Shown: positions 1 through 64,000 of the stretch, piece by piece | How the letters are laid out: every line of letters begins with the position of its first letter | Position numbering within the stretch: position 1 is the stretch's first letter | Source of the DNA: an uncultured Treponema sp. | Lineage (GTDB): Bacteria; Spirochaetota; Spirochaetia; Treponematales; Treponemataceae | Reading direction: 5' to 3' | Assembly (NCBI GenBank): GCA_946547845.1 | Contig: CAMNPJ010000001.1 | Location: 18,985-82,984, forward strand | DNA: 64,000 nucleotides | Notes under the pieces: generated by a model | The model's database searches: none | What the model was told of the DNA's origin: nothing | What the model saw: the letters and a program-made list of their open reading frames with translations, nothing else | Translations under genes and position numbers: made by a program

Positions 1-1619
1 GCATAGACGGAACGGACATCATCGTGAACAAGACCCGTGCCTGCGACCATGGCACAAACAGCATCTGGTACAATGCGTTCATCGCCTGCCAGGTCGCGGT
101 CGCATCCTATCGGACCAGATGCCCCGTCAAGCTGGTCTACACACGAGAGGAGCAGCAGAAATACATGGACTGCATGCAGCCCATCACCATCAGCCACCGG
201 ACGGCGCTCTCGCGGGAAGGCAAGCTGCTCGCCCTGCAGGTGGGCATAGAAGTGAATGCCGGCAGCTCCAACGTCTTTATCCGCGAGATAATCGACCGGC
301 TTGCGATTGCGGCGACGGGGTGCTATGACGCAGAGAACGTGAGCATAACATCGAGCGCGTTCTATTCCCGCAACCCGCCATCCTCCATCGACCAGCAGCT
401 CATAGATTCAGCTGCCTTCTTTGCCATAGAGAACCAGATGAACAAACTCTGCGGCAGCAGCGGCTTTACCCCGGCGGAAATCAGGCTGCTCAACCTTACA
501 GAAGGGGAGTACAGCGCGCGGAACGCCCCGCTCGTGCTTCTGCCAAAGGCAAAGGAGACAATCGACGCTATCATCGCACGGAGCGACTTTAACAGGAAAT
601 ACGCGTCCTACCACCTTGACAATATCACGAGAATGCGGCAGAAAGGCAAGGAGACGCAGATAATCTCCTACCTGACGCCGCTCCGGGGAATCGGATTTGC
701 CTGCGGTTACGAAGGCTCCTGCTATTACGGCTCGGAAGTCTTCAGCAGCGACCAGTCGCTCACCGTGACCATGCAGGCAGACGGCACCATCGTCATACAG
801 AGCCCCCCGATTTCCCGTTCCATCCAGGAGATATGGAGCAAACTCGCGTCCTCCATCTTGGGAATCACCCAGTCGTCGGTATCGATTGACTCGCACTTTG
901 ATGCAGGCAACGAGCCGCTGCTGCCGGAAGGTGTCTATTCGAATATCAGCATCATGACGCAGCTGCTGAAAAAATGCTGCGAGAGCCTGAAGAAGCGCAA
1001 GCCCGACACAAAGCTACCCTTCTCCGTAAAGAAAAAGCTTTCCGCCGCCCAAAAAAAGGCATGGGATTCCGCGGAATTTGAGGGCACCCCCTTCCACAGC
1101 TGCTCCTTTGCGGCCGCCACCATAGAAGTGGAGCTTGACCCCTGCACGTTCCGTGAGAAAATCAGGGAAATCAACATCATCATCAACGGAGGAAAAATCC
1201 TCAACTCCACGGCCGCGGAGAGCAACATAAAGCTGGCGGTTCAGCGCGTCCTCACGTCGCTCGTGGAGGAAGACAGCGTCGAATGCAACAACATCAAAAT
1301 CGCATTCATGCAGTCCGAGGAAAACCCCACGCAAATCGGGGAGCTTGTCTACCAGGTGCTTCCCGCCGCATACACGGAAGCTCTGTCGCAGGCGCTCGGC
1401 TGCACGGTAAGCACCCTGCCGATGCAAAGCAACAGCCTGTACAAGCTGCTGCAGGAAAAAGAGGCGTCGGAGCAAAAACAGTCAAAGAAACAGAGCACTC
1501 CGCCCGCTCAGACAGCCGCGGCAACAGCGAATGCGGATGCACAGGCAGCATCGGACGCGCAGCCTGAGCCGGAGAAGACAGAGGAGGCAGCACACCATGA
1601 TGATACCGGTAACGCTTAA
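1..1619 (+). CDS. xanthine dehydrogenase/aldehyde oxidase-family molybdopterin-binding subunit, C-terminal part (5' end upstream of window)
   Basis: Frame is open from base 3 (IDGTDIIVNKT...), so track ORF 24..1619 is a truncation. RCPVKLVYTREEQ segment and overall layout resemble the large Mo subunit. Followed by the two partner subunit genes. Q/A-rich low-complexity tail. Confidence 0.65.
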   Translation, partial: IDGTDIIVNKTRACDHGTNSIWYNAFIACQVAVASYRTRCPVKLVYTREEQQKYMDCMQPITISHRTALSREGKLLALQVGIEVNAGSSNVFIREIIDRLAIAATGCYDAENVSITSSAFYSRNPPSSIDQQLIDSAAFFAIENQMNKLCGSSGFTPAEIRLLNLTEGEYSARNAPLVLLPKAKETIDAIIARSDFNRKYASYHLDNITRMRQKGKETQIISYLTPLRGIGFACGYEGSCYYGSEVFSSDQSLTVTMQADGTIVIQSPPISRSIQEIWSKLASSILGITQSSVSIDSHFDAGNEPLLPEGVYSNISIMTQLLKKCCESLKKRKPDTKLPFSVKKKLSAAQKKAWDSAEFEGTPFHSCSFAAATIEVELDPCTFREKIREINIIINGGKILNSTAAESNIKLAVQRVLTSLVEEDSVECNNIKIAFMQSEENPTQIGELVYQVLPAAYTEALSQALGCTVSTLPMQSNSLYKLLQEKEASEQKQSKKQSTPPAQTAAATANADAQAASDAQPEPEKTEEAAHHDDTGNA

Positions 1620-2088
1620 CAACAAGAAGACGGTGCTTGACGCGGATCCGTCAGAATCCCTGCTGACCGTGCTGCGGCGGGAAAAACTGTTCAAGGTAAA
1701 ATGCGGCTGCGAGAAAGGCTTCTGCGGCAACTGCATGGTGCTTCTCGATGACAATCCTATCCCCAGCTGCAAGATTGCCGCCAGCATGGTCAGGGACAGC
1801 CGCATCGTCACGCTGGAATACTTCGTCAACTATCCCGTCTACAAGGATATTGTCTCCGGCTTCAACGAGGCCGGCATCCATCTGTGCGGCTACTGCGACG
1901 CCGGAAAGATACTCACGGCATACGACCTGCTCCGGAAATACCGGCGCGTCGAGCCGCAGCAGATTTTTGAGGCAGTAAAACATCTGGACTGCTGCTGCAC
2001 CGACAGGGACACGCTGGTGAACGGCATCCTGTATGCAGTCGCGGCAAAACATGCGCGGGAAGGAAGGCTGGAAAATGGAAAAAAATAA
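1597..2088 (+). CDS. (2Fe-2S)-binding small subunit of the molybdenum hydroxylase
   Basis: ATG 1597 preceded by GAGGAGG. Cys clusters CGCEKGFCGNC and CGYCDAG are typical of the two [2Fe-2S] sites. Overlaps the end of the upstream subunit gene. Confidence 0.75.
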   Translation: MMIPVTLNNKKTVLDADPSESLLTVLRREKLFKVKCGCEKGFCGNCMVLLDDNPIPSCKIAASMVRDSRIVTLEYFVNYPVYKDIVSGFNEAGIHLCGYCDAGKILTAYDLLRKYRRVEPQQIFEAVKHLDCCCTDRDTLVNGILYAVAAKHAREGRLENGKK

Positions 2089-2881
2089 CCATACCGTGCT
2101 GATTGCAAAGACCTTTCAGGACATCGGCTATCACCTTAACTCGGTACACGCGCTGCAGGTGCTCGGCGGAGGAACATGGGTCGATTCCTACGGAGAGAAG
2201 GCGGTATCCCTGCGCTCCATCGAAGAGCTGAAGACCATAGAAAAGCACGAGCGCTACATAGACTTTGGCGCGGCGGTGACGATAGCGCAGATGCTGGAGA
2301 TGGGCAGGACAAACATGCCCACCATTCTCTACGACGCGCTCTCCAGCATAGGGACGCGCTCAGTCCGCAACCTTGCGACGCTGGGAGGCAATATCTGCGC
2401 CAAAGGCCAGAAGCTGACGCTCTATGCCCCGCTGCTCGCGCTGGACGCACGCCTTGAGCTGCGGAACCAGAACGACACAAAAAACATTCCTTTCAGCAAA
2501 TTCTCCGGGGTTCCCGACGGCTATGTGCTCACGCAGGTACGGGTTCCCGTCGATGACTGGGAGGTGGCCATATTCCGCCGCGTCGGCCCGCTGAACAGAA
2601 TCAGCCCGCTGAGCGCCAGCTTCGCCTTCCTCGTCGATACCCAGAAGAATATCATCGCCAACATCAAGATTGCATTTGCGGGCATCATCGTATTCCGCTC
2701 GCACGAGCTGGAGAACAAAATCATCGGCTCACGGCTTCCGCTGGGGAACAAATTCATCGACTCCCTCGTACAGGAAGCAGAACGGATGTATAGCCAGCAA
2801 TTCGCGGCGGAGAACGCAGAGCCTGTGCTCAAGGCGCAGTTCCTGAGCCTCCTCCAGTACTCGCTGGGGCAGCTGACCTGA
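2075..2881 (+). CDS. FAD-binding (CO dehydrogenase flavoprotein-like) medium subunit of the molybdenum hydroxylase
   Basis: MEKNN start after GGAAGGAAGG. ATLGGNI motif, ~270 aa, third gene of the L-S-M trio. Confidence 0.65.
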   Translation: MEKNNHTVLIAKTFQDIGYHLNSVHALQVLGGGTWVDSYGEKAVSLRSIEELKTIEKHERYIDFGAAVTIAQMLEMGRTNMPTILYDALSSIGTRSVRNLATLGGNICAKGQKLTLYAPLLALDARLELRNQNDTKNIPFSKFSGVPDGYVLTQVRVPVDDWEVAIFRRVGPLNRISPLSASFAFLVDTQKNIIANIKIAFAGIIVFRSHELENKIIGSRLPLGNKFIDSLVQEAERMYSQQFAAENAEPVLKAQFLSLLQYSLGQLT

Positions 2882-2901
2882 CAGAGCCCGCCGCTGCAGC
2901 C

Positions 2902-3942
2902 CTACTGTATGAGCATGGCGTCGCCGTAGGAGAAGAAGCGGTATTTCTCCTGCACGGCAGTGCTGTACGCGCGGAGGATATGCTCGCGGGAAGCAAAGGC
3001 GCTCACCAGCATGATAAGCGTCGATTCGGGCGTATGGAAATTCGTGAACATCTGATCCACAAGCTTAAAGCGGTAGCCGGGGTACATAAAGATATGCGTG
3101 CTGCCGGTGCCGCCTTGCACCAGGCCGTCATCGCCCGCGGCGCTCTCAAGCGTACGCACGCTCGTTGTGCCGACAGCAAGCACCGGCCGCCCCTCGCGCT
3201 TTGCCCTGTTTATTTTTTCCGCGACATCGTAAGGCACCGTGTACACTTCCTCGTGCATCGTATGCTCCTCTATGTTCTCCGCACGGACAGGCAGGAACGT
3301 CCCCAGGCCGACGTGCAGCGTAATCCACGCAAGCTCCACGCCTCTGTCGCGGAGCCGCTGCAGCATTTCCTCGGTAAAATGCAGACCCGCCGTGGGGCAG
3401 GCGGCGCTGCCTGTCTCCGTGGCGTACACCGTCTGGTAGCGCTCGGTGTCGAGGTCCGTATCGCCGCGGCGGATGTAGGGCGGCAGCGGAATATGCCCGT
3501 TGCGCTCAAACCATTCCTCTGTAATGCGGAACGGAAACTGTATGGCGCGGAATTCCGTTCCCGCGTCTTGCGGCTGGCCGACAACCGTTCCCTCCGATCC
3601 GTCAGGGAATACATACACGCCGCCGTCCTTCACCTTCTTTGCGCCTTTTACCATGGTATTCCAGACGCAGCCGTTCGTGCCAATCTGGTTCAGGAACATG
3701 AATTCCTGCTCCCTGCCCGTCGCTTTCTTTATCCCGTAGCACCGGCTGCGGCGCACACGGCTGTTGTTGAACACCATAAGCGTTCCCGGCCGCACAAGAT
3801 CCGGCAGGTCAGCCATCACATGATGCTCTATCGCGCCAGAGCTACGGCCGAGCAGCATCAGGCGATCCTGCCCCCGCGCCCCTGACGGTTTCTGGGCAAT
3901 AAGCTCCTGCGGTAAATCAAAATAAAAGTCGCTGGTCTTCAT
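2902..3942 (-). CDS. queA: S-adenosylmethionine:tRNA ribosyltransferase-isomerase
   Basis: 346 aa, [20 protein letters not shown]-terminus and full-length QueA-like sequence. Overlaps the ruvB stop by 26 nt. Confidence 0.9.
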
Positions 3943-5116
3943 GTACGTTTCCTTCTTTCGGCCTCAAGCCCAGATGGCGGTATGCCCGTTCCGTGACAAT
4001 CCTTCCTCTGGGAGTCCGTTGCAACAAGCCGCACTGAATCAGGTACGGCTCATAATAGTCTTCCAGCGTGTCCATGGACTCGCCAATGGAAATCGCAAGG
4101 GTCTCCGCGCCAACCGGCCCGCCGGAAAAATTATTTATTATGGAGAGCAAAATCTCCCTGTCATAGTGCTCAAGTCCGAGCGAATCGATGCCCAGACGGC
4201 GCAAACCGGCGGCGGCAATCTCCCGCGTGATGGACGCGCTTTTTTCAGCCTGGGCAAAATCCCTCATGCGGCGGAGCACCCGGTTCACCACGCGCGGCGT
4301 TCCACGGGAACAATCCGCCATGAGCGCGGCAGCATCGTCGTCCACGCGCACGTTCAGGATAGCAGCGGAGCGGTGCACAATCTGCATCAGCTCTTCCTGC
4401 GTATAGAAATTAAAGCGCTGGATGATGCCAAAACGGCTGATGAGGGGCGAGCTTACCATACCGGCTTTTGTCGTGGCGCCGACCAAGGTAAAATGAGGTA
4501 TGGGAATGCGGACAGTACGAGCGGCAGCTCCCTGCCCTATCACCCAGTCAAGCTCAAAATCCTCCATCGCAATATACAGCATCTCCTCGATGGCTGGCTT
4601 TAAGCGGTGAATCTCATCGATGAAAAAAACCGTGCGCGGCGTTATGGTCGAAAGTATCCCCGCAAGGTCTTTCGGCTTGTCAAGCGCGGGCGCACTGGTC
4701 ACCTTGAAATCGGCATCAAGCTCATGCGCCGTAATCTGCGCGAGCGTAGTCTTGCCAAGTCCCGGCGGGCCTATCAGAAAAAGGTGGTCAAGCGCCTCCT
4801 GCCGCTCCTTTGCAGCCCCGATGAATATGGAGAGGTTCTCCTTTATGGCGCTCTGTCCCAAAAATTCTGAGAGGGTGGCAGGGCGCAGCTTGTTCTCCTG
4901 CGCGTCGTCGGCGGAAACACTGTCTGCACGGACGATATGCATATCAAGCTCCGCATCACGCCCACGCACAATCGTCGTCCTTCCGCCGTCCTCCATGGAA
5001 GCCCCCTGCGAGGCCTGAGCCGCCAGCTGTGCGACGATGTTCATCTCGTCCTCGCCATCATTTTTCTCCGCCCGGCCGCGGGAATACTTGCTCCGGCTGT
5101 TCACACTCCTGTTCAT
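3917..5116 (-). CDS. ruvB: Holliday junction branch migration helicase RuvB
   Basis: [12 protein letters not shown], Walker [12 protein letters not shown], RuvB-type AAA+ plus winged-helix tail. ATG 5116 overlaps the ruvA stop (TGATG). The N-terminal ~55 aa are atypical, so later ATGs (5044, 4996, 4942) are possible. Confidence 0.9.
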
Positions 5117-5733
5117 CAGGCAAGCTCCACAAGCGCGCGACGGAACAGCACGTCCTCTTTGGCGGACTTAGACTGCCCCGCAAAGGAGGCATCTGCCTCA
5201 AGGACGGCGGCAACATCAGAGACAGCCTGCTCGGCAGTCCGCCGCTCATAGCCCATCCCTACCAGCGCCGTCACCACGTCCGCATACGGCTGCGCGGAGG
5301 GGCGTGCGGCAGCCCCCACGGCGCCATCATCAAGGGACAGTTTGCCTTTCAGCTGCAGCAGCATTTTTGCCGCCGTCTTTTTGCCCACACCAGGCACCTT
5401 CTGCAGCGCAGCAACATCGCCGCTGTCAAGGATTTTTGCGAGGGAGACCGACGATATGCTGCCCATTATCTTGAGTGCGGCTTTCGGCCCGATTCCGTCA
5501 ACCTTCAGCAGGTCAAAGAAAAGCGTCCGGTCCTGCTCACTCGCAAAACCGAACAGCGTCATCAGCATATCCGTATGCTGCAGCCACGTGTAGACACGAG
5601 CCGTCCCGCCGACCGGAGGAAAAGCGTCCAGCGCGCTGTCGGGCACCGTGATATCCCACTCGATACCGTGGGTGTCAAGATAGAGTTTCTGCGGAAATTT
5701 TCCTGTAATCGTACCGCTCAGACTGTTGAACAT
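5116..5733 (-). CDS. ruvA: Holliday junction DNA-binding protein RuvA
   Basis: 205 aa, [13 protein letters not shown]-terminus, HhH region [13 protein letters not shown]-terminal domain III. Confidence 0.9.
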
Positions 5734-5760
5734 AGCAAGAGCAAGTATAGCAGAAAACGC

Positions 5761-7287
5761 TCAGTTGTAACAGTCCACGAGCATGGCAAAATCATGCAGG
5801 TGCCCGTAAATACTGCTCAGGCTGTCTTCCACCGGCTCTTTGAAGAAGGCGTCAAGCTCGTCCCAGTTCTGCACAATCTGAGAGGCCATATTCGTCCGCT
5901 CCTCAAGCAACGCCTGAAAATACGACTCGAACTTGCAGAGCCGCTCCTGCTGCTCCTGCACCAGCGAAATAAATGTGGAATCGATGGATTTCAGCGCGCT
6001 GCGCAGCTGCACCTCGGCAGTCCGGTCGCTGCTGATATTCTGGAAAAGCACCGACAGCTTGTAGCCCTGCTGGAATTTCGGGGAAAGCTGCATCTCGGTC
6101 TTGACGAGCACCGTGTCCTGCTCCACCACATCGTGGAATTCCTGCGCAAGCTGCGACACGAAGTTCTGTTCGGACGAGACCGCACGCACGGAGAACACCT
6201 TCATAAAGCGGACAATCTCGGTCTTGACGTAGAGCTCGACAAAAGCGTGCACGTGGAACAGCTCCGTGCATTTTGTGAATCCGGGGAGCCCCTCCGCCGT
6301 ATAGCGCTGCGAGACGGCTTCCGTGTAGTTCTGCAGCACAGGCACGTCCTTTCCGTCAAAAAGCTTTGCCGCAAGCAGATTCAGCTGTTCCGCACGGTGC
6401 TTGGAGTACAGGGTTTCCAGCGCGCCTGCGACGGTCTGGGAGAGCGTATCAGTATAGGCCTGGACGGCATTCGTATCCGGAAGGTACAGCTGCGGCTGGA
6501 ACGCGATATCATGGAGCACAAGCTTTCCGAGTGCCTCAAAGACATTCTTCTGCTGCAGCTGGCGGAGCTCCGCAAAGAGCTGGGTATATCTGTCAGGGTT
6601 TGACATCTTGCAGCCGGGGCGCTTCGCCAAAAAGCCAAAGGCCTCCTTCCAGTCAGGAACCTGCAGCACTGTATATAAGGAAGAAATGAAGCCCGCAATC
6701 TGCTGCGCCACAAAATTCTTGTATACCGGCACAAAGCGCGGCTGGGAGGGGAATGTGCCTTCCGTCAGCGACGGCGCAAAATGCTTGAGCATATCAAAAT
6801 AATCGACCGTGCAGAACTGCTTGAGCTGCATGACGGCGTTATAGACATTGTTGATGACGGCAAGCTGCTCCGGCTCAAAGCTGTCCTGCAGCGTATCGAA
6901 AAGCCCGGAAATATGCTCCTTGACAGCCTCAAAGACATCGCTGCCCATCGACGCCGTAAGCCGCTCCTCCGAGAACTGCTCCAGCAGGGATTGCTGCTCC
7001 GCCGTCAGATAATAGGTGACCACCAGCGGGACATAGCTGGCATCATCGTTGTTCGCAAGGAAGAATTCCCGCAGGGGGTTGATAGTTCCGTATATCTTGT
7101 ACAGAAGCGCCGCAAAATCGGGCATCACCATCTCCCTGCTGAATTTATAATAGCTGCAGGAAGCCTTCATGAGGAGCTTATACTCTTTTTTGAGGGCAGA
7201 GCGCTGGCTGTCCCACGTTCTGCCAAGAAAAAAATCCGCGATGAGCGTCAGCAGGCTCCGCTTCTGTTCTTCACTGTTATCCTGCAT
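5761..7287 (-). CDS. hypothetical protein (helix-rich, no motif recognised) embedded between ruvC and ruvA
   Basis: Long uninterrupted ORF in the operon direction. ATG 7287 has a GGTGGA RBS (ATG 7302 is the alternative). No recognisable catalytic motif. Confidence 0.6.
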   Translation of the reverse strand: MQDNSEEQKRSLLTLIADFFLGRTWDSQRSALKKEYKLLMKASCSYYKFSREMVMPDFAALLYKIYGTINPLREFFLANNDDASYVPLVVTYYLTAEQQSLLEQFSEERLTASMGSDVFEAVKEHISGLFDTLQDSFEPEQLAVINNVYNAVMQLKQFCTVDYFDMLKHFAPSLTEGTFPSQPRFVPVYKNFVAQQIAGFISSLYTVLQVPDWKEAFGFLAKRPGCKMSNPDRYTQLFAELRQLQQKNVFEALGKLVLHDIAFQPQLYLPDTNAVQAYTDTLSQTVAGALETLYSKHRAEQLNLLAAKLFDGKDVPVLQNYTEAVSQRYTAEGLPGFTKCTELFHVHAFVELYVKTEIVRFMKVFSVRAVSSEQNFVSQLAQEFHDVVEQDTVLVKTEMQLSPKFQQGYKLSVLFQNISSDRTAEVQLRSALKSIDSTFISLVQEQQERLCKFESYFQALLEERTNMASQIVQNWDELDAFFKEPVEDSLSSIYGHLHDFAMLVDCYN

Positions 7288-7302
7288 TTTCTTTCCACCC
7301 AT

Positions 7303-7337
7303 AAAATAGAGCCGACCGGGAACCCCTGCCCCGGCTC
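7303..7337 (-). terminator. terminator-like GC hairpin followed by UAUUUU, abutting the ATG at 7302
   Basis: GAGCCGGGGCAGGGGUUCCCGGUCGGCUC then UAUUUU on the minus strand. Confidence 0.4.
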
Positions 7338-7345
7338 ATCAACCT

Positions 7346-7386
7346 TAAAAACTGCATTTTTGCAAGACCTTCGCCTGAAAAATGCA
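7346..7386 (-). terminator. terminator-like hairpin UGCAUUUUU...AAAAAUGCA followed by GUUUUU
   Basis: 9-bp stem and 16-nt loop, then a U-run on the minus strand. Confidence 0.4.
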
Positions 7387-7553
7387 AGACGAATAAGGAA
7401 AGCACAAGCTTTCCGGACAGGCCGAATACAAAGCCCGGACACCGGACATGCCAGTTTCCGCCGTAATTCCGCGTGCTTTCCGGGCTAGCACCCTGCAGCA
7501 TGACAGAATGCGGCACCCCGTGCCCGTAAAACAGAGCATTCAAGCTACGTTTT

Positions 7554-7582
7554 ATTATGGTGCAATATCGGTGTGCTGTCAA
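7554..7582 (-). promoter_or_regulatory. sigma-70-type promoter TTGACA-N17-CATAAT just downstream of ruvC
   Basis: Minus strand reads TTGACAgcacaccgatattgcacCATAAT. Drives the structured RNA/leader at 7303..7547. Confidence 0.5.
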
Positions 7583-7591
7583 ATGCTTTTT

Positions 7592-8101
7592 TCAGGAAGC
7601 ACCGCCAGCCAGCGTAGCGCAGCGGGTCGTATGGATATGCGTTATGGCCCCGGCAAGCGCATCCGCCGCATGATCCGGGCGCGGCACCGTCTTAAGGTGC
7701 AGCAGCAGCTTGACGTACTGCTCCACAGTCTCTTTGTCCGCCGAGGATGTCCCCGTCACCGCAGATTTTATCTGGTTCGGCGTATACATAGTCAGCGGCA
7801 CGGCCTGCTGCGCAAGGCAGAGCGTGACGACGCCCTTGGCCTCTGCCACGGCAAGCGCGCTCGTTACGTTGCGGGCAAAATACAAGGCCTCCATCTCAGC
7901 CTCATCCGGGCGGAATTCATCCAGCACGGCAAGCAGGCGGTTGTAGATGGAAAGCAGGCGGAGCGAATGGTCTTCGCCCGCGGCAGTCTCGATAACACCG
8001 TAACTCACGAGCTTGAGGCCAGAGCTTGAGGCATCCACAATGCCAAAGCCCGTGTGCGCAAGCCCCGGATCAATCCCGATTACCCTTCTGCCCCGTTTCA
8101 T
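7592..8101 (-). CDS. ruvC: crossover junction endodeoxyribonuclease RuvC
   Basis: MKRGRRVIGIDPG, AVAEAKG, PDHAADALA motifs; 169 aa. Confidence 0.9.
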   Translation of the reverse strand: MKRGRRVIGIDPGLAHTGFGIVDASSSGLKLVSYGVIETAAGEDHSLRLLSIYNRLLAVLDEFRPDEAEMEALYFARNVTSALAVAEAKGVVTLCLAQQAVPLTMYTPNQIKSAVTGTSSADKETVEQYVKLLLHLKTVPRPDHAADALAGAITHIHTTRCATLAGGAS

Positions 8102-8233
8102 GACTTCCCATAGTGCCGAAGATAAAAAAACACCCCCACCATGCTCCGGTCAAACCAGACTGGCAGGGGAACAGGCAGGAGCGGCCAAAACAGCCGCCCT
8201 GCGCATCCATACAGAATCTAGGAACGGATTGCC

Positions 8234-8980
8234 TTACTCCGCATCCGGGTCAAAGTCGTCCGGATACTCCACCGTCGTATAGACGTTCTGGACATCCTCG
8301 TCCTCTTCCAGCTTGTTGATAAGCTTCTGTACCTTCTTTGCCGTATCCATATCGACAGCCGTATATGCCTGCGGAACCATGGACACAGAGGCAGACAGGG
8401 ACTCATATTCTTTTTTCTGCAGCGCCTCAAGCACTTTGTCAAAAGAAGTCGGATCGGTGGTAACGGTGATGACGCCGTCCTCATTCACGATGTCCTCTGC
8501 GCCCGCATCAAGGGCAACCTCCATCAGCTCCTCTTCGCTCACCTTCTCGGCGTCGTACTCGATGACACCCTTGCGGTCAAACATACGGCTGACAGAACCG
8601 GTCGTTCCCAGATTACCGCCGTTCTTCGTAAAGAAATTGCGCACATTTGCCGCGGCGCGGTTCTTATTGTCGGTCAGGACTTCCACCAGAACTGCAACGC
8701 CGCCCGGAGCATATCCTTCGTACACAAGCTCCTCGTAAGAGACGGCTCCAAGCTCACCGGTACCCTTTTTGATTGCGCGCTCGATATTGTCCTTCGGCAT
8801 GGAAGCCGCACGCGCTTTAAGGACGGCCGTACGGAGACGGGGGTTTGCGTTGACATCTCCGCCACCCATCTTAGCTGCAATAGAAATTTCCTTTATAAAC
8901 TTTGTGAACAGCTGACCGCGCTTGGCATCAGCAATCCCCTTCGCATGCTTGATGGTTGACCATTTACTATGTCCTGACAT
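8234..8980 (-). CDS. yebC: YebC/PmpR-family DNA-binding regulator
   Basis: [15 protein letters not shown]...NPRLR...; 248 aa, classic YebC sequence. Confidence 0.9.
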
Positions 8981-9083
8981 TGGAAACTCCTCTAATAAAT
9001 ACAGATTGTGAGTGACAGTTTATCATAAAACTGCACTATATGTCAATGAGCCAGTCTCAAAACCAGCGGCTTCCGAGCCCAGC

Positions 9084-11546
9084 CTAGTCCTTTTTGTTCA
9101 GGTTCTTGAACATGTCCTTGACGTTCACGCTGTCAAGCACCTTTCCGGCGGCATCCGCAGCGGCATTCGACAGCTCGTTGTCGCCGAGGGCACCCTGAAT
9201 CTGCTTGCGTGACTCCTCCTTGGCAATATCCTTCAGACGCTGCTCGGCTTCGGCATATTTTTTCTCCAGGATATCCTGCACATCGGAAATCTTGACATTC
9301 TGCAGCTCTATATCGCCCTCTATGCCAAGGAACTGCTTTGCCTGTGCGAGATAGCCGTTGGATGCGTCGTTTACCTGCTCGTTCAGAATCCTGAACGCGG
9401 CCTCCTTGGCATCGTTGCCGAGGCTCCTTACGATGGCGTCAAAGGCCTTTGCGAACTGGTCGGCAAAATTGCCGTTCAGCGCAAGGTTCACTCCGCTCCC
9501 CTTCGTGTAGCCCGCCGTGTAGCCTACAACCATGTCCTTGACGGTATCCAGCGCCTGGCGGTAGTACTTCGTCACGAATTCGTTCTCGAAGCCGTCCGTC
9601 GTGAGCACCAGCTTCTGCAAATCCACGCTGCCGCTGAGCGCCAGTTTGTCTTGTTCCAGCGAGCAGCTCAGGGCGATGTCCGCATTGCCCGTGAGGGACG
9701 GAACGCCGCTGCGGGTGGCGATTTTTGTGCCGTCCACGGCAAGGCTGAAGCCGCTGCCGTCGTAGTCCGCAGTAATCAGGGGCGCGGTGCTGGCAGCGCG
9801 GATGTCCATCACGGCCTGAACCGCATGCATCATGCCGTTGTCAGAGAGCCTGGCGCTCAGGGAAGTCGTCCTGCCGCGGGCATTCTGGTCGTTCGTCAGC
9901 TCCGTAGCAAGCGCCTCGAAGCTCCTGCCGGCAAGCTCACCCGAAACGAACATGCGCTCAATCAGTACGGTGGGGTTCTGCCCCGTATACCAGTATGTCG
10001 TGCCCTTCATGCGCTCGCGCGTAGCGGCCGGCTTCTTTTTTTCCGGCTGGGCGGCAGTAAGCTGGGACAACTTGGCGGACTCCTCCTTGAGCTTCTCCAC
10101 ATAGTCCGTCACCTGCCTGACGTATGGATAGTACTTGCCGAGCATATTATAGCCGACGGTGTCAAGCGCGTCGTTAAACAGCAGATTCGCGTTCTTTACG
10201 GCGTTCACCACACCGGTCAGCTTTGCCTGCATCAAATCCTTGTCCGCCGTGACGGCATCGGTCACGGACAGCGTGAGTTTCTTTACCGCGAGCCCGTCAT
10301 CCGTCACTTCGGCGGTGAGCGCCTCCGCAGACTGCTTGATTCCCTTGCTCTTCTCGATGGCATCCTTGAGCTTCGCGATGGCGTCCTGCAGCACCTGCGG
10401 ATCGGAAATCTTGGAAAAGTCGATGGTCTGCAAGTTCTTTACGCTGCCGCTAAAGTCCTCGACCTGCGCCTTTATCTCCTCAGGTTTGCCCTGCCACTTG
10501 GTAAAGAGATTCTGCACGTCCCCGACGGCTGCCTGCGCCACCTCCGGGGATTTGAGCTGGGAGCGGATGTTAGCGACAATGGTCTCCACGTCACCGCCAC
10601 CGAGCATGTCAGTCGCCATCATCTTGAGGTCGTCAAGAGCCTGCGTGCTCTTGCTCTGCAGGCTCAGCATGAATTCGCTGTCAGCGAGGGAAGCATTCTC
10701 CGCCTTCGGCTTCTGCGGTTTTTCCGGGAGCTCGCAGCTTTCCGTCCTGTCGGTGTTCAGGGCAAGCCCGGACAGCTCAAGGTTCCGCACGTCAAGCTTG
10801 CCCCGCAAGGCCTGCGCAAGGTTGAAGCTCAGCTCAATCTTCTCAGCCTCCGCAAGATTCTTCATCACGCTGTTCTTGTTGCCCACCGCGATATTGCGGA
10901 CGGTAAGCGTGCCGCCGAGTATGCTCAGCCGCACGGAGCCGACATCGGTCTTGGCGCCGGCGGCAGCCTCGCAGCCCATGACAATCGCTTTTTTTGCGAG
11001 CGGGTTCTTGAAGGCGGAAATGACGAGCGCGAGCAGCACGAATACCGCGATGACCGCGGCAAAGGGAAGCAGCCGCACGCGTCCCTTCCTGCTGCGGATC
11101 TCGCCCACCAGCTGCTTGTATTTCTTGAGCTCCTTTTTGGAAAAGAGGAGCTCTGCGGGAACGGCATAGCGCTCAGGTTTCTTTGCGTTCGCGCCCTGCA
11201 CGAAAATCCGTGAAAGCAGCTCCCTGTCGCTGGGAATGACGATAGGCCGCAGGATTTTCTTTGCGAGCTGCCGCTCGGTATAGGTCTTTTTCAGCATGCC
11301 CGGCAGCTTCTTGCGCGGGAACTTCCTGCGGAGATCCTCAGGATTCTCGGCCTCCTGCGGCAGCCCGGACGGCTGGGACTCAGCGGGCGCCGGGACAAGT
11401 TCTTCTGCCGGGACAAGTTCTTCTGCCGGGACAAGTTCTTCTGCCGGGGCAAGCTCTTCTGCCGGGGCAAGTTCTTCTGCCGGAATCTGCCCTTCCGCCC
11501 CTTCAGGAACAGACGCTACGTTTTTTTCTTCTTCGAGTTCTGCCAT
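9084..11546 (-). CDS. large membrane-anchored protein, TIGR03545-like (from memory, unverified)
   Basis: 820 aa. Acidic N-terminus with five PAEEL(A/V) repeats, one TM helix (LLPFAAVIAVFVLLALVISAF), long non-repetitive C-terminal region. Paired with a DUF2062-like gene directly upstream. Confidence 0.55.
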   Translation of the reverse strand: MAELEEEKNVASVPEGAEGQIPAEELAPAEELAPAEELVPAEELVPAEELVPAPAESQPSGLPQEAENPEDLRRKFPRKKLPGMLKKTYTERQLAKKILRPIVIPSDRELLSRIFVQGANAKKPERYAVPAELLFSKKELKKYKQLVGEIRSRKGRVRLLPFAAVIAVFVLLALVISAFKNPLAKKAIVMGCEAAAGAKTDVGSVRLSILGGTLTVRNIAVGNKNSVMKNLAEAEKIELSFNLAQALRGKLDVRNLELSGLALNTDRTESCELPEKPQKPKAENASLADSEFMLSLQSKSTQALDDLKMMATDMLGGGDVETIVANIRSQLKSPEVAQAAVGDVQNLFTKWQGKPEEIKAQVEDFSGSVKNLQTIDFSKISDPQVLQDAIAKLKDAIEKSKGIKQSAEALTAEVTDDGLAVKKLTLSVTDAVTADKDLMQAKLTGVVNAVKNANLLFNDALDTVGYNMLGKYYPYVRQVTDYVEKLKEESAKLSQLTAAQPEKKKPAATRERMKGTTYWYTGQNPTVLIERMFVSGELAGRSFEALATELTNDQNARGRTTSLSARLSDNGMMHAVQAVMDIRAASTAPLITADYDGSGFSLAVDGTKIATRSGVPSLTGNADIALSCSLEQDKLALSGSVDLQKLVLTTDGFENEFVTKYYRQALDTVKDMVVGYTAGYTKGSGVNLALNGNFADQFAKAFDAIVRSLGNDAKEAAFRILNEQVNDASNGYLAQAKQFLGIEGDIELQNVKISDVQDILEKKYAEAEQRLKDIAKEESRKQIQGALGDNELSNAAADAAGKVLDSVNVKDMFKNLNKKD
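11392..11481 (-). repeat. five in-frame 18-bp tandem repeats encoding PAEEL(A/V)
   Basis: Plus-strand units gggacaagttcttctgcc x3, then ggggcaagctcttctgcc and ggggcaagttcttctgcc. Confidence 0.9.
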
Positions 11547-11549
11547 AGC

Positions 11550-12062
11550 TTAGTCTCCCGATACCGCCGCGGCGATTTTCTCTATCAGCGGAATCTGCTT
11601 TATCATCTGGATGAATTTGAGCTTCCTCATGGCGGCACCGATGTAGCGCCTCCACAGGAAGACAAAGCCCCGTGCCAGCAGGTACAGGGGGATATAGGCC
11701 GCCACCCCGCAGGCAAGGCTCCCCATCACGATGGTGTTGTTGAACCTCGTAAAGGCCACACCGGGAATGTCCAGCAGGCGGATATAGGTATCCCGCGCCT
11801 GCGGAAGCGTAAGAATATACGCTCCCACAAGGTCAAAGGTGGGATCGAGCAGGGGGGCGGCAAGCGCCCCGACAATGACGGAAAGCACAAAGGCGCCCCT
11901 CTGGATTCTCATGAAGAACATGAAAATGAAAAGGACATACCACAAGGCGTTGTCTTTCGGCATAAAGCCCAGAAGAACGCCGCATGCGAACGCGCATGCA
12001 ATGGCGCCCGGATCCTTGTTGGAACTGAGCGCCTTCAACAATTTTGCTAAGGGTTTGAACAT
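11550..12062 (-). CDS. DUF2062/TIGR03546-like small membrane protein
   Basis: Start MFKPLAK (ATG 12062). PGAIACAFACGVLLGFMP motif and 3-4 TM helices. Stop lies 3 nt before the start of the 820-aa gene. Confidence 0.55.
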   Translation of the reverse strand: MFKPLAKLLKALSSNKDPGAIACAFACGVLLGFMPKDNALWYVLFIFMFFMRIQRGAFVLSVIVGALAAPLLDPTFDLVGAYILTLPQARDTYIRLLDIPGVAFTRFNNTIVMGSLACGVAAYIPLYLLARGFVFLWRRYIGAAMRKLKFIQMIKQIPLIEKIAAAVSGD

Positions 12063-12195
12063 ACACCTATCATAGCAGCTCTGTACATAAAAATCTATGG
12101 CAGGGCTTCCCTGCGGTAGAACTTTCTGCAAAAAGCCGCCTGTACCGCGCGGAGCCGGCATATCCGGCCGCACGGCGCAGGGATGGCAGCGCCTG

Positions 12196-13440
12196 CTAGC
12201 GGAGCACGACGCGGCAGAATTTCTTCTTGCCGGCCTTCACCACAAATTCCCCGTCAGAGTCGGCGTCTTTCAGGCTCACAACAGCCTTTACGTCGCTTAT
12301 GGCGGCGCCGTTCACGCTTGCGCCGCCCTGCTGCACGAGGCGCCGCGCGTCAGACTTGGTGGCGCAGAGCTTTGTGCTGAAGTAGAGGTCGCAGACATTC
12401 ATGCCTGCCTCAAAATCCGCGCGGGCAAGCTCCACGGTCGGCATGGAAGCCTTGTCGCCAGCGCCGCCGAACGCAGCCTTCGCCCCGCTCAGCGCCTTCT
12501 CCGCCTCGTCCTTACCGTGGATTTCCTTGGTCACCTCGTAGGCAAGGCGCTCCTTGGCCGCATTCACGTCGCCCTGCATAATCTGGTCAATCTCGCCCAC
12601 AGGCAGGAAGGTGAACAGCAGCAGGAACTTGCGCACGTCCGCGTCGGCAACATTGCGCCAGTACTGGAAGAAATCAAAGACGCTCGTCATCGCCGGGTCA
12701 AGGAAGACCGCGCCCTTCTCCGTCTTACCCATCTTCTTGCCGTCCGCGCGGGTGATGAGCGGGAAGGTCAGCCCGAAAACCTCATGCTCCTTGTTCAGCT
12801 CCGTGGTGCCGCCCAGCTTGCGCCGGATAAGGTCGACGCCCGCGGTGATGTTGCCCCACTGGTCGTCGCCGCCAATCTGCAGGACGCAGTTGTGCCGCTG
12901 GTGCAGCATGTAGAAGTCGTAGGCCTGCAGCAGCTGGTAGTTGAATTCTATAAAAGAAAGCCCCCGCTCAAGGCGCTGCTTGTACGCCTCAAAGGTGAGC
13001 ATGCGGTTCACGGAGAAGCAGGAGCCGATATCGCGCAGGAAATCGATGTAGTTCAGCCCAGCGAGCCAGTCCTTGTTGTTGTCGCTGAAGGCGCTTTTCC
13101 CGTCAAAGCCGATAAAGCGGTCAAGCTGGGCCTTTATGCGCTCCACGTTGGCGTCAATCTGCTCGTAGGAAATCATCTTGCGCATCTCGGTCTTTCCGCT
13201 GGGATCGCCGATACGCGCCGTGCCGCCGCCGATAAGGGCAATGCCGTGGTGCCCGGCATCGCGCAGGTGCCGCAGGGCAAAGAACGGCACCATGTGCCCG
13301 ATGTGCAGGCTGGGGCCGGTGGGGTCGCAGCCGACATAGAACGTGACGGGGCCTTCATCCATCTTGCGGGACAGTCCGTCGACGTCGGTGCACTGGGCAA
13401 AAAATCCGCGTTCCTTCAGGGTTTCCAGAGCTTTGTTCAT
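12196..13440 (-). CDS. tyrS: tyrosine--tRNA ligase
   Basis: HIGH motif (LHIGH), KMGKT (KMSKS-type), C-terminal S4-like domain. ATG 13440 preceded by AGAGGTG (the track ORF opens at GTG 13446). Confidence 0.9.
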   Translation of the reverse strand: MNKALETLKERGFFAQCTDVDGLSRKMDEGPVTFYVGCDPTGPSLHIGHMVPFFALRHLRDAGHHGIALIGGGTARIGDPSGKTEMRKMISYEQIDANVERIKAQLDRFIGFDGKSAFSDNNKDWLAGLNYIDFLRDIGSCFSVNRMLTFEAYKQRLERGLSFIEFNYQLLQAYDFYMLHQRHNCVLQIGGDDQWGNITAGVDLIRRKLGGTTELNKEHEVFGLTFPLITRADGKKMGKTEKGAVFLDPAMTSVFDFFQYWRNVADADVRKFLLLFTFLPVGEIDQIMQGDVNAAKERLAYEVTKEIHGKDEAEKALSGAKAAFGGAGDKASMPTVELARADFEAGMNVCDLYFSTKLCATKSDARRLVQQGGASVNGAAISDVKAVVSLKDADSDGEFVVKAGKKKFCRVVLR

Positions 13441-13454
13441 AATCACACCTCTTT

Positions 13455-13493
13455 AAAAAAATAAAAAGGGAACCTCCCTCACGGAAGGTTCCC
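13455..13493 (-). terminator. intrinsic terminator (attenuator) 14 nt upstream of the tyrS ATG
   Basis: Minus strand GGGAACCUUCC-GUGA-GGGAGGUUCCC followed by UUUUAUUUUUUU. Confidence 0.7.
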
Positions 13494-13524
13494 GCTGATT
13501 GCACATTAAGGGCAAACGCTAGCA

Positions 13525-13635
13525 CTACCGGGCAGAGCCGTTCTTCCGCAGGCACAGAGACAACGCATAGCCATAATAGAGGTATGCCAGCGATGAGTCA
13601 TTGATTTGTACCGCCCAACTGCGAGTGTCCGTCAT
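13525..13635 (-). CDS. candidate tyrS leader peptide (36 aa, Tyr-codon cluster)
   Basis: My translation: MTDTRSWAVQINDSSLAYLYYGYALSLCLRKNGSAR-stop. Four Tyr codons (TAC TAT TAT TAT) lie within six positions. Sits between a promoter-like site and an intrinsic terminator just upstream of tyrS. Confidence 0.35.
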   Translation of the reverse strand: MTDTRSWAVQINDSSLAYLYYGYALSLCLRKNGSAR

Positions 13636-13644
13636 AGTGCCCCC

Positions 13645-13674
13645 ATCCTAGCACAGAGCGCCGTCCCCTGTCAA
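13645..13674 (-). promoter_or_regulatory. sigma-70-type promoter TTGACA-N18-TAGGAT for the tyrS leader
   Basis: Minus strand TTGACAggggacggcgctctgtgcTAGGAT. The leader-ORF ATG lies 9 nt after the -10, so the leader is near-leaderless or a promoter further upstream is used. Confidence 0.4.
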
Positions 13675-13792
13675 TGCCCCGGAATGCGCCCATGGATGCA
13701 GCATGAAAAACAAGCGGAAGGGGGGGGGCGGATTCCCGCCGTGAACGCATTCTTGCGTTTCATGCAGGAGCTCTGAGGGCAGGGCAGATTCC

Positions 13793-14617
13793 TCAGCGCA
13801 GGCGAGCGCCGGGGATGGTACGCCGCGCGGCAGCGACAAGCCGCTGCATATCGCTGTCACTGTACGGCGGCAGCGCATCGAAGGCGGGGTCAAGGCAGCC
13901 GCCGCCACGGAACGGGGAAAAATACCACTGCGCGTCGCAGGGCAGCAGGGCTGCGGCAGCCTCAATATCCCTTTCCCCGACCAATCCCGGCACCAGCACC
14001 GTGCGCCATTCGCGGCAGTCCGGCTCATACTCGCGGGCAAGCAGGGCGGCGGATTCCCGCAGCGCGGCAGCAAGGGCGGCGCCGTCCGGAGCCACAGCCG
14101 TGCCCGCGGCTGCCGGGAATTGTGACGGCGGCTGCACGGAGCCTCCGGGACGGGGAACAAGCTCCGCATAGCGCTGCGGCGCGGTCTTTATATCCATGGC
14201 GACATAATCAGGCCGCAGCTCCGCAGAAGCGCAGAACTGCTCCAGCAGGCGCGGCAGGGTGCCGTTGGTATCGAGCTTTATCTTATATCCGAGAGAGCGG
14301 GCGGCGCGGATAAGCTGCGGGGTCAGCGGGTTCAGCAGCGGCTCCCCGCCGGAGATGACCAGAGCGCTGAGCACGTTGCGGCGTTTTGCAAGGTGGGAAA
14401 GTATGTCCCCGGCACCTACAAAGCCTTCTCCGCCGCCATCCGGCAGGACAAGGGCGCGGTTGTAGCAGTAGGGGCAGCGCAGGTTGCAGCCCCGCAGGAA
14501 TACTGCGGCGGCAAGCCTGCCGGGATAATCGGCAAGGGTCGTGCGGACGAGCGTACCCGCCGCATCCTCCGGAAAGGGCTCAGGCAATCGCCTTGGAGCC
14601 GGAACCGAGCACGGCAT
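13793..14617 (-). CDS. nrdG: anaerobic ribonucleoside-triphosphate reductase activating protein (radical SAM)
   Basis: CNLRCPYCYN (CxxxCxxC), ISGGEPLL, KLDTNG motifs. Start uncertain: ATGs at 14632/14626/14617 or TTG 14587, all overlapping the upstream gene end. Confidence 0.8.
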   Translation of the reverse strand: MPCSVPAPRRLPEPFPEDAAGTLVRTTLADYPGRLAAAVFLRGCNLRCPYCYNRALVLPDGGGEGFVGAGDILSHLAKRRNVLSALVISGGEPLLNPLTPQLIRAARSLGYKIKLDTNGTLPRLLEQFCASAELRPDYVAMDIKTAPQRYAELVPRPGGSVQPPSQFPAAAGTAVAPDGAALAAALRESAALLAREYEPDCREWRTVLVPGLVGERDIEAAAALLPCDAQWYFSPFRGGGCLDPAFDALPPYSDSDMQRLVAAARRTIPGARLR

Positions 14618-15128
14618 CGAGCTCATCGGCATTATGGGCACGAGCGGTCTCCTGCCCGTCCGCATTGTAGAAGATGACGGTCGGCGTGGCAAAGACCCCG
14701 CGCTCGGCGGCAAGGTCAAGCCCTTCCTTCTGATCCACATTTATCTCCGTGCCGGACAGGGAAGAAGCCGCCATATAATCGCGCACCGGCGGACAGTGCG
14801 GGCAGCCGGGGCGCGTGAACAGCTCGTAGCGGGCAAGCGCCGCGGAAAAGCTTTTTGCGCCGGGCGCCGCAGCCACTGCGACGGCGGCATCCTGCACGGC
14901 AGCGGTATCAGGCACCGCAGCATCGTGGGCGGCAGAAAACGAACTGATATCGAACATAGTCCTCCTGCGGAATTCGTCAAGCTTGCCCTTGTTCCAGTTC
15001 TGCACGGCGCGGTAATAGCCCACAATACGCGCGTACACCTCAGTCTCGTCGCCGTGCACATCCGCAAGCTCTGCCTTCACCGCCTGGATTTCGGCGTCGA
15101 TATCTGCGATTGTCCGTGATTTTTCCAT
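14580..15128 (-). CDS. stand-alone NrdD glycyl-radical module fused to a thioredoxin-fold (CPHC) domain
   Basis: ETEVYARIVGYYRAVQNWNKGKLDEFRRR is the sequence that normally ends single-chain NrdD. C-terminal YELFTRPGCPHCPPV...GVFATPTVIFY fits a thioredoxin/glutaredoxin-like fold. Own RBS AAGAGAGG. Confidence 0.7.
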   Translation of the reverse strand: MEKSRTIADIDAEIQAVKAELADVHGDETEVYARIVGYYRAVQNWNKGKLDEFRRRTMFDISSFSAAHDAAVPDTAAVQDAAVAVAAAPGAKSFSAALARYELFTRPGCPHCPPVRDYMAASSLSGTEINVDQKEGLDLAAERGVFATPTVIFYNADGQETARAHNADELDAVLGSGSKAIA

Positions 15129-15158
15129 ACTATATTATGCCTCTCTTTGCCAAATTGC

Positions 15159-17279
15159 CTATGCCTTTGCGGCGAGCAGCGACGCCCGCTCCGACTCCAG
15201 CGCAAGGAGCCGTGCCCGCAGGCGCTGCTCCTTCTCTGCACGGCACTTGGGGCACTCGAACTGGGCGCCCGGCAGGTAGCCGTGCTTCTTGCAGACCGAA
15301 TAGGTCGGGCTGACGGTCACATACGGAATGCGGTAATGCTCCACGATAGCCTTCACAAGGTCGCGGCACGCACGCCAGTCCTCTATCTGCTCCCCGACAA
15401 AGGTATGGAACACCGTGCCGCCGGTGTAGCGCACCTGCAGCGCCTCCTGATGGTCGAGCGCATCAAAGAGATCCGCCGTATAGTCCACGGGGAGCTGGGT
15501 GCTGTTCGTGTAGAAAGGAGCGTCCGTTCCGCCCGTGATGATGCCGGGGAAATTCTCCTTGTCGTGGCGGGCCAGGCGGTAGCTCGTGCTTTCGGCCGGG
15601 GTCGCCTCAAGGTTGAACAGCTCCCCGGTCTTCTCCTGATAGTCCTGCATCCGCGCGCGCATATAGTCAAGCACGTCGCAGGCAAACTGCCTCCCCCGCC
15701 CGTCGGCAATGGAGACGCCGAGGAAATTCAGGCAGCATTCGTTCATGCCGCACAGGCCGATTGTGTTGAAGTGGTTGTCAAGCGTCTTCAGGTAGCGCTT
15801 TGTGTAGGGGAACAGCCCTCCGTCCAGCAGTTTCTGGATAACCTTGCGCTTGATGCAGAGGCTTTCCTTCGCGATGTCCATCAGATGGTCAAGCCGGGCG
15901 TAGAAATCCTTCTCGTCGCGCGCAAGAAAGCCAATCTGCGGAAGGTTTATGGTAACGACACCAAGGCTGCCGGTAAACTCATCGGAACCGAAAAGCCCGC
16001 CGCCGCGTTTGCGCAGCTCGCGCTTGTCAAGCCGCAGGCGGCAGCACATGGAGCGCACGTCGGAGGGGTTCAGGTCGGAATTGACGAAATTCTGGAAATA
16101 GGGAGTGCCATACTGCGCCGTCATCCTGAACAGCAGCTGGGCGTTCCGGCTGTTCCAGTCAAAGTCCTTCGTGATGTTGTAGGTGGGAATCGGATAGCCG
16201 AAGCCGCGACCGGACGCGTCGCCCTCAAGCATAAGCTCGATGAAGATGCGGTTTATCGTGTCCATCTCCGGCTGGCAGTCTCCGTAAGTGAACGCCTGCT
16301 CCTTGCCGCCCACCACGGCCTTCTCGTCCCGCAGGTCGGCGGGGCATGTCCAGTCCAACGTGATGTTCGTGAACGGAGCCTGCGAGCCCCAGCGGCTCGG
16401 CGTGTTTATGCCGAAGATAAAGCACTGCAGGCACTGGCGCACCTCGTCGTCGTCCAGGCGGTCTGCCCTGACAAACGGCGCAAGGCAGGTATCAAAAGAG
16501 GAGAACGCCTGCGCGCCCGCCCATTCGTTCTGCAGCACGCCCAGGAAATTCACCATCTGGTTCACCAGCGTGGAAAGGTGCGCCGCCGGCTTTGAGGATA
16601 TTTTGTCCGGCACCCCGCCGAGCCCTTCGCGGATAAGCTGCCTGAGCGACCAGCCCGCGCAGTAGCCGGAGAACATGGACAAATCGTGTATGTGGATGGC
16701 ACAGTCCTCGTGCGCCTTTGCGATTTCCGCGGGGTAGATGTTCCTGAGCCAGTAGTTTGCCGTCACGGTGCCGGAATTGTGCAGGATAAGCCCGCCGAGC
16801 GAATAGTTGACATTGGCGTTCTCGTTCACGCGCCAGTCGCTCTGCCGCAGGTAACCGTCCATCGTCTTGGATATATCAATCATCAGGGCGCGGGCATCCC
16901 GCATGGCATCGTGGCGGGCACGGTACAGGATATACGCCTTGGCGGTCTCCACCTCGCGGTTCTCCATGAGCACCGTCTCCACCGTGTCCTGAATCTCCTC
17001 TATGGCGGGAATCGAATGGGCGCGGCGACCCGCAAGCAGCACCCGCAGCCGCTCCTCCACCAGGTCGGTCAGAGCGCCCGCCTTGTCCGGGTCGGGATGG
17101 GAGCAGGTGGCGGCAAGCGCCTTGCCGATGGCGCGCTCAATCTTTGTGCGGTCATAATCCGCGATGTCACCGGAGCGTTTGACCACCTTCTTTATGAAGC
17201 CCTCGGTCTCCTTGTCACTGCTGGTTCCCAGAAAGCTCCGCCATTCCGGGAACACATTCTGCTCCTGCCCCCCGCTCAC
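15159..17279 (-). CDS. nrdD: anaerobic ribonucleoside-triphosphate reductase, large piece lacking the glycyl-radical loop
   Basis: ATP-cone N-terminus, MCCRLRLD finger-loop motif, C-terminal CKKHGY...CPKC Zn site, then a helical tail and TAG. GTG start overlaps the nrdR stop (GTGA). Confidence 0.9.
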   Translation of the reverse strand: MSGGQEQNVFPEWRSFLGTSSDKETEGFIKKVVKRSGDIADYDRTKIERAIGKALAATCSHPDPDKAGALTDLVEERLRVLLAGRRAHSIPAIEEIQDTVETVLMENREVETAKAYILYRARHDAMRDARALMIDISKTMDGYLRQSDWRVNENANVNYSLGGLILHNSGTVTANYWLRNIYPAEIAKAHEDCAIHIHDLSMFSGYCAGWSLRQLIREGLGGVPDKISSKPAAHLSTLVNQMVNFLGVLQNEWAGAQAFSSFDTCLAPFVRADRLDDDEVRQCLQCFIFGINTPSRWGSQAPFTNITLDWTCPADLRDEKAVVGGKEQAFTYGDCQPEMDTINRIFIELMLEGDASGRGFGYPIPTYNITKDFDWNSRNAQLLFRMTAQYGTPYFQNFVNSDLNPSDVRSMCCRLRLDKRELRKRGGGLFGSDEFTGSLGVVTINLPQIGFLARDEKDFYARLDHLMDIAKESLCIKRKVIQKLLDGGLFPYTKRYLKTLDNHFNTIGLCGMNECCLNFLGVSIADGRGRQFACDVLDYMRARMQDYQEKTGELFNLEATPAESTSYRLARHDKENFPGIITGGTDAPFYTNSTQLPVDYTADLFDALDHQEALQVRYTGGTVFHTFVGEQIEDWRACRDLVKAIVEHYRIPYVTVSPTYSVCKKHGYLPGAQFECPKCRAEKEQRLRARLLALESERASLLAAKA

Positions 17280-17737
17280 TTTTCTCCTCCTATTTTTTTG
17301 ACTTCCTCTATAAACTCATCAAGGTTGTTGAAATGCTTGTAAACGCTGGCAAAGCGGATGTAGGCAACCTTGTCTATGGAATTCAGGCGGCAGAGCACGA
17401 GCTCGCCCAAGTCGGCGGTGGAAATCTCGCGGGCGGCCTTTCCCTTCTTGTATGCCTCGTCCTCAATCTCGGTGACCAGCTGGTCTATCATGCTCATGGA
17501 GACAGGGCGCTTCTCCAGCGCGCGCTCGATTCCCTTGGCAAGCTTGTCGCTCTCAAAGGGCTGGCGCCGTCCGTCACGCTTGATGACCATGAAGGGCTTC
17601 TCCTCAATGCGCTCGTAGCTGGTAAAACGGTAGCCGCAGCCCAGACACTCGCGGCGGCGGCGGATACTCTCGCCGTTCGCCATCGTTCTGGATTCAATCA
17701 CTTTGTCGTCAAGGCTTCCGCATGAAGGGCACCGCAT
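17276..17737 (-). CDS. nrdR: transcriptional repressor NrdR
   Basis: MRCPSCGS...CLGCGYRFTSYE zinc ribbon plus ATP-cone; 153 aa. Confidence 0.9.
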   Translation of the reverse strand: MRCPSCGSLDDKVIESRTMANGESIRRRRECLGCGYRFTSYERIEEKPFMVIKRDGRRQPFESDKLAKGIERALEKRPVSMSMIDQLVTEIEDEAYKKGKAAREISTADLGELVLCRLNSIDKVAYIRFASVYKHFNNLDEFIEEVKKIGGEK

Positions 17738-17782
17738 CTGTATTCACCTCACCTGTAGCGTCATCCGCATGATATTTTTACT

Positions 17783-17812
17783 ATGATACACCACCTGTCC
17801 AGAAGAATTCAA
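17783..17812 (-). promoter_or_regulatory. sigma-70-type promoter TTGAAT-N18-TATCAT upstream of nrdR
   Basis: Minus strand TTGAATtcttctggacaggtggtgTATCAT, ~45 nt before the nrdR ATG. Confidence 0.35.
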
Positions 17813-17927
17813 CTAGAATTTTGTATGCGGCAAAAAGAATTCGCGGGGATGGAAAAGCCAGCCCCTGCATAGAAAGCAGAGATGACATACAGCCCGTACC
17901 GGAGCCGTGGAATTTTCCAGAAAACGC

Positions 17928-17956
17928 TTGCCATGCCGTGCAAAATATGCTATATT
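17928..17956 (+). promoter_or_regulatory. sigma-70-type promoter TTGCCA-N17-TATATT upstream of the Pur-alpha-like gene
   Basis: Read directly from the sequence. Leader of ~125 nt to ATG 18086. Confidence 0.45.
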
Positions 17957-18085
17957 CTTCCGGAAAACAGCAGCATGCCGCATGACGACGGCAGCTATCC
18001 ATAACAGTTTCAAAGGCAACGCTAAAAACTGAGATTTCTGGCGTTTTCCATCAGCAAATCATCTACATTACGAAGGAAGGATTTT

Positions 18086-18550
18086 ATGGGTATACGTGGT
18101 GAGCTTTATACGAATCAGGTGAATCTGGATAACCGCTCCTATTTTTTCAACGTAAAGGAAAACCGCAACGGCGACGTGTTCCTGCAGATTGTGGAGAGCA
18201 AAATCAAGGACGGGCTTGATGACCGCCGCGCCATCGTCGTCTTTGCCGACGACATGCAGAAATTCCTCGGCGGCATGGACGAGTCGCTTAAGTTCATCGA
18301 CAAAGACCGCAAGGAGAAGGCGAAGCTCCGCGCGGAGAAAAAAGCCGAGAAGGACGCGAAATATGCGGCGGGCGCCGCGGACGGCCTTGGCGGCAAAAAA
18401 ATCTACCGCCGCAAGGGCGAGAGCCGCCTGGTGGCAGAGCGCCGCTCCGAGCGGCAGGACGACGGCATCAAGCGCACGGGCCGCGTCATCCATGTGACCT
18501 CAAAGCGCAGCCCTGCCGCGCCTGAGCAGCAGCCCGCGGACGAATACTAA
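18086..18550 (+). CDS. Pur-alpha-like nucleic-acid-binding protein (DUF3276 family)
   Basis: NRSYFFNVKENRNGDVFLQIVESK pattern resembles the PUR repeat of the spirochaetal Pur-alpha homologue. Lys/Glu-rich tail. RBS GAAGGAAGG. Confidence 0.55.
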   Translation: MGIRGELYTNQVNLDNRSYFFNVKENRNGDVFLQIVESKIKDGLDDRRAIVVFADDMQKFLGGMDESLKFIDKDRKEKAKLRAEKKAEKDAKYAAGAADGLGGKKIYRRKGESRLVAERRSERQDDGIKRTGRVIHVTSKRSPAAPEQQPADEY

Positions 18551-18607
18551 GAAAGCACCAGTTCTCTCCCTTCCCCGGGGCAGGCACCTGCGCTTCCCTC
18601 GTGCCGC

Positions 18608-19210
18608 TCAGTAGGAGAAGCTGAGCCGCTGGATAGGGCTCGGCCCCAGCTCCCGGCACGCTTTCTTATGGGCGGGTGTGGGATAGCCTTTGTGCCGGGC
18701 ATAGCCGTAGGCCGGGTACAGGCGGTCATAGTCCAGCATGATGCGGTCGCGCCCCTCCTTTGCGATGATGCTCGCCGCCATAACGCAGGGGTAGCGGGCG
18801 TCAGCCTTCGGCTCGCAGCGCACGGCGCATCCTATGGCGGGGCAAAAGGTGCCGTCCGCAATCGCGTCCAGCGCCGGCTCAGCTATCTCCGCCATGCCGC
18901 GGGCGGCACACCATGCGGGCAGCTTCCGCAGCATCATGCGGTACGCGATTGCCATCGCCTTCAGGCTCGCCTGGAGGATGTTGATGCGGTCAATCTCCTC
19001 GTTGCTGACGACACCGAATCCCCAGCAGGCGCGCTCCTGTATCAGTTTTTCTGCGGCCGCCCGCTTCTTTGGGGAAAGCCGCTTGCTGTCGTCCAGCAGC
19101 TCCACCGGAAAATCATCGGGCAGCAGCACGCATCCGGCCGTCACCGGTCCTGCGAGCGGCCCGCGCCCGGCCTCATCAAGTCCTACCGTGAACATACGCT
19201 CAGAAGCCAT
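18608..19210 (-). CDS. rnhB: ribonuclease HII
   Basis: GLDEAGRGPLAGPV, DDSKRLSPKKR, HKGYPT motifs. Start ATG 19210 or 19195 (the track ORF is over-extended). Confidence 0.85.
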   Translation of the reverse strand: MASERMFTVGLDEAGRGPLAGPVTAGCVLLPDDFPVELLDDSKRLSPKKRAAAEKLIQERACWGFGVVSNEEIDRINILQASLKAMAIAYRMMLRKLPAWCAARGMAEIAEPALDAIADGTFCPAIGCAVRCEPKADARYPCVMAASIIAKEGRDRIMLDYDRLYPAYGYARHKGYPTPAHKKACRELGPSPIQRLSFSY

Positions 19211-21347
19211 CGGTCGTATTCCCCCGCTCCTCTCTGACGACAGTATCGGCGTCCTTCCACACCGGCAGCACCGACGGCTTTCCCGCGGCGCCGGCATAGA
19301 GGGGGCGCGCGGCAAAGGAATTGTCCGACAGGCTCGCCTCCGCCCGCACCAGCTCAAGGCAGCGCCCCGTGCGGCAGGTGACGGCGAGCGTAGAATTCCG
19401 CAGGGAGAATTTTCCGCCGCTCACGCAGAAGACGACAGCTGTGCGCGCGGCCGCGGAGACCCCGCCCTGCGACACCGAGCAGTCCGTATTCCGCACGGAG
19501 ACGGCGCAGGCATAGGAAGGAGCCTGCACGGCAAAAGCCGCGTTGTCCAGATAAAGCTTTGAGGAGGATGCCTCCACAAGCATGCCGTTCTGGCGGAACT
19601 GCCCCTTCACGTCGCAGTTGCGCAGCGTCAGCGTGGAGCCGCTCACGGTCAGGAGCTTTGTGTCGTCCGCGCGGGAAGAGGCTTTGTCCAGGACGCAGTT
19701 GCGGATTTCCACCTGCGAGCCCTCAATGCGAAGCCCCTCGCCCTCGGCAAAAAGCAGGGTATTGTGGCTGCCCAGAATCGTACAGGACGAGCGGATGGTA
19801 TACGCGCCGCCCACAGGAATGTTCCCGCTCACATGCAGGCGCATATCGGAGCTCGCGTTTATCGCCTCCACCGCCTGCGCGAACGAGGTGAAGGGGCGGT
19901 TGTAGCTGCCGTCGGGAATCTCGGAGGAAGCCGAGGCCGACGGCCGCAGGTAGAAATTCAGCTCATCGACGACAACGCGGTATTCGGTCTCGTAGCTGCG
20001 GTTGCCGGCAGCATCCACCGCATAGGCATGGATTTTGTAGAACGTCGCGTGGTCGGAGACCGAGGAGAAGAGCAGATCCTTGCCGTCATACAGCACGAAC
20101 TGCCCCGTCTGCACGGCATCAAAGGAAGCCCTGTTCCGCTCCTCGGACTCAATCTCGAATTCCAGCGGCTCGCTCACGGCGACATAGATATCGGCATGCT
20201 GCTCCGCGCTGATTGAGACCGACACCTGGCTGTGCAGGAATGCGTTCCGCGTGGAAGACATGATGACCGGAGGCGCAGGCGGGCGCCTGTCCAATGAGAA
20301 GGGAGCTTCCAGCGTCCCCTGATACACCCCGTCATAGTAGACGCCGGCGCGCATGACGCCCTCAAGCTCGTCCCCCGCAAAGGTGTCCGCCACAAGCTGC
20401 CGGAACTGCCCTTCTGCGACACCGTCAAGGGACTGGCTCCCGACGGGGCGGGCAAGCAGGAATGGCACGGAGGAATAATCGCGCACCGCCGGCTGCAGGC
20501 TGAACACGGCACAGCCGTCGCCGCTGCCCGTGCAGCGCAGCTGGGGCATGGGGGGCAGCCGGTAGGAGAACACGGAGGCGCTCTCCGGGCTTCCGCTGAC
20601 CTTCCAGCGCAGCGTGTGCTCGGAAAAACGCTCAAGCGTCAGCTCTGTCTCCCCGTCCATCCAGTCGCCGTCGTCCAGCTGGTAGGAATACTTGCGGCTG
20701 CCAAGGACAAGCGTCGTCCAGTTCTGTATGGCAAAGGGGACGCTCCGCCTGCGCAGCGCCTCGGCATCGGCGGCCACGACATGCATCACGAAATGCCAGC
20801 TCCCGGTGCCCGCCGCGGAGCGCACCGTCAGCGGAACATAGCGTTCCCAGGTGTTCTTCTCGGAAAGGGAAAGCGCGGTGCCCGGAACAAAGCGCCCCGC
20901 ATCATCGTAGAGGCTGAAGGAAAATTCCGGGGGAATGGAGAAGAGCGTGCCCGATACATATCTGCGCAGGGGATTCTCCGATATCGTCCGCACAAAGGCT
21001 ATGGCGTCGGGACTCGCCCCGGCCAGAGGGACATCGCGGACGGTATAGGAGACGGTCACGTCGCTGCGCCTGCCGTCTTTGGAGACAGCGGCAATCTTGA
21101 CGCGCACGTCGCCCTTCTGCTCGATGATGACAGGCCCGTCATACGCGAAACCTGACAGGAGCGGATCACTGCCGGTGAGGGAATAATACAGCTCGCTGCC
21201 GTCCGGCACATTCAGGACGAGCGGCTGCACGTTGCCCCACACGCCCGGAAGCGGGCTGATGACATTCTCGGCAGAGAACGCGGCCGCGGGAAGTACGAGG
21301 ACGGCACCAAGCAGAAGGCGGCAGAGCGCGCGCAGGAAGATTTTCAT
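19200..21347 (-). CDS. secreted protein with C-terminal right-handed beta-helix-like repeats
   Basis: Signal peptide MKIFLRALCRLLLGAVLVLPAAAFSA. The C-terminal third has periodic short-strand repeats (IRNCVLD, LRNCDVKG, LRNSTLAV) typical of pectate-lyase-fold proteins. Confidence 0.55.
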   Translation of the reverse strand: MKIFLRALCRLLLGAVLVLPAAAFSAENVISPLPGVWGNVQPLVLNVPDGSELYYSLTGSDPLLSGFAYDGPVIIEQKGDVRVKIAAVSKDGRRSDVTVSYTVRDVPLAGASPDAIAFVRTISENPLRRYVSGTLFSIPPEFSFSLYDDAGRFVPGTALSLSEKNTWERYVPLTVRSAAGTGSWHFVMHVVAADAEALRRRSVPFAIQNWTTLVLGSRKYSYQLDDGDWMDGETELTLERFSEHTLRWKVSGSPESASVFSYRLPPMPQLRCTGSGDGCAVFSLQPAVRDYSSVPFLLARPVGSQSLDGVAEGQFRQLVADTFAGDELEGVMRAGVYYDGVYQGTLEAPFSLDRRPPAPPVIMSSTRNAFLHSQVSVSISAEQHADIYVAVSEPLEFEIESEERNRASFDAVQTGQFVLYDGKDLLFSSVSDHATFYKIHAYAVDAAGNRSYETEYRVVVDELNFYLRPSASASSEIPDGSYNRPFTSFAQAVEAINASSDMRLHVSGNIPVGGAYTIRSSCTILGSHNTLLFAEGEGLRIEGSQVEIRNCVLDKASSRADDTKLLTVSGSTLTLRNCDVKGQFRQNGMLVEASSSKLYLDNAAFAVQAPSYACAVSVRNTDCSVSQGGVSAAARTAVVFCVSGGKFSLRNSTLAVTCRTGRCLELVRAEASLSDNSFAARPLYAGAAGKPSVLPVWKDADTVVREERGNTTDGF

Positions 21348-21364
21348 CGTATGCCGCCGCCCCC

Positions 21365-21970
21365 TCACTTTCTGAAGACCTGCGCAAGGACATCCCGCAG
21401 CTCAGGGTAAGGCTTGTAAAAATGCTCCTCAAGCTCCTCCTGCGTCAGCCCCACCATCTCGTGGCTGCAATAGTTTATCCAGTTGTTCGCGTCAGGGCGC
21501 TCAATCTCAAATTTACGGCACCAGTAATCGGGGCGAATCGGCGGCTGCTCCTTGTACTTGTAAATCTTATAGTCATGGACGACAACCTTTATGCTCTCCC
21601 TCGGCACGCCTTTCTCCAGCAGCACGCTCACCAGATAATTGAGCGTGCGGCCGGAATCATAGATGTCGTCCACCAGCATTATCTTGTCGCCGGGGCGCAG
21701 GTAATCGGGGGAATACGTCCATCCGTCGATGCGCACCGCGTCATGCTGCTTGACGTCGCTGTACGAGCGGGCCACCACGGCGGCATAGAGCACGGGCTTA
21801 TGGTCGCGCAGCGCGACCTTATAGTACTCGCTGATGACGTTCGCCATATATGCGCCCCCCCTGAGCGAGGCATAGATGATGTCAGGCACAAAGCCGTCCT
21901 GCTGGTAAATCGTGTGCGCAAGCTTAAGCGCGTCGTTGCGGACAATCTCATACTGCAAAAATTCTTTCAT
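21365..21970 (-). CDS. phosphoribosyltransferase (purine-salvage type)
   Basis: PRPP-binding loop KIMLVDDIYDSGRTL. ATG 21970 sits 12 nt after AAGGAG (the track ORF opens at TTG 21991). Confidence 0.75.
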   Translation of the reverse strand: MKEFLQYEIVRNDALKLAHTIYQQDGFVPDIIYASLRGGAYMANVISEYYKVALRDHKPVLYAAVVARSYSDVKQHDAVRIDGWTYSPDYLRPGDKIMLVDDIYDSGRTLNYLVSVLLEKGVPRESIKVVVHDYKIYKYKEQPPIRPDYWCRKFEIERPDANNWINYCSHEMVGLTQEELEEHFYKPYPELRDVLAQVFRK

Positions 21971-22177
21971 ATTACACCACAGCTCCTTCAAACCTTAGCG
22001 GGCACGTCCCAAAAGCCTGTCACCAGGGCTGAACGGGAAGCTTTCGTTTCCGAATCAGCTCTCCTTTTGAAACGGCCTCCAGCTCCAGAAACCGAAGCCT
22101 TGGAGCTTCGAAGCTCCGAGCGCTTCCCCTGATTCTATGCATCCGCAAAAAAGCCGATGCTTGCCGCGCAGAAAAAC
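21971..22177 (-). promoter_or_regulatory. riboswitch-like structured leader of the phosphoribosyltransferase gene
   Basis: P1 GGGAAGC/GCUUCCC encloses three hairpins. Then AGCCCUG-GUGA-CAGGCU plus UUUU, then SD AAGGAG. Confidence 0.4.
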
Positions 22178-23480
22178 CTAGCGGCGGTTCGCCTTGTAGA
22201 CCTCCGCAAGAATCCGTATGCCTTCCTCCAGCTCGTCGTCGGGACGCGCGTAGTTCAGGCGCAGGCACTTGCTGTAATGGGGGTGGGATTCCGCAGGGGG
22301 AAGGGACGAAGATTCGTCCTGCCCGAAGAAGAAATACTCGCCCGGCACAACGATGACGCCCCGCTCCTTGAGCTTGCGGTACAATACTTTGGTAGGCACC
22401 GCAAGGTCGCGCATAAGCAGCCAGAGGAAGATAGAGCCCTCCCCTTTGTGCACGGCATAGTCACCGCCCGCAAAATAGCGGTGCACCCACTGCACCGCCT
22501 TGCGGTTCTTCTCCTCGTAGAAGGGGCGCACACAGCTGGAGGCGCAGGAGATAAGCGAGCCGTCCCTGATGAGCCGCTCGGCAATGGCCTGACCAAGGCT
22601 CCCCGACGCAAGCGCCACAATCGAATTCAGCTTGGAGAGCGCGTCCACGATTTCCTTGCGGGCAATGATGATGCCGGTACGGAGGCTCGGCAGCCCTATC
22701 TTGGAGAGGCTCATGCTCAGGATGACGTTCTCGTCCCAGTACGGCGTGGCGTCATCCGTAAAGATGATGTGCGGCCACGGGAGCCCGTAGGCATTGTCCA
22801 CGATGAGCGGAATGCCGTAGCGGGCGGCAAGCGAGGCCATGTGCCGCACCTCGCCGTCGGTAAGCACATTGCCGGTGGGGTTGGTGGGGCGGCTCACGCA
22901 CATCGCTGCCACGTCCCTGTGCCCCGCAAGGTACGACTCCAGCCGCTCAAAGTCCACGAAGTACTTGAAGGTGTTGCTGCCGCAGTCCTCGAAGCGGGAC
23001 GGAATGCCGACAAAAAGGCCGGGCTCAATCCCCTGGTCAGCATAGCCAACGTATTCAGGTACGAGCGGGAACAAAATCTTGCGGCGGGTACGGCAAGCCG
23101 ACGCGTCCGTGCAGGTGCCGGCAAGCAGATTGAAGAGGTAAAAGCATGCGCTCTGGCTGCCGTTCGTTATGGCAATATTCTCCGGCGTGATAGCCCAGCC
23201 ATAGCTGCGGGACAGATACGACGCCACCGCCTCGATAAAAGACGCCTTCCCCTGCGGCCCGTCATAGCGCCCTATCAGATCCTCGAAGGCCCGCCCGTCC
23301 TGCAGGATGCGCTCCATCTCCGCGCGGTACAGCGACTCCACCTGCGCTATCTGCGCGGGATTGCCGCCGCCAAGCGCGTAAGTCCGTATGCCGGGAGGCG
23401 GCGGGGAACCGAGATCGTCCATGAGCCGGAGAATGCCGGAATCCCCCGTCAGCTTCCTGCCGAAATCAGAGAAAATCGCT

Positions 23481-23488
<8 letters not shown>
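22178..23488 (-). CDS. class I/II aminotransferase, valine--pyruvate transaminase-like
   Basis: LGGGNPA, ITNGSQSA, SLSKIGLP (PLP lysine) motifs. ATG 23488 overlaps the clpC stop (ATGACTGA). Confidence 0.7.
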
Positions 23489-26045
<2,557 letters not shown>

Positions 26046-26171
26046 CTGAAAATAAAACCTCCTCGGCGCAGGAAAAGCCACGACCTTCCTGACACCGCCA
26101 GCCACGGCTCCGGCCAGACCGGAAGCAGCGGCGCTCTCGTATGGCAAACGGGCTGCAGGAGCCCGCCCCTT

Positions 26172-27299
26172 TTACTGGATGACCTTTACGTCCTCGAATG
26201 CCTCCTGAAGAATCAGCGCGCGGAGGCGCTCGTTCTTCTTGGCAGCATTGGCGCTGACGTCCTTCTCGAATTTGAAGCTTCCGTTCTTGAGCACGTACTC
26301 AAGGTGCCCCTCCTGGATGCGGTACAAAAGCGCCCTGAGCGAAGCGTCCTCTATGCCGCAGAGCATCCCCATGTCAGTCCCCCACTTTATGCCGCTGATG
26401 ATATCGATTGCCTCCCGCAGGGGAATAAAGAGGCTGGAGCGGGCAAGCGCCACGGAGCGGTACAGATAGTTGCGCACGTCGCTCGGCATATCGCGGCGGC
26501 ATTCGCTGCGGGCGCTCCGCTCCATCTCCATGATTTTTTTTCCGGCGGAGACAATGGAGGCAAGCTGGTCAAGCTCGGAGCCGCTGCCACAGTTCGTGGA
26601 GGAAAGCTCGTAGTACGCGCCGAGCGAGGCTCCGGTTCCCCCGGCGCCGCTCACATTGTCCATGCCGCCAGAGCCGAAGCTTGCCGAAAACAGAACGCCT
26701 TTCCCGGACATATCCTCGGCGATGCTGCGGATGCGCCCCTGCATGGACAGCGAGGGTAGGTGCACGCGTATGGAGATACGCATTCCGCTGCCGGAATCCA
26801 GCAGGGAAGACGTCAGGTAGCCGAAATCATAGCTCGCGGCAAACTGGATATGCTGCTGCAGCCCCTTGTCAACGGCCTGGGACACCTGCAGCGCGGTGCT
26901 GCAGTCCATGCCCGGCGCAAAAGACGAGATATGCACGTGGTCGGCGATGTTCACCGTGCAGGCGACCCTGCCGTCCGTGCGGAGGATAATCCCCGCGTCC
27001 TTTCCGGAGCTGCCCGCCGAAGGGCCGAGTATGCCGCGTTCCTCAAGAATCCGCGAGCCAAGGCTGTCAAGCTGGCTGACCGCTATCGCCTGGAACTGCT
27101 CGCAGTCCTCAAGGTGGTTGAACGCGTCGAAGACGATAGACTGAATGCGCTCGCCGTCGGTACCGCGCAGTTTTGCAGGAAAGGGAAAATTCGCAAGGTT
27201 CCGCGCAAGGCGCACCTTGGTGGAGACAACGACATCGTCGTCGTTCCCCCGGTACGTGTACCATGCGTCCTGCCCGGAGGAAAGCATTTTGCCGCCCAT
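26172..27299 (-). CDS. mcsB: protein arginine kinase (ATP:guanido phosphotransferase)
   Basis: VRLARNLANFPFP and guanido-kinase core. Start overlaps the mcsA stop (TGATG). Confidence 0.85.
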   Translation of the reverse strand: MGGKMLSSGQDAWYTYRGNDDDVVVSTKVRLARNLANFPFPAKLRGTDGERIQSIVFDAFNHLEDCEQFQAIAVSQLDSLGSRILEERGILGPSAGSSGKDAGIILRTDGRVACTVNIADHVHISSFAPGMDCSTALQVSQAVDKGLQQHIQFAASYDFGYLTSSLLDSGSGMRISIRVHLPSLSMQGRIRSIAEDMSGKGVLFSASFGSGGMDNVSGAGGTGASLGAYYELSSTNCGSGSELDQLASIVSAGKKIMEMERSARSECRRDMPSDVRNYLYRSVALARSSLFIPLREAIDIISGIKWGTDMGMLCGIEDASLRALLYRIQEGHLEYVLKNGSFKFEKDVSANAAKKNERLRALILQEAFEDVKVIQ

Positions 27300-27823
27300 C
27301 AGGCCTCCTCTCTTCCGCCGTCCGCGACGGGAGCCTTCTCCAGCGCCTTCAGATAATCGCGGTACATGGCGGCCTTCTCGTAATCCTCGGCGGCAACAGC
27401 CGCGCTCAGCTTGTTCTGGAGGACAACGCGGTCGTTCAGCACGGAATGCACGCTCGCCAGCCGCTCCGGCATGGAGCCGGTGTATGTGCCCTTGACGCCC
27501 TTCGCGCCCAGATACTTCCTTATATCAGTCTTAAAAATAGAGTAACATTCCGGGCAACCGGCGCTGCCGCTCTTGCGGATCTCGCCCACGCTCATGCCGC
27601 AGACCGGGCACATCCGGCTGTTCTCCGCCTGCATGCGCTTGGTGATACCCGCCAGCTCCTTGAACAAATCCCCGATGGAGGATTCGATGCTCCTGGGGTC
27701 AGGGCTGATACCGCGCTGGATGGCGCATTCGACGCACATGTTTATCTTGCGCTTCTGGCCGCTGCCGCTGATTTGTTCCAGATAAATAACCGCGTCCCGC
27801 TCATGGCAAAAATCACAAAGCAT
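27299..27823 (-). CDS. mcsA: McsA-like zinc-finger/UVR-motif activator of McsB
   Basis: CDFC...CVEC and CPVC...CPEC zinc fingers, C-terminal UVR motif EDYEKAAMYRD. ATG 27823. Confidence 0.75.
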   Translation of the reverse strand: MLCDFCHERDAVIYLEQISGSGQKRKINMCVECAIQRGISPDPRSIESSIGDLFKELAGITKRMQAENSRMCPVCGMSVGEIRKSGSAGCPECYSIFKTDIRKYLGAKGVKGTYTGSMPERLASVHSVLNDRVVLQNKLSAAVAAEDYEKAAMYRDYLKALEKAPVADGGREEA

Positions 27824-27986
27824 ATCACCGAACCCCTTACAACATGCTCGGAAGGGCAAAAAAAGACCTTCCCCCTCCAATATAAGACATTTTCCCAAAA
27901 TATGCTAGAGCCAGCCCCGCACGCACGGAAATCACGTGTGCGCCCCCTGCTGCCGCAGCATAAAAAACTGTTCCCCGGAGCGGCAG

Positions 27987-29306
27987 CTACATCTTGCGCA
28001 GCGTATCCAGCGGCTTCTCGCTGCCGGCCCTGATTGCGGGCAGCGCGGAGACAAGCAGCGAAAGCAGGAGCGTTCCCAGCACGACGAGCAGCAGCTCGCG
28101 GAAGGGGACGGTCACCGGAATCTGCTGCAGGTAGTACGCGGGATCGAGCAGGTGGATTGCGGTGTAGGACGCCGCGTCCCCATGCCGGAGCATAAAGATG
28201 CAGCGGGCACCGGCATTGACAAGGCGCTCCATGGTGGAGATAAGCGTGTTGATGTTGACAGAGGCAAAGAGCCCCAGCGGCAGTCCGAAGAGCACCCCTG
28301 CGGCGCCGGCGGAAAAACCGGCAAGGAGAAAGGCCGCCGTTATGCCGTCCGCAGCGGCTCCCATGCTCTTAAGGATGGCAATCTCCCGGCGGCGCTCCAT
28401 CACCAGCATGACAAGCGCGGAGCTGATATTGACGCTGGCGACGAGCACGATGAGCAGCATGACGAGCAGCAGCAATATCTTTGTGGAGGCAAAGTTCTCG
28501 TACTGGGCGGCATGCAGCTCGTTCCACGTGTAGACATCGCAGCCTTCACCCGCAGCCTCCTGCACAAGGCGGCGCGTCCGCATCAGCTCCGGAGAGAACG
28601 AGTCCGGCGTCATGATGCTCACGATGCGCTGCACCGCAGCCTGCGGGAAAAACGCCTCCCCCGCCTCAAAAGGAATAAAGACCCAGAGCGCGTCAAGCTC
28701 CTGATAGCCGCAGGACACGATACCCGCCACGGTGAACACGGCGGCTTTTGGCCGCACCGCAGCGCCCTCCCCGGCCGCAGGGCTTGCCGTTATCAGCGTA
28801 ATCTTGTCCCCCGCATGCAGGCTCAGGTCGCGGGCAACCTTCTGGCCGATGACTGCATTCCTGCCGCCCGACAAATCCGCGCCGCCCTCCTCCACGGAGA
28901 AATAGGTGGCGAACGCATGGTTCTCCGCAAAGATGTCCTGCGGTACGGCGCGCACCGTGACGCCTGTCCGGGCGCTCTTTCCTGCCGCAAGCGCGATGCC
29001 CCGGAGCTCCGCGCTCGCGCGCGACACCCCCTCCACGCCGGAAAGCCCTTCCGCAAGGCGCCGGAGCGGGATTGCCGCCGGGACGCGCACGGAGATATCC
29101 TGCGAGGAAAGCCCAATGATGCGCCCCGTGATACCCTCTATCATACCATCGCTGACGGAAAGGACGGCGACGAGCGGAACAAGGCTTATGCCGATGCTGA
29201 GCATCGCGCCCACGAGCCCCTTGCGCCCCCTGCCTGAATCCCCGCCGCCGCGCGGGAGCACCAGCCGCAGGGCATACAGCACGCTGGAACGGAAGGTCAT
29301 CGGCAT
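27987..29306 (-). CDS. ABC transporter permease, FtsX/LolC/LolE family
   Basis: N-terminal TM, large extracytoplasmic loop, three C-terminal TMs. Adjacent to a LolD-like ATPase. Confidence 0.75.
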   Translation of the reverse strand: MPMTFRSSVLYALRLVLPRGGGDSGRGRKGLVGAMLSIGISLVPLVAVLSVSDGMIEGITGRIIGLSSQDISVRVPAAIPLRRLAEGLSGVEGVSRASAELRGIALAAGKSARTGVTVRAVPQDIFAENHAFATYFSVEEGGADLSGGRNAVIGQKVARDLSLHAGDKITLITASPAAGEGAAVRPKAAVFTVAGIVSCGYQELDALWVFIPFEAGEAFFPQAAVQRIVSIMTPDSFSPELMRTRRLVQEAAGEGCDVYTWNELHAAQYENFASTKILLLLVMLLIVLVASVNISSALVMLVMERRREIAILKSMGAAADGITAAFLLAGFSAGAAGVLFGLPLGLFASVNINTLISTMERLVNAGARCIFMLRHGDAASYTAIHLLDPAYYLQQIPVTVPFRELLLVVLGTLLLSLLVSALPAIRAGSEKPLDTLRKM

Positions 29307-30007
29307 TCCTCCGAGAGCGCCCCGTCGCGCACAAAGTAGCGCAGGCTGCCCTTTGCGGCAAGATTCATGTCATGGGTCACAAGAATCAGCGTCTTGTGGT
29401 ACCTGTCCGCCATGGAGAACAGCAGGTCGCCGATAAGCTGGGCATTCGTCGGGTCAAGGTTGCCGGTCGGCTCGTCCGCAAGGACAAGCTCCGGGTCGTT
29501 CACAAGGCTGCGGGCAACCGCGACCCGCTGCCGCTCGCCCCCTGAAAGCTGGGCGGGAAAATGGGACATCCGGTCGGAAAGGCCTACGTCGGAAAGGAGC
29601 GCGGCGGCCTTGTCCATCGCCTGCCTGCGCGGGACACCGGCCATATACGCGGGCAGGAAGACGTTCTCCAGCGCGGAGAAATCCTTGAGCAGATAGTGGA
29701 ACTGGAAGACCAGCCCCAGAAAGCGGCGGCGGTAGACGGTCAGCTCCTGCTCGCCCATCGCGCTGATTTCCTGCCCGTCCACAAAAACCTTTCCGGCAGT
29801 GGCGCTGTCAAGCCCGCCGATGATGTTGAGCAGCGTGGACTTTCCGCTGCCGCTCCTGCCGACGATGACGCATTTTGCGCCCCTCGGCACGCTCATATCG
29901 AGCCCTTTCAGTATGGTCAGCGACTCGCTTTCCGTGCGGTACGTCTTCTCAAGCTTTTCGACCCGGACGATAAGGCTGCCGGGAACGCCCTCCGCATTAT
30001 TCGTCAC
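29297..30007 (-). CDS. ABC transporter ATP-binding protein, LolD/MacB-like
   Basis: Walker [10 protein letters not shown], signature LSGGERQR, Walker [12 protein letters not shown] 30007 overlaps the upstream permease stop (GTGACGAATAA); the track ORF is over-extended. Confidence 0.85.
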
Positions 30008-31337
30008 GAAGAACCTCCGAAACCGTAAGTTTGAGTATCTGCCTGCCCGCAATCCACGAGGCCGCCAGCGCGGAGCAGAGCCCGAAGAGGAATACCGCCG
30101 CAATCTCGCCGGGGAACATCCGTGCGGGAACCGAGGCGTAGACCCTGAACATAGGGTTCTCCTGCAGGTAGCCAAGGTCGGTGCGCGGGTCAAGCAGCAT
30201 GGCGGCGACGCACTGGCACCAGAACTGCGCCTTGGACAAAAAGAGGAATACATGCCGCATGTTCACGCAGACAAAGAGACCGAGCACCAGCCCTGCGAGA
30301 GAGCCGGCAAGCCCGTTGCAGCCACCCTTGACGACAAAGACCGCCTGCAGCTCCCGCGGGCCCGCACCGAGCGCCGAAAGCACGGCAATCTCCTCGCGGC
30401 GCTCGTACATCATGCGGCGCATCCCGTTGTATATGTTCACCGCGACCACGACGAATATGAGGAATACCAGCAGCAGGAGCATGTTTTTCTCGACCCGGAG
30501 CGCCCCGAAGAAGGTGCGGTTGTATGAGCGCCAGCTTTCCGCGCTGGTCTCCGGGAACGCGGCCGCGATACGGGCTGCTGCGGCGGCGTCCCGTCCGCTG
30601 GAGGCAAGCTTCAGGCCGTACAGCTGCTCCGCGTCCGCACCGAAGTAGTCTCTTCCCGCCTCCTCGCCGACAAAGGCATAGGCAGCATTGATGTCCTGGT
30701 AGTTCGCATAGAAGATGCCGCTCACCGTGAATTCCCGGTTCCTGCTGAAGAGCGCGGAGGAGCTTGTCCCGCTGAGCGCGAGCACGTCCACCGTGTCCCC
30801 CACAGAGGCGTCGAGCGAGCGCGCAAGGTCGTAGCCGAGCACCACCGTATCCGCAGAGCCGACGTCAAAGTGCCCCGAAATCATGCGGACTTCCCGGCGG
30901 AAGCCCTCGTCGCGCTCCATGACATCCGCAGGCAGCGCGCGCAGCAGGGCGGCGGCCTCGGCACCGGAATCCGCCTGCACGAGCAGCCCCTGCGCTTCCC
31001 GGAAGGGTATGGCGGCACGCACGCCGCCTTCTTCCTGGCACCATGAGAGGAAGGCGTCCTTGTCGGCCACCCCCCGGACCTGCAGGTGGTACGAGCTGAT
31101 TTCCATGACGGCATCGATGAATTCCCGCTGGAAGCCGTTCATGACGCTCATCACCACGATAAGCGCCAGCACCCCGAAGGCGATACCCGTCGATGCGAGC
31201 CGGGAGGTCACGGAGGAGCGCCCCTTTGTATCGACTTGGGAGAAGCGGCGCGAGACATAATAAATCCAGCGGAGGGAAGAAAAGATACCTTGTCTTTTTG
31301 CCGGGGCTGAGCCTTTCCGCAGGGAGCTAGTCCTCAT
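29997..31337 (-). CDS. ABC transporter permease, FtsX/LolC/LolE family
   Basis: Same architecture as 27987..29306; first gene of the permease-ATPase-permease trio. Confidence 0.75.
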   Translation of the reverse strand: MRTSSLRKGSAPAKRQGIFSSLRWIYYVSRRFSQVDTKGRSSVTSRLASTGIAFGVLALIVVMSVMNGFQREFIDAVMEISSYHLQVRGVADKDAFLSWCQEEGGVRAAIPFREAQGLLVQADSGAEAAALLRALPADVMERDEGFRREVRMISGHFDVGSADTVVLGYDLARSLDASVGDTVDVLALSGTSSSALFSRNREFTVSGIFYANYQDINAAYAFVGEEAGRDYFGADAEQLYGLKLASSGRDAAAAARIAAAFPETSAESWRSYNRTFFGALRVEKNMLLLLVFLIFVVVAVNIYNGMRRMMYERREEIAVLSALGAGPRELQAVFVVKGGCNGLAGSLAGLVLGLFVCVNMRHVFLFLSKAQFWCQCVAAMLLDPRTDLGYLQENPMFRVYASVPARMFPGEIAAVFLFGLCSALAASWIAGRQILKLTVSEVLRDE

Positions 31338-32100
31338 CGAATTTCCTCCGGCTCCGCTCCTTGCCGCCCACGGTCACCAGCTCCAGCGTACGCCGGCCGT
31401 CCGTATAATGCACGCTCACCACGTAGTCGCGCTCAAAATAGGTATCGACCACGCAGGAATTCTCGGAGCTGTAGGCAGTCACCACGCGCAGCACTCCGTC
31501 CTCGTAATAGGAGGAATCCGGGCGCGACGACTTGCCCGTGTACCGGTACACCGTTCTCCGGAGGGGAGTCTTGCCGTCGTAGCTGCGCACGGTCTCCTCC
31601 GTAAGGCGGCGCGATGCGTCATAGGAGCGGGATGTCTCGCTGAGTTTGGCGCGCCTTCCGCCTGCAGTGGAGAAGAGCTGCTCCCGCACGGGATTCCCGG
31701 CGGCATCAAAAAAGGTCTCGGCGACGGTATGCCGGTCGTAGCGGGTCTCCGTCAGCTGCGCGGGCAGCACGTCCGCAGGGTCGGAATCGCTGCGGTAGCG
31801 GTAGCTTTTTTTGCCCAGCAGCACGCAGCCGCCTGAGCTGCTGCCGCTCCTCCATTCAGTGCGCTCCGTTATGCGGCAGAGCGGGTCAAAGAGCGTCTGC
31901 GAGAACGTGCTGCCGTCCGTGGTCACAAGGTTCCTGCCGCCGGAACGGCCTTCCCCCGCGGCAAACTGGCAGGAATCATAGTCCAGGAGGCGGAGTTTTC
32001 CCTGGCCGTCGCCGTACATGGTATCGCCGCAGGGGGCAGGCAACGCCAGAAAGGCCGCACAAAAAAGCGCGGCGGGCAGGCTGCGTCTCAGGAAGCCCAT
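31327..32100 (-). CDS. secreted/lipoprotein candidate with YD(RHS)-like repeats
   Basis: Signal peptide ending LALPAPCG. Repeats of type FDAAGNPVRE, SYDASRRLTEE, SYDGKTPLRR. ATG 32100 overlaps the ftsY stop. Confidence 0.45.
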   Translation of the reverse strand: MGFLRRSLPAALFCAAFLALPAPCGDTMYGDGQGKLRLLDYDSCQFAAGEGRSGGRNLVTTDGSTFSQTLFDPLCRITERTEWRSGSSSGGCVLLGKKSYRYRSDSDPADVLPAQLTETRYDRHTVAETFFDAAGNPVREQLFSTAGGRRAKLSETSRSYDASRRLTEETVRSYDGKTPLRRTVYRYTGKSSRPDSSYYEDGVLRVVTAYSSENSCVVDTYFERDYVVSVHYTDGRRTLELVTVGGKERSRRKFDED

Positions 32101-32975
32101 CACGCCGTCCCCAGAAAATCCTGAATGTAGCGGGAGGGATTCATCTGCGCGATGTCCTCATAATGCTCGCCGGTGCACACAAAGGCGACAGGTATGCCCA
32201 GTTCCCTGCCGATGGTGATGACGCAGCCGCCTTTTGCTGTAGAATCATACTTGGTGAGCACCAGCGCGTCCACCGCAACAGCCTCGTTGAATACCTCCGC
32301 CTGCCGGAGCGCGTTCTGACCGGTGGTCGCGTCTATGACGAGTATTTTCTTGTAGCAGCCTTCGTCCGCCTTGCTGCGAGCCACACGGTCAATCTTTTTC
32401 AGCTCGTTCACAAGGTTCTCCTTGTTGTGCAGGCGGCCTGCGGTGTCCGCCAGCACCAGGCCGCCGCCCTCAGCCCTGCATGAATCCGCCGCGTCGAAGA
32501 CAACGGCAGACGGGTCGCTGCCCATCTGGTGCCGGACGACGCGGATACCGAGCCGCTCGCCGTGCATGGCAATCTGATCCACAGCCGCCGCGCGGAAGGT
32601 ATCCGAGGCAGACATGACGACGTGCTGTCCGCGGTCGCTGTACAGGCGGGCCATCTTTGCGACGCTCGTCGTCTTGCCGACCCCGTTCACGCCCAGCACC
32701 ATGTACACGTTCACCTTGCCGGGCTCCGGGGAAAGCTCGCAGGCCTTCACATATGGCAGGCAGAGCTTCTCCAGCTCCGCGAGGATGGCACTGCTGCCGG
32801 AGATTTTTTCCGCGCGGCACTTTTCCTGCAGGCTATCGACCAGCTCCACCGCAAGCTTTGCCCCCACATCGCCTTCGATGAGCGTGTCAGTCAGCTCCTC
32901 AAAGAATTCCTCGTCTTCCGGCGTACGACGCCCGAAGAGAGACTTTATTTTTTCTGAAAAAGACAATTTTGCCAT
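32100..32975 (-). CDS. ftsY: signal recognition particle receptor FtsY
   Basis: GVNGVGKTT, DTAGR, TKYD (TKxD) GTPase motifs. ATG 32975 lies just after the upstream stop. Confidence 0.9.
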   Translation of the reverse strand: MAKLSFSEKIKSLFGRRTPEDEEFFEELTDTLIEGDVGAKLAVELVDSLQEKCRAEKISGSSAILAELEKLCLPYVKACELSPEPGKVNVYMVLGVNGVGKTTSVAKMARLYSDRGQHVVMSASDTFRAAAVDQIAMHGERLGIRVVRHQMGSDPSAVVFDAADSCRAEGGGLVLADTAGRLHNKENLVNELKKIDRVARSKADEGCYKKILVIDATTGQNALRQAEVFNEAVAVDALVLTKYDSTAKGGCVITIGRELGIPVAFVCTGEHYEDIAQMNPSRYIQDFLGTA

Positions 32976-32979
32976 GCTT

Positions 32980-34569
32980 CTAGTCTCCTGCGTCCAGTAT
33001 AATACTTTCGGTGGGCAGCCCCGGCTGCACCACGCGCGTCCGCTCAGGCAGCACGGAGCCCGCGGTATAGAGGTAGCGCGCCAGCTCCACAAGGAAGAAG
33101 CCGCCCGCAAGCACAGATACCCCGACGGCGGCGTTCTCCGCGTAGGCCCAGTTGTTTACCGTCGCGGCATCGACCAGCCCCGCACGATAGCCGATGCCCG
33201 CCGAATCATAGCGTCCGTACGTCAGGAAAGCCAGCGGCAGCGACAGCATGAGCGCCGTGTAGCCCCGGTATGCCCAGACGCGGCGCTTGTCTATGTCGTC
33301 CGCCGTGTTACGCGGGCGGAGCCGCGCGGAAAGCTCGGCTCCCTGGCGCTGCTGCTCCTCCGGCACATAGTAGAAGGCGTCTACCGTCCTGCCTGCGGCA
33401 TCCTGCGCGACGAACTGCCCGATGATGGTCTTGCCGTTAATCTGCACCGTGTCCGTCTGGCTGCTGCCTGAGACGCGGCCTATCAGGCTGCCGTCCGCGT
33501 AGTGCGAGCCGCCGGAGAGCGGGCTGCTGCCCGGCAGCTCCAGCGTGATGGCAAAGGTGCCGTCGCGCTTCTTTTCCAGCGGCACATGCACCATGAAATT
33601 CAAAGAATCCCTGAAATCATACGTGATGCGCTTGCTGAAATACTGTTCCCCGCAGGACACGTCGATAGTATGCGTGCCCGCCGCGATATCAACGACCTTT
33701 GCTCCCGGCTCGCAGATAACGCCGTCGATGATAATCTCCGCCTGCTCCTGCGCAGAGGCAGGTAGGATGTCAAAGAAAAGCCGCACAGGCAGCGCGTTCA
33801 TGATTTTAGGCAGCAGCGAGGCGGCGATGTTCGCGGCGATGTCCATGCAGTCGCCGAGCGTGCCGACCTCCGTCACGCTGCCAGAAAGCTCCCCGCCGGG
33901 GTAGGTGCGGATATCCACCGTCACGCGTGCATAGTTGCCGTAGGAAACAATCTGCCCGGTGAGCAGCCCGTTTATGTGCTCGCGCACAACGGCATCGCTG
34001 AAGGCAAAGCTTTCCGGCCCGGCGGCGGCGCTGTCCCCGGCGGGCGTATAGAGCACCGTGGCGTCGTCCTTGTACAGCACAATCCGCTCTGCGGCAGGCT
34101 CGGAGGCAAGACGGGCGCTGATTGCCGCAGCCCCCGGCTCCTGCCGGGCACACTGCCTGCGGGTCTCGGCAAGGTTCTCGTCAATCTGCCGCTCCAGGCT
34201 GCGTATCTTCTCCTCCTGCGCGGCAATTTTCTTCCTCAGCGCACGGGCATCGCTCTCGGAAAGCACCAGACTGTCGCGGACTTTCACCTCGCGGGCAAGC
34301 TGCATGAACAGCGAGAGCCGCTCAGTCTGCAGATTGTACAGGGAACGCTGCAGCAGCTCGGAGGATGAAGGCGTATGCATCGCCCCGGAAGAAAGCCGCT
34401 CCAGCACAAGGGACGGGATAGTCGCCGCCGCGCCCCGCTCGCTGGAGGAGCGGGGGACGCTCTGCGTGTACATAAATTCCATTGCCCCCAGCGTCCAGTC
34501 GTCCGCGGAGGCTGCTCCTGCCATAAGGGCACAGAGGGCCATGAGCACGGCAAAACGTCCCGGCCGCAT
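32980..34569 (-). CDS. hypothetical exported protein with coiled-coil segment and C-terminal TM helices
   Basis: Signal peptide MRPGRFAVLMALCALMAGAASA, coiled-coil KKIAAQEEKIRSLERQIDENL, hydrophobic helices near the C-terminus. Start overlaps the prfB stop. Confidence 0.55.
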   Translation of the reverse strand: MRPGRFAVLMALCALMAGAASADDWTLGAMEFMYTQSVPRSSSERGAAATIPSLVLERLSSGAMHTPSSSELLQRSLYNLQTERLSLFMQLAREVKVRDSLVLSESDARALRKKIAAQEEKIRSLERQIDENLAETRRQCARQEPGAAAISARLASEPAAERIVLYKDDATVLYTPAGDSAAAGPESFAFSDAVVREHINGLLTGQIVSYGNYARVTVDIRTYPGGELSGSVTEVGTLGDCMDIAANIAASLLPKIMNALPVRLFFDILPASAQEQAEIIIDGVICEPGAKVVDIAAGTHTIDVSCGEQYFSKRITYDFRDSLNFMVHVPLEKKRDGTFAITLELPGSSPLSGGSHYADGSLIGRVSGSSQTDTVQINGKTIIGQFVAQDAAGRTVDAFYYVPEEQQRQGAELSARLRPRNTADDIDKRRVWAYRGYTALMLSLPLAFLTYGRYDSAGIGYRAGLVDAATVNNWAYAENAAVGVSVLAGGFFLVELARYLYTAGSVLPERTRVVQPGLPTESIILDAGD

Positions 34570-35706
34570 CAGGCATCGTCCCCCTCATCGTCGGCACTAT
34601 CCAGCGGCAGCCCCTTCCACTTTGCGGAAAGGTAGGCGTCGAGGAAGCCGTCAATCTCGCCGTCCATCACCGCCTGGATGTTCCCCACGGAATAGCGCGT
34701 GCGCAAGTCCTTTACCATCGTGTATGGCTGGAACACATAGCTCCGTATCTGGCTGCCAAAGGAGATGGCCTTCTTCTCGCCCGCGAACTTGGAATTCTCC
34801 TTCTCCTGCTGCTCCTTGTAGTACTCGTAGAGGCGGCTGCGCAGGATGCTCATGGCGGTGGCGCGGTTCATCAGCTGGCTCCGCTCGCTCTCGCACTGCA
34901 CGACGATACCGGTGGGCAGGTGCGTAAAGCGGACGGCAGACTCGGTCTTGTTCACATGCTGGCCGCCTTTGCCGCCCGCGCGGAACGTATCGACGCGCAG
35001 ATCCTTGGGGTCTATCTTGACCTCGATGCTGTCATCCAGCACCGGGAACACGTAGACCGACGCAAAGGAGGTGTGGCGGCGGGCGTTCGCATCAAAGGGA
35101 CTGATGCGCACCAGACGGTGCACGCCGGCCTCTCCCTTGGTGTAGCCATATACGTAGTCGCCGGAGATGCGCATATTTATCGATTTAAGGCCGCCTTCAG
35201 CCTCTTCCTCGGAAAGCACCTCCAGCCCGTAGCCGTGGCGCTCCGCCCAGCGCTGGTACATGCGGCTCAGCATGAACGTCCAGTCGCACGCCTCCGTGCC
35301 GCCCGCGCCCGCATGGACAGAGAGGAAGCAGTCGTTCTTGTCGACCTCGTCAGAGAGCAGGTTCAGGATGCTCTGGTGCTCATACTCGGCGTTCGCCTTC
35401 TCGTACTGCCCGCGCAGCTCATCCTCGACGCTCTGATCCCCTTCCTCCATGCCAAGCTCGTAGAGCGTCTCCATATCGGCGACATCCTTCTGCAGCTGCT
35501 CCCACGGCTCTATCCTGCCCTTAAGCAGCTTGATGTCGTTCATGACCTTGGTGGCCTTCTCGTTGTCGTCCCAGAAACCGGGGGCGGTGGTCAGCGCCTC
35601 TTTGGCGGCTATCTTCTTGCGAATCTCGTCCGGGTCAAAGACGCCCCCAGACGTCCATGATATTCTCCTTCAGCTCCGCGATAGGTTCCTTCAAATCCTC
35701 AAGCAT
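34569..35706 (-). CDS. prfB: peptide chain release factor 2 (programmed +1 frameshift)
   Basis: Frame 0: MLEDLKEPIAELKENIMDVWGRL then TGA. Frame +1 continues DPDEIRKKIAAKEAL...MNDIKLL with SPF and GGQ motifs. Shift site CTT TGA C follows GGGGG. Confidence 0.9.
35634..35649 (-). other. prfB programmed +1 frameshift site
   Basis: Minus strand UGGGGGCGUCUUUGAC: SD-like GGGGG, slippery CUU, in-frame UGA followed by C. Confidence 0.85.
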
Positions 35707-35719
35707 ATCCTTTACCTTC

Positions 35720-35747
35720 CTTATATAAAACAGATAGCAGTTTTCAA
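35720..35747 (-). promoter_or_regulatory. sigma-70-type promoter TTGAAA-N16-TATAAG upstream of prfB
   Basis: Minus strand TTGAAAactgctatctgttttaTATAAG, 13 nt before ATG 35706. Confidence 0.45.
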
Positions 35748-35876
35748 AGCGTCCGCGGCAAGTCTTGCCGAGGACGCTCAAACTGAACAAAATGCACCTC
35801 AAGAAGCGAAACGAGGTTCTTGCACGCCGACTCATAGGTGGCACTCAAGCCACCGCCGGAGAGCGAGCCGGGCTCC

Positions 35877-36185
35877 CTATTGCTTCCGCTTTGCCCCTTC
35901 AACCGGAATCGGGTTCCCCTTGAACTGGCACTTGCGCCACTTCTTTTCCTTCAGCTCCGTTATGACGAACATGCCGTTCACCGGGAACTGGTAGAAGCGG
36001 ATATTGTCATAATAATCAGTCACACGGTCTATCTCCCGCTTCAAGTCGGCAAGACCGTTCGCATCCAGTTTCATGCTCTCCCAGCAGGAACGCTGCACTT
36101 TCTTGAATCCCATCTGGGTCAGCAGGTCAACAATCGCCCTGGCGCTGTCTATGCTGCCGGGGTCCAGAACTACAGAAATAAACAT
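35877..36185 (-). CDS. small Cas2/VapD-superfamily-like protein (orphan)
   Basis: 102 aa. Pattern MFISVVLD...ARAIVDLLTQMGFKKVQRSCWES...DNIRFYQF mirrors the Cas2 beta-alpha-beta-beta-alpha-beta layout (xYDI, G..RVQ.SVFE, D.IRIY). Judged by eye only. Confidence 0.35.
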   Translation of the reverse strand: MFISVVLDPGSIDSARAIVDLLTQMGFKKVQRSCWESMKLDANGLADLKREIDRVTDYYDNIRFYQFPVNGMFVITELKEKKWRKCQFKGNPIPVEGAKRKQ

Positions 36186-36251
36186 ATAATATATAGAATA
36201 ATTGAAAGAAGCTATCTTGTCAAACCGTCAGTTTTAATTCATTATATAAGT

Positions 36252-37298
36252 ATGAAGGAATTCCCACGCTTCCATAAGCAAATGCTCGCCGCGCTCGCCT
36301 TTTTATGCGCAGCCCTCTGCTGCACGGCACAGAAGGCGCAGCCCGTCGTACAGAATATACGCGCCGTTCCCGCGGCACAGGGCTCCATCTCCGTCACATG
36401 GACAATCCCCCCTGCGGCGGAAGGCACGGCAATCTGCTCGCTGCAGATCTACCGCAGCACCATGCCCATCAGCAGTGCGGCGGAACTCGCGCAGCTGAGC
36501 CCGCTCGCCCTGCTCCCGTCAGGCTCCATATCCTACACCGACAGCCCCACGGACGGGCGGGACTACTATTACGCCGTCGTATCGCGCATCAAGGACGTGG
36601 ACGCCTCTTACGAGGACGCGGGCGTCTTCTCTGGAGAAGACGCGCAGGAGCTTTACTACGACGAGGACTTTGACCCGCCGCTGGCCGCGGAAGAAGGCAG
36701 GCTGCTCGCCGTCATCCTACCGGGCATGAACGCCACAATCTCCGGCGCCCGCGCCACGCCCGCCAGCCCCTCTGGCGACCGCCCAGACGCGGATGACAGC
36801 TCCCAGAGCACAAAGAAAAGCGCGAGAGGCGACATGCGCAGGCAGCCGCTCCCCTACCTGGAGATGCCCGGCAGCCGGGCCGATGACGGCGGCAGGCAGA
36901 TCAGCGAAGCCGCGGAACAGGCGGCAAAGGGGCTCGTCAGCTCCCGGACGGAGGCAGCAAGCCCTGCGGCACAGCAGCTTGCCCCGCACATCTTTGCGGA
37001 AGACAGCGTAAGCCCCAGCGGCGGCGACGAATACCTGCTCTACGAGGTGCTGCAGCGCTCATTCGTGCAGGGAAAATACAGCTCGGCGACGGCGCTGCTG
37101 GAGCGCTTTCTTGCCCAGAACCGCGGCACGGCCGTTACGCAGCGGGCGCATTTCTACCTTGGGCAGGCCTACTACTTCTGCGGCGACTACCCCCGCGCGC
37201 TCCAGCAGTTCCTTAAGGTAGAGAACGCCTATCCGCCGCTCGCAGCCCGCTGGATAGACAGCAGCCTGGATCTCTACGAGCCGGAGCGCCGTCACTAG
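36252..37298 (+). CDS. exported protein with FN3-like N-domain and YbgF-like TPR C-terminus
   Basis: Signal peptide MKEFPRFHKQMLAALAFLCAALCC. ISVTWTIP...YYYAVV FN3-like strand pattern. C-terminal AHFYLGQAYYFCGDYPRALQQF TPR. Confidence 0.55.
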   Translation: MKEFPRFHKQMLAALAFLCAALCCTAQKAQPVVQNIRAVPAAQGSISVTWTIPPAAEGTAICSLQIYRSTMPISSAAELAQLSPLALLPSGSISYTDSPTDGRDYYYAVVSRIKDVDASYEDAGVFSGEDAQELYYDEDFDPPLAAEEGRLLAVILPGMNATISGARATPASPSGDRPDADDSSQSTKKSARGDMRRQPLPYLEMPGSRADDGGRQISEAAEQAAKGLVSSRTEAASPAAQQLAPHIFAEDSVSPSGGDEYLLYEVLQRSFVQGKYSSATALLERFLAQNRGTAVTQRAHFYLGQAYYFCGDYPRALQQFLKVENAYPPLAARWIDSSLDLYEPERRH

Positions 37299-37365
37299 GC
37301 GGCAGAAAAAAAGCCGGAAGCCCGGAGAACCATGCCCCCGGAATTCCGGCCATATCAGCTTCCCG

Positions 37366-39546
37366 CTACAGAATCGACTGTATCATCGTTATGAGCGGGG
37401 ATTCCTTTGCCTGCACGCGGAAGCTCTCCTTGATGGACTCGCGCTCCGCCAGCGCGGCGGCCTTTGTGGCAGGCTCACCGCTTGAATTTGCGGCCGGACG
37501 GGTGTCGGTCACCACATTGCCGTCAGGGCTCTGCGCCTCAGGGCTGTCATCGGGCATCCGCGTAAGCACAATCTCGTCGCCTTCGTTCAGCGTATCGTAG
37601 AAACCGCGCTTCTTGTACGTGCCCTCCGCCATCTCCTCGTTCGTGGAATCAACCGTAAACGTGCCGAGTATATCGTTGCTGTTGTAGTTCACGCCCGGCC
37701 CCGTATCCACAGTCTTGATTTTGCCTTTCTTCACGACATCAAAGACAGCCCCCTTCACCACGCCGTCGCTCTTGCCGAGATCCACCAGCAGCGTATTGGA
37801 TGCGTTGTGCAGCACGGTACCGCGTATCGGCAGCATATCGAGCAGCGCCTGCCTGAAGCGGCGGAGCGACTTTGCGATACGGTCGTTGCCGGTGCGGTAC
37901 ACATGCACGGAGTTCGTCTTTGTGCCCGTGCGGCCGGAATACACGTCCGCGTCAAGCGAGAAGGTGCGCTCCGTCTCGTTCACCGCAAGCACGACAAAGT
38001 AGTCCCTGCCCGCAGTGCGCGCGGCGCGGTACGCCTCACCGTACCCGGCGACGGCGGTCGTCTGCACGTCAACGGACGCGGAAGGAACCCCGTTAAAGAT
38101 ATCCTTGGCGGCGACCGCGATAAGCTCGTCCACATCCGCATGGAGGAGCTGCACGGCGCCCTGCATGAAATAAATGCCTATATTCCACCGCGTCTTGTCC
38201 AGATAGAAGGGATCGACGCCCCATTTATGGGAAAGGTTTGACGACATCAGGCTCTCAAGCGCCTCTATTGTGTCGTCGTTCTTGCGCTCCTGCGCGGACT
38301 TCATCACCTTCGGGCTGTTCTCGTCGCGCTGTACGGAGCTTACTTCCTCGCTGACCGTGTTCTCCTTGATGAATTTCAGCTGCTGGAGGTAGAGCTCATA
38401 GAAGCCGTCGCGCTCCAGCAGGTTCGCGAACGACTGGCGGGCAGCCGCGTTGAACGGATCCACAGAGAGCGCCTTCTGGTACTCATAGCGCTCGCTCGGC
38501 CCGTCAAAATTGCGGTTGTATTCCTTCGCCTTGCTGATATGGTACTGCGCCCACTTCGCGCGTCGGCTGTCCTCAAGGCTTACAGTGCTGTCAACAAGCT
38601 GCTCCAGGGCAAAGCGCATCACCTCGTCCAGCGGATTGATGGAAAGCCCCGTGCCAAAAGATGCGATGGCGTCCTCATTGCGGCCGAGCCGCTTCTGGGA
38701 AAGCCCCTTCAGGTACCATGCGCCCGTCAGGTTGCGGTCGCGCCCTATGCGGAAGTCGCAGAGGTCGATTACCTCCGCAAAACGGTTCTGCGTATAGAGA
38801 ATGGACGCCAGAAGCTCGTAGGCCCGGTCGTAGCTGCTGTTTATCTGGATTGCGCTCCGCGCAAGGCGCTCCGCGTCCTCAAGGTCACCGCGCCGGGAAG
38901 CAAGGTACGAGGCAAGATAGTACACCTCGGCATCGCCGTTGTGGTAGGCAATTGCCTGGTTCACATAGCGCTCTGCCACGTCGTCCTTGCCGGCCTCCGC
39001 GCTCACCAGCGCAAGGCTCAGAAGCGCCTTGCGGTTCTTTTTGTCGCGTTTGAGCGCGTCAAGGTACAGGTTCTCCGCGGAAGAGAGGCTCCCGTTGTAC
39101 AGATTCAGCTCCGCAAGTCCGAAGCGCGCGTCGATGTCGTTCGGATAACGGGCGAGCACCTCGTTGAACACCTGCTTCGCCTCGTCAAGCCTGCCGAGCG
39201 AGATAAGCGCCATGCCCTTCAGGTTCTTGATGTCGCTCAGGTCGCGGGAATACTTTGCGGCATTGTCGGCATATTCGACGCAGAGGTCGTATTCGCCCAG
39301 GTTGTACGTGCAGACGGCGAGGTTATACCATGCATCCCCGTACTGGGGGTTCACCAGCAGCGCCTCGCGGTAGGACTCCACCGCCCCGTAAAAATCGCCG
39401 TCCTGCTGCAGCGAAAACGCCTTCTGGTACAAAGAGAGCGCACCTGCCCCCTGACGGCTGCCCTGTGCCTGCGGCATACAGCACAAAGCGCAGGCAAGCA
39501 GCGCCGCGCAGGCACATTTTCTATACAATCCCAAATGGCTTCTCAT
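37366..39546 (-). CDS. exported tetratricopeptide-repeat protein
   Basis: Signal peptide, then about 8 TPR units (e.g. GDFYGAVESYREALLVNPQYGDAWYNLAVCTY) and a ~400-aa C-terminal region of unknown function. Confidence 0.7.
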   Translation of the reverse strand: MRSHLGLYRKCACAALLACALCCMPQAQGSRQGAGALSLYQKAFSLQQDGDFYGAVESYREALLVNPQYGDAWYNLAVCTYNLGEYDLCVEYADNAAKYSRDLSDIKNLKGMALISLGRLDEAKQVFNEVLARYPNDIDARFGLAELNLYNGSLSSAENLYLDALKRDKKNRKALLSLALVSAEAGKDDVAERYVNQAIAYHNGDAEVYYLASYLASRRGDLEDAERLARSAIQINSSYDRAYELLASILYTQNRFAEVIDLCDFRIGRDRNLTGAWYLKGLSQKRLGRNEDAIASFGTGLSINPLDEVMRFALEQLVDSTVSLEDSRRAKWAQYHISKAKEYNRNFDGPSERYEYQKALSVDPFNAAARQSFANLLERDGFYELYLQQLKFIKENTVSEEVSSVQRDENSPKVMKSAQERKNDDTIEALESLMSSNLSHKWGVDPFYLDKTRWNIGIYFMQGAVQLLHADVDELIAVAAKDIFNGVPSASVDVQTTAVAGYGEAYRAARTAGRDYFVVLAVNETERTFSLDADVYSGRTGTKTNSVHVYRTGNDRIAKSLRRFRQALLDMLPIRGTVLHNASNTLLVDLGKSDGVVKGAVFDVVKKGKIKTVDTGPGVNYNSNDILGTFTVDSTNEEMAEGTYKKRGFYDTLNEGDEIVLTRMPDDSPEAQSPDGNVVTDTRPAANSSGEPATKAAALAERESIKESFRVQAKESPLITMIQSIL

Positions 39547-39627
39547 GAGCCCCTCCCAACAAATATGACCATGACACGCAAGGCAGAGCCCCGCGCTCCC
39601 AAAGAGCGACTATCCCAAGCGAATATC

Positions 39628-40446
39628 TCAGGGCTTTCCCCCTTCATCATCGGCATTTTTTCCCTTCCGGCATATAACTTTGATAAGATTCACCTTGTGA
39701 CCTTCCATCTCCTGCACGATAAAATCATACTGGTTCCACGAGACCTTCTCGAATTTCACCGGAATCTTGCCAAAGAGATCAAAGACGAATCCCCCCAGCG
39801 TATCGAATTCCTCCGTGGGGAAGTTTGAATGCACGGTCTCGTTCAGGTCATCGAGCCCCACGCGGGCGTCGCAGAGCCACACGTTGTCGCCCAGCGGCAG
39901 GATGTCCGCCCGCTCATTGTCGAATTCATCCTGTATGTCGCCGACTATCTCTTCTATTATATCTTCCATACAGACGATGCCGCTGATGCCGCCGTACTCG
40001 TCGATTGCGATGGCTATATGCAGGTGCCTGCGCTTGAATTCCCGCAGCAGGCTGTCTATGCGCTTGCTCTCCGGCACAAAATAGGCCTTCCTGATGATTT
40101 TCTCAAGGTCAATCTGGTCGTGGCGGGCAAAAGCCGCTATCAGATCCTTTACGTAGAGCACGCCGACCACATTGTCGATGGATGTCGTATAGACCGGAAA
40201 GCGGGAGTGCCCGCTCGACGTTATCTTCTGCAGCAGCTCTTCCTGCGGGGTCTCCAGCGCGATAAAATGGACGTCTATGCGGGGAACCATCACCTCCTTT
40301 ACGGAAGTCCGGGACAAATCCTCTATCCCCTTTATCATGTCGTTCTTCTCTTCGCTCAACAGCTCCTGCTGTGCCTCCTCCGAGGCGGAGGCGGCATCCG
40401 TGCGGGCGCCAGCCTTTGTCTTTTTCCCGAAACCGAACAAGCCCAT
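39628..40446 (-). CDS. CBS-pair/CorC_HlyC domain protein (CorC/TlyC family)
   Basis: CBS pair followed by the transporter-associated CorC_HlyC domain. ATG 40446 (MGLFGFGKK). Last gene of the phoH-pgpH-ybeY-corC block. Confidence 0.75.
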   Translation of the reverse strand: MGLFGFGKKTKAGARTDAASASEEAQQELLSEEKNDMIKGIEDLSRTSVKEVMVPRIDVHFIALETPQEELLQKITSSGHSRFPVYTTSIDNVVGVLYVKDLIAAFARHDQIDLEKIIRKAYFVPESKRIDSLLREFKRRHLHIAIAIDEYGGISGIVCMEDIIEEIVGDIQDEFDNERADILPLGDNVWLCDARVGLDDLNETVHSNFPTEEFDTLGGFVFDLFGKIPVKFEKVSWNQYDFIVQEMEGHKVNLIKVICRKGKNADDEGGKP

Positions 40447-40456
40447 ATATATCCTC

Positions 40457-40966
40457 TCAGCCCTCGTCTGTGTCTTTTCCGGAATTCCCCATGACGGACT
40501 CCGCGGAAAGCTCCTGCAGCAGCCGCTTCTGGAGCCGCAGCATCTCGCAGGCAGGCTCCACGCCTTCCTGGACATGCTCTTCACCGTGATCATAGCCGTT
40601 CAGGTGCAGCATACCGTGCACGAGCAGGCGCTTCAGCTCCTCGTCGGCATCCACCGCAAAGTAGCGCGCGTTCTTGGGCAGGGTCTCAAGGCTCAGCGCG
40701 ATGTCCCCGGCCACAGTCCACGATTTGCCGTCCTCGTCGGTATAGGAGCTGCCGTCCTCAAAGCTTAAAACATCCGTGGCCTCGTCTATGTTACGGTATT
40801 CCCTGTTTAAATTCTGAATCAGCGCGTCGGAGCAGAGCAGCACCGACAGCTCCTCCCCCGCATAGCCTGCGGCGGCGAGCGCCTTCTGCATAAAGGGCTC
40901 CACGTTGCCCAGCCACGGCGGCTCAGGAAAGCCCTCCTCCACGCTCACCAGCACATTATTTTCCAT
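40457..40966 (-). CDS. ybeY: rRNA maturation endoribonuclease YbeY
   Basis: HGMLHLNGYDH metal-binding motif. ATG 40966 overlaps the upstream stop. Confidence 0.9.
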   Translation of the reverse strand: MENNVLVSVEEGFPEPPWLGNVEPFMQKALAAAGYAGEELSVLLCSDALIQNLNREYRNIDEATDVLSFEDGSSYTDEDGKSWTVAGDIALSLETLPKNARYFAVDADEELKRLLVHGMLHLNGYDHGEEHVQEGVEPACEMLRLQKRLLQELSAESVMGNSGKDTDEG

Positions 40967-42878
40967 TGCCCTTCCCCTTTTTGTGCTCGGCGGCATCGCC
41001 CTTGGGCTCCTTCTCCGCCTTGCCGTCCTTTTCGGCCTTGGCATCTTTCTCTGCTTTCTTAGCGCTGCCCTTCTTTGCGCCGTCATCGGCTTTTGCAGGC
41101 TGCTCCTTCTGTTTACCCGCCGCCGCATTGGCAGCGCCATCCGCCGCCCCGTCGGCAGCAGCCGGCGCCTCTATGCCCCTGGCCTTGTCCAGCGTCCGGT
41201 CGCCGAGCACGGCCTCCTGCGGGCGGACGGCATCGGGATCCTTCTGGTCGGGGTACTCGATGCGCGAATGGTAGTAGCCGGCAAGCATCTGCACAAAGGT
41301 CTGGCGGATAAGGTTCAAGTCCCTGAATGTCAGGTTGCAGTTGTCAAGCTGGTGGTTCTCTATCTTGGCATTGATAAGCGTCTGGATAAATTTGTCAAGG
41401 CGCGGCACGGACGGCTTCTCCAGCGTGCGGCATGCGGCCTCCACCGTATCCGCCAGCATGACGACCGCGCTTTCCCTCGTGGAAGGGGGATTGCCGCTGT
41501 AGGAATAGTCGTCGGGGCTCACGTTGGGGTCGCTCTGCTTTGCCTCGTTGTAAAAATACGCGATGACCTGGTTGCCGTGGTGCTCGCTGATGATATCCAC
41601 CACCTGCGGCGGCATGCGCATCTCCCGCGCCTTCTCCACGCCCTTCTTTACGTGGCTCCTGATGATGCTCACTGACAGCGAGGGGTTGATGTCCTTATGG
41701 ATGTTCTCGCGCCCGGACTGGTTCTCCACAAAGTATTCGGGATTGTCCATCTTGCCGATGTCGTGGAAATAGCCGCCCACGCGCGCCACCAGAGAATTCG
41801 CGCCGATCTCGCGGCAGGCGGCCTCCGCAAGGGACGCCACCATCATGGAATGGTTGTAGGTGCCGCTCGCCGTCACGAGCATCTTCTTCATAATCGGGTT
41901 GTTCAGGTCGCTCAGATCCATCAGGCGGAACACGGACGCGGAATTCAGCACGTACTCAAGCGGCGTCAGGAAGCCGAGGCAGAGGATGCCGGAGAGGAAG
42001 CCGTTGAACGCGACGCCCGCAAGGGAGAGCATCCCCTCCGCGAAGCTATCATTGAATATAATCTTAAAAACAGTAAGAAAAACAGCGCTCAGCACGCCCT
42101 GCAGCAGCGATGCGAACACGATGTCGATCCGGCGCTCGATTTTATGGACGATGCGGGCGGCGGACAAGGATATACAGAGCGTGTACAGGAAGGGCACCAG
42201 CAGGTAGCCGGAGGCATTCAGCACGCCAAAGGCCGCATGGAGCGCAAAACAGAGCGCGTCCAGCTGCCCGAAAAGAATCGCCATCAGGAAGGAGCAGAAC
42301 GCGACGGGCAGGATGACCCCCAGCGCATACGGGGAGGAGAAAAGCACGGTCTTCATGCCCAGCACCGCGACTGCATAGGTGAAGACGAAGAAGAGGTTCT
42401 CCGTAATCATCTCCTTGCCGGACGGCTTTTTGCCCAGGCACGTCCTGCTGAACAGGAAGAAGTAGAGCACGCCCAGCATCATCAGGTACAGGACAGAATC
42501 CGCAAAGGCGCGGTAGTCGATGTACGCGGAGGACTCGGCCATGCGCTTGAGCTTCGCGTAGCCTTCCTCCGTGATGGGAAAGCCCTTCCTGATGACCTTC
42601 TCGCCCTTCTGGACGGAGACAGGGTTGTCGTAGTCCGCAGGCAGAGACTTGTTCGCCTTGATGGTGACGTCCGAAATCTGGCCGACCTCATAATCATCGA
42701 TATTATAAGATGAGATCGTATTCGTGGTCGCAATCCTGAAAAACGCGAGCAGGGAGGCCAGCACGAACATAACCACAAAGGAGATGAGCGGGAGGAAATT
42801 CTCCGCCACATATTTCCCGACCGAGTCAAAAATCGTCCGGGAGCCGTTCTTTCTGTCAGAATTCTTGTCTGTTCTCAT
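40956..42878 (-). CDS. 7TM-HD membrane phosphohydrolase (PgpH/YqfF-like)
   Basis: N-terminal extracytoplasmic domain, 7 TM helices, HD domain with HDIGK. Lys-rich low-complexity tail. Confidence 0.75.
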   Translation of the reverse strand: MRTDKNSDRKNGSRTIFDSVGKYVAENFLPLISFVVMFVLASLLAFFRIATTNTISSYNIDDYEVGQISDVTIKANKSLPADYDNPVSVQKGEKVIRKGFPITEEGYAKLKRMAESSAYIDYRAFADSVLYLMMLGVLYFFLFSRTCLGKKPSGKEMITENLFFVFTYAVAVLGMKTVLFSSPYALGVILPVAFCSFLMAILFGQLDALCFALHAAFGVLNASGYLLVPFLYTLCISLSAARIVHKIERRIDIVFASLLQGVLSAVFLTVFKIIFNDSFAEGMLSLAGVAFNGFLSGILCLGFLTPLEYVLNSASVFRLMDLSDLNNPIMKKMLVTASGTYNHSMMVASLAEAACREIGANSLVARVGGYFHDIGKMDNPEYFVENQSGRENIHKDINPSLSVSIIRSHVKKGVEKAREMRMPPQVVDIISEHHGNQVIAYFYNEAKQSDPNVSPDDYSYSGNPPSTRESAVVMLADTVEAACRTLEKPSVPRLDKFIQTLINAKIENHQLDNCNLTFRDLNLIRQTFVQMLAGYYHSRIEYPDQKDPDAVRPQEAVLGDRTLDKARGIEAPAAADGAADGAANAAAGKQKEQPAKADDGAKKGSAKKAEKDAKAEKDGKAEKEPKGDAAEHKKGKGNGK

Positions 42879-43836
42879 TTTCGTAAGCCTGAATTATTTT
42901 TTGCACAAGGCCGTTGCGGACAACATCCGCCGCGGTCAGCTTCTGTATGGCTATGCCCGGAATCCCCGCAAGGACTTTCATCGCGTGATGCAGCCCGGAA
43001 GGGACATGGCGGGGCAAATCAATCTGCGTAAGGTCGCCGGTCACAAAGACCTTTGTGTTCTCCCCCATCCGCGTAAGGAACATCTTCATCTGGGAGGAGC
43101 TCGTGTTCTGCGCCTCGTCAAGGATGACGACGCTGTCGCTCAGCGTGCGCCCGCGCATATAGGCGAGCGGGGCAACCTCGATGATGCCGCTTTCAACCAT
43201 CTTCCTGACGGTCTCGCGCGGCAGCATGGCGTGCATGGCATCGTAGAGGGGACGGATGTAGGGGTTGATTTTTTCCTCGAGGTCGCCGGGCAGGTAGCCG
43301 AGGTTCTCGCCGGCCTCCACGACGGGGCGGGTAAGGACGATGCCGCTCTTCTGGTGGCTCAGCACGAGCCGGAGCGCCTCCGCCACCGCAAGGAAGGTTT
43401 TGCCGCAGCCGGCAGGCCCTTCGGCAAAAACCATGTCGCAGGAGCGCAGCAGGTGCACAAGCTCCGCCTGCCCCCGCGTGCGCGGGTATACCTTGCGGGT
43501 TCCGCCGGGCACCATGATGCTGCACTGCTCAAAAAGCGCCCGGTTCCCCGCGGAAGACGGACGGAAAGCCGCCGTACCGGAATGCAGTATGGACAGCACG
43601 AGGTCGGTATCTGTGCTCTCCGCGCCACCGTCGGCAAGCTCGTCCAGTATCCTGTCGATGATAAAACGGAAGCGCTGCTCCAGCTCCGGGTTCCCGCCGT
43701 CCACGGACAACTCGTTCCCGCAGGCAAAGACCGGAACCCCAAGAAAGGACTCGATGAGCTTCAAATTACTGTCGTTCGTCCCGCACACGCGCTGCAGCAC
43801 TGTGTTGTCAGGGACGATTATCGTATACGCTGACAC
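42856..43836 (-). CDS. phoH: PhoH-family ATPase
   Basis: Walker A GPAGCGKT, LTRPVVEAGENLGYLPGDLEEK, GDLTQIDL motifs. GTG start. Confidence 0.9.
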   Translation of the reverse strand: MSAYTIIVPDNTVLQRVCGTNDSNLKLIESFLGVPVFACGNELSVDGGNPELEQRFRFIIDRILDELADGGAESTDTDLVLSILHSGTAAFRPSSAGNRALFEQCSIMVPGGTRKVYPRTRGQAELVHLLRSCDMVFAEGPAGCGKTFLAVAEALRLVLSHQKSGIVLTRPVVEAGENLGYLPGDLEEKINPYIRPLYDAMHAMLPRETVRKMVESGIIEVAPLAYMRGRTLSDSVVILDEAQNTSSSQMKMFLTRMGENTKVFVTGDLTQIDLPRHVPSGLHHAMKVLAGIPGIAIQKLTAADVVRNGLVQKIIQAYENENRQEF

Positions 43837-43960
43837 TGCAATTCATTTTAATGCAGGATAATAAATCCGTCAATCGCCCCACACGCGCGCACTGAAATCT
43901 GCCGTGCGCTGTGCCGCAGCAAAGCGCTCCCTGTACCCAGCACCTCACACATGCGGGCAT

Positions 43961-43991
43961 AAAAAAAAGCATCGACCCGAAGGACGATGCT
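43961..43991 (-). terminator. intrinsic terminator after tRNA-Met
   Basis: Minus strand AGCAUCGUCC-UUCG-GGUCGAUGCU followed by eight U. Confidence 0.75.
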
Positions 43992-44000
43992 CTGATTCAA

Positions 44001-44073
44001 TAGTGGCAAGTGGGATCGAACCACTGACATACGGAATATGAGTCCGTTGTTCTACCGACTGGACTATGCCACC
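44001..44073 (-). tRNA. tRNA-Met (anticodon CAT); elongator Met or lysidine-modified Ile2 cannot be told apart
   Basis: Hand-folded cloverleaf: acceptor GGTGGCA/TGCCACT, anticodon arm ACGGA-CTCATAT-TCCGT, T arm AGTGG-TTCGATC-CCACT. No GGG/CCC anticodon stem, so not an initiator. CCA not encoded. Confidence 0.85.
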
Positions 44074-44085
44074 GTGAATGAGCAG

Positions 44086-44115
44086 ATAATAGCACGGAAC
44101 AATCAGCTTTGTCAA
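44086..44115 (-). promoter_or_regulatory. sigma-70-type promoter TTGACA-N18-TATTAT for tRNA-Met
   Basis: Minus strand TTGACAaagctgattgttccgtgcTATTAT, 12 nt before the tRNA 5' end. Confidence 0.55.
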
Positions 44116-44350
44116 TAGCAAAAATGGAAAAAACACGGAAATCAGTTTTGTATTCCGCTCTCAGTCAAACCCGGCTGCCCAAAAACAGGTTTCGGCGTCG
44201 CTTTTCATACGGCAAGGAAAAAGAAATGCTCCGCCAGCGGGAAATAGTGGGAAAACTGCCGGAGCATGGGTGGGAAAATGACAGGGTAGATAGTGTTTCT
44301 GCCCCATCTGCTTTACACAATAACACTAAATATAGTGGAAAGTCAAGTTT

Positions 44351-44362
44351 TTTATGCATAAA
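44351..44362. repeat. perfect 12-bp palindrome TTTATGCATAAA (copy 1)
   Basis: Read directly from the sequence; lies in the AT-rich island upstream of argF. Confidence 0.9.
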
Positions 44363-44417
44363 TTTAAAAAAAACGCAAAAAAATAGCCCCCTGTGCGCCC
44401 GTGCGATTTTTTGCATA

Positions 44418-44429
44418 TTTATGCATAAA
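44418..44429. repeat. perfect 12-bp palindrome TTTATGCATAAA (copy 2)
   Basis: Read directly; 67 bp from copy 1 and ~25 bp upstream of the argF -35. Confidence 0.9.
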
Positions 44430-44453
44430 AAGCGTATTTTTCGCATACAGGTC

Positions 44454-44481
44454 TTGATTTTATTCATATTATAAGTATAAT
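44454..44481 (+). promoter_or_regulatory. sigma-70-type promoter TTGATT-N16-TATAAT upstream of argF
   Basis: Read directly from the sequence. Leaves a ~140-nt GC-rich leader to ATG 44628. Confidence 0.5.
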
Positions 44482-44627
44482 TAAGGAAGCGTGCAGCTCA
44501 TGGGCCACAGTTTCCACGGCCTGCACGCAAAAAAATCATCGCAGCGCGTCTTTTCAGGCGAAGCGGAAGAACGGAGAAGCCCCCGCCGCGCAGGCACCGG
44601 GCTTTGCGGCCGCAGGAGCATAGGACT

Positions 44628-45581
44628 ATGGAAGCAGAGAAATTCGACAGCCCCTTCAAGGGAAGGAGCCTTTTGAACTGGATAGACTGGACGCAGGAAG
44701 AAATCAGCCAGATTCTTGACTGGGCATTCCTTGTCAAAAAACAGGCGCATGCAGGGGAAATCCACCAGCGCTTCCTCGGCAAGACCATCGCGCTCATCTT
44801 CGAGAAGCGCTCCACGCGGACCCGCTCGTCTTTTGAGACGGCCTTCGGCGAGGAGGGCGGGCACCCCGTCTTTATGTCCACGCAGGATATACAGCTGGGC
44901 GGCAAGGAAAGCGTGCGCGACACCGCACGCGTGCTCGGCAGGATGTTCAGCGCGATAGAATTCCGCGGCTACAAGCAGGAGCACGTCGAGCAGCTGGCAA
45001 AATACTCTGGCGTGCCCGTCATCAACGGGCTCACCGACGACTACCACCCCACGCAGGTGCTCGCCGACATCATGACGCTCAAGGAGCAGTTCGGCACGCT
45101 CAAAGGCCTGACGGTCTGCTTCTGCGGGGACGGGCGCAACAACATGGCGCGCTCGCTCATGCTTATCTGCGCAAAATTCGGCATCAATTTCTCGATGTTC
45201 TGCCCCAAGGAGCTTTCCCCGGCAGAGGACATCCTGCGCATCTGCGCGCCCTTCGCGGAAAAAACCGGCGCAAAAATCACTGTTTCCGATCAAAAATCAG
45301 TTGTCAAAAACGCAGATTGCCTTTATACTGATGTATGGGTTTCTATGGGCGAAGAGGCACTCAAGGACGAGCGCGTCAAGCTGCTCAAGCCGTTCCAGGT
45401 AAACAAGGATCTGATGGCTGAGACCGGCAAGCCGTCCACCATATTCCTGCACTGCCTTCCGGCCGTCATGGGTCAGGAGGTAACGGAGGATGTCTTCGAA
45501 AGCGCCGCCAGCAAGGTATGGGACGAGGCCGAAAACCGCAAGCACACAATAAAGGCTATACTGTTAGCCCTTATAAAATAA
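44628..45581 (+). CDS. argF: ornithine carbamoyltransferase
   Basis: STRTR, HPTQ, HCLP motifs. ATG 44628 follows CAGGAG. Confidence 0.85.
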   Translation: MEAEKFDSPFKGRSLLNWIDWTQEEISQILDWAFLVKKQAHAGEIHQRFLGKTIALIFEKRSTRTRSSFETAFGEEGGHPVFMSTQDIQLGGKESVRDTARVLGRMFSAIEFRGYKQEHVEQLAKYSGVPVINGLTDDYHPTQVLADIMTLKEQFGTLKGLTVCFCGDGRNNMARSLMLICAKFGINFSMFCPKELSPAEDILRICAPFAEKTGAKITVSDQKSVVKNADCLYTDVWVSMGEEALKDERVKLLKPFQVNKDLMAETGKPSTIFLHCLPAVMGQEVTEDVFESAASKVWDEAENRKHTIKAILLALIK

Positions 45582-45603
45582 ACCGAACCCAAGGAAGGAC
45601 TGT

Positions 45604-46038
45604 ATGAAAAAACTTTTGCTTGTACTGATGTTGGCAGCTGGTTTTGTGGCATCTGCGCTCGCGCAGGATGCGGCAAAAACACCTGTATGGAATCATGGCG
45701 ACAACGTGTCGGACATCACCTACCGCAATGTCGTCATCTACAGGGTCTACAACCAGCAGGACGCCTACATCGTGCAGTATGCTAAGGAAGGGACTGCCAT
45801 CGGCACGGTCGCAATCCCCAAGAAATGGGCGCTGCAGGGCAAGGATCAGTCCAGGAAGCTCTTCTTCCGCGAGAAGGACAAGGGACTCCCCTCCTACATG
45901 TCCGTGTTCTACAAGAACGGCGAATTCTACAAGGCAATCCTCACGCTGTCCTACAGCCGCAACGACCCCATCTGGGCAGTGGCTCCGAACGGCATGCAGG
46001 TCAATGCCGACATAGACACGCTTGACATCGAGTACTAA
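45604..46038 (+). CDS. small exported hypothetical protein
   Basis: Signal peptide MKKLLLVLMLAAGFVASALAQ; 144 aa; followed by an intrinsic terminator. Confidence 0.6.
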   Translation: MKKLLLVLMLAAGFVASALAQDAAKTPVWNHGDNVSDITYRNVVIYRVYNQQDAYIVQYAKEGTAIGTVAIPKKWALQGKDQSRKLFFREKDKGLPSYMSVFYKNGEFYKAILTLSYSRNDPIWAVAPNGMQVNADIDTLDIEY

Positions 46039-46150
46039 AGAAGCTTCCGCACCGAGGGGACGGTCATATACGCAGCGTGGCAGCCGGTAGCCGCCGCACT
46101 GCACATCCGGCTCCGCAGGATACGGGCAGAACGGGGGGAACACCCCCACA

Positions 46151-46185
46151 AAGGCAGGAATTCTTCATTCCATGCCTTTTTTTTT
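46151..46185 (+). terminator. intrinsic terminator after the 144-aa exported protein gene
   Basis: AAGGCAGGAAU-ucuuc-AUUCCAUGCCUU followed by nine U. Confidence 0.7.
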
Positions 46186-46401
46186 CACATTTGAGGAAGT
46201 CCCAAAAGCCCGGCTGCTCTTGGTTCCCCTCAAAATTCACCTCAAGCACCGCGATGAGACAGCCCTCCCCCCGGAAAGCCTGTGCCTTCCGCCTTGGAAA
46301 AATACATGCCGTATTGCAGGCGAAGCATCAAAGCGGTTCTTGCACGCCTGCCCCAAAACGAGCGACTTTTGGAGCAGGCTTATTTCTCAAAGGAACAGAC
46401 A

Positions 46402-47385
46402 ATGCAGGTTCTGACAAAAGAGCAGACGGACGCATTCGCGTCGTTTATCGGCAGCCACGACACATTCCTCATCGCCGGGCACAAGGAGCCGGACGGAGAC
46501 TGCGTGTCCAGCTGCCTCGGCATATCGTACATCCTCCGCCATTTCGGAAAGCCGGCCTTCCTGCTGAACGCCGGGCCGTTCAAGCGGACGGAGATACGGA
46601 GCTTTGCCCCCCTGTTCAAGGCCGAGACACCTTTCATGCTGCAGAAAGAGCGGGAGCGCTGCGGGCTCATCATCGCGGACTGCTCCGAAATCTCCCGCCT
46701 CGGAGACATCGAAGGCGACCTGAAAGGCTTCGACACATTCATCATCGACCACCATAAGACGGCCGATGCGGGCGGCGCAAACACCATCATCGACGCGAGC
46801 TCCCCCGCCGCGGCGCTCATCGTGCAGCAGCTCTACGAGGCGCTCGTGGGCAAACCGGACGCAGAGAAGGCGCGGACGCTGTTCTTCGGCATGGCGACAG
46901 ACACCGGCTTCTTCCGCTACCTGAACGAGCGCGACGCCGAGGTTTTCCGCAGCGCGGCACGGCTCGTGGAGGCCGGCACAAACCCGCGTGACATCTACCA
47001 GGACATGACCGGGGGCAAGGCATGGAACACCAGGAAGCTGCTCGGCATCATGCTCGGACGGGCTGAGCGTCACTTCAACGGCAGGCTCGCCGTCACATAC
47101 GAGACGCAGGAAGACACCAAAAAGTACGGGCAGGAAGGGCGCGACAGCGACGCGCTCTATACGCTCATGCTCGCGACGGAAGGCATAGAGGCGGTGCTTT
47201 TTGTGCGGCAGGAGAACGAGCACAGCTGCACGCTCGGCCTCCGCTCCATCGGCGACATAGACGTCAGCAAGGTCGCATCCCAGTTCGGGGGCGGTGGGCA
47301 CAAGAATGCCTCCGGCGCAAGCACGGAAGGAAAAATCGAGACGCTCATCCCCGCAATCCTCAAGGAATTCGCAAAGGTTCTCTGA
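46402..47385 (+). CDS. nrnA: DHH/DHHA1 phosphoesterase (NrnA-like oligoribonuclease/pAp phosphatase)
   Basis: HKEPDGD, DHH (IIDHHKT), GGGGHKNASGA motifs. ATG 46402 follows AAGGAA. Confidence 0.8.
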   Translation: MQVLTKEQTDAFASFIGSHDTFLIAGHKEPDGDCVSSCLGISYILRHFGKPAFLLNAGPFKRTEIRSFAPLFKAETPFMLQKERERCGLIIADCSEISRLGDIEGDLKGFDTFIIDHHKTADAGGANTIIDASSPAAALIVQQLYEALVGKPDAEKARTLFFGMATDTGFFRYLNERDAEVFRSAARLVEAGTNPRDIYQDMTGGKAWNTRKLLGIMLGRAERHFNGRLAVTYETQEDTKKYGQEGRDSDALYTLMLATEGIEAVLFVRQENEHSCTLGLRSIGDIDVSKVASQFGGGGHKNASGASTEGKIETLIPAILKEFAKVL

Positions 47386-47737
47386 TGCCGTCCCCGCGCC
47401 GGGTTCCGCGCATACGCGCCCCGTATGCCGGGCAGCCCGCGCGTCTCCCCCTGCGCTCTCCTTCCCGCCCGGACAAGGACAGGGCGCAGCCCTGCAAGAA
47501 TTGCAAGAACACAAAGAAGATTCGGCAAGCATTCCGCAAGGAATAAAAGATTTTCAAAAGAATCAGAAAGTATTATACAAGAATCACAAGAAATTTAAAA
47601 GAAAATAAAAGATTTTTGCAAGATTCCTAAAACTATAAAAAGAAAAGTCTTTTTCTCACAAGCCTCAAACCCTACAAAGTATAAAAAAAAAGCGGTTTTA
47701 TTACAGAAAAGAAAAAAAATTCGCTATTTTAAAAACT

Positions 47738-47753
47738 TGGCATATTTTATGCA
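47738..47753 (+). promoter_or_regulatory. sigma-54 (-24/-12)-type promoter TGGCATATTTTATGCA
   Basis: GG and GC are separated by exactly 10 nt, as in the TGGCAC-N5-TTGCW consensus. Lies 165 nt upstream of ATG 47918. Confidence 0.4.
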
Positions 47754-47917
47754 TATCATCTTAAAGGAAGAGCGAACGCCGCTTCCCGCGGGCCGCAGGC
47801 AAAGCGGCCCGGCACGCCGTCCCCTCCACATCCAAGGGGCGGCACCACTGAGCCAGCCTCAGAAGCAAGAGACTTTTGAGGCGGCTCCATTACAGAAAGA
47901 GAGCAACGGAGGTTTTT

Positions 47918-48856
47918 ATGGAAGAACTGGAACACATCGCCAGGATGGTCTCAGCAGGGCTTATGACAGACAAAGAGGGAACGAACGAAATTCTCAAAGT
48001 TCTCTATACACATAAAGCGCGCTTCGGGCTGGGGAGGCTCGATCTTGACGCGCTGCATGATTTTCTCCTGCACGAGCATGCAAAGCTCAGGAGGCTGCTC
48101 GTCCTGTACCGCACGGAGAGCGGCTTCTCATTCTCCGGCTTCCTGTATTCCAGCATACAGCGCTCCCTGCGCATCTGGCGCAAACGGAGCGCACGCGCGG
48201 CAGCGACGGAAGAAAGCGCGGCGCAGCAGCACTGCCTGGCCTACGAGGAGAGCGAATACCGCTACCGGCAGGAAGAATTCGCCAGCTGCTGCGAGCCCCA
48301 GGCGGCCTTTGACAGCGGGCTGCACCGCCACAGCCAGGAGGCACGGCAATCCGCCCCGCTCCGCACGCAGACATTCCGCTACAACGAAAAGGCCGACAAG
48401 CTAAGGAAGGCTGCCTGCCTCATCCTTGCGCTCAAGTCGAGCTACTACCTTGACTACGACATCATCAAAAAGGTAAGCAAAATGACGGGCATCGCGGAAA
48501 AGAAGCTCGCCTCTATGGTAGAAGAAATCAACGAGGGCATGCGGCACAAGATTATCAAGCACGAGCGCTGCGTAAGGAGCAGGGATACGGCATTCTTCTT
48601 CCACCGGAAATACCGGCGGGAATGCAGCAAGCTCGACAGCGGCAGCCCGCTTTCCCGCAAGACCGCGCAGAAATACGAAAAGCAGACCGCGCTCTGGGAG
48701 TCGCGGAACGAGCAGCTCAAGACGCCGCTGTACAGCGCAGTCCCGTCAAACCGGGCGGTAGCACGGATACTCAACATAGACGACAGGAAAGTCGCCTCCA
48801 TCCTGCAGAAGGCGCGGAGCACGCTCCTTGAGAGCGGCGCCCTGAGCGAGGACTAG
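47918..48856 (+). CDS. hypothetical protein with distant sigma-70/ECF-like segments
   Basis: FSFSGFLYSSIQRSLRIWRKRSAR resembles sigma region 2. SNRAVARILNIDDRKVASILQKAR resembles a region-4 HTH. ATG 47918 follows ACGGAGG. Similarity judged by eye only. Confidence 0.5.
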   Translation: MEELEHIARMVSAGLMTDKEGTNEILKVLYTHKARFGLGRLDLDALHDFLLHEHAKLRRLLVLYRTESGFSFSGFLYSSIQRSLRIWRKRSARAAATEESAAQQHCLAYEESEYRYRQEEFASCCEPQAAFDSGLHRHSQEARQSAPLRTQTFRYNEKADKLRKAACLILALKSSYYLDYDIIKKVSKMTGIAEKKLASMVEEINEGMRHKIIKHERCVRSRDTAFFFHRKYRRECSKLDSGSPLSRKTAQKYEKQTALWESRNEQLKTPLYSAVPSNRAVARILNIDDRKVASILQKARSTLLESGALSED

Positions 48857-49003
48857 GGAGCCGGCCTTCAGCACGAGAAGAAGCATGCCGAAGCCGCGGA
48901 CAAAACCACTGCATCAGGAGGGGAAGCAAGGCCGCATCAAAAGCCGGGTGCGGTCAGGAACGGGCTCATGGACACAAGCGCTCAGAAACGCTATCATGGG
49001 GGC

Positions 49004-49687
49004 ATGAAAATATACTTGGCGACAGGAAACCTGAACAAGAAGCGGGAGATGCAGGAAATCTTCCCCATGCACAGCATCGTCACCCCGAAAGACGAAGGCA
49101 TCAGCTTTGACCCGGAGGAAAACGGCAGCACGTTCTACGAGAACAGCCTCATAAAGGCAAAGGCGCTCTGGGAGCTGGTGCACTGCCCCGTCATCGCGGA
49201 CGATTCCGGCATCTGCGTGGATGCGCTGGGCGGAGCCCCCGGTATCTATTCCGCCCGCTACGCCGGGCAGGAGCATGTGCAGGGGCTGCCGGACGGAAAG
49301 AAAATCCCGCAGGAAGAGCAGAACCGCCTGCTCATCGCGCAGCTGGACGCGGCGCTGGCGGCAGGCGCGGACATAGAGGGGGGCAAGGCCCGCGGGCTGT
49401 TCAAATATGGCCCCCGGAGCTCCCACTACACCTGCGCGATGGTGTTCTATGCCGGCAACGACCGTCTTTTCGTGGCGCAGGAGACTATGGAAGGCTCCAT
49501 CATCGCAGACATACAGGATGCCCGCGGTTCCGGCGGATTCGGCTACGACCCGCTTTTCCTGCTGCCCGACGGGCTCAGGACGGCCGCGGAGCTGAGCGCC
49601 GCGCAGAAAAACGCCATCTCACACCGAGGCAAGGCGGCGCGCATCATACAGCGCATCGTGGAGCAGCAGGCCGGGAGCGACGGCTGA
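49004..49687 (+). CDS. rdgB: non-canonical purine NTP pyrophosphatase (RdgB/HAM1)
   Basis: MKIYLATGNLNKKREM, ADDSGICVDALGGAPGIYSARY, GFGYDPLF, SHRG motifs. Confidence 0.85.
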   Translation: MKIYLATGNLNKKREMQEIFPMHSIVTPKDEGISFDPEENGSTFYENSLIKAKALWELVHCPVIADDSGICVDALGGAPGIYSARYAGQEHVQGLPDGKKIPQEEQNRLLIAQLDAALAAGADIEGGKARGLFKYGPRSSHYTCAMVFYAGNDRLFVAQETMEGSIIADIQDARGSGGFGYDPLFLLPDGLRTAAELSAAQKNAISHRGKAARIIQRIVEQQAGSDG

Positions 49688-49828
49688 GGCAGTCACAGCT
49701 GCCGCCGTGCAAGCACTATTTCCTTGGAATACAGCAAAATAGCAGAAAACAAAAGGCAGCGGCGGGCATACTGCCGCCGGAACAGCCGCCGGCGGAAAAA
49801 AATTAGCAAAAAAAATATTTTTTTTTGC

Positions 49829-49856
49829 TAAAGTCCGGCGGTACCACGTCCGATAT
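49829..49856 (+). promoter_or_regulatory. sigma-28-type promoter TAAA-N17-CCGATAT upstream of flaB
   Basis: cTAAAGtccggcggtaccacgtCCGATAT. The spacer is one nt longer than the consensus TAAA-N15-GCCGATAA. Confidence 0.5.
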
Positions 49857-49967
49857 ACTATTATGAACGACCATGGTTGCTCAACTTCGAAGAAGATAAC
49901 GGCCAGGGAGTTCATTGTAAAAGATTGCAGATGTAGCCTTGTAATGCAGATGTAATCTTTTACAAGT

Positions 49968-49989
49968 CAGGCAGAAAGGAATCCGCCTG
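49968..49989 (+). promoter_or_regulatory. candidate CsrA-binding hairpin (GGA in loop) in the flaB leader
   Basis: CAGGC-AGAAAGGAAUCC-GCCUG. A second GGA lies in the SD ACGGAGGA at 50005..50012. Confidence 0.4.
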
Positions 49990-50018
49990 CATATACAATT
50001 TTCCACGGAGGAAAAATT

Positions 50019-50879
50019 ATGGTCATCAACCACAACATGTCAGCAATGTTCGCCAACCGTTCTCTGGGAGTCACCAATGTCTCTCTCCAGAAGGATATGG
50101 AAAAGCTTTCTTCAGGCGAGAAGATTAACCGCGCAGGCGATGACGCTTCAGGACTTGCAGTGTCTGAGAAGATGCGTTCTCAGATCCGCGGTCTGAACAG
50201 GGCTTCACGGAACGCAGCCGATGGTATCAGCTTCATCCAGACGACCGAAGGTTATCTGCAGGAGACCACCGATATCATCCAGCGCATCCGCGAGCTTGCA
50301 GTACAGAGCTCAAACGGCATCTACACCGACGAGGATCGCGAGATGATCCAGGTTGAGGTGAGCTCATTGATTGCTGAAGTCGACCGCATTGCATCTACAG
50401 CACAGTTCAATGGTCTGAACATGCTGACCGGACGCTATGCACGCCCGACTGGTGAGAACAGCGTGACTGCTTCTATGTGGCTCCACATCGGCGCAAACAT
50501 GGATCAGCGCTCACAGGTTTTCATCGGCACAATGACAGCCGCAGCTCTCGGAGTCCGCAACGTCGGTACTGAAGAGATCCTGACACTTGCTACACCGGAC
50601 GATGCCAACCGCGCAATCGGCACACTTGATGAGGCTCTCAAGAGAATCAACAAGCAGCGTGCTGATCTTGGTGCATACCAGAACCGCCTTGAATTCACGG
50701 TCAAGGGTCTTGACGTTGCAGCCGAGAACACTCAGGCTTCAGAGTCTCGCATCCGCGATACCGATATGGCTTCACAGATGGTTCAGTTCACCAAGAACCA
50801 GATTCTCACACAGTCAGGCACTGCTATGCTGGCTCAGGCCAACTCCCAGTCACAGACGGTCTTGTCTTTGTTGAGATAA
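50019..50879 (+). CDS. flaB: flagellar filament core protein FlaB
   Basis: [15 protein letters not shown]-terminus, conserved flagellin N and C domains ([16 protein letters not shown]), 286 aa. Sigma-28-like promoter upstream. Confidence 0.9.
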
Positions 50880-50893
50880 TGTAGTATACTATC

Positions 50894-50928
50894 AAGCAGG
50901 AAGGGGGATGAAAATTCCCCTTCTGCTT
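50894..50928 (+). terminator. hairpin after the first flaB (weak U-tract)
   Basis: AAGCAGGAAGGGG-gaugaaaauu-CCCCUUCUGCUU followed by GGUUG. Confidence 0.45.
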
Positions 50929-51215
50929 GGTTGCGCGGGAAGATTTAAAATCTAACTCCTTATTCTGCTTATAAATCCGACCGTTTTCGCACAAAGCATC
51001 TTATCCTGTGTTAGACGGGATATATGTTCTTTGAAAAGGGTTCTCCATGTTGTTTGCAAACAGCATAGACGGTTGCTGGCGTGTATTGCGCATGCAAGCA
51101 ACAATTTCTGCTGTACAGGTCTAAACGTCTGCCAGGGGCGCAAAACTGGCAGATGCCTATACAAACAGACGTAAAGCATGAAGCTTTATGGTATATGAAC
51201 ACGGAGGACAATAGT

Positions 51216-52070
51216 ATGGTAATTAATCACAACATGAGCTCAATGTTTGCAAACCGCACATTGGGGCTGAACAACGCAGAGCTGCAGAATTCTATCGCAA
51301 AGCTTAGCTCAGGAGAAAGAATCAACCGCGCAGGTGATGATGCTTCCGGGCTGGCCGTATCTGAGAAGATGCGCGCGCAGATTCGCGGTTTGAACCAGGC
51401 TAACAGGAACACGCAGAATGGAATTTCTTTCATTCAGACAACCGAAGGTTACCTGCAGGAGACTACAGACATCCTTCAGCGTGTCCGCGAGCTTTCCGTC
51501 CAGTCAGCAAACGGTATCTACACAGACGAGGACCGTATGCAGATTCAGGTGGAAGTTTCCCAGCTTGTTGCTGAAGTAGACCGCATTGCTTCACAGGCTC
51601 AGTTCAACGGCATGAACATGCTGACTGGACGCTTTGCCCGTGAATCTCTTTCCAACCAGGTCATGACGTTCCAGGTTGGAGCAAATATGGATCAGCGTGT
51701 GACCGCGTATGTGGGGACGATGACCGCACAGGCTCTCGGACTGAGAGGTATCCAGGGCACTGACGACAAGATCAGCATCTCTACACCGGATTCCGCAAAC
51801 GTTGCTATCGGCACAATCGATGCAGCACTGAAGCTCGTGAACAAGCAGCGTGCTGACCTCGGCGCATACCAGAACCGCCTTGAACTGACTTCAAAGGGTC
51901 TTGGTGTCGCAGCAGAGAACACCCAGGCGTCTGAGTCACGCATCCGCGATACGGATATGGCTTCTCAGATGGTTGAGTACACAAAGAACTCAATCCTGGC
52001 ACAGTCTGGCACTGCAATGCTTGCACAGGCAAACAGCCAGTCACAGAATGTTCTGGCATTGCTCAGGTAG
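51216..52070 (+). CDS. flaB: flagellar filament core protein FlaB (second paralogue)
   Basis: [17 protein letters not shown] 51216 follows ACGGAGGA. The track ORF is over-extended upstream. Confidence 0.9.
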
Positions 52071-52138
52071 TAAAAAAGTGCGTAGTTTGACCAAGAGATC
52101 CCTGGATGTCATCTTTTGACAAATTACGCAGAAAAGTC

Positions 52139-52170
52139 AGGGAGGGGGTGCGCCCCCCTTCCCTCCTTTT
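52139..52170 (+). terminator. GC-rich hairpin plus U-tract after the second flaB
   Basis: AGGGAGGGGG-UGCG-CCCCCCUUCCCU followed by CCUUUU. Confidence 0.6.
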
Positions 52171-52189
52171 CGATTCAGGAGGAGCGTCC

Positions 52190-52582
52190 ATGAATACAAT
52201 CAGTATGATTGGGCAGAGAATGACCACGGAAGGTCGTTATCACGATGTCAATACGGTGAAACCGCTCAAAAAGGTCAGCTCAAGCGGGGATGCGACAATG
52301 AACTGGAGCAAATTCCCCAAGAGCGCAGCCGAAGTAGCGGAGAAACTTGCTCAGAATCTCGCCGATACAAAGGCCGATATTGAAGAAATTCAGAAGATGG
52401 CCGATATGGTGATGAGTCATTCGCTGCAGTTTTCGGTAAACAAAGAGCTCGGTCAAGTGGTTATCAAAGTCGTGGATCCGTCCACGAACAAGGTAATCAG
52501 GGAGATTCCGTCCGAAGACATGCAGAACATAAAGGCTCGTCTCAAGGATGCCATCGGTCTGATTTTTGACGAAGTCATCTGA
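52190..52582 (+). CDS. flaG: FlaG-family flagellar protein
   Basis: LQFSVNKELGQVVIKVVDPSTNKVIREIPSEDM is the FlaG signature region. ATG 52190 follows CAGGAGGAG. Confidence 0.7.
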   Translation: MNTISMIGQRMTTEGRYHDVNTVKPLKKVSSSGDATMNWSKFPKSAAEVAEKLAQNLADTKADIEEIQKMADMVMSHSLQFSVNKELGQVVIKVVDPSTNKVIREIPSEDMQNIKARLKDAIGLIFDEVI

Positions 52583-52644
52583 CAGGCTGCGCTGTCCGCC
52601 AGACAGCGTAGTCTCATTTTTTCAACAGGATGCGAAAGGGGACT

Positions 52645-54723
52645 ATGGCCGACGGAATTAGCATACCCGGTGTCTCAAACAAATATGGGACGAACGAGAC
52701 CATCAAGGCACTCATGGAGCTGGAGCGCAAACCGCTTGTGCGCGAACAGGAGCAGCTTGAGAAATATCAGGAGCAGCAAAGCGCATGGCGTAATGTAAGC
52801 CAGAAGATGAGTTCCCTCAGGGAAAGCGTCAAGACGCTGTATTCCTTTGACAACCCCTTCAACAACAAGCTCACAGAATCCTCGGACGAGAACGCGATTA
52901 CCGCCGATGCGGCTCGGAGCGCGGAGTACGGCTCGTTCAATATAGATGTCATAAAGCCGGCGACGGCAGACCGCTTCCTGAGCGGCTCAATCTCAAAGAA
53001 TTTCAGGGTCGAAGAAGGAAAATATACCTTTGGAGTCGGCACCCAGACCATAACGATAAACTGGAAAGGCGGAAAAATCGCCGACTTCATAACAGCCGTC
53101 AACAAGCGCGGCAATAAGCTCATAAAAGCAAGCCTTATCGGCGTCAGCTCAAACAAAAAATCAGTCCTCATCGAAAGCCTCAAGACCGGGGCAGAGAACC
53201 GCCTCGTGCTGCAGGACATGGCGCTGGAGCTCGCGAAAAGCATAGACATGGTCGGCGAGGCAAAGGCAGAGACCTCCCCGCTGAGCTCGAACACAGCAGA
53301 TTATATGGCGCCGGAGACAAACGACCTCCAGCCGCAGGCAAACATGCCGGAACTTTCTGTGGACGGCGTGACATCTGACGGCAGCACAATCACCATCCCT
53401 GCCCGCGGGGGCGCAGACATCCCCCTGCCGCAGGGGATTACGGAAGGCACCCAGCGCGTGACATTCACCTTTGCCACAGAGGACACGGAGGATATCACCG
53501 CCGCGGTCAATGCCCAGCTGCTTGAGCCGAGCCTGCCGTCTCCCGGCAGCGTCGATTTCCGGGGGCTTACCGTCTCCAACGAGCAGAGCGACACATTGCT
53601 CGCAAAGCCTGCCGACGCAGCCGCCGAGCCAGTCCAGCCGGTCAACGACGATACCCGCTTCATCGCCATCAGAAACGAAGACGGCACCGAGACCGAGGTT
53701 GACATACAGGACTTCCCTGTTGACGAGGAGACCGGACTGCGCAAGGTGACGCTCTCGCTGGAAGACTACCCCGGTGCGACGAGCCTTATCATCAGGAACA
53801 ACAACACCGGCAAACAGATAACGATGTCCGTCCCGGAGACTTACGACGCCTCAAAAACGCAGGGATTTGAGCCGGTACACGCCGTATCCACCGCCGACGA
53901 CGCGGTATTCAAATACGAGGGCATCACCCTTACCCGCCCCTCCAACGACGTGGATGATGTCGTCCCGAACGTGACGCTGCACCTGCACAACAAGACGGAA
54001 AAGACGGCAACGCTCAAGGTCATGCCGGACACAGAGAACGCAAAGAACGCGCTCATCACATTCGTCGGCAAATACAACCAGGTGATCGCCGAGATAAATG
54101 TGCTCACGACAAACAAGCCGGAAGTCATCTCCGAGCTGGATTACCTTTCGGATGACGAGCGGGAGGCACAGGAGAAAAAGCTGGGGCTCTTTATGGGGGA
54201 CTTCTCGCTCACCAACGGAAAATCATCCCTGCAGCAGACGGTCTCCGCAAACTACCGCTTTGCGGACGAGGCCGAAATCACCATGCTGAACCAAATCGGC
54301 ATATCCACGAACGCAAGCAGCGGCACAGGGGGCTACAGCGCCTCCCAGATGCGCGGCTACCTTGAGGTGGAGGAGAAGACGCTGGACGCCATGCTGGAGA
54401 CAAAGCTGGAGGACATAAAGAATCTCTTCGGCTATGACAGCGACGGCGACCTCATCATAGACAACGGGCTCGGCTACAGGCTGGACAAGCAGATTAGCTC
54501 ATGGACACAGTCCGGGGGCATCATATCCACAAAGACAGCGACGCTGGACAAGCAGATAAAATCTTCCAACACAAAGATATCAAAGCTTGAGTCCCAGCTT
54601 GACGCAAAAGAAAGCGAGCTCAAGGCAAAATATGCCGGCATGGAAAGTTCTCTGAACAGCCTTGAAAAACAGCAGTCTTCCATAGAGAATTTTTCGCGCC
54701 AGCAAAGCAACAACAAGAACTGA
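52645..54723 (+). CDS. fliD: flagellar filament cap protein FliD (HAP2)
   Basis: N-terminal ISIPGVSNKYGTNETIKALMELERKP and C-terminal coiled coil LESQLDAKESELKAKYAGMESSLNSLEKQ typical of FliD. Confidence 0.85.
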   Translation: MADGISIPGVSNKYGTNETIKALMELERKPLVREQEQLEKYQEQQSAWRNVSQKMSSLRESVKTLYSFDNPFNNKLTESSDENAITADAARSAEYGSFNIDVIKPATADRFLSGSISKNFRVEEGKYTFGVGTQTITINWKGGKIADFITAVNKRGNKLIKASLIGVSSNKKSVLIESLKTGAENRLVLQDMALELAKSIDMVGEAKAETSPLSSNTADYMAPETNDLQPQANMPELSVDGVTSDGSTITIPARGGADIPLPQGITEGTQRVTFTFATEDTEDITAAVNAQLLEPSLPSPGSVDFRGLTVSNEQSDTLLAKPADAAAEPVQPVNDDTRFIAIRNEDGTETEVDIQDFPVDEETGLRKVTLSLEDYPGATSLIIRNNNTGKQITMSVPETYDASKTQGFEPVHAVSTADDAVFKYEGITLTRPSNDVDDVVPNVTLHLHNKTEKTATLKVMPDTENAKNALITFVGKYNQVIAEINVLTTNKPEVISELDYLSDDEREAQEKKLGLFMGDFSLTNGKSSLQQTVSANYRFADEAEITMLNQIGISTNASSGTGGYSASQMRGYLEVEEKTLDAMLETKLEDIKNLFGYDSDGDLIIDNGLGYRLDKQISSWTQSGGIISTKTATLDKQIKSSNTKISKLESQLDAKESELKAKYAGMESSLNSLEKQQSSIENFSRQQSNNKN

Positions 54724-54734
54724 CGGGGGATATA

Positions 54735-55328
54735 ATGCTGCTTAAGATAAACGGACAGCCAGTAGACGTGACGCTTGAGAATGAGAAGAGTGTCGGCGAC
54801 GTCTTAAAATCATTTGAAAGCGAAGCGGCGAAAAACGACGCGACAACCGTGGCCATACGGCTCAACGGCAAGGATATATCTGCGGAGCAGTTCGACGCGG
54901 CTGCGGCGACACCGCTCAGCGATAGCACGGAAATCGACTTGCATGTTGTCTCAAAACGTGATATCGTAGATTCATTCAAAACCATTGCGGCGGAATTCAA
55001 CAGGCTGACAGAACAGCTGAACGACGTTCCGGTGCAGCTGCAGAGTGGAAAAGACAAAGAGGCTTCGGAGACCATCGCCTCGCTCGCGACGGAAGTCGAT
55101 GCTTTCTGCCACACGGCGGCGCTGAGCGCGCTGTTCCCCGATTTGTACAATGCGCTCATCATCGACGGGAAGAACCTGAACGACTTCTTCAAGGAGTTCT
55201 CTCCCATACTCAGCGACTTTGAGAGCGCCATGGAAGTAAAGGACACCGTCACGGTAGGAGATCTTTCTGAATACGAAATAGGGCCGCGGCTCAAAAGCAT
55301 CTCGGAAGTCCTTACAAAATTCAACTGA
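54735..55328 (+). CDS. hypothetical flagellar-operon protein: ThiS/MoaD-like beta-grasp N-domain plus helical C-domain
   Basis: MLLKINGQPVDV...VAIRLNGKDIS...TEIDLHVV follows the ThiS pattern but lacks a C-terminal GG. Remaining ~120 aa are helical. Occupies the slot after fliD. Confidence 0.55.
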   Translation: MLLKINGQPVDVTLENEKSVGDVLKSFESEAAKNDATTVAIRLNGKDISAEQFDAAAATPLSDSTEIDLHVVSKRDIVDSFKTIAAEFNRLTEQLNDVPVQLQSGKDKEASETIASLATEVDAFCHTAALSALFPDLYNALIIDGKNLNDFFKEFSPILSDFESAMEVKDTVTVGDLSEYEIGPRLKSISEVLTKFN

Positions 55329-55340
55329 CAGGAGCTGCTT

Positions 55341-56447
55341 ATGGGGAATACAAACGGAAGCCTTGTTGACGCACGGCAGAATCCCATTCTCTACACGATA
55401 ATACTCGTTGTGCTTGCCGTCGTGCTTGTGCTGGCTCTTGTCGGGCTGGTCTTGCGGCAGATACGCGCGCGCCGGGCGACGTCAAACTGGCTCGACTCCA
55501 AAAAGGATGCCCCGACATCGCAGAAGAACATCAACAATGTCGCCGACCTTGCGAAGCTTACGCAGGACGAGCGGAAGATGCTCAAGCTGATATGCCAGCA
55601 TTTTAAGCCAAAGAACATAGAATACCTTATCCGGGACGAGCATGCAATCGTAGAGCTTTGCCGGCAGGAATACATGGAGATGATAAAGAAAAACCCGGTT
55701 CCTGAAAAACTAGAGATGCTCTTCACGCTGATGTACAAGATGGAGAAGGCCCGCGACAGCCAGCTGTTCATCAGCACGACACGGGCTCTGCCTGCAGGAC
55801 AGGAATTCACCTATTTCGATACGGACCGGAATTCCTGGACGCTGAAGCTTGACCGCAACGAGCCGCAGGAGCTGGTGCTTGATGTGCCGCGGGCATTTGC
55901 GCAGGGAGACAAGAAACCCGCCGCGCTCTCAAAATTCCTGATGACCTTCAAGTCAAGCGTAGGAACCACCTATGTGCTGCAGACCCGTGCGCTCCGCTAC
56001 GAGGAAGAAAAGCCGGGGAAATTCGTGCTTATCGCGTCTTCCACCGGAGGGAACCAGCTGAGCGTCGTACAACGCCGCAGCGCAAAGCGCCTGAGCACCG
56101 ACGGTCCCTGCACGTTCTCCGCCGTAAAAGAAGTAAAAAAAGGCAAAAAATCGGGTACGCTGGATGAATTTGAGGTTCTGCCCAAGAAATACGACGGGCG
56201 TCTCCAGAACATCTCGTCCACCGGATGCAGGTTCTCCTGCAGCCTCCCCATAAAGGAAGGACAGTACCTGTACCTTGAATTCCCCGTCGGTGACAGCCAT
56301 TCCGGCAGCGCGCTGTGCTATATCGTCATGACAAAGAAGTCCCCTGACGGAAAACAGTTCATCCTGCATGTGAAATTTACCGATATTGAAATAGCAGTAA
56401 AGAATGCAATCTCTGCATTTGTTTACGGCTTTGATAAGATAAGCTGA
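55341..56447 (+). CDS. membrane-anchored PilZ-domain (c-di-GMP receptor-type) protein
   Basis: N-terminal TM helix ILYTIILVVLAVVLVLALVGLVL. PilZ motifs RRSAKR (RxxxR) and NISSTG (D/NxSxxG) with the usual spacing. Confidence 0.7.
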   Translation: MGNTNGSLVDARQNPILYTIILVVLAVVLVLALVGLVLRQIRARRATSNWLDSKKDAPTSQKNINNVADLAKLTQDERKMLKLICQHFKPKNIEYLIRDEHAIVELCRQEYMEMIKKNPVPEKLEMLFTLMYKMEKARDSQLFISTTRALPAGQEFTYFDTDRNSWTLKLDRNEPQELVLDVPRAFAQGDKKPAALSKFLMTFKSSVGTTYVLQTRALRYEEEKPGKFVLIASSTGGNQLSVVQRRSAKRLSTDGPCTFSAVKEVKKGKKSGTLDEFEVLPKKYDGRLQNISSTGCRFSCSLPIKEGQYLYLEFPVGDSHSGSALCYIVMTKKSPDGKQFILHVKFTDIEIAVKNAISAFVYGFDKIS

Positions 56448-56500
56448 GCATTTTATGGCAATGCTTGTTTTACTATGAAATTGTGGGTTGATGATGCAAC

Positions 56501-56764
56501 ATGAAAGTATTAGAGGTTAAGTCAATTTCAAAAGCCGACGGCTATATATACTATATCAATCGCTACAAAGCAACGGCAGTCATAGAATACCTTTCAAAGC
56601 AGGAATCCTTCCCGTTCACGTTCTCGATTGAATACAGTCCCTTGGGCGGCAAGACAGTCGGTCTTGCCGACATCCCCTCCACGCTGGACTATCCCCTGCT
56701 CCCGGTACGGAAAGCGCTCAAGGCGTTCGTGCTTCAGCTGGAAAGCGAAAACAAGCTGCCGTAA
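56501..56764 (+). CDS. small hypothetical protein
   Basis: 87-aa ORF between the PilZ gene and tsaE; no motif recognised. Confidence 0.45.
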   Translation: MKVLEVKSISKADGYIYYINRYKATAVIEYLSKQESFPFTFSIEYSPLGGKTVGLADIPSTLDYPLLPVRKALKAFVLQLESENKLP

Positions 56765-56777
56765 GCGGGGTGCTGGG

Positions 56778-57215
56778 ATGGTATTCCACACGAGCAGCTC
56801 CGAGGATACCGTCGCCCTCGGAAGGAAAATAGGAGCCCTGCTGCGTCCCGGCGACGTCATCGCGATGACAGGCACACTTGCAGCCGGTAAAACGACTATC
56901 ACCAAAGGAATCGCACAGGCACTCGGAGTCAATGACGTAGTGACAAGCCCGACGTTCTGCCTTGTCAGTGAATACGAGGGCTCAAAGATGCCCCTCTACC
57001 ACATGGATGTATACCGGCTTGACGGCGCGGAGGACTTCGTGAACCTTGGCGTGGACGACATGCTGTACGGCAAGGGCGTCTGCATCATAGAATGGAGCGA
57101 GAAGGTAGCATCCGAGCTGCCCAAAAAGACGATACGGCTTTCCATCACCCCGCTTGCGGACGGCAGGCGGGAAATCAGCATCGAAAACTGGAACAACGGA
57201 GCATTGGAAGCATGA
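56778..57215 (+). CDS. tsaE: tRNA t6A37 biosynthesis ATPase TsaE
   Basis: GTLAAGKTTITKG Walker A, SPTFCLVSEY, HMDVYRL motifs. Confidence 0.85.
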   Translation: MVFHTSSSEDTVALGRKIGALLRPGDVIAMTGTLAAGKTTITKGIAQALGVNDVVTSPTFCLVSEYEGSKMPLYHMDVYRLDGAEDFVNLGVDDMLYGKGVCIIEWSEKVASELPKKTIRLSITPLADGRREISIENWNNGALEA

Positions 57216-57904
57216 ATGCACTTGCGGTCGATTGCGCGGTGTCGAGAATAAGCGTCGCGGCAAAAAAAGACACAGACGAAGCAAAAATAACGCTGGATTT
57301 GGGAGCACGGCAGTCGGAAAAACTGCTGCCGGCCATAGATTTTGTCATGAAGGAAAGCGGCCTGAGCCCGGCAGAGCTGGACTATACGGCAGTGACGCTG
57401 GGTCCTGGGACATTCACGGGATTGAGAATCGGGCTCAGCTCGCTCAAGGCGCTGAATCTTTCCCATGGAACGGCGCTCTACGGCATTCCGTCCTTGCAGG
57501 CATACGCCTGGCCGTACAGGGCGGCGGCAGAAAGCGTCCTCTGTGTCATAGAAGCAAAAGAAGACGAGTATTTCTTCCAGTTCTTTATGCACGGAGCCCC
57601 GCTTGGGGAAGCGGAGGACGGGACGCTGGAGGCCATCGTGCGCCGTATCGACGCGGAAGCCCCCCTGCTCGTGTGCGGGCCGGGTGCGGCAGACTTCTGC
57701 GCGGGCGCAGCCACAGCAGCGCCGCTCCTCTCGCTGCGCAGCTTTACGCCGGAAAACGATGCGGCGGACAGCCTCTTTGCAATCGCAGAGCAGATGATAG
57801 CAGCAAAGCAAGCCCCGCTGCAGGATTATGACGGTCCGCTGTACATCCGGAAGAGCGAAGCGGAGCTTGCGCACGAAAAAGCGGAGGCCGCCGCAAAAAA
57901 ATAA
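57212..57904 (+). CDS. tsaB: tRNA t6A37 biosynthesis protein TsaB
   Basis: GPGTFTGLRIG motif. ATG overlaps the tsaE stop (ATGA). Confidence 0.8.
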   Translation: MNALAVDCAVSRISVAAKKDTDEAKITLDLGARQSEKLLPAIDFVMKESGLSPAELDYTAVTLGPGTFTGLRIGLSSLKALNLSHGTALYGIPSLQAYAWPYRAAAESVLCVIEAKEDEYFFQFFMHGAPLGEAEDGTLEAIVRRIDAEAPLLVCGPGAADFCAGAATAAPLLSLRSFTPENDAADSLFAIAEQMIAAKQAPLQDYDGPLYIRKSEAELAHEKAEAAAKK

Positions 57905-57941
57905 GAGCTGTCCGGAAACAGAAGGGTTTCAAGACAGCTCT
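57904..57941. terminator. 9-bp inverted repeat between convergent tsaB and csrA
   Basis: AGAGCTGTC-N20-GACAGCTCT. No clear U-tract on either side. Confidence 0.35.
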
Positions 57942-58041
57942 ATTGAGGGAGCCAAAACATCGTCCGATTCCTGAGAGCCGTAAGCAGCTTTGATACCGAG
58001 ACCTACAGCATCAGTTCCTGGCGGCTCCTCCAGTATGGGAT

Positions 58042-58263
58042 TCAGCCAAGCAGCTTGCGCAGCGCGTCCTCGGAGGCCTGTGCCGCCGCAGCGGCCTTGT
58101 TCTCCGACTGGATGGCATCAAGCACTTCCTGACGGAATACCTTTACATGCTTGGGCGCCTCGACACCGATTTTGACGTATTCGCCGCGAACCTCGATGAT
58201 GGTAAGCGTGATATCGTTACCGATACGGATTTTTTCATCCACCTTGCGGGAAAGGATTAACAT
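58042..58263 (-). CDS. csrA: carbon storage regulator CsrA (long C-terminal form)
   Basis: MLILSRKVDEKIRIGNDITLTIIEVRG...VKIGVEAPK; 73 aa with a C-terminal extension. Overlaps the fliW end. Confidence 0.9.
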   Translation of the reverse strand: MLILSRKVDEKIRIGNDITLTIIEVRGEYVKIGVEAPKHVKVFRQEVLDAIQSENKAAAAAQASEDALRKLLG

Positions 58264-58706
58264 TTCTCACCCTCCTTCCGCTTCAGCGCCTCGATGATAT
58301 TATGCTTCGTCGTCCATTTCGGGTCACCCAAGACAACCTGCATGCATTCGTGGTTCTTCTTGTTGATGATGAGCGGGCCGCGGAGATTTGCCGTAACGGG
58401 GCTGCCATCCTGCGGCACGGTGACGATAGCCATCACCAGCACGTCGGACGCATTCTGTATGCCAATCTTCGCGAGCTCCTTGTCGTCTATGTCGGCCTCA
58501 AAGTCCTCGCAGATGAGGAACGGGTCTACGAGCAGGAACGCAAGAGTGCTTTCCTGCACGGACTGCATCCACACGAAGGGCTCCAGCTTGCAGTCAATGA
58601 GGGCATAATCCTTGTAGTCCTCAAAGGCAAACAGGCCGGCAGGAACCTTTATCAGCTGCTCGTCAGACACCTCGACAGTGCCCATCGTCTTTGTCTTTAC
58701 CTGCAT
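58257..58706 (-). CDS. fliW: flagellar assembly factor FliW
   Basis: GLFAFEDYKDYALI...PFVWMQS...TANLRGPLIIN typical FliW; 149 aa. Confidence 0.9.
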   Translation of the reverse strand: MQVKTKTMGTVEVSDEQLIKVPAGLFAFEDYKDYALIDCKLEPFVWMQSVQESTLAFLLVDPFLICEDFEADIDDKELAKIGIQNASDVLVMAIVTVPQDGSPVTANLRGPLIINKKNHECMQVVLGDPKWTTKHNIIEALKRKEGEKC

Positions 58707-58723
58707 GTCATTTCCCCACCCGC

Positions 58724-59968
58724 TTAGCGGATGTAGTTCAGGAGCGTGCTGGAATACATCTTTCCGGCAGTGCTCAGCGTCGCCTGATTGATGTTCTCCA
58801 GAGTCTTTATGTCGATGAGCGCGTCGGTGATGTCGATGTCACCTTCGCGGCTGACAAGCTGCGTCACGTTCAGCGCCGTCGTCTGGGAGCGCATCACGTT
58901 GTTCTGTGCCCGCTCATAGTCGCTGCCGGCTTTCGCAAGGCGCGTCGTCATATTGGAGATGCCCTGGTCGATGGAGCCGAGCACGCGGGTACCGATGGCA
59001 TCGGTATCGCCCTTGAGCATGGAATCGCGGAGCGCAATCACCGTATCGAACACGGAGCCGCCGGAGACGCTCACGTTGCCCGTCAGGTTGTAAGGCGGCA
59101 GCTGGGACTTATCCTTGATGAAGCCAAGCTCCTCAAACGTGGAGCCTTCCCTGTCCTGCAGCCAAATCTGGTGCGCGTCGGTCGTCTCAAGGTTGAGGCC
59201 GCGGCTTACCGGGTCAAGGCTGGCCTTTACCGCCGCGCCGCTGTCGTTTATCTTTGCGATGACAGCATAAATATTGTCTCCGGCATTCACCTTTATGTCG
59301 ATGCCGTCAACATTCACCACATTGTCGGCCTTCGCCTGCCACTGCGTCAGGTCGCGCCGCCCCATCAGACGCTGCGGCTCGGCCCAGAAGGTCTTGTTCC
59401 CGCTGTTGTCCACATCAAGGAACTGGTTCTCGTCAACCTCGACCCTGTTCTTGGTGACGTTGCCGTTGTAGCGCACCTCTGCGATAAGCGGCTCGTTGGC
59501 ACCAGGCACATTCCCCATGTTCACGTCGAAGGCAAGGCTCTTGGACCGGGTGCCGGCAAAGAGGCTGTCGCCATCGGGACCGACGGCATTCGCATTCTGG
59601 ACGAGCTCCTTGAGCAGCTCGTTTACCTCGGCGGCCATATTCTTGAGGTCATCGCGGGAATTGATGCCGTTCGCACCGCTCACCGCAATCTCGCGGACGC
59701 GCTGCAGAATCTGGAGGTTCTGATTCACGTAGCCCTCGCGGACTTTGAACTGGTCGGAGAGCGTCTGCGCGTTCTTCTCGAACTGGTTCACGCGGGAAAT
59801 ATAAGACTGGTAACGGACCAGGTGGCCTGCGGCAATCGGATCATCGCGCAGGGAACCGATACGGCTCTGGCTGCCAATCTGGCGGTTCAATATGTTCTGC
59901 TTCACTTCCTGCTTGCGCAGGTAGTACTGGACATCCGCGCTGTTCATCTGTGAACTGATTCTATTCAT
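58724..59968 (-). CDS. flgL: flagellar hook-associated protein FlgL (HAP3)
   Basis: Flagellin-like N terminus (MNRISSQMNSADVQYYLRKQE) and C terminus (LSTAGKMYSSTLLNYIR). Position after flgK. Confidence 0.85.
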   Translation of the reverse strand: MNRISSQMNSADVQYYLRKQEVKQNILNRQIGSQSRIGSLRDDPIAAGHLVRYQSYISRVNQFEKNAQTLSDQFKVREGYVNQNLQILQRVREIAVSGANGINSRDDLKNMAAEVNELLKELVQNANAVGPDGDSLFAGTRSKSLAFDVNMGNVPGANEPLIAEVRYNGNVTKNRVEVDENQFLDVDNSGNKTFWAEPQRLMGRRDLTQWQAKADNVVNVDGIDIKVNAGDNIYAVIAKINDSGAAVKASLDPVSRGLNLETTDAHQIWLQDREGSTFEELGFIKDKSQLPPYNLTGNVSVSGGSVFDTVIALRDSMLKGDTDAIGTRVLGSIDQGISNMTTRLAKAGSDYERAQNNVMRSQTTALNVTQLVSREGDIDITDALIDIKTLENINQATLSTAGKMYSSTLLNYIR

Positions 59969-60049
59969 ACAAAACTCCTTTTCTGCAAGTGCTCAATAAA
60001 GCCGCCCGCAAAATTCAATTCTCCGGGCAAGCCCAATTCCTACGGCGCG

Positions 60050-61921
60050 TCACACACCGAGACGGTTAATCAGCGTATCAAGCAGCTCGCTCTGCACGCT
60101 GATGAATTTTGCTGCCGCATCGTAGCCGTGCTGGAACTTTATGATGTCGGCAAGCTCCTCGTCTATGTTCACGCCGCTGATGCTGTCGCGTAAATCGCGG
60201 AGGTCGTTCATAATGGCATTCTGGCTGACCAGCTGGTTCTCAGCCTGCTCGCCCTTGAGCCCGACCTGCGTGATGGTGTCGGCAAAATAATCGTCGAGCG
60301 TCCGCTGGGTTCCGACCATCACCTTTGAATTGCGGATTGCGGCGATTTCAACCGCGGCACGTCCGTCCGCCGGATCTGCCAGCCCCTGGCTGTTCACGAG
60401 TGACGCCGCCACATTCTGCACGTCGCGCTGAATCTGCGGGTTCACCGTGACATACTCGGAAGGATTCATGACCGGCGTCACGGCAAACTGCGCGTCGGCA
60501 AGAGCCGCGACAGCGTTCGCACGGTTATAGTCGTATGCTCCGGCAGAACCGCTCTGGCGCAGCACGCCCGCATAGCCCGCAAGGAACATGCCGGAGTCCT
60601 CCACGTGCCGGATGACAAAGTCCGGATTGCTCATGGATTCCGCGGCGGTCGCCTTAAGCACGAGTTTGCTGTTGCGGTCAAGATAGGCCTTGACCTCTCC
60701 GTCGCTGTCATTGATGCGGTTCACGATATCCTCGATGGTGTCTGACGGATAATAGCTGACGGTCACGTTGCCGTCAGGCCCGTCAAAGGTCATCGTTCCC
60801 TCAAGCCCCACCTGCTCCTGCGGGCGCAGCGCGTTCGTACCGGTGATACGGAATATATAGGAGGCATCCTCCACCCCGTCACCGTCGCGGTCATAGTTGC
60901 CGTTCGTATTCTCCACAAAAGGATGTTCGGTAAAGAAATCAAGCCCCGTCGTATTGTTCTTGCCGATGGCATTGCGGTGCACGTCGTTCACCATGTCGGC
61001 AAAGTTGAGCGTCATGGTGTTCAGGGACTGCATCTGGGAGCGGATATCCTTGTCGCGCAGCTCCATGAGCGCGCCGAGGGAGCCGCCCTTAAAATCCGCC
61101 GCAATCTGCGTGTCCTGCCAGCGCAGGCTCACATAGCCGTGGTTGTTCACGTCGGCGACTTCCTCAATCTGACGGGCAAGGCTTCCCTGCACGATAACCT
61201 GACCGTCCGTGTGCACCATGAATTCATCGGGATCGCTCCGGTCAACCGTCACATTGATAAGCTGCGCGAGCTTTTCCACCAGCAGGTCGCGGCGATCCAT
61301 CAAATCGTTGGGATTGTCGCCCATGGCCTGGCTGCGCACAATCTCTCCGTTTACGGCCGCAATCTGGCGGGAAAGGCTGTTCACCTGCTGCACCGTCGCG
61401 TCGATGTCGCCGTTTATCTGCACGGCGATTGCGGTCAGGCTCTTGCCCTGCTGCTTGATGGAATTGGTCAGACTCTGGCCGCGGGTCACGACGGCATCGC
61501 GGGCAGCCGTGCTGGAGGGGTCAAGGGAAAGCTCCTGCCATCCCTGCCAGAATTTATCCATGTTGCTGCGGACGGATATCTCGTCAGGCTCATTATAAAT
61601 CTGCTCAATCATGGAATAGTATTTGCTGCGCGTATCCCAGTAGGACTCCTCGTGCATCTGGGCGACAATGCGGGTATCAAGCAGCTCGTCCCGCACACGG
61701 GAGATGCTCTCCACCGTGGTTCCCTGCCCTATCTGACCGGCAACCTGCGCACGCTCCAAATCCGGGCGGTACAGCGGCTCAAAGGTAGAGACCTGCACCC
61801 TCTGGCGGCTATAACCTTCCGTTCCCGCATTAGAGATGTTGTGACCAGCAGTCTCAATCTGCGTAGAATGCGCCATGAGGCTGCGCTTGCCTATTTCTAT
61901 TCCGGCAAATGAACTTCCCAT
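60050..61921 (-). CDS. flgK: flagellar hook-associated protein FlgK (HAP1)
   Basis: MGSSFAGIEIGKRSLMAH...NISNAGTEGYSRQ N-terminus, C-terminal FQHGYDAAAKFISVQSELLDTLINRL. ATG 61921 follows AGGAGG. Confidence 0.9.
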   Translation of the reverse strand: MGSSFAGIEIGKRSLMAHSTQIETAGHNISNAGTEGYSRQRVQVSTFEPLYRPDLERAQVAGQIGQGTTVESISRVRDELLDTRIVAQMHEESYWDTRSKYYSMIEQIYNEPDEISVRSNMDKFWQGWQELSLDPSSTAARDAVVTRGQSLTNSIKQQGKSLTAIAVQINGDIDATVQQVNSLSRQIAAVNGEIVRSQAMGDNPNDLMDRRDLLVEKLAQLINVTVDRSDPDEFMVHTDGQVIVQGSLARQIEEVADVNNHGYVSLRWQDTQIAADFKGGSLGALMELRDKDIRSQMQSLNTMTLNFADMVNDVHRNAIGKNNTTGLDFFTEHPFVENTNGNYDRDGDGVEDASYIFRITGTNALRPQEQVGLEGTMTFDGPDGNVTVSYYPSDTIEDIVNRINDSDGEVKAYLDRNSKLVLKATAAESMSNPDFVIRHVEDSGMFLAGYAGVLRQSGSAGAYDYNRANAVAALADAQFAVTPVMNPSEYVTVNPQIQRDVQNVAASLVNSQGLADPADGRAAVEIAAIRNSKVMVGTQRTLDDYFADTITQVGLKGEQAENQLVSQNAIMNDLRDLRDSISGVNIDEELADIIKFQHGYDAAAKFISVQSELLDTLINRLGV

Positions 61922-62015
61922 CCTCTGTTCCTCCTGTTCTCTCACCCGTCAAAACAACAGACCTGCTCAAAAAGCCTTGTTTTCTTGCCAGTCCTGTATA
62001 CTTTTTCAGGCCGAA

Positions 62016-62039
62016 GCCTTGCAAAAAGGCGTTTTTTTT
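62016..62039 (+). terminator. plus-strand terminator-like hairpin in the flgN-flgK spacer
   Basis: GCCUU-GCAAA-AAGGC followed by G and eight U on the plus strand, where no plus-strand gene is annotated. Confidence 0.35.
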
Positions 62040-62133
62040 AAGCTTGCCGCTCCGGAAACCGGAGTTCCCGGAGAGCTTTACTATAGGGAACCCTGAAAAA
62101 CAGAAGTCTTTAGAGGCTCCCTATACAATTCTC

Positions 62134-62688
62134 TCAGAATTCCGTATTGATGAGCACGCTGCCCACCTCGGAGCTGACCATGCGGCCGTTCTGTCCGTAG
62201 CACATGCCGCCGCCCGCGTAGCACTCGTCGATGATACCGCTGATAAAATCCTTCGTGGCGCTCACATACGAACGGAGCGCATCGTTCTCTATCTTGCTGC
62301 GGGTAAGCTTGCTACGCACGCTCGCAAAGACCGGCTCCACGCCGGGCTCAAAGTAAATGCCGCGGTTGTCACCGGCAAGCGCCTCACGCTGGCGGTCAAG
62401 CGCGACAAAGCTGTCGCTGAGCGTACGCATCTGGGACATCGACTTCTGCAGGGAATCCCACTTGCGCTGCTTTACGTCGCGATGCATCTTGTCCTGCTCG
62501 CGCAGGATGGTATCAAGCAGCTCGTCCTGTGACTTCAGCACCTTTACCAGCTCGCGTCCGCCCTCGGAGAGCTCCTCTCCTTCAGACTGCCTGCCTGCTG
62601 CCGGAGCCTGCCTGCCATGCCCTTCCGCCCGCGCCGGAGCAACCTGACGCAGGCGCTCGCTAAACGCTTTCATAAAATTCATACCCAT
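62134..62688 (-). CDS. FlgN-like flagellar chaperone candidate
   Basis: Helical protein directly upstream of flgK, as yvyG/flgN is in Bacillus. LVKVLKSQDELLDTILREQDKM resembles the FlgN helix pattern. ATG 62688 follows GGGAAGGA. Confidence 0.45.
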   Translation of the reverse strand: MGMNFMKAFSERLRQVAPARAEGHGRQAPAAGRQSEGEELSEGGRELVKVLKSQDELLDTILREQDKMHRDVKQRKWDSLQKSMSQMRTLSDSFVALDRQREALAGDNRGIYFEPGVEPVFASVRSKLTRSKIENDALRSYVSATKDFISGIIDECYAGGGMCYGQNGRMVSSEVGSVLINTEF

Positions 62689-62730
62689 ACAATATCCTTC
62701 CCACTCACAGAAAATAGTATTCTGCTTCAA

Positions 62731-62757
62731 TTATCGGAAAATACACGCATTTCTTTA
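62731..62757 (-). promoter_or_regulatory. sigma-28-type promoter TAAA-N16-CCGATAA for the flgN-flgK-flgL-fliW-csrA operon
   Basis: Minus strand cTAAAGaaatgcgtgtattttCCGATAAt. Near-perfect match to TAAA-N15-GCCGATAA, ~43 nt before ATG 62688. Confidence 0.65.
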
Positions 62758-62852
62758 GGCTGAAAAGAAAAAGTTTGAGGAAAGAGGAAGCTGGCCGCGC
62801 AGGAGGAGCACAGCCTCTATATATCGATATAATAGAGAAGGAAAGCGGAGGG

Positions 62853-63806
62853 TCAGCCTTCCTCGCGGACGATGAAAAGGGGGCGCTGCTTGGTCTCGAT
62901 ATAATTCTTGGCAAGGTACTGGCCGATGATGCCCGTGCACAGAAGCTGCACGCCGCCGATGAATATGATGATGCAAAGCATTGATGCCCAGCCTTCCACC
63001 GAATTGTTGAAGACGAGCTTGCGGACTATGAGGAAGACTATCAGCAGGAAGGCAAAAATAATGGAGAGCATGCCCAGCACGCTGGCAAGCATGAGCGGTT
63101 TTGTGGAAAAGGCTATGATGCCGTCGAACGCGTAGCCGAGCAGTCCCCAGAAGTTCCACTTGGTGTTTCCGGCGGAGCGCTCGCGGTTCTCGTAGGCAAA
63201 GAACTTTGTCTTAAAGCCGACCCACGCAAAAATTCCCTTTGAGAAGCGGTTTTTCTCCGCGATGGAGAGCACGGCGTTGACAAAGGCGCGGCTCATCACG
63301 CGGAAGTCGCGCGCACCGTCCTCTATGACGACATCGGAAAGCGCATTGATGACCTTGTAGAACAGACGCGAGAAGAGGGAGCGCAGCGGAGGCTCATGGG
63401 TGCGCGTGGAACGGCGGGTGGCCGCGCAGTCATAGCCTTCCTGCTGGACGGCGCGCAGCATATCCGGCAGCATGTCCGGCGGATCCTGCAGATCGACGTC
63501 CATCAGCGCAACATAATCGCCAGAGGCACGCTGCAGCCCCGCATAGATGCCCGCCTCCTTGCCGAAATTCCGAGAGAAGGACAGGTAATGGACGTGGGAA
63601 TTCCGCCCGTGCAGGGACTGAAGGATTGCGAGCGTGCCGTCAGAGGAGCCGTCATCCACAAAGATGAATTCAAAGCCGGAAAGGGAGCCCTGCCGCACAA
63701 GCTCCTCCAGCAGCGGCTGCGTAGTATCCACAAAGATATTCACGGTCTCCTGCTCGTTGTAGCAGGGGACAACGACGGAAAGTGTCTGCCCGGAAGACTC
63801 TGCCAT
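62853..63806 (-). CDS. family 2 glycosyltransferase, polyprenol-phosphate glycosyltransferase type (GtrB/ArnC-like)
   Basis: VVVPCYNE, VDDGSSDGT, MDVDLQDPP motifs and two C-terminal TM helices. Confidence 0.8.
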   Translation of the reverse strand: MAESSGQTLSVVVPCYNEQETVNIFVDTTQPLLEELVRQGSLSGFEFIFVDDGSSDGTLAILQSLHGRNSHVHYLSFSRNFGKEAGIYAGLQRASGDYVALMDVDLQDPPDMLPDMLRAVQQEGYDCAATRRSTRTHEPPLRSLFSRLFYKVINALSDVVIEDGARDFRVMSRAFVNAVLSIAEKNRFSKGIFAWVGFKTKFFAYENRERSAGNTKWNFWGLLGYAFDGIIAFSTKPLMLASVLGMLSIIFAFLLIVFLIVRKLVFNNSVEGWASMLCIIIFIGGVQLLCTGIIGQYLAKNYIETKQRPLFIVREEG

Positions 63807-63815
63807 AGCCCGCCC

Positions 63816-64000
63816 TTACGAAGACTTCTTCTGGAAATGGCTGAAGGTCATGCCGAAGCTTGCCCTCCCCTGCGTAACAGAACGGAGGTTCGTGCTGAAG
63901 CCGAACATCTTTGCCATCGGCGCCTGCGCATGGATGACGTTGCCGCCGGATTTCTCCTCCATGCTGCTTATCAGGCCGCCGCGCTGCGTCACCTGGCTCA
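63816..64000 (-). CDS. C-terminal end of an EF-G-family translational GTPase (gene continues beyond window)
   Basis: My translation: ...GGLISSMEEKSGGNVIHAQAPMAKMFGFSTNLRSVTQGRASFGMTFSHFQKKSS-stop. Matches the EF-G domain V tail pattern (P..EMFGY...LRS.TQGRA). Confidence 0.6.
   Translation of the reverse strand, partial: SQVTQRGGLISSMEEKSGGNVIHAQAPMAKMFGFSTNLRSVTQGRASFGMTFSHFQKKSS

Follow-up and report, generated by a model that had tools for sequence, protein, structure and literature searches.

A putative ribosome-mediated attenuator with a conserved leader peptide upstream of tyrS in Treponema

The window, a 64,000-nucleotide stretch of a contig from an uncultured Treponema sp. (CAMNPJ010000001.1), carried the gene tyrS on the minus strand (12196..13440). 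The 414-aa product matched Pfam tRNA-synt_1b (3.8e-82) and SYY_C-terminal, which bore out the name given to the gene in the earlier note, and its identity was 75-85% with TyrS sequences from Treponema genome records and 95-97% with those of two metagenome contigs. Upstream of tyrS, the earlier note had described a promoter-like site, a short ORF with clustered Tyr codons, a strong terminator and a complementary pair of segments that might form an anti-terminator; all of these could be located in the sequence. The sigma-70-type promoter-like site (13645..13674, minus strand) consisted of TTGACA (13674-13669), an 18-nt spacer and a TG-extended TAGGAT (13650-13645) with a match score of 10/12, and its -10 box ended 9 nt before the leader ATG. 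The leader ORF (13525..13635, minus strand), recognized from its reading frame and from homologous ORFs, comprised 36 codons and a TAG stop codon and had the translation MTDTRSWAVQINDSSLAYLYYGYALSLCLRKNGSAR. Its codons 7-22 (13570..13617, minus strand) encoded the block W-A-V-Q-I-N-D-S-S-L-A-Y-L-Y-Y-G, the conservation of which was evident from per-codon entropies and the substitution pattern. The regulatory Tyr codons (13567..13584, minus strand), four within six codons, were Y18 (TAC, 13584-82), Y20 (TAT, 13578-76), Y21 (TAT, 13575-73) and Y23 (TAT, 13569-67).

Near the end of the ORF, the anti-terminator 5' strand, region 2 (UGCGGAAG, 13543..13550, minus strand), was complementary to 13487..13480, a match that contains the GCGGAAG (13549..13543) and CTTCCGT (13487..13481) segments of the earlier note. 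The distance from region 2 (the C of CGG) to the leader stop codon was 21 nt. The spacer between region 2 and the terminator (13494..13542, minus strand) held the ORF stop codon (13527-13525) and two local hairpins, predicted for the window from a single sequence, which would sit enclosed by the anti-terminator helix. In most family members, one of these hairpins had the stop codon in or beside its loop, and the other preceded the terminator. The intrinsic terminator (13455..13493, minus strand) was composed of a 5' arm GGGAACCUUCC (13493-83), a GUGA loop, a 3' arm GGGAGGUUCCC (13478-68) and a U-run (13467-55), which reads as DNA GGGAACCTTCC-GTGA-GGGAGGTTCCC at 13493..13468 followed by TTTTTATTTTTTT at 13467..13455. 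Part of its 5' arm constitutes region 3 (CUUCCGUG, 13487-80, minus strand). The stem had 11 pairs, 7 of them G-C, and the terminator energy was -22.4 kcal/mol (-20.3 for the bare hairpin). It began 31 nt past the ORF stop and ended 14 nt short of the tyrS ATG (13440), and the Shine-Dalgarno-like sequence of tyrS (AAGAGG, 13453-13448) lay outside it. No promoter-like site was found in the 14 nt separating the terminator from tyrS.

Across the family, 27 of 38 non-redundant leaders had the arrangement TTGACA-16..19-TAnnnT, a -10 box that ended 5-10 nt ahead of the ATG, and no Shine-Dalgarno sequence. Because the -10 box ends at this distance, the leader mRNA is probably leaderless or nearly so; the transcription start site itself is inferred from the promoter position. 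About 10 other leaders were situated just behind infA and had an AGGA Shine-Dalgarno-like sequence instead. The same ORF was kept under both modes of translation start.

Homologous ORFs were detected at 13 of 80 related Treponema tyrS loci, and no second copy of the leader could be found in the 64-kb window or elsewhere in 80 tyrS loci. When a 41-bit DNA pattern derived from the leader was run against metagenomes, 63 matches and no false positives were obtained. The start codon was located 18 nt upstream of the pattern TGG in every one of the 63 (62 ATG, one TTG), and all of the ORFs were short (27-39 codons where complete). In all, about 90 Treponema loci yielded 40 distinct leaders, with the consensus M-x5-W-A-x2-I-N-x-S-T-L-A-Y-L-Y-Y-G, and it is this conservation that makes the leader more than a chance ORF. 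The start codon preceded the "LAYLY" block (L16) by 15 codons in all leaders except L050 (14 codons). Eight predicted proteins (P0001-P0006, P0044 and P0045) matched the leader ORF. The match of P0007 (E = 9.8) was probably due to chance, and the profile matches of P0043 and similar long repetitive proteins were low-complexity repeats resembling 'INxSTLAY' and not leaders. The leader ORF is mostly uncalled in rumen and gut Treponema genomes.

The earlier note had proposed conservation of the small ORF, its Tyr cluster and the terminator as a check, and all three were conserved across the Treponema leaders. Only three of the four Tyr codons in the window were conserved (Y18, Y20 and Y21): Y18 and Y20 were invariant, position 21 was usually Tyr (Cys in L085 and L120, two lineages), and Y23 was lineage-specific. 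Besides this limit to the Tyr conservation, the probably leaderless mRNA and the lack of a 1:2 protector hairpin, a further feature that the earlier note did not contain is that the peptide was conserved at the amino-acid level well past the Tyr codons. Pairwise differences in codons 7-22 were synonymous in 215 cases and nonsynonymous in 289 (43% synonymous), compared with 43 and 465 in the flanking codons (8.5% synonymous). The position-3 entropy of codons 7-22 was 0.85 against 0.55 and 0.42, the third positions being the most variable (Wilcoxon p = 0.018). This pattern of synonymous change points to selection on the amino acids of codons 7-22, as judged from sequence comparison. Residues 2-6 and 23 onward were without amino-acid-level selection, and neither the sequence nor the length of the C-terminal third was conserved, the totals being 27-39 aa. 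The leader reading frame was open in every copy, and the other two frames contained stops in nearly all. RNAalifold returned an empty structure over codons 7-22; RNA structure as the cause of the conservation was rejected on this result together with the synonymous-change pattern.

A hairpin followed by a U-run was present in every leader with enough 3' sequence in its contig, and the 5' arm always contained CUUCC(G). Near the 3' end of the ORF, an anti-terminator box, (U)(G/A)CGGAA(G), could pair with the terminator 5' arm and loop. Since the UGCGGAAG:CUUCCGUG pairing uses the terminator 5' arm, the two structures are mutually exclusive. The exact GCGGAAG:CUUCCGU pairing suggested in the earlier note was conserved and covarying across the leaders. 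In the in-register helices (5-12 bp), 88.5% of the cells were paired, compared with 33-53% in slid-partner controls. Cells changed on both sides numbered 21, against 8.5 +/- 3.2 after shuffling, and none of 500 shuffles reached the observed covariation. Position -1 was G-C 16 times, A-U 8 times and G-U 7 times, and A never stood opposite C. The alignment register for this analysis was chosen by the author, and sequence relatedness can inflate the shuffle statistics. Mean duplex energies were -13.7 kcal/mol for cognate, -12.0 for non-cognate and -8.3 for shuffled partners (permutation p < 2e-4, cognate vs non-cognate); the cognate values were comparable to those of the terminators (-10.7 to -20.3). 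The pairing also involved nucleotides of the terminator loop, which serve no purpose in the terminator itself. The shortest helix, 5 bp (GGAAG:CUUCC), was that of L085 and L120.

In 12 of 13 leaders, folding predicted the region 2:3 helix once a ribosome was set on the Tyr codons. For 32 leaders a CGG/CCG register was assignable, and in 31 of these the L16 codon was separated from the start of region 2 by 39-45 nt (63 nt in L093). Region 2 begins about 25 nt after Y21 and would be clear of a ribosome stalled there, a statement of geometry only, without kinetic data. In the placed leaders the stop codon lay between -3 and +27 nt relative to region 2 and within 20 nt of it in 28; the window and L112 had it 21 nt away, L101 27 nt away and L092 exactly 20 nt away. 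A 1:2 protector/pause hairpin was not detected: RNAalifold gave no consensus between the ATG and region 2, and local folds were no better than shuffles (mean z +0.37). For these reasons a classical 1:2 protector hairpin involving the conserved UUCUCU tract was rejected as well. Without such a hairpin, a leader that is not translated should read through, in contrast to the E. coli trp paradigm. The protector hairpin is a trait of that paradigm and is not required of the whole attenuator class. The whole-leader MFE in the window had a z of only -1.43, and a single-sequence fold is uninformative for a switch.

The leader family preceded only tyrS or a DAHP synthase + prephenate dehydrogenase operon. 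The tyrS genes bearing it encoded two TyrS types that were only 35% identical, and the genes upstream of the leaders varied (nrdG, infA, OmpA and others). The possibility that the terminator is simply the end of the upstream nrdG was rejected, as a promoter intervenes and the upstream neighbor varies while the downstream gene is constant. Leaders of the two target types shared a mean of about 3.2 Tyr codons in residues 18-30. The mean number of Phe + Trp codons in the same residues was 3.9 in the DAHP synthase leaders (n = 8) and 0.94 in the tyrS leaders (n = 32; Mann-Whitney p = 7e-6). In the DAHP synthase leaders the Phe and Trp codons were added after the Tyr codons, and the conserved peptide block was unchanged between the two types.

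These associations bear on whether the ORF might be an independent small protein, with the hairpin as its own terminator and tyrS expressed by leaky read-through or from another promoter, without any sensing. Such an explanation would suit a peptide core conserved at the amino-acid level and an ORF that gene callers predicted as a protein in several assemblies. However, it leaves unexplained why the ORF is confined to the position immediately before tyrS or the DAHP synthase + prephenate dehydrogenase operon, with any upstream neighbor, and why there is covariation between a box within the ORF and the 5' arm and loop of the terminator. The unconserved C-terminal third with its variable total length, and the lack of a promoter-like site in the 14-nt gap of the window, also speak against it, and we regard it as very unlikely.

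Database searches were directed at known RNA and protein families. The earlier note had named a T-box or other Rfam match as a finding that would refute its proposal, and none was obtained: no T-box was found in 13300-13900 at E <= 10, in the window as a whole at the gathering threshold, or in eight homologous loci at E <= 1. At the same E-value limits for the window leader and these eight loci, the other Rfam families gave no match, and nothing relevant emerged from 8 + 5 related loci. The one sub-threshold match that overlaps a leader, BjrC1505 in L091 (32 bits; gathering score 50), most likely represents the L091 terminator. The leader peptide belonged to no family in searches of Pfam, NCBIfam and PDB, where the best PDB match (E = 0.5) was an unrelated glycosidase. 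No description of the leader was found in the literature searched; the survey of Lopatovskaya et al. 2010, which is said to cover attenuators of amino-acid and aminoacyl-tRNA synthetase operons, was outside that scope.

The Rfam results weigh against an RNA-only sensor, T-box-like or a riboswitch, that binds tRNA-Tyr or a metabolite and to which the ORF is incidental. Such a sensor would not be out of place before tyrS, the classic T-box-regulated gene in Firmicutes, and the leaders do possess an invariant UAC as well as several RNA stretches, past the ORF and ahead of the terminator, that are conserved. Nevertheless, the 5' half was predicted to be unstructured and evolves as coding sequence, its frame was open in every copy while stops occurred in the other two frames in nearly all, and the Phe and Trp codons added in the DAHP synthase leaders would be needless for a single-specifier RNA. 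An RNA-only sensor is therefore hardly tenable in our judgment.

The locus is best read as a transcription attenuator of the ribosome-mediated, leader-peptide type, which would report how much charged tRNA-Tyr is available; we hold this to be likely, in the absence of any experimental evidence. The earlier note had proposed that ribosome stalling at the Tyr codons selects between anti-terminator and terminator. The comparative data agree with this proposal and support it, and the dependence of read-through on tyrosine is an inference. Transcription from the TTGACA/TAGGAT promoter would start at or a few nucleotides before the leader AUG, and a ribosome would load on this 5'-terminal AUG and trail the RNA polymerase. 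If Tyr-tRNA is plentiful, the ribosome would read codons 18-23 and cross the UGCGGAAG box or rest at the nearby stop codon. With region 2 occupied, region 3 (CUUCCGUG) would pair with region 4, the terminator and its U-run would form, and transcription would stop before tyrS. If Tyr-tRNA is scarce, the ribosome is expected to stall at Tyr codons 18, 20 and 21, where its front edge would stop short of region 2 by at least about 12 nt. The free region 2 could then pair with nascent region 3 and the terminator loop, which would block the terminator and allow the polymerase to enter tyrS. At the DAHP synthase + prephenate dehydrogenase operon of other Treponema, the same module may act with its extra Phe and Trp codons to give a multivalent response. 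Translation of the leader, stalling and the direction of the switch are inferences here, as is initiation on a leaderless mRNA.

Several points stand against the attenuator reading. There are no data on the start site, on terminated transcripts or on a response to tyrosine. The missing protector hairpin counts against it too, as do the short anti-terminator and the Cys at position 21 of L085 and L120, and the covariation result is limited by the author-set register and by sequence relatedness. The stop codon in the window lies 21 nt past region 2, and a terminating ribosome would therefore abut region 2 and not cover it, so that masking must come from a ribosome in transit or from steric exclusion. 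Moreover, the conservation of residues 7-17 is neither needed nor explained by a pure hungry-codon mechanism.

This last point raises the possibility of nascent-peptide-assisted arrest, in which W7-A8-x-x-I11-N12-x-S14-x-L16-A17 in the exit tunnel slows or sensitizes the decoding of Tyr (Phe, Trp) codons or senses a ligand, with the same RNA switch. Selection at the amino-acid level on residues 7-22, and not on 2-6 or 23 onward, would be accounted for in this way, as would the lack of an RNA-structure explanation for that conservation, the start codon fixed 15 codons before L16 with one exception, and the occurrence of the block unchanged in tyrS and DAHP synthase leaders. W7 precedes the Tyr codons by 11-14 residues, a distance that matches the one known for the critical Trp of TnaC (W12 to P24) and of SecM. 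On the other hand, no similarity to PDB nascent chains or proteins, NCBIfam or Pfam was found, and the number and kind of aromatic codons track the pathway, which codon reading already explains. A stall induced by free tyrosine would have the wrong regulatory sign for biosynthetic genes, and the conservation may stem from peptidyl-tRNA stability during a stall or from a separate function of the peptide. Arrest is thus possible but doubtful. It can only tentatively be suggested that x6-W-A-x2-I-N-x-S-T-L-A is a new arrest or sensitizer peptide that makes the peptidyl-transferase or decoding center hypersensitive to aromatic aminoacyl-tRNA supply; arrest activity has not been shown. If this were true, it would take only two or three hungry codons, on a leaderless mRNA, to flip the terminator, and tyrS, DAHP synthase and prephenate dehydrogenase would form a Treponema 'aromatic ribulon' built on one portable peptide-RNA cassette.

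Judged by the libraries and literature that were searched, the attenuator would be the first tyrosine-specific leader-peptide attenuator and the first amino-acid-sensing attenuator in spirochaetes, to our knowledge a phylum with barely charted cis-regulatory RNA. Where Firmicutes employ a T-box, Treponema would regulate tyrS by translating a mini-ORF. A single cassette would join a synthetase gene and a biosynthetic operon in a ribosome-read regulon, with the codon content tuned per target. The conserved peptide and the leaderless start would offer a compact system for studying nascent-chain tuning of hungry-codon sensing, and members of the leader family can already be annotated in many Treponema genomes from rumen and gut.

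The tyrS T-box of Firmicutes acts on the same gene with the same logic, more TyrRS when charged tRNA-Tyr is low, and makes the same choice between terminator and anti-terminator. However, uncharged tRNA is bound directly by the T-box, without any need for translation, whereas the sensing part of the Treponema leader is inferred to be a translated ORF, without a T-box match. TnaC, SecM and SpeFL resemble the leader in being conserved short upstream ORFs with a Trp 11-14 residues before the putative stall and a termination output. With TnaC and SpeFL, the stall occurs at the stop codon once a free amino acid is bound, and Rho is blocked. The Treponema leader, in contrast, has no sequence similarity to TnaC, SecM or SpeFL, would be expected to stall at sense Tyr codons under starvation, and would control an intrinsic terminator.

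In the mycobacterial Cys 'ribulon' (Canestrari et al., bioRxiv 10.1101/834739), stalled ribosomes are reported to expose a sequestered ribosome-binding site, a form of translational control. Its first cistron is a leaderless sORF, as is inferred for the Treponema leader, and a run of codons for a single amino acid serves as the sensor. In both systems, sORFs of one kind stand before several operons of a pathway, which would together make up a ribosome-directed regulon. The Treponema leader differs in its output, an intrinsic terminator with a U-run opposed by an anti-terminator, which would be transcriptional, with the tyrS Shine-Dalgarno-like sequence outside the terminator; its peptide is also conserved outside the regulatory codons. 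Attenuators of the classical ribosome-mediated kind have been predicted for trpS and leuS of Streptomyces (PMC1262725).

The classical attenuators (E. coli trpL, hisL, pheL and the pheST leader) share with the Treponema leader a short upstream ORF that carries cognate codons, an intrinsic terminator close ahead of the structural gene, and an anti-terminator that uses the terminator 5' arm. In them, as is proposed for Treponema, the ribosome position decides the structure. The pheST leader also has the same kind of target, an aminoacyl-tRNA synthetase gene. The Treponema leader differs in being for tyrosine and in Spirochaetota, neither of which was described in the literature searched. It departs from the classical design in its probably leaderless mRNA, in having no 1:2 protector/pause hairpin, and in the position of region 2 inside the ORF, upstream of the stop codon. 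Classical leaders are little conserved beyond the regulatory codons, whereas the Treponema peptide contains a 16-residue block conserved at the amino-acid level, and a single Treponema leader family serves a small regulon of tyrS and DAHP synthase + prephenate dehydrogenase.

The promoter, leader ORF, terminator and tyrS described in the earlier note could be confirmed in every detail on the minus strand of the window. The promoter consisted of TTGACA (13674-69), an 18-nt spacer and a TG-extended TAGGAT (13650-45). The 36-codon leader ORF, MTDTRSWAVQINDSSLAYLYYGYALSLCLRKNGSAR, started with an ATG at 13635, 9 nt past the -10 box, and ended with a stop codon at 13527-25. Its four Tyr codons were present exactly at the positions claimed, as were GCGGAAG (13549-43) and CUUCCGU (13487-81), the two segments proposed to form an anti-terminator. 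An 11-bp terminator hairpin, GGGAACCUUCC-GUGA-GGGAGGUUCCC (13493-13468), was located 31 nt past the ORF stop and was directly followed by the run UUUUUAUUUUUUU (13467-55). A 14-nt gap holding AAGAGG separated this run from the ATG of tyrS (13440; Pfam tRNA-synt_1b, 3.8e-82).

Upstream of the leader, a cluster of anaerobic ribonucleotide reductase (nrd) genes (13793-17279, minus strand) contained a 706-aa NrdD-like ORF, a 182-aa ORF comprising an NrdD C-terminal fragment and a glutaredoxin/thioredoxin-like domain, which overlaps the next gene, and a radical-SAM activase of 315 aa counted from the first ATG. Between the activase stop and the leader promoter (13712-13745, minus strand) were a small hairpin, GGCGGGAATCCGCC, nine C and then TTCCGCTTGTTTTT; transcription of the nrd operon may terminate at this hairpin, and the nine-C homopolymer is a potential slippage site. 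Elsewhere in the window, the N-terminus of an 820-aa ORF (9084..11546) opened with PAEEL(A/V) pentapeptide repeats, AEELAPAEELAPAEELVPAEELVPAEELVP (11290-11480, minus strand), encoded by a 15-nt tandem repeat that gives long spurious ORFs in other frames.

The identity of the leader as a T-box, which the earlier note had asked to be excluded against Rfam, was rejected. Scanning of 13300-13900 at E <= 10 revealed no T-box and only two meaningless sub-threshold matches, tRNA was the sole match of the whole window at the Rfam gathering threshold, and nothing relevant was found when eight homologous loci were scanned against Rfam. The leader is not a T-box and corresponds to no other RNA family known to Rfam.

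Conservation of the ORF in orthologous leaders, named beforehand as a check, was assessed in an unbiased set of tyrS loci from 80 species-level genomes of Treponema or Spirochaetaceae with TyrS 75-85% identical to that of the window. A homologous leader was found directly 5' of tyrS in 13 of the 80 loci, the others having a promoter alone or a different upstream region. All 13 leaders contained a consensus promoter, an ATG 6-10 nt past the -10 box (6 nt in leader L050), an ORF of 27-35 codons with a GCGGA-type box, and a terminator 5' arm with CUUCCG or CUUUCCG. The start codon was located 15 codons before L-A-Y-L-Y, except in L050 (14). Alignment of the 13 peptides revealed M-x5-W-A-V-x-I-N-x-S-T-L-A-Y-L-Y-Y-G, beyond which the sequences diverged completely. 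Conserved codons varied at the third position (Ala8 and Ala17, GCN; Ile11, ATH; Ser14, TCN; Leu16, YTG; Tyr20, TAY). Pairwise codon differences in codons 7-22 were 215 synonymous and 289 non-synonymous (43% synonymous), compared with 43 and 465 in the flanking codons (8.5% synonymous). Within codons 7-22, entropy was 0.55, 0.42 and 0.85 at the first, second and third codon position, respectively, the third being the most variable (Wilcoxon p = 0.018), and the stretch between the ATG and the GCGGA box had no conserved structure in RNAalifold. Based on the third-position variation, the synonymous bias and the lack of conserved structure, the 5' half of the leader evolves as protein-coding sequence, with residues 7-22 under purifying selection.

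The 3' half could be examined as an RNA switch. A terminator hairpin with a U-run was present wherever the contig reached far enough, with hairpin energies of -10.7 to -20.3 kcal/mol (down to -23 in wider folded windows). The stems differed in sequence, while the apical 5' arm was always CUUCC(G). The box, (U)(G/A)CGGAA(G/A), was located inside the ORF 39-45 nt past the Leu16 codon. When RNAfold was run as if a ribosome occupied the Tyr codons before synthesis of the 3' arm, the box paired with the terminator 5' arm in 12/13 leaders. The in-register helix of 5-12 bp (for example UUUGCGGAA:UUCCGCAAA in L081, UUUUACGGAA:UUCCGUAAAA in L128 and CCUGCGGAA:UUCCGCAGG in L141) reached into the terminator loop, a segment that plays no part in the terminator as such.

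Across 36 leaders, 88.5% of the cells of an 8-bp core were paired, compared to 33-53% when the partner was slid by 1-3 columns. Two-sided changes occurred at four pairs of the core, in 21 cells against 8.5 +/- 3.2 in shuffles (0/500 reached 21), and the covariation score was 0.231 against 0.145 (0/500). Core position -1 was G-C 16 times, A-U eight times and G-U seven times, with A never opposite C; position -2 was U-A 25 times, with A-U, C-G and G-C also present. Lineages with a changed CGG/CCG compensated elsewhere (L122, ACGGAGGU:ACCUUCGU; L088, GGAAGCU:GGCUUCC; L135, GGAAGGCU:AGUCUUCC). The alignment register was set by the analyst, the shuffle statistics overstate significance because the sequences are related, and only 5 bp are left in two lineages (L085, L120). 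The mean duplex energy of the box was -13.7 kcal/mol with the cognate terminator arm, comparable to that of the terminators, -12.0 kcal/mol with the arm of another leader (permutation p < 2e-4) and -8.3 kcal/mol with shuffled sequence. The GCGGAAG:CUUCCGU-type anti-terminator pairing, noticed in a single sequence, was conserved across leaders with compensatory changes.

Two hairpins were predicted between the box and the terminator in most leaders, the first with the ORF stop codon in or beside its loop and the second of the form GUGUUUUAC...GGUAAUUACA; in the modelled anti-terminator, both would lie enclosed in a junction. The conserved UUCUCU tract between the Tyr codons and the box formed no conserved hairpin with the box: the RNAalifold consensus contained no pairs, and local folds were no better than shuffles (mean z = +0.37). 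Therefore, no trp-style 1:2 protector is present, and this three-region design predicts read-through for a wholly untranslated leader. A lineage of tyrS leaders with LAYLYCS (L085-L087, L120, L124) carries Cys instead of Tyr at position 21. Its terminator arm has lost the G of CCG (CUUCCA), leaving only a 5-bp anti-terminator, and the attenuator may be weakened or retuned there.

Further members were collected by a word-indexed peptide-profile search of 5.8 billion proteins, which revealed six predicted proteins (P0001-P0006; E 3e-12 to 6e-7), and an exhaustive search of 1.84 billion cluster representatives, which added P0044 and P0045. A 41-bit leader DNA pattern matched 63 metagenome contigs, and 63/63 were true leaders, with the start codon exactly 18 nt 5' of the TGG codon and complete ORFs of 27-39 codons. 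Clustering at 92% identity gave 38 non-redundant leaders, to which P0044 and P0045 were added. The contigs could be assigned to Treponema or Spirochaetia by the source names of their DAHP synthase and IF-1 proteins. Among the regulatory Tyr codons, the first was UAC throughout the family, later ones being UAU or UAC; the Leu codon after it, which together with it occupies 13584-13579 in the window, was CUY in nearly all leaders, with UUU (Phe) in its place in P0044 and P0045. An additional pairing, of UUACC with GGUAA of the hairpin preceding the terminator, would be possible in the second TyrS clade.

The upstream gene was unrelated between loci (nrdG in the window; infA, OmpA, an HD-domain protein and others elsewhere). 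The downstream gene at all loci examined belonged to one of three classes: the window-type tyrS; a second, only 35% identical tyrS type, often arranged as infA - leader - tyrS; or an operon of DAHP synthase with an FXD regulatory domain and prephenate dehydrogenase, then AzlCD or a phosphoribosyltransferase. Such a distribution, in front of two TyrS types and of the enzymes that open aromatic and tyrosine synthesis, would be expected of a tyrosine-responsive cis-regulator. Past L-A-Y-L-Y, tyrS leaders continued with Y-S-Y-D-F, Y-G-Y and the like, and DAHP synthase leaders read LAYLYFSFYWFS, LAYLYYGFYWFSFSF, LAYLYVGFFAF, LAYLYYGYYWFS, LAYFYFSFYGFS and LAYFYVGFYWFS. The eight DAHP synthase leaders contained on average 3.9 Phe plus Trp in residues 18-30 and the 32 tyrS leaders 0.94 (Mann-Whitney p = 7e-6), while the mean for Tyr was about 3.2 in both. 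This codon content matches a putative hungry-codon logic in which the common-pathway operon would sense all three aromatic amino acids and the synthetase gene only its own. A sensor acting through RNA alone would not yield Phe and Trp codon content matched to the target. Taken together, the sequence comparisons identify the leader as a real, conserved cis-regulatory element.

Among the loci that lack the Tyr leader, a Treponema berlinense-type group (L023, L036, L042, L064) and a second group (L024, L029, L072) have conserved regions of their own, about 110 and 150 nt, respectively, upstream of tyrS. Both are G+C-rich and hairpin-forming without a U-run (e.g. GGCGGCAAAGCCGTTCC...AAAAAGCCGCC and GGAGCGCGTAAGTCGCGGAACTGCGGAAAGCC...AAAAGGGGTACGCCC); no Rfam family fits them, and they may represent a different, undescribed tyrS regulator. 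In L024, a tandemly duplicated unit of ~105 nt 5' of tyrS (131-217; the other, near-identical copy is about 100 nt further upstream) matched the Rfam TD-1 motif only weakly and below threshold (27.8 bits; gathering score 64.5). Tandem repeats of ~22 nt directly precede the leader promoter in L009 (about 2650-2760; CACTGCGCAAA(C/G)CG(G/A)T(A/T)AAAT(T/G)) and L011 (about 670-790; GGCCACTGGATTTTGTGAGTTT).

In 27 of the 38 leaders, a TTGACA-16..19-TAnnnT promoter, often TG-extended and, with three exceptions, with a spacer of 17 or 18 nt, ended 5-10 nt before the ATG without a Shine-Dalgarno sequence, which makes leaderless or almost leaderless translation probable. About 10 others begin 20-30 nt past the infA stop codon, with AGGA in front of the ORF. 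Retention of the same ORF under two initiation modes is a further argument for its translation. No start-site data for Treponema were found in the literature searched; in the spirochaete Borrelia burgdorferi, transcripts with 5' UTRs of < 10 nt, some of zero, have been mapped (PMC5314773).

Ribosome-mediated attenuation, as the earlier note had interpreted the leader, is supported by the comparative evidence and remains the best-supported model; we consider it likely, in the absence of kinetic or experimental data. A ribosome would load at the 5' AUG and trail RNA polymerase. With ample Tyr-tRNA, it would cross the box and pause at the stop codon, so that the terminator would form, the box being unavailable to its emerging 5' arm. 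With scarce Tyr-tRNA, it would stall at codons 18, 20 and 21, leaving at least ~12 nt between its front edge and the box. The box could then capture the 5' arm together with the loop, allowing polymerase to continue into tyrS. Regulation in this direction makes physiological sense for both classes of target. The stop codon was located -3 to +27 nt past the C of CGG in the 32 leaders with a placed register (within 20 nt in 28/32). In the window it lies 21 nt past the box, and masking by a terminating ribosome is therefore marginal there.

The hungry-codon mechanism has no need of residues 7-17. W7, A8, I11, N12, S14, L16 and A17 were nevertheless conserved at the amino acid level, together with the 15-codon spacing, in all target classes, and W7 lies 11-14 residues ahead of the Tyr codons. 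In TnaC and SecM, the critical Trp touches the tunnel constriction at such a spacing. By analogy, this conservation and spacing suggest, without showing it, that the nascent chain may contribute to stalling, a possibility we hold only tentatively. Comparison of the peptide with PDB chains, Pfam and NCBIfam revealed no similar sequence or family.

The Treponema Tyr leader was undescribed in the literature searched, which did not include the survey by Lopatovskaya et al. 2010. As modelled, it works like the classical attenuators trpL, hisL and pheL, and parallels at synthetase genes are pheST and the predicted attenuators of trpS and leuS in Streptomyces (PMC1262725). It differs from classical attenuators in the amino acid (tyrosine), the phylum, the probable leaderless start, the lack of a protector hairpin, the location of the box (region 2) within the ORF and the conserved peptide. 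As far as the accessible part of the source describes it, the mycobacterial poly-Cys sORF 'ribulon' (bioRxiv 10.1101/834739) is alike in its leaderless sORF, a start inferred only from the promoter position in Treponema, and in its regulon-level use, whereas its output is unmasking of an RBS and that of the Treponema leader an intrinsic terminator.

Follow-up and report, generated by a model that had tools for sequence, protein, structure and literature searches.

A class III ribonucleotide reductase of Treponema that is probably encoded as two subunits

The window, by which we mean the whole 64,000-nt stretch of DNA that was analysed, probably encodes a functional class III (anaerobic) ribonucleotide reductase (RNR) as two genes, the products of which would be obligate subunits of one enzyme. 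As read from its sequence, the large subunit is composed of an ATP cone, a catalytic barrel with a Cys/Met/Glu active-site set and a Zn ribbon, while the 182-aa subunit, as read from sequence and structural models, is composed of a glycyl-radical segment of roughly 35 aa and a thioredoxin-fold domain with CPxC, joined by a flexible linker. The first-pass annotation knew of no such architecture for an RNR, and the searchable literature likewise yielded no account of a split class III RNR.

The locus and the domains of the two proteins

The genes form a minus-strand operon in the order nrdR, nrdD-large (706 aa), small ORF (182 aa) and nrdG (Table 1). The nrdR protein contains the Pfam domains Zn_ribbon_NrdR and ATP cone, and the nrdR stop codon overlaps the start of nrdD. 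The 706-aa ORF terminates in ...ECPKCRAEKEQRLRARLLALESERASLLAAKA at a TAG stop (15161..15159), which is followed by a spacer proper of 30 nt (15158..15129) with GAGAGG as Shine-Dalgarno sequence, and the small ORF then begins with MEKSRTIADIDAEIQAVKAELADVHGDETEVYARIVGYYRAVQNWNKGK. In a different frame, nrdG begins before the small ORF has ended; its exact start is uncertain, with candidate ATGs at 14632, 14626 and 14617. Re-reading of the ORFs and the spacer bore out all that the first-pass annotation had stated about ORFs, stops, spacer and ribosome-binding site.

Table 1. Features of the nrdR-nrdD-nrdG locus, with positions in the window
Feature	Position	Strand	Basis or remark
nrdR, transcriptional repressor of RNR genes	17276..17737	-	TIGR00244, 179.8 bits (cutoff 124.65)
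nrdD-large, class III RNR catalytic subunit, 706 aa plus stop, without glycyl-radical segment	15159..17279	-	NF006126, Pfam NRDD
ATP-cone domain, aa 30-124 of large subunit	16908..17192	-	Pfam PF03477, E=1.9e-19
GYCAGW with conserved bottom-face cysteine C207	16650..16667	-	Aligned to Cys125 segment of T. maritima; residue named in PMC4493059
Finger-loop motif M411-C412-C413-R414	16038..16049	-	Aligned to SCCR of T. maritima NrdD
NLEATPAE with Glu558	15591..15614	-	Aligned to FNIEQVPAE of T. maritima NrdD
Zn ribbon, C663-x2-H666 ... C676-P-K-C679	15243..15293	-	Read from sequence; aligned to C-terminal Cys/His cluster of T. maritima and P. copri NrdD structures
C-terminal "tail" helix of large subunit, aa 680-706	15162..15242	-	Conserved in 78 loci; absent from unsplit relatives
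TAG stop and 30-nt spacer	15129..15161	-	In frame; second stop (TAA) and GAGAGG ribosome-binding site inside
Small ORF, 182 aa	15128..14580	-	
N-terminal "head" helix of small subunit, aa 1-25	15054..15128	-	Conserved hydrophobic heptad positions
Glycyl-radical segment GDETEVYARIVG37YYRAVQNWNKGKLDEFRRRTMF, aa 26-59	14952..15053	-	Matches last 30-36 positions of NRDD, TIGR02487 and NF006126
Codon of predicted radical glycine, Gly37	15018..15020	-	
Low-complexity variable linker, about aa 60-99	14832..14951	-	Length and sequence differ among homologues
Thioredoxin-fold domain, aa 100-174, with C109-P-H-C112-P-P and T148-P149 (cis-Pro) loop	14607..14831	-	AlphaFold2, Foldseek, profile search
nrdG-type radical-SAM activase	13793..14632	-	TIGR02495 (NrdG2), 124.5 bits, slightly below cutoff of 131.15; Pfam Radical_SAM, E=1.4e-16

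The large subunit matches positions 2-654 of the 684 of NCBIfam NF006126 (1062 bits, cutoff 548) and positions 1-532 of the 562 of Pfam NRDD (E=3e-173), and it ends 27 aa beyond CPKC. The end of both models is matched by the small protein, residues 26-61 of which cover NF006126 positions 648-683 and which aligns to NRDD positions 531-562; the family models thus confirm the proposed breakpoint. The active-site residues were assigned by alignment, the identity to T. maritima NrdD being only about 20%. The finger loop holds a double cysteine together with a methionine (for the motif classes, see PMC9669993 and PMC4493059). The counterpart of Glu558 is residue 495 of T. maritima NrdD, as counted on the alignment, and in P. 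copri NrdD a Leu is aligned there. The reducing face thus has the third Cys and the Glu by which NrdD2 is defined (PMC4493059), and Met411 is also kept.

In the small subunit, E30-R40 of the radical segment are invariant among 36 aligned homologues, and AlphaFold, run on the joined chains, folds the segment with low confidence into a beta-hairpin. Residues 68-95 of the linker have a pLDDT below 50 in the AlphaFold2 model of the small protein and are disordered. The thioredoxin fold is weak by sequence yet over threshold (Pfam Glutaredoxin, 23.5 bits, cutoff 22.9), and a Pfam scan of the small protein found no families other than NRDD and redoxin. The AlphaFold2 model gives residues 100-174 a pLDDT of about 90 or more, with beta-alpha-beta-alpha-beta-beta-alpha order; the top matches of this model in a Foldseek search of the PDB are all thioredoxins (probability 1.00), so that the fold proposed earlier for the C-terminal ~90 aa models confidently. 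The family profile also matches the Mj0307-type thioredoxin 1FO5 and the glutaredoxin 7C10, and the 36-member alignment shows no substitutions at C109, P110, C112, P113, P114, P149, T150, V151, R163 and H165.

Conservation and ancestry of the split

Homologues of the small protein number at least 409 at E<=1e-3. The 120 listed ones all have lengths of 174-214 aa, with about nine in ten falling within 174-190 aa, and a relative is encoded in 383 GTDB species genomes. In a profile search, E<=1e-30 was reached by at least 145 clusters (50% identity), and both RIVGY and CxxC are present in 142 of the top 150 profile matches (50% identity clusters). Homologues of the large subunit share 75-94% identity and have a length of about 701-723 aa.

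We surveyed the best 80 loci, each from a different genome, of which the 78 with upstream DNA were informative. The two-gene arrangement was found in 78/78 of these Treponema loci, including those of isolates and of the complete T. parvum genome. The spacer between the two genes ranges from -4 to 357 nt, and the frame offsets 0, 1 and 2 occur at about equal frequency (26, 24 and 28 loci). A radical-SAM ORF with CN[LIFM]RCPYC follows the small gene in 76/76 loci, and 74 of the 80 have nrdR upstream in the same orientation. These sequence comparisons show the split to be of ancient origin and retained throughout a clade of Treponema, the two genes being adjacent in every case and followed by nrdG. 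The gene fission that the first-pass annotation had placed between Zn ribbon and glycyl-radical segment is therefore strongly supported by the 78 loci and by the monophyly of the split forms described below; the opposite picture, intact genes in all close relatives beside local decay, was not what the relatives showed.

The spacers are also informative about regulation. NrdR-box palindromes are present in 52 of the 58 spacers of at least 60 nt, compared with 5% of shuffled spacers, and tandem boxes lie 41-43 bp apart. A separate, NrdR-controlled promoter would thus appear to serve the small gene and nrdG in most species.

The two ORFs of the window share a frame and are separated by no more than 30 nt, which is the pattern left by a nonsense mutation, and the metagenomic protein P0401 is a true frameshifted read-through artefact. 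Both observations would suit a normal single-chain nrdD broken by stops in this assembly, whether as a pseudogene, by a frameshift or by an assembly error. However, the break recurs in every one of the independent loci, those of isolates and of T. parvum included, in random frames, with long spacers, strong ribosome-binding sites and, in many spacers, promoter elements; the helices at both new termini are conserved extras absent from unsplit enzymes, and the large subunit keeps its high identity across the clade. Already refuted by these comparative data, this explanation was rejected as extremely improbable.

The in-frame arrangement in the window, together with a conserved V-H-G-T at the boundary between head helix and radical segment, might also speak for pieces that are rejoined into one chain by stop-codon read-through, recoding or split-intein protein trans-splicing. 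Against this stand the two in-frame stops of the window (TAG and TAA), the near-equal use of three frame offsets among relatives and the promoters in their spacers. Moreover, an intein fold would need far more than the roughly 55 aa that tail and head provide together, neither Cys nor Ser follows directly on CPKC, and the C-intein Asn position holds Gly. We give rejoining next to no chance.

As to ancestry, single-chain NrdD-GRD-CxxC(Trx) proteins make up 99 of the 120 nearest relatives of an unsplit fragment; such proteins are common, and their sources name Clostridia. Of 119 unsplit relatives, 116 have 4 aa between Zn ribbon and radical segment, in accordance with the earlier statement that in single-chain NrdD the segment directly follows the zinc site, and the other three have 26 or 46 aa. 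The form with the 46-aa insertion was found in a 'Treponema sp.' MAG, with nrdG downstream. In a neighbour-joining tree (about 290 columns, without bootstrap support) the split forms fall into a single clade, with the insertion forms as sister group. The sequences show that single-chain ancestors already had the thioredoxin-fold domain attached C-terminally to the radical segment, and that a charged insertion between Zn ribbon and radical segment is present, unsplit, in the sister lineage. Two proposals of the first-pass annotation are modified by this. The thioredoxin fusion is present as claimed; however, it is not special to the split, being inherited from the widespread single-chain NrdD-GRD-Trx form. 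Likewise, the fission stands, but it was not a clean one simply at the old domain boundary: since the helices are an insertion relative to the single-chain enzymes, the break lies inside an inserted element.

Junction helices and a possible mode of action

The tail helix is 24-34 aa long in the 78 loci. Its positions 8, 12 and 15 are always taken by a residue of the set LIVMF, as is position 22 in 92%. In the head helix, such residues occupy positions -22, -19, -15, -8 and -5, counted back from TEVY, in 3-4-3-4-3 spacing (99% at -5, all loci at the others). The mean net charge is +1.8 for the tail and -3.2 for the head; the charged, heptad-like helices noticed earlier at both new termini are thus conserved heptads of opposite net charge. 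AlphaFold was run on the joined chains, with the helices tied by an artificial 9-residue loop into a single-chain model. The tail is modelled as a helix over residues 677-703 (pLDDT 82-96), both helices reach 94-96, and the head rises to 94-95, versus 70-81 for the small protein alone. The pLDDT is 38-48 for residues 741-760 (Gly loop) and below 50 for the finger loop, and the joined model therefore says nothing on docking. Covariation between tail and head columns was not significant in antiparallel register (permutation p=0.12). That the two helices zip the pieces together is supported by sequence and model but not proven.

We propose that the insertion became a helical hairpin and was then cut at its tip. 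The basic tail helix would pair with the acidic head helix, probably antiparallel, and this pairing would return the radical segment to the side of the Zn ribbon and put Gly37 within reach of the finger-loop cysteine. NrdG would place the radical on the small subunit, possibly before docking, and the tethered thioredoxin-fold domain would re-reduce the active-site cysteines after turnover; we suggest this role because the third Cys and the Glu of the large subunit are those characteristic of thiol-dependent NrdD2. Oxygen cuts glycyl-radical proteins at the glycine that bears the radical, and with the split such damage would be confined to a 182-aa cartridge that is cheap and expressed separately.

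The retained finger-loop Met is associated with formate-dependent thiosulfuranyl chemistry (PMC9669993, PMC4493059), and JGI annotations call relatives 'ribonucleoside-triphosphate reductase (formate)'. A two-subunit RNR may thus draw its electrons from formate and use the thioredoxin-fold domain as a docking or structural module, as a partner of NrdG or as a redox sensor; the weak Pfam and NCBIfam redoxin matches and, in our own reading of the 36-member alignment, the absence of recognisable glutathione-binding motifs from the domain point the same way. Yet none of these 36 sequences departs from CPxC, from the pair of prolines behind it or from the cis-Pro loop, CxxC is kept in the 142 profile matches mentioned above, and the large subunit has the residue pair that defines thiol-dependent NrdD2. 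We regard such a role of the domain, with formate as reductant, as unlikely.

The first-pass annotation had compared the small protein with GrcA/YfiD, and a spare part of that kind would rescue oxygen-cleaved full-length NrdD encoded elsewhere, the truncated large gene being a separate matter. The small protein is indeed an autonomous radical-domain protein encoded beside an activase, as GrcA is for pyruvate formate-lyase (PFL), and its gene often has its own stress-relevant promoter. However, the adjoining large subunit lacks a radical segment and needs one in trans, the two genes are always neighbours, matched heptad helices are found only on these two partners, and the best 80 loci came from 80 different genomes, so that none of these showed a second similar radical segment among these loci. 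A 2026 review knows spare-part proteins only for formate lyases. The analogy holds for the separable radical module and fails for the spare part: with no radical loop on the large subunit, the small protein would be an obligate subunit, and we consider rescue of another NrdD very unlikely.

Comparison with known systems

The closest known counterpart of the predicted two-subunit enzyme is the single-chain NrdD-Trx/Grx fusion, which in the literature is one database observation only, without biochemistry. It shares the NrdD family, the MCCR finger loop, the NLEATPAE motif, the EVYxRIxGYYRxVxNWNxGK radical segment with a linker and a CPNC thioredoxin-fold domain behind it, and nrdG downstream; it differs in being one polypeptide, with the radical segment 4 residues past the Zn ribbon (116/119) and without tail and head helices. 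The NrdD2 type (Neisseria bacilliformis; Thermotoga maritima, PDB 4COI/4U3E) has the same third finger-loop cysteine and conserved Glu, and its reductant is a thioredoxin-type protein (PMC9669993, PMC4493059). These are single chains with free thioredoxin, whereas in Treponema the redoxin-like domain shares one polypeptide with the radical segment, separate from the large subunit, and the finger-loop Met is kept too.

GrcA/YfiD is likewise a small separate protein with a glycyl-radical loop and relevant to oxygen damage; the cognate radical-SAM activase activates it, and its loop enters the large barrel subunit of PFL. However, GrcA is a copy of a domain still present in PFL and comes into play only after damage, whereas the Treponema large subunit has no loop, and the Treponema small protein is homologous to the NrdD radical segment and has a dedicated putative zipper helix and a thioredoxin-fold domain.

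In split class II NrdJa/NrdJb (Pseudomonas aeruginosa; Thermus phage phiYS40) the RNR catalytic chain is also two consecutive genes, with a C-terminal module (Zn finger/redox-relay region) on the second polypeptide and an extra element on the first piece proposed to mediate association (PMC9669993). That enzyme belongs to the adenosylcobalamin class and has no glycyl radical, and the module split off is the reducing C-terminus, not the radical cofactor. The Grx-ATP-cone-NrdB of Facklamia ignava, too, has a redoxin domain fused to the radical-bearing RNR subunit, and there the domain was shown to be the enzyme's reductant; it is, however, a class I enzyme with a ferritin-like NrdB, and the fusion is N-terminal, with a glutathione-dependent GrxC-type domain. 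Finally, nrdD is found in more than one piece in T4-like phages and Aeromonas phage phiAS4, but these cases are group I introns, inteins, homing endonucleases or recent fragmentations, and not a conserved two-subunit design broken at the junction of Zn ribbon and radical segment.

Gene layout and breakpoint in the window

The split reductase of the window belongs to a run of four consecutive genes, whose coordinates are listed in the table together with those of the other features discussed below. The C-terminus of the 706-aa NrdD protein, hereafter the large subunit, reads ...SVCKKHGYLPGAQFECPKC, then RAEKEQRLRARLLALESERASLLAAKA, and is followed by a TAG stop; the spacer that separates it from the small ORF is 30 nt long, in frame, and holds a second stop (TAA) and a GAGAGG ribosome-binding site. 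These ORF ends, stops and ribosome-binding site had been described in the first-pass annotation from the sequence alone, and proved exact to the base.

To place the breakpoint, both ORFs were aligned with the family models. TIGR02487 scores 467.6 bits on the large subunit (cutoff 326.35), and Pfam NRDD (PF13597) matches it with E=3e-173. The NF006126 model, which has 684 positions, is divided between the two proteins: the large one accounts for positions 2-654 (1062 bits, cutoff 548), while positions 648-683 are covered by residues 26-61 of the small one, and Pfam NRDD gives the same division. The break thus falls between the Zn ribbon and the glycyl-radical segment, as had been proposed. The Zn ribbon of the large subunit (C663-x2-H666 ... 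C676-x2-C679) aligns with that of NrdD structures and is a predicted metal site; no RxxGY follows it, the protein reaches no further than position 654 of the 684 in the model, and RIVG37YY is found on the next ORF. Judged from sequence, the radical motif is absent from the same polypeptide, and the system would supply RIVG37YY in trans.

The product of the last gene matches Pfam Radical_SAM (E=1.4e-16) and reaches 124.5 bits with TIGR02495, slightly below the cutoff of 131.15. The gene and the small ORF overlap at the 3' end of the latter, and the predicted NrdG of the window bears an Ala/Pro-rich insertion.

Positions of the features in the window
Feature	Position	Strand	Remark
nrdR	17737..17276	minus	first of four consecutive genes
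nrdD, large subunit, 706 aa	17279..15159	minus	
small ORF, 182 aa	15128..14580	minus	
nrdG-type radical-SAM gene	~14632 to 13793	minus	
overlap of nrdG frame and 3' end of small ORF	14580-14632		~40-55 nt, different frame
region searched upstream of nrdR-nrdD	17738-18200		460 nt
NrdR-box-like palindrome ACACTAAATATAGTGG	44323-44338		
AT-rich repeats	44340-44440		built on TTTATGCATAAA / TTGCATATTTATGCATAAA
aspartate/ornithine carbamoyltransferase gene	44604-45581	plus	

Conservation and ancestry of the split

Homologues of the small protein number at least 409 at E<=1e-3 in a collection of 5.8 billion proteins; the 120 listed are all 174-214 aa long, and those that carry a name are Treponema 'hypothetical proteins'. 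A profile search covering every 50%-identity cluster representative matched at least 145 clusters at E<=1e-30, a number that rises to 577 at E<=1e-10; of the top 150 matches, 142 combine the RIVGY radical motif with a CxxC. When one genome per GTDB species was scanned, relatives of the small protein were found encoded in 383 genomes, and the 80 best loci were taken further. T. socranskii and T. porcinum are represented among these, as are two cultured species, T. bryantii, which has a long spacer, and T. parvum, whose genome (CP054257) is complete.

Measured from stop to stop, the open frame that holds the radical motif is only 176-242 codons long at all of the 80 loci. Upstream DNA is available for 78 of them, and in each the same two-gene arrangement is found: an adjacent large subunit without a radical segment, encoded by a long NrdD ORF that ends 24-34 residues past ECPKC and measures 702-756 codons from stop to stop where the contig holds the complete gene. 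The spacers between the two genes range from -4 to 357 nt, and frame offsets 0, 1 and 2 are seen in 26, 24 and 28 loci, respectively. Such a pattern is what two independent genes would give; neither frameshifting nor a nonsense mutation nor recoding would produce it. The pair is preceded by nrdR in 74 of 80 loci and followed by nrdG in 76 of 76; the large subunits are 75-94% identical across the clade. A sequencing error or a pseudogene is ruled out by the 78 split loci, the frame statistics and this identity, and the ideas of a split intein and of recoding were discarded in view of the size, the residues at the junction and the distribution of frames.

Three database proteins required separate consideration. 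P0401 (476 aa, from an ENA contig) was a candidate single-chain Treponema NrdD, and turned out to be a frameshifted read-through in which out-of-frame residues stand in place of the Zn-ribbon CPKC, ahead of the small-subunit sequence; it is an example of how gene prediction may hide the split. In P0251 (320 aa) and P0179 (255 aa; locus L083:4001-4768) the subunit with the radical segment and the thioredoxin-fold domain runs in frame into a predicted NrdG. For P0179, which comes from a long-read contig where the neighbouring genes are all fragmented, the fusion is probably an indel artefact.

The ancestry of the architecture was approached through P0237, a profile match that is truncated at its N-terminus yet unsplit, with the order ...CPHCG-ADAEVYSRIVGYYRSV..., a linker, and ...CPNCPPV...AAPTV. 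Its 120 nearest relatives have source names such as Lachnospiraceae, Oscillospiraceae, Clostridia and Erysipelotrichaceae, among others, and in 99 of them the chain continues for at least 60 aa beyond the radical segment and has a CxxC there, in most cases CPNC. The distance from Zn ribbon to radical segment is 4 residues in 116, in agreement with the earlier statement that in single-chain NrdD of this type the radical segment stands right behind the zinc site. Three have an insertion exactly at this point, of 26 aa in P0399 and P0400 and of 46 aa in P0397, the latter encoded with nrdG downstream in an NCBI 'Treponema sp.' metagenome-assembled genome (locus L081:1-1547). The insertion is charged, reads CPxC-AAEERRKMEQ...-GTRTEVY, and occupies the site where the Treponema genes split; by their sequences, the three proteins look like intermediates between the single-chain and the two-gene forms. 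In a neighbour-joining tree of the last ~290 barrel and Zn-ribbon columns, calculated without bootstrap, all split forms make up one clade, and the sister group holds the insertion forms.

The simplest history suggested by these sequences would have three steps: a single-chain NrdD would have acquired a thioredoxin-fold domain by fusion after its radical segment, a charged insertion would then have arisen between Zn ribbon and radical segment, and one fission would have occurred within that insertion. Gene fission itself, which had been put forward for the window, is supported with high confidence by the 78 split loci, the occurrence of all frame offsets and the single clade of the tree.

Junction helices and thioredoxin-fold domain

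Two helices are additions with respect to unsplit enzymes: one at the C-terminus of the large subunit, after CPxC (the tail, aa 680-706), and one at the N-terminus of the small subunit, before G-T-E-T-EVY (the head, aa 1-25). The tail has one of L, I, V, M or F at positions 8, 12 and 15 in all 78 pairs (and at 22 in 92%), a spacing of 4-3-(4)-3, with a mean net charge of +1.8; the head has them in all 78 pairs at -22, -19, -15 and -8 (and at -5 in 99%), a spacing of 3-4-3-4-3, with a mean net charge of -3.2. The two window proteins were then modelled with AlphaFold2 as a literal concatenation, using an alignment that included unsplit bridging homologues; MAFFT misaligned either the large or the small homologues against the joined chain until such sequences were added, and duplicated anchor rows made this worse. 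Confidence is high in the barrel, the thioredoxin domain and the two junction helices of the joined model, which resembles solved NrdD structures (Foldseek TMt 0.6-0.75). The helices span 677-703 and 713-728 with pLDDT up to 94-96, whereas a model of the small protein by itself gives the head helix no more than 70-81. Confidence is low in the Gly loop (pLDDT 38-48) and the finger loop (<50), so that the model is uninformative on docking. Covariation between tail and head, measured as mutual information, hints at an antiparallel pairing but is not significant (p=0.12). The model is consistent with a helical hairpin that has been severed at the tip; such a hairpin would return the radical segment to a place next to the Zn ribbon. 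As an artificial loop tethers the helices and the covariation between them is not significant, we only infer this hairpin.

The proposal that the C-terminal part of the small protein adopts a thioredoxin fold was borne out. Residues 100-174 are modelled by AlphaFold2 as beta-alpha-beta-alpha-beta-beta-alpha, with pLDDT of ~90 or more (strands 100-105, 125-130, 150-154 and 160-164; helices 112-121, 134-142 and 167-174), and the top Foldseek matches are all thioredoxin-family structures, at probability 1.00. The family profile matches the Mj0307-type thioredoxin 1FO5 and the glutaredoxin 7C10. Among sequence models, Pfam Glutaredoxin is just over its cutoff (23.5 against 22.9 bits), and Thioredoxin_2, Thioredoxin_3, TIGR00411 and other NCBIfam redoxin models all remain under theirs. 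C109, P110, C112, P113, P114 and the T148-P149 cis-Pro loop are invariant in the small-protein alignment. Outside the canonical redoxin motifs, R163 and H165 are also invariant, and a C-terminal alanine (...xA-COOH) is nearly so.

In the large subunit, the finger loop M411-C412-C413-R414, expected to provide the thiyl-radical cysteine, aligns with the SCCR motif of T. maritima NrdD, the bottom-face C207 in GYCAGW with the Cys125 segment, and E558 with the Glu of NIE. The thiol-dependent NrdD2 type defined by Wei et al., in which a thioredoxin system and not formate sustains turnover, has a third active-site Cys and a Glu, and some members also a Met (PMC4493059, PMC9669993); in the sequence alignment the Treponema enzyme has C412/C413 and E558, plus M411. 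Most simply, the tethered thioredoxin domain would be the dedicated reductant of the active site. Formate chemistry may also be possible, the finger-loop Met being retained. The joining of the radical carrier to a putative reductant bears on how thiol-dependent class III reductases are re-reduced.

Regulation, proposed mechanism and comparison with known systems

Spacers were searched for the NrdR-box palindrome ACACwAnATnTwGTGT with up to 3 mismatches. At least one box (e.g. ACACTATATTTAGTGT), in many cases exact, is present in 52 of the 58 spacers of at least 60 nt, against only 5% of shuffled spacers, and where a spacer has two boxes these are 41-43 bp apart in 19 of 23. A TTGACA lies between the tandem boxes in the examples read (e.g. 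loci L003, L016 and L030; the spacer is at about locus positions 4750-5000 in loci with the full upstream flank). In most species the small gene and nrdG therefore appear to have their own NrdR-controlled promoter, apart from that of nrdR-nrdD. The window belongs to the short-spacer minority, and its spacer has no NrdR box. A search of the 460 nt upstream of nrdR-nrdD, allowing up to 4 mismatches, gave no box, even though nrdR is the first gene of the operon. The only strong NrdR-box-like palindrome of the window, ACACTAAATATAGTGG, is situated ~280 nt upstream of the carbamoyltransferase gene, and is followed by AT-rich repeats that resemble another operator.

To our knowledge, class III ribonucleotide reductases and other glycyl-radical enzymes have been described as single chains. 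Their C-terminal radical domain must swing out of the barrel for activation, and oxygen destroys them by chain cleavage at the radical glycine. The best explanation of the Treponema locus is probably a two-subunit enzyme whose radical loop is supplied in trans. Beyond this, we infer docking by the helical hairpin, activation off the enzyme, self-reduction and a 'cartridge' logic of oxygen damage. In such a cycle, the 182-aa subunit would be charged by NrdG off the enzyme and dock via the split hairpin, its own tethered thioredoxin would recycle the active site, and once cleaved by oxygen it would be replaced from the dedicated NrdR-controlled promoter. That this is the first glycyl-radical enzyme with its radical cofactor obligately on a separate, exchangeable subunit, with all of these properties, is a tentative proposal that we hold to be rather doubtful; if true, it would give host-associated treponemes a cheap recovery of anaerobic dNTP synthesis after oxygen pulses.

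A natural two-chain enzyme would offer a system for radical-domain docking, activase recognition, off-enzyme activation and damage repair, all hard to study in single-chain enzymes. In NCBI records the small gene is a 'hypothetical protein', and the name given to the large one is that of a whole reductase; metabolic inference from Treponema genomes now overlooks a predicted essential subunit. Since many treponemes of the mouth, gut and rumen share the locus, the contact between the two subunits might serve as a selective target.

Full-text literature searches on a split or two-subunit class III reductase, Treponema NrdD, or an NrdD-thioredoxin fusion gave only one database note, of a grx::nrdD fusion, and as a unit the small protein has no model of its own in Pfam or NCBIfam. 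The split class II NrdJa/NrdJb resembles the Treponema pair in gene layout only, and the split nrdD genes of phages owe their interruption to introns, inteins or homing endonucleases. Spare-part proteins are known for formate lyases only, according to a 2026 review of glycyl-radical enzymes. The parallel with one of them, GrcA/YfiD, drawn in the first-pass annotation, holds in that both are free-standing radical-loop proteins, and fails in two respects. GrcA/YfiD is a homologue of the C-terminal radical domain of pyruvate formate-lyase (Pfam Gly_radical), whereas the Treponema small protein is not, a Pfam scan matching only the NRDD tail and redoxin families and not Gly_radical; and the lyase keeps a radical domain of its own, while the Treponema large subunit is without one in 78 of 78 loci. 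On the best explanation of these sequences, the parts are all familiar, and the novelty would lie in a radical cofactor carried obligately by a subunit of its own, in the zipper junction and in the separate regulation.
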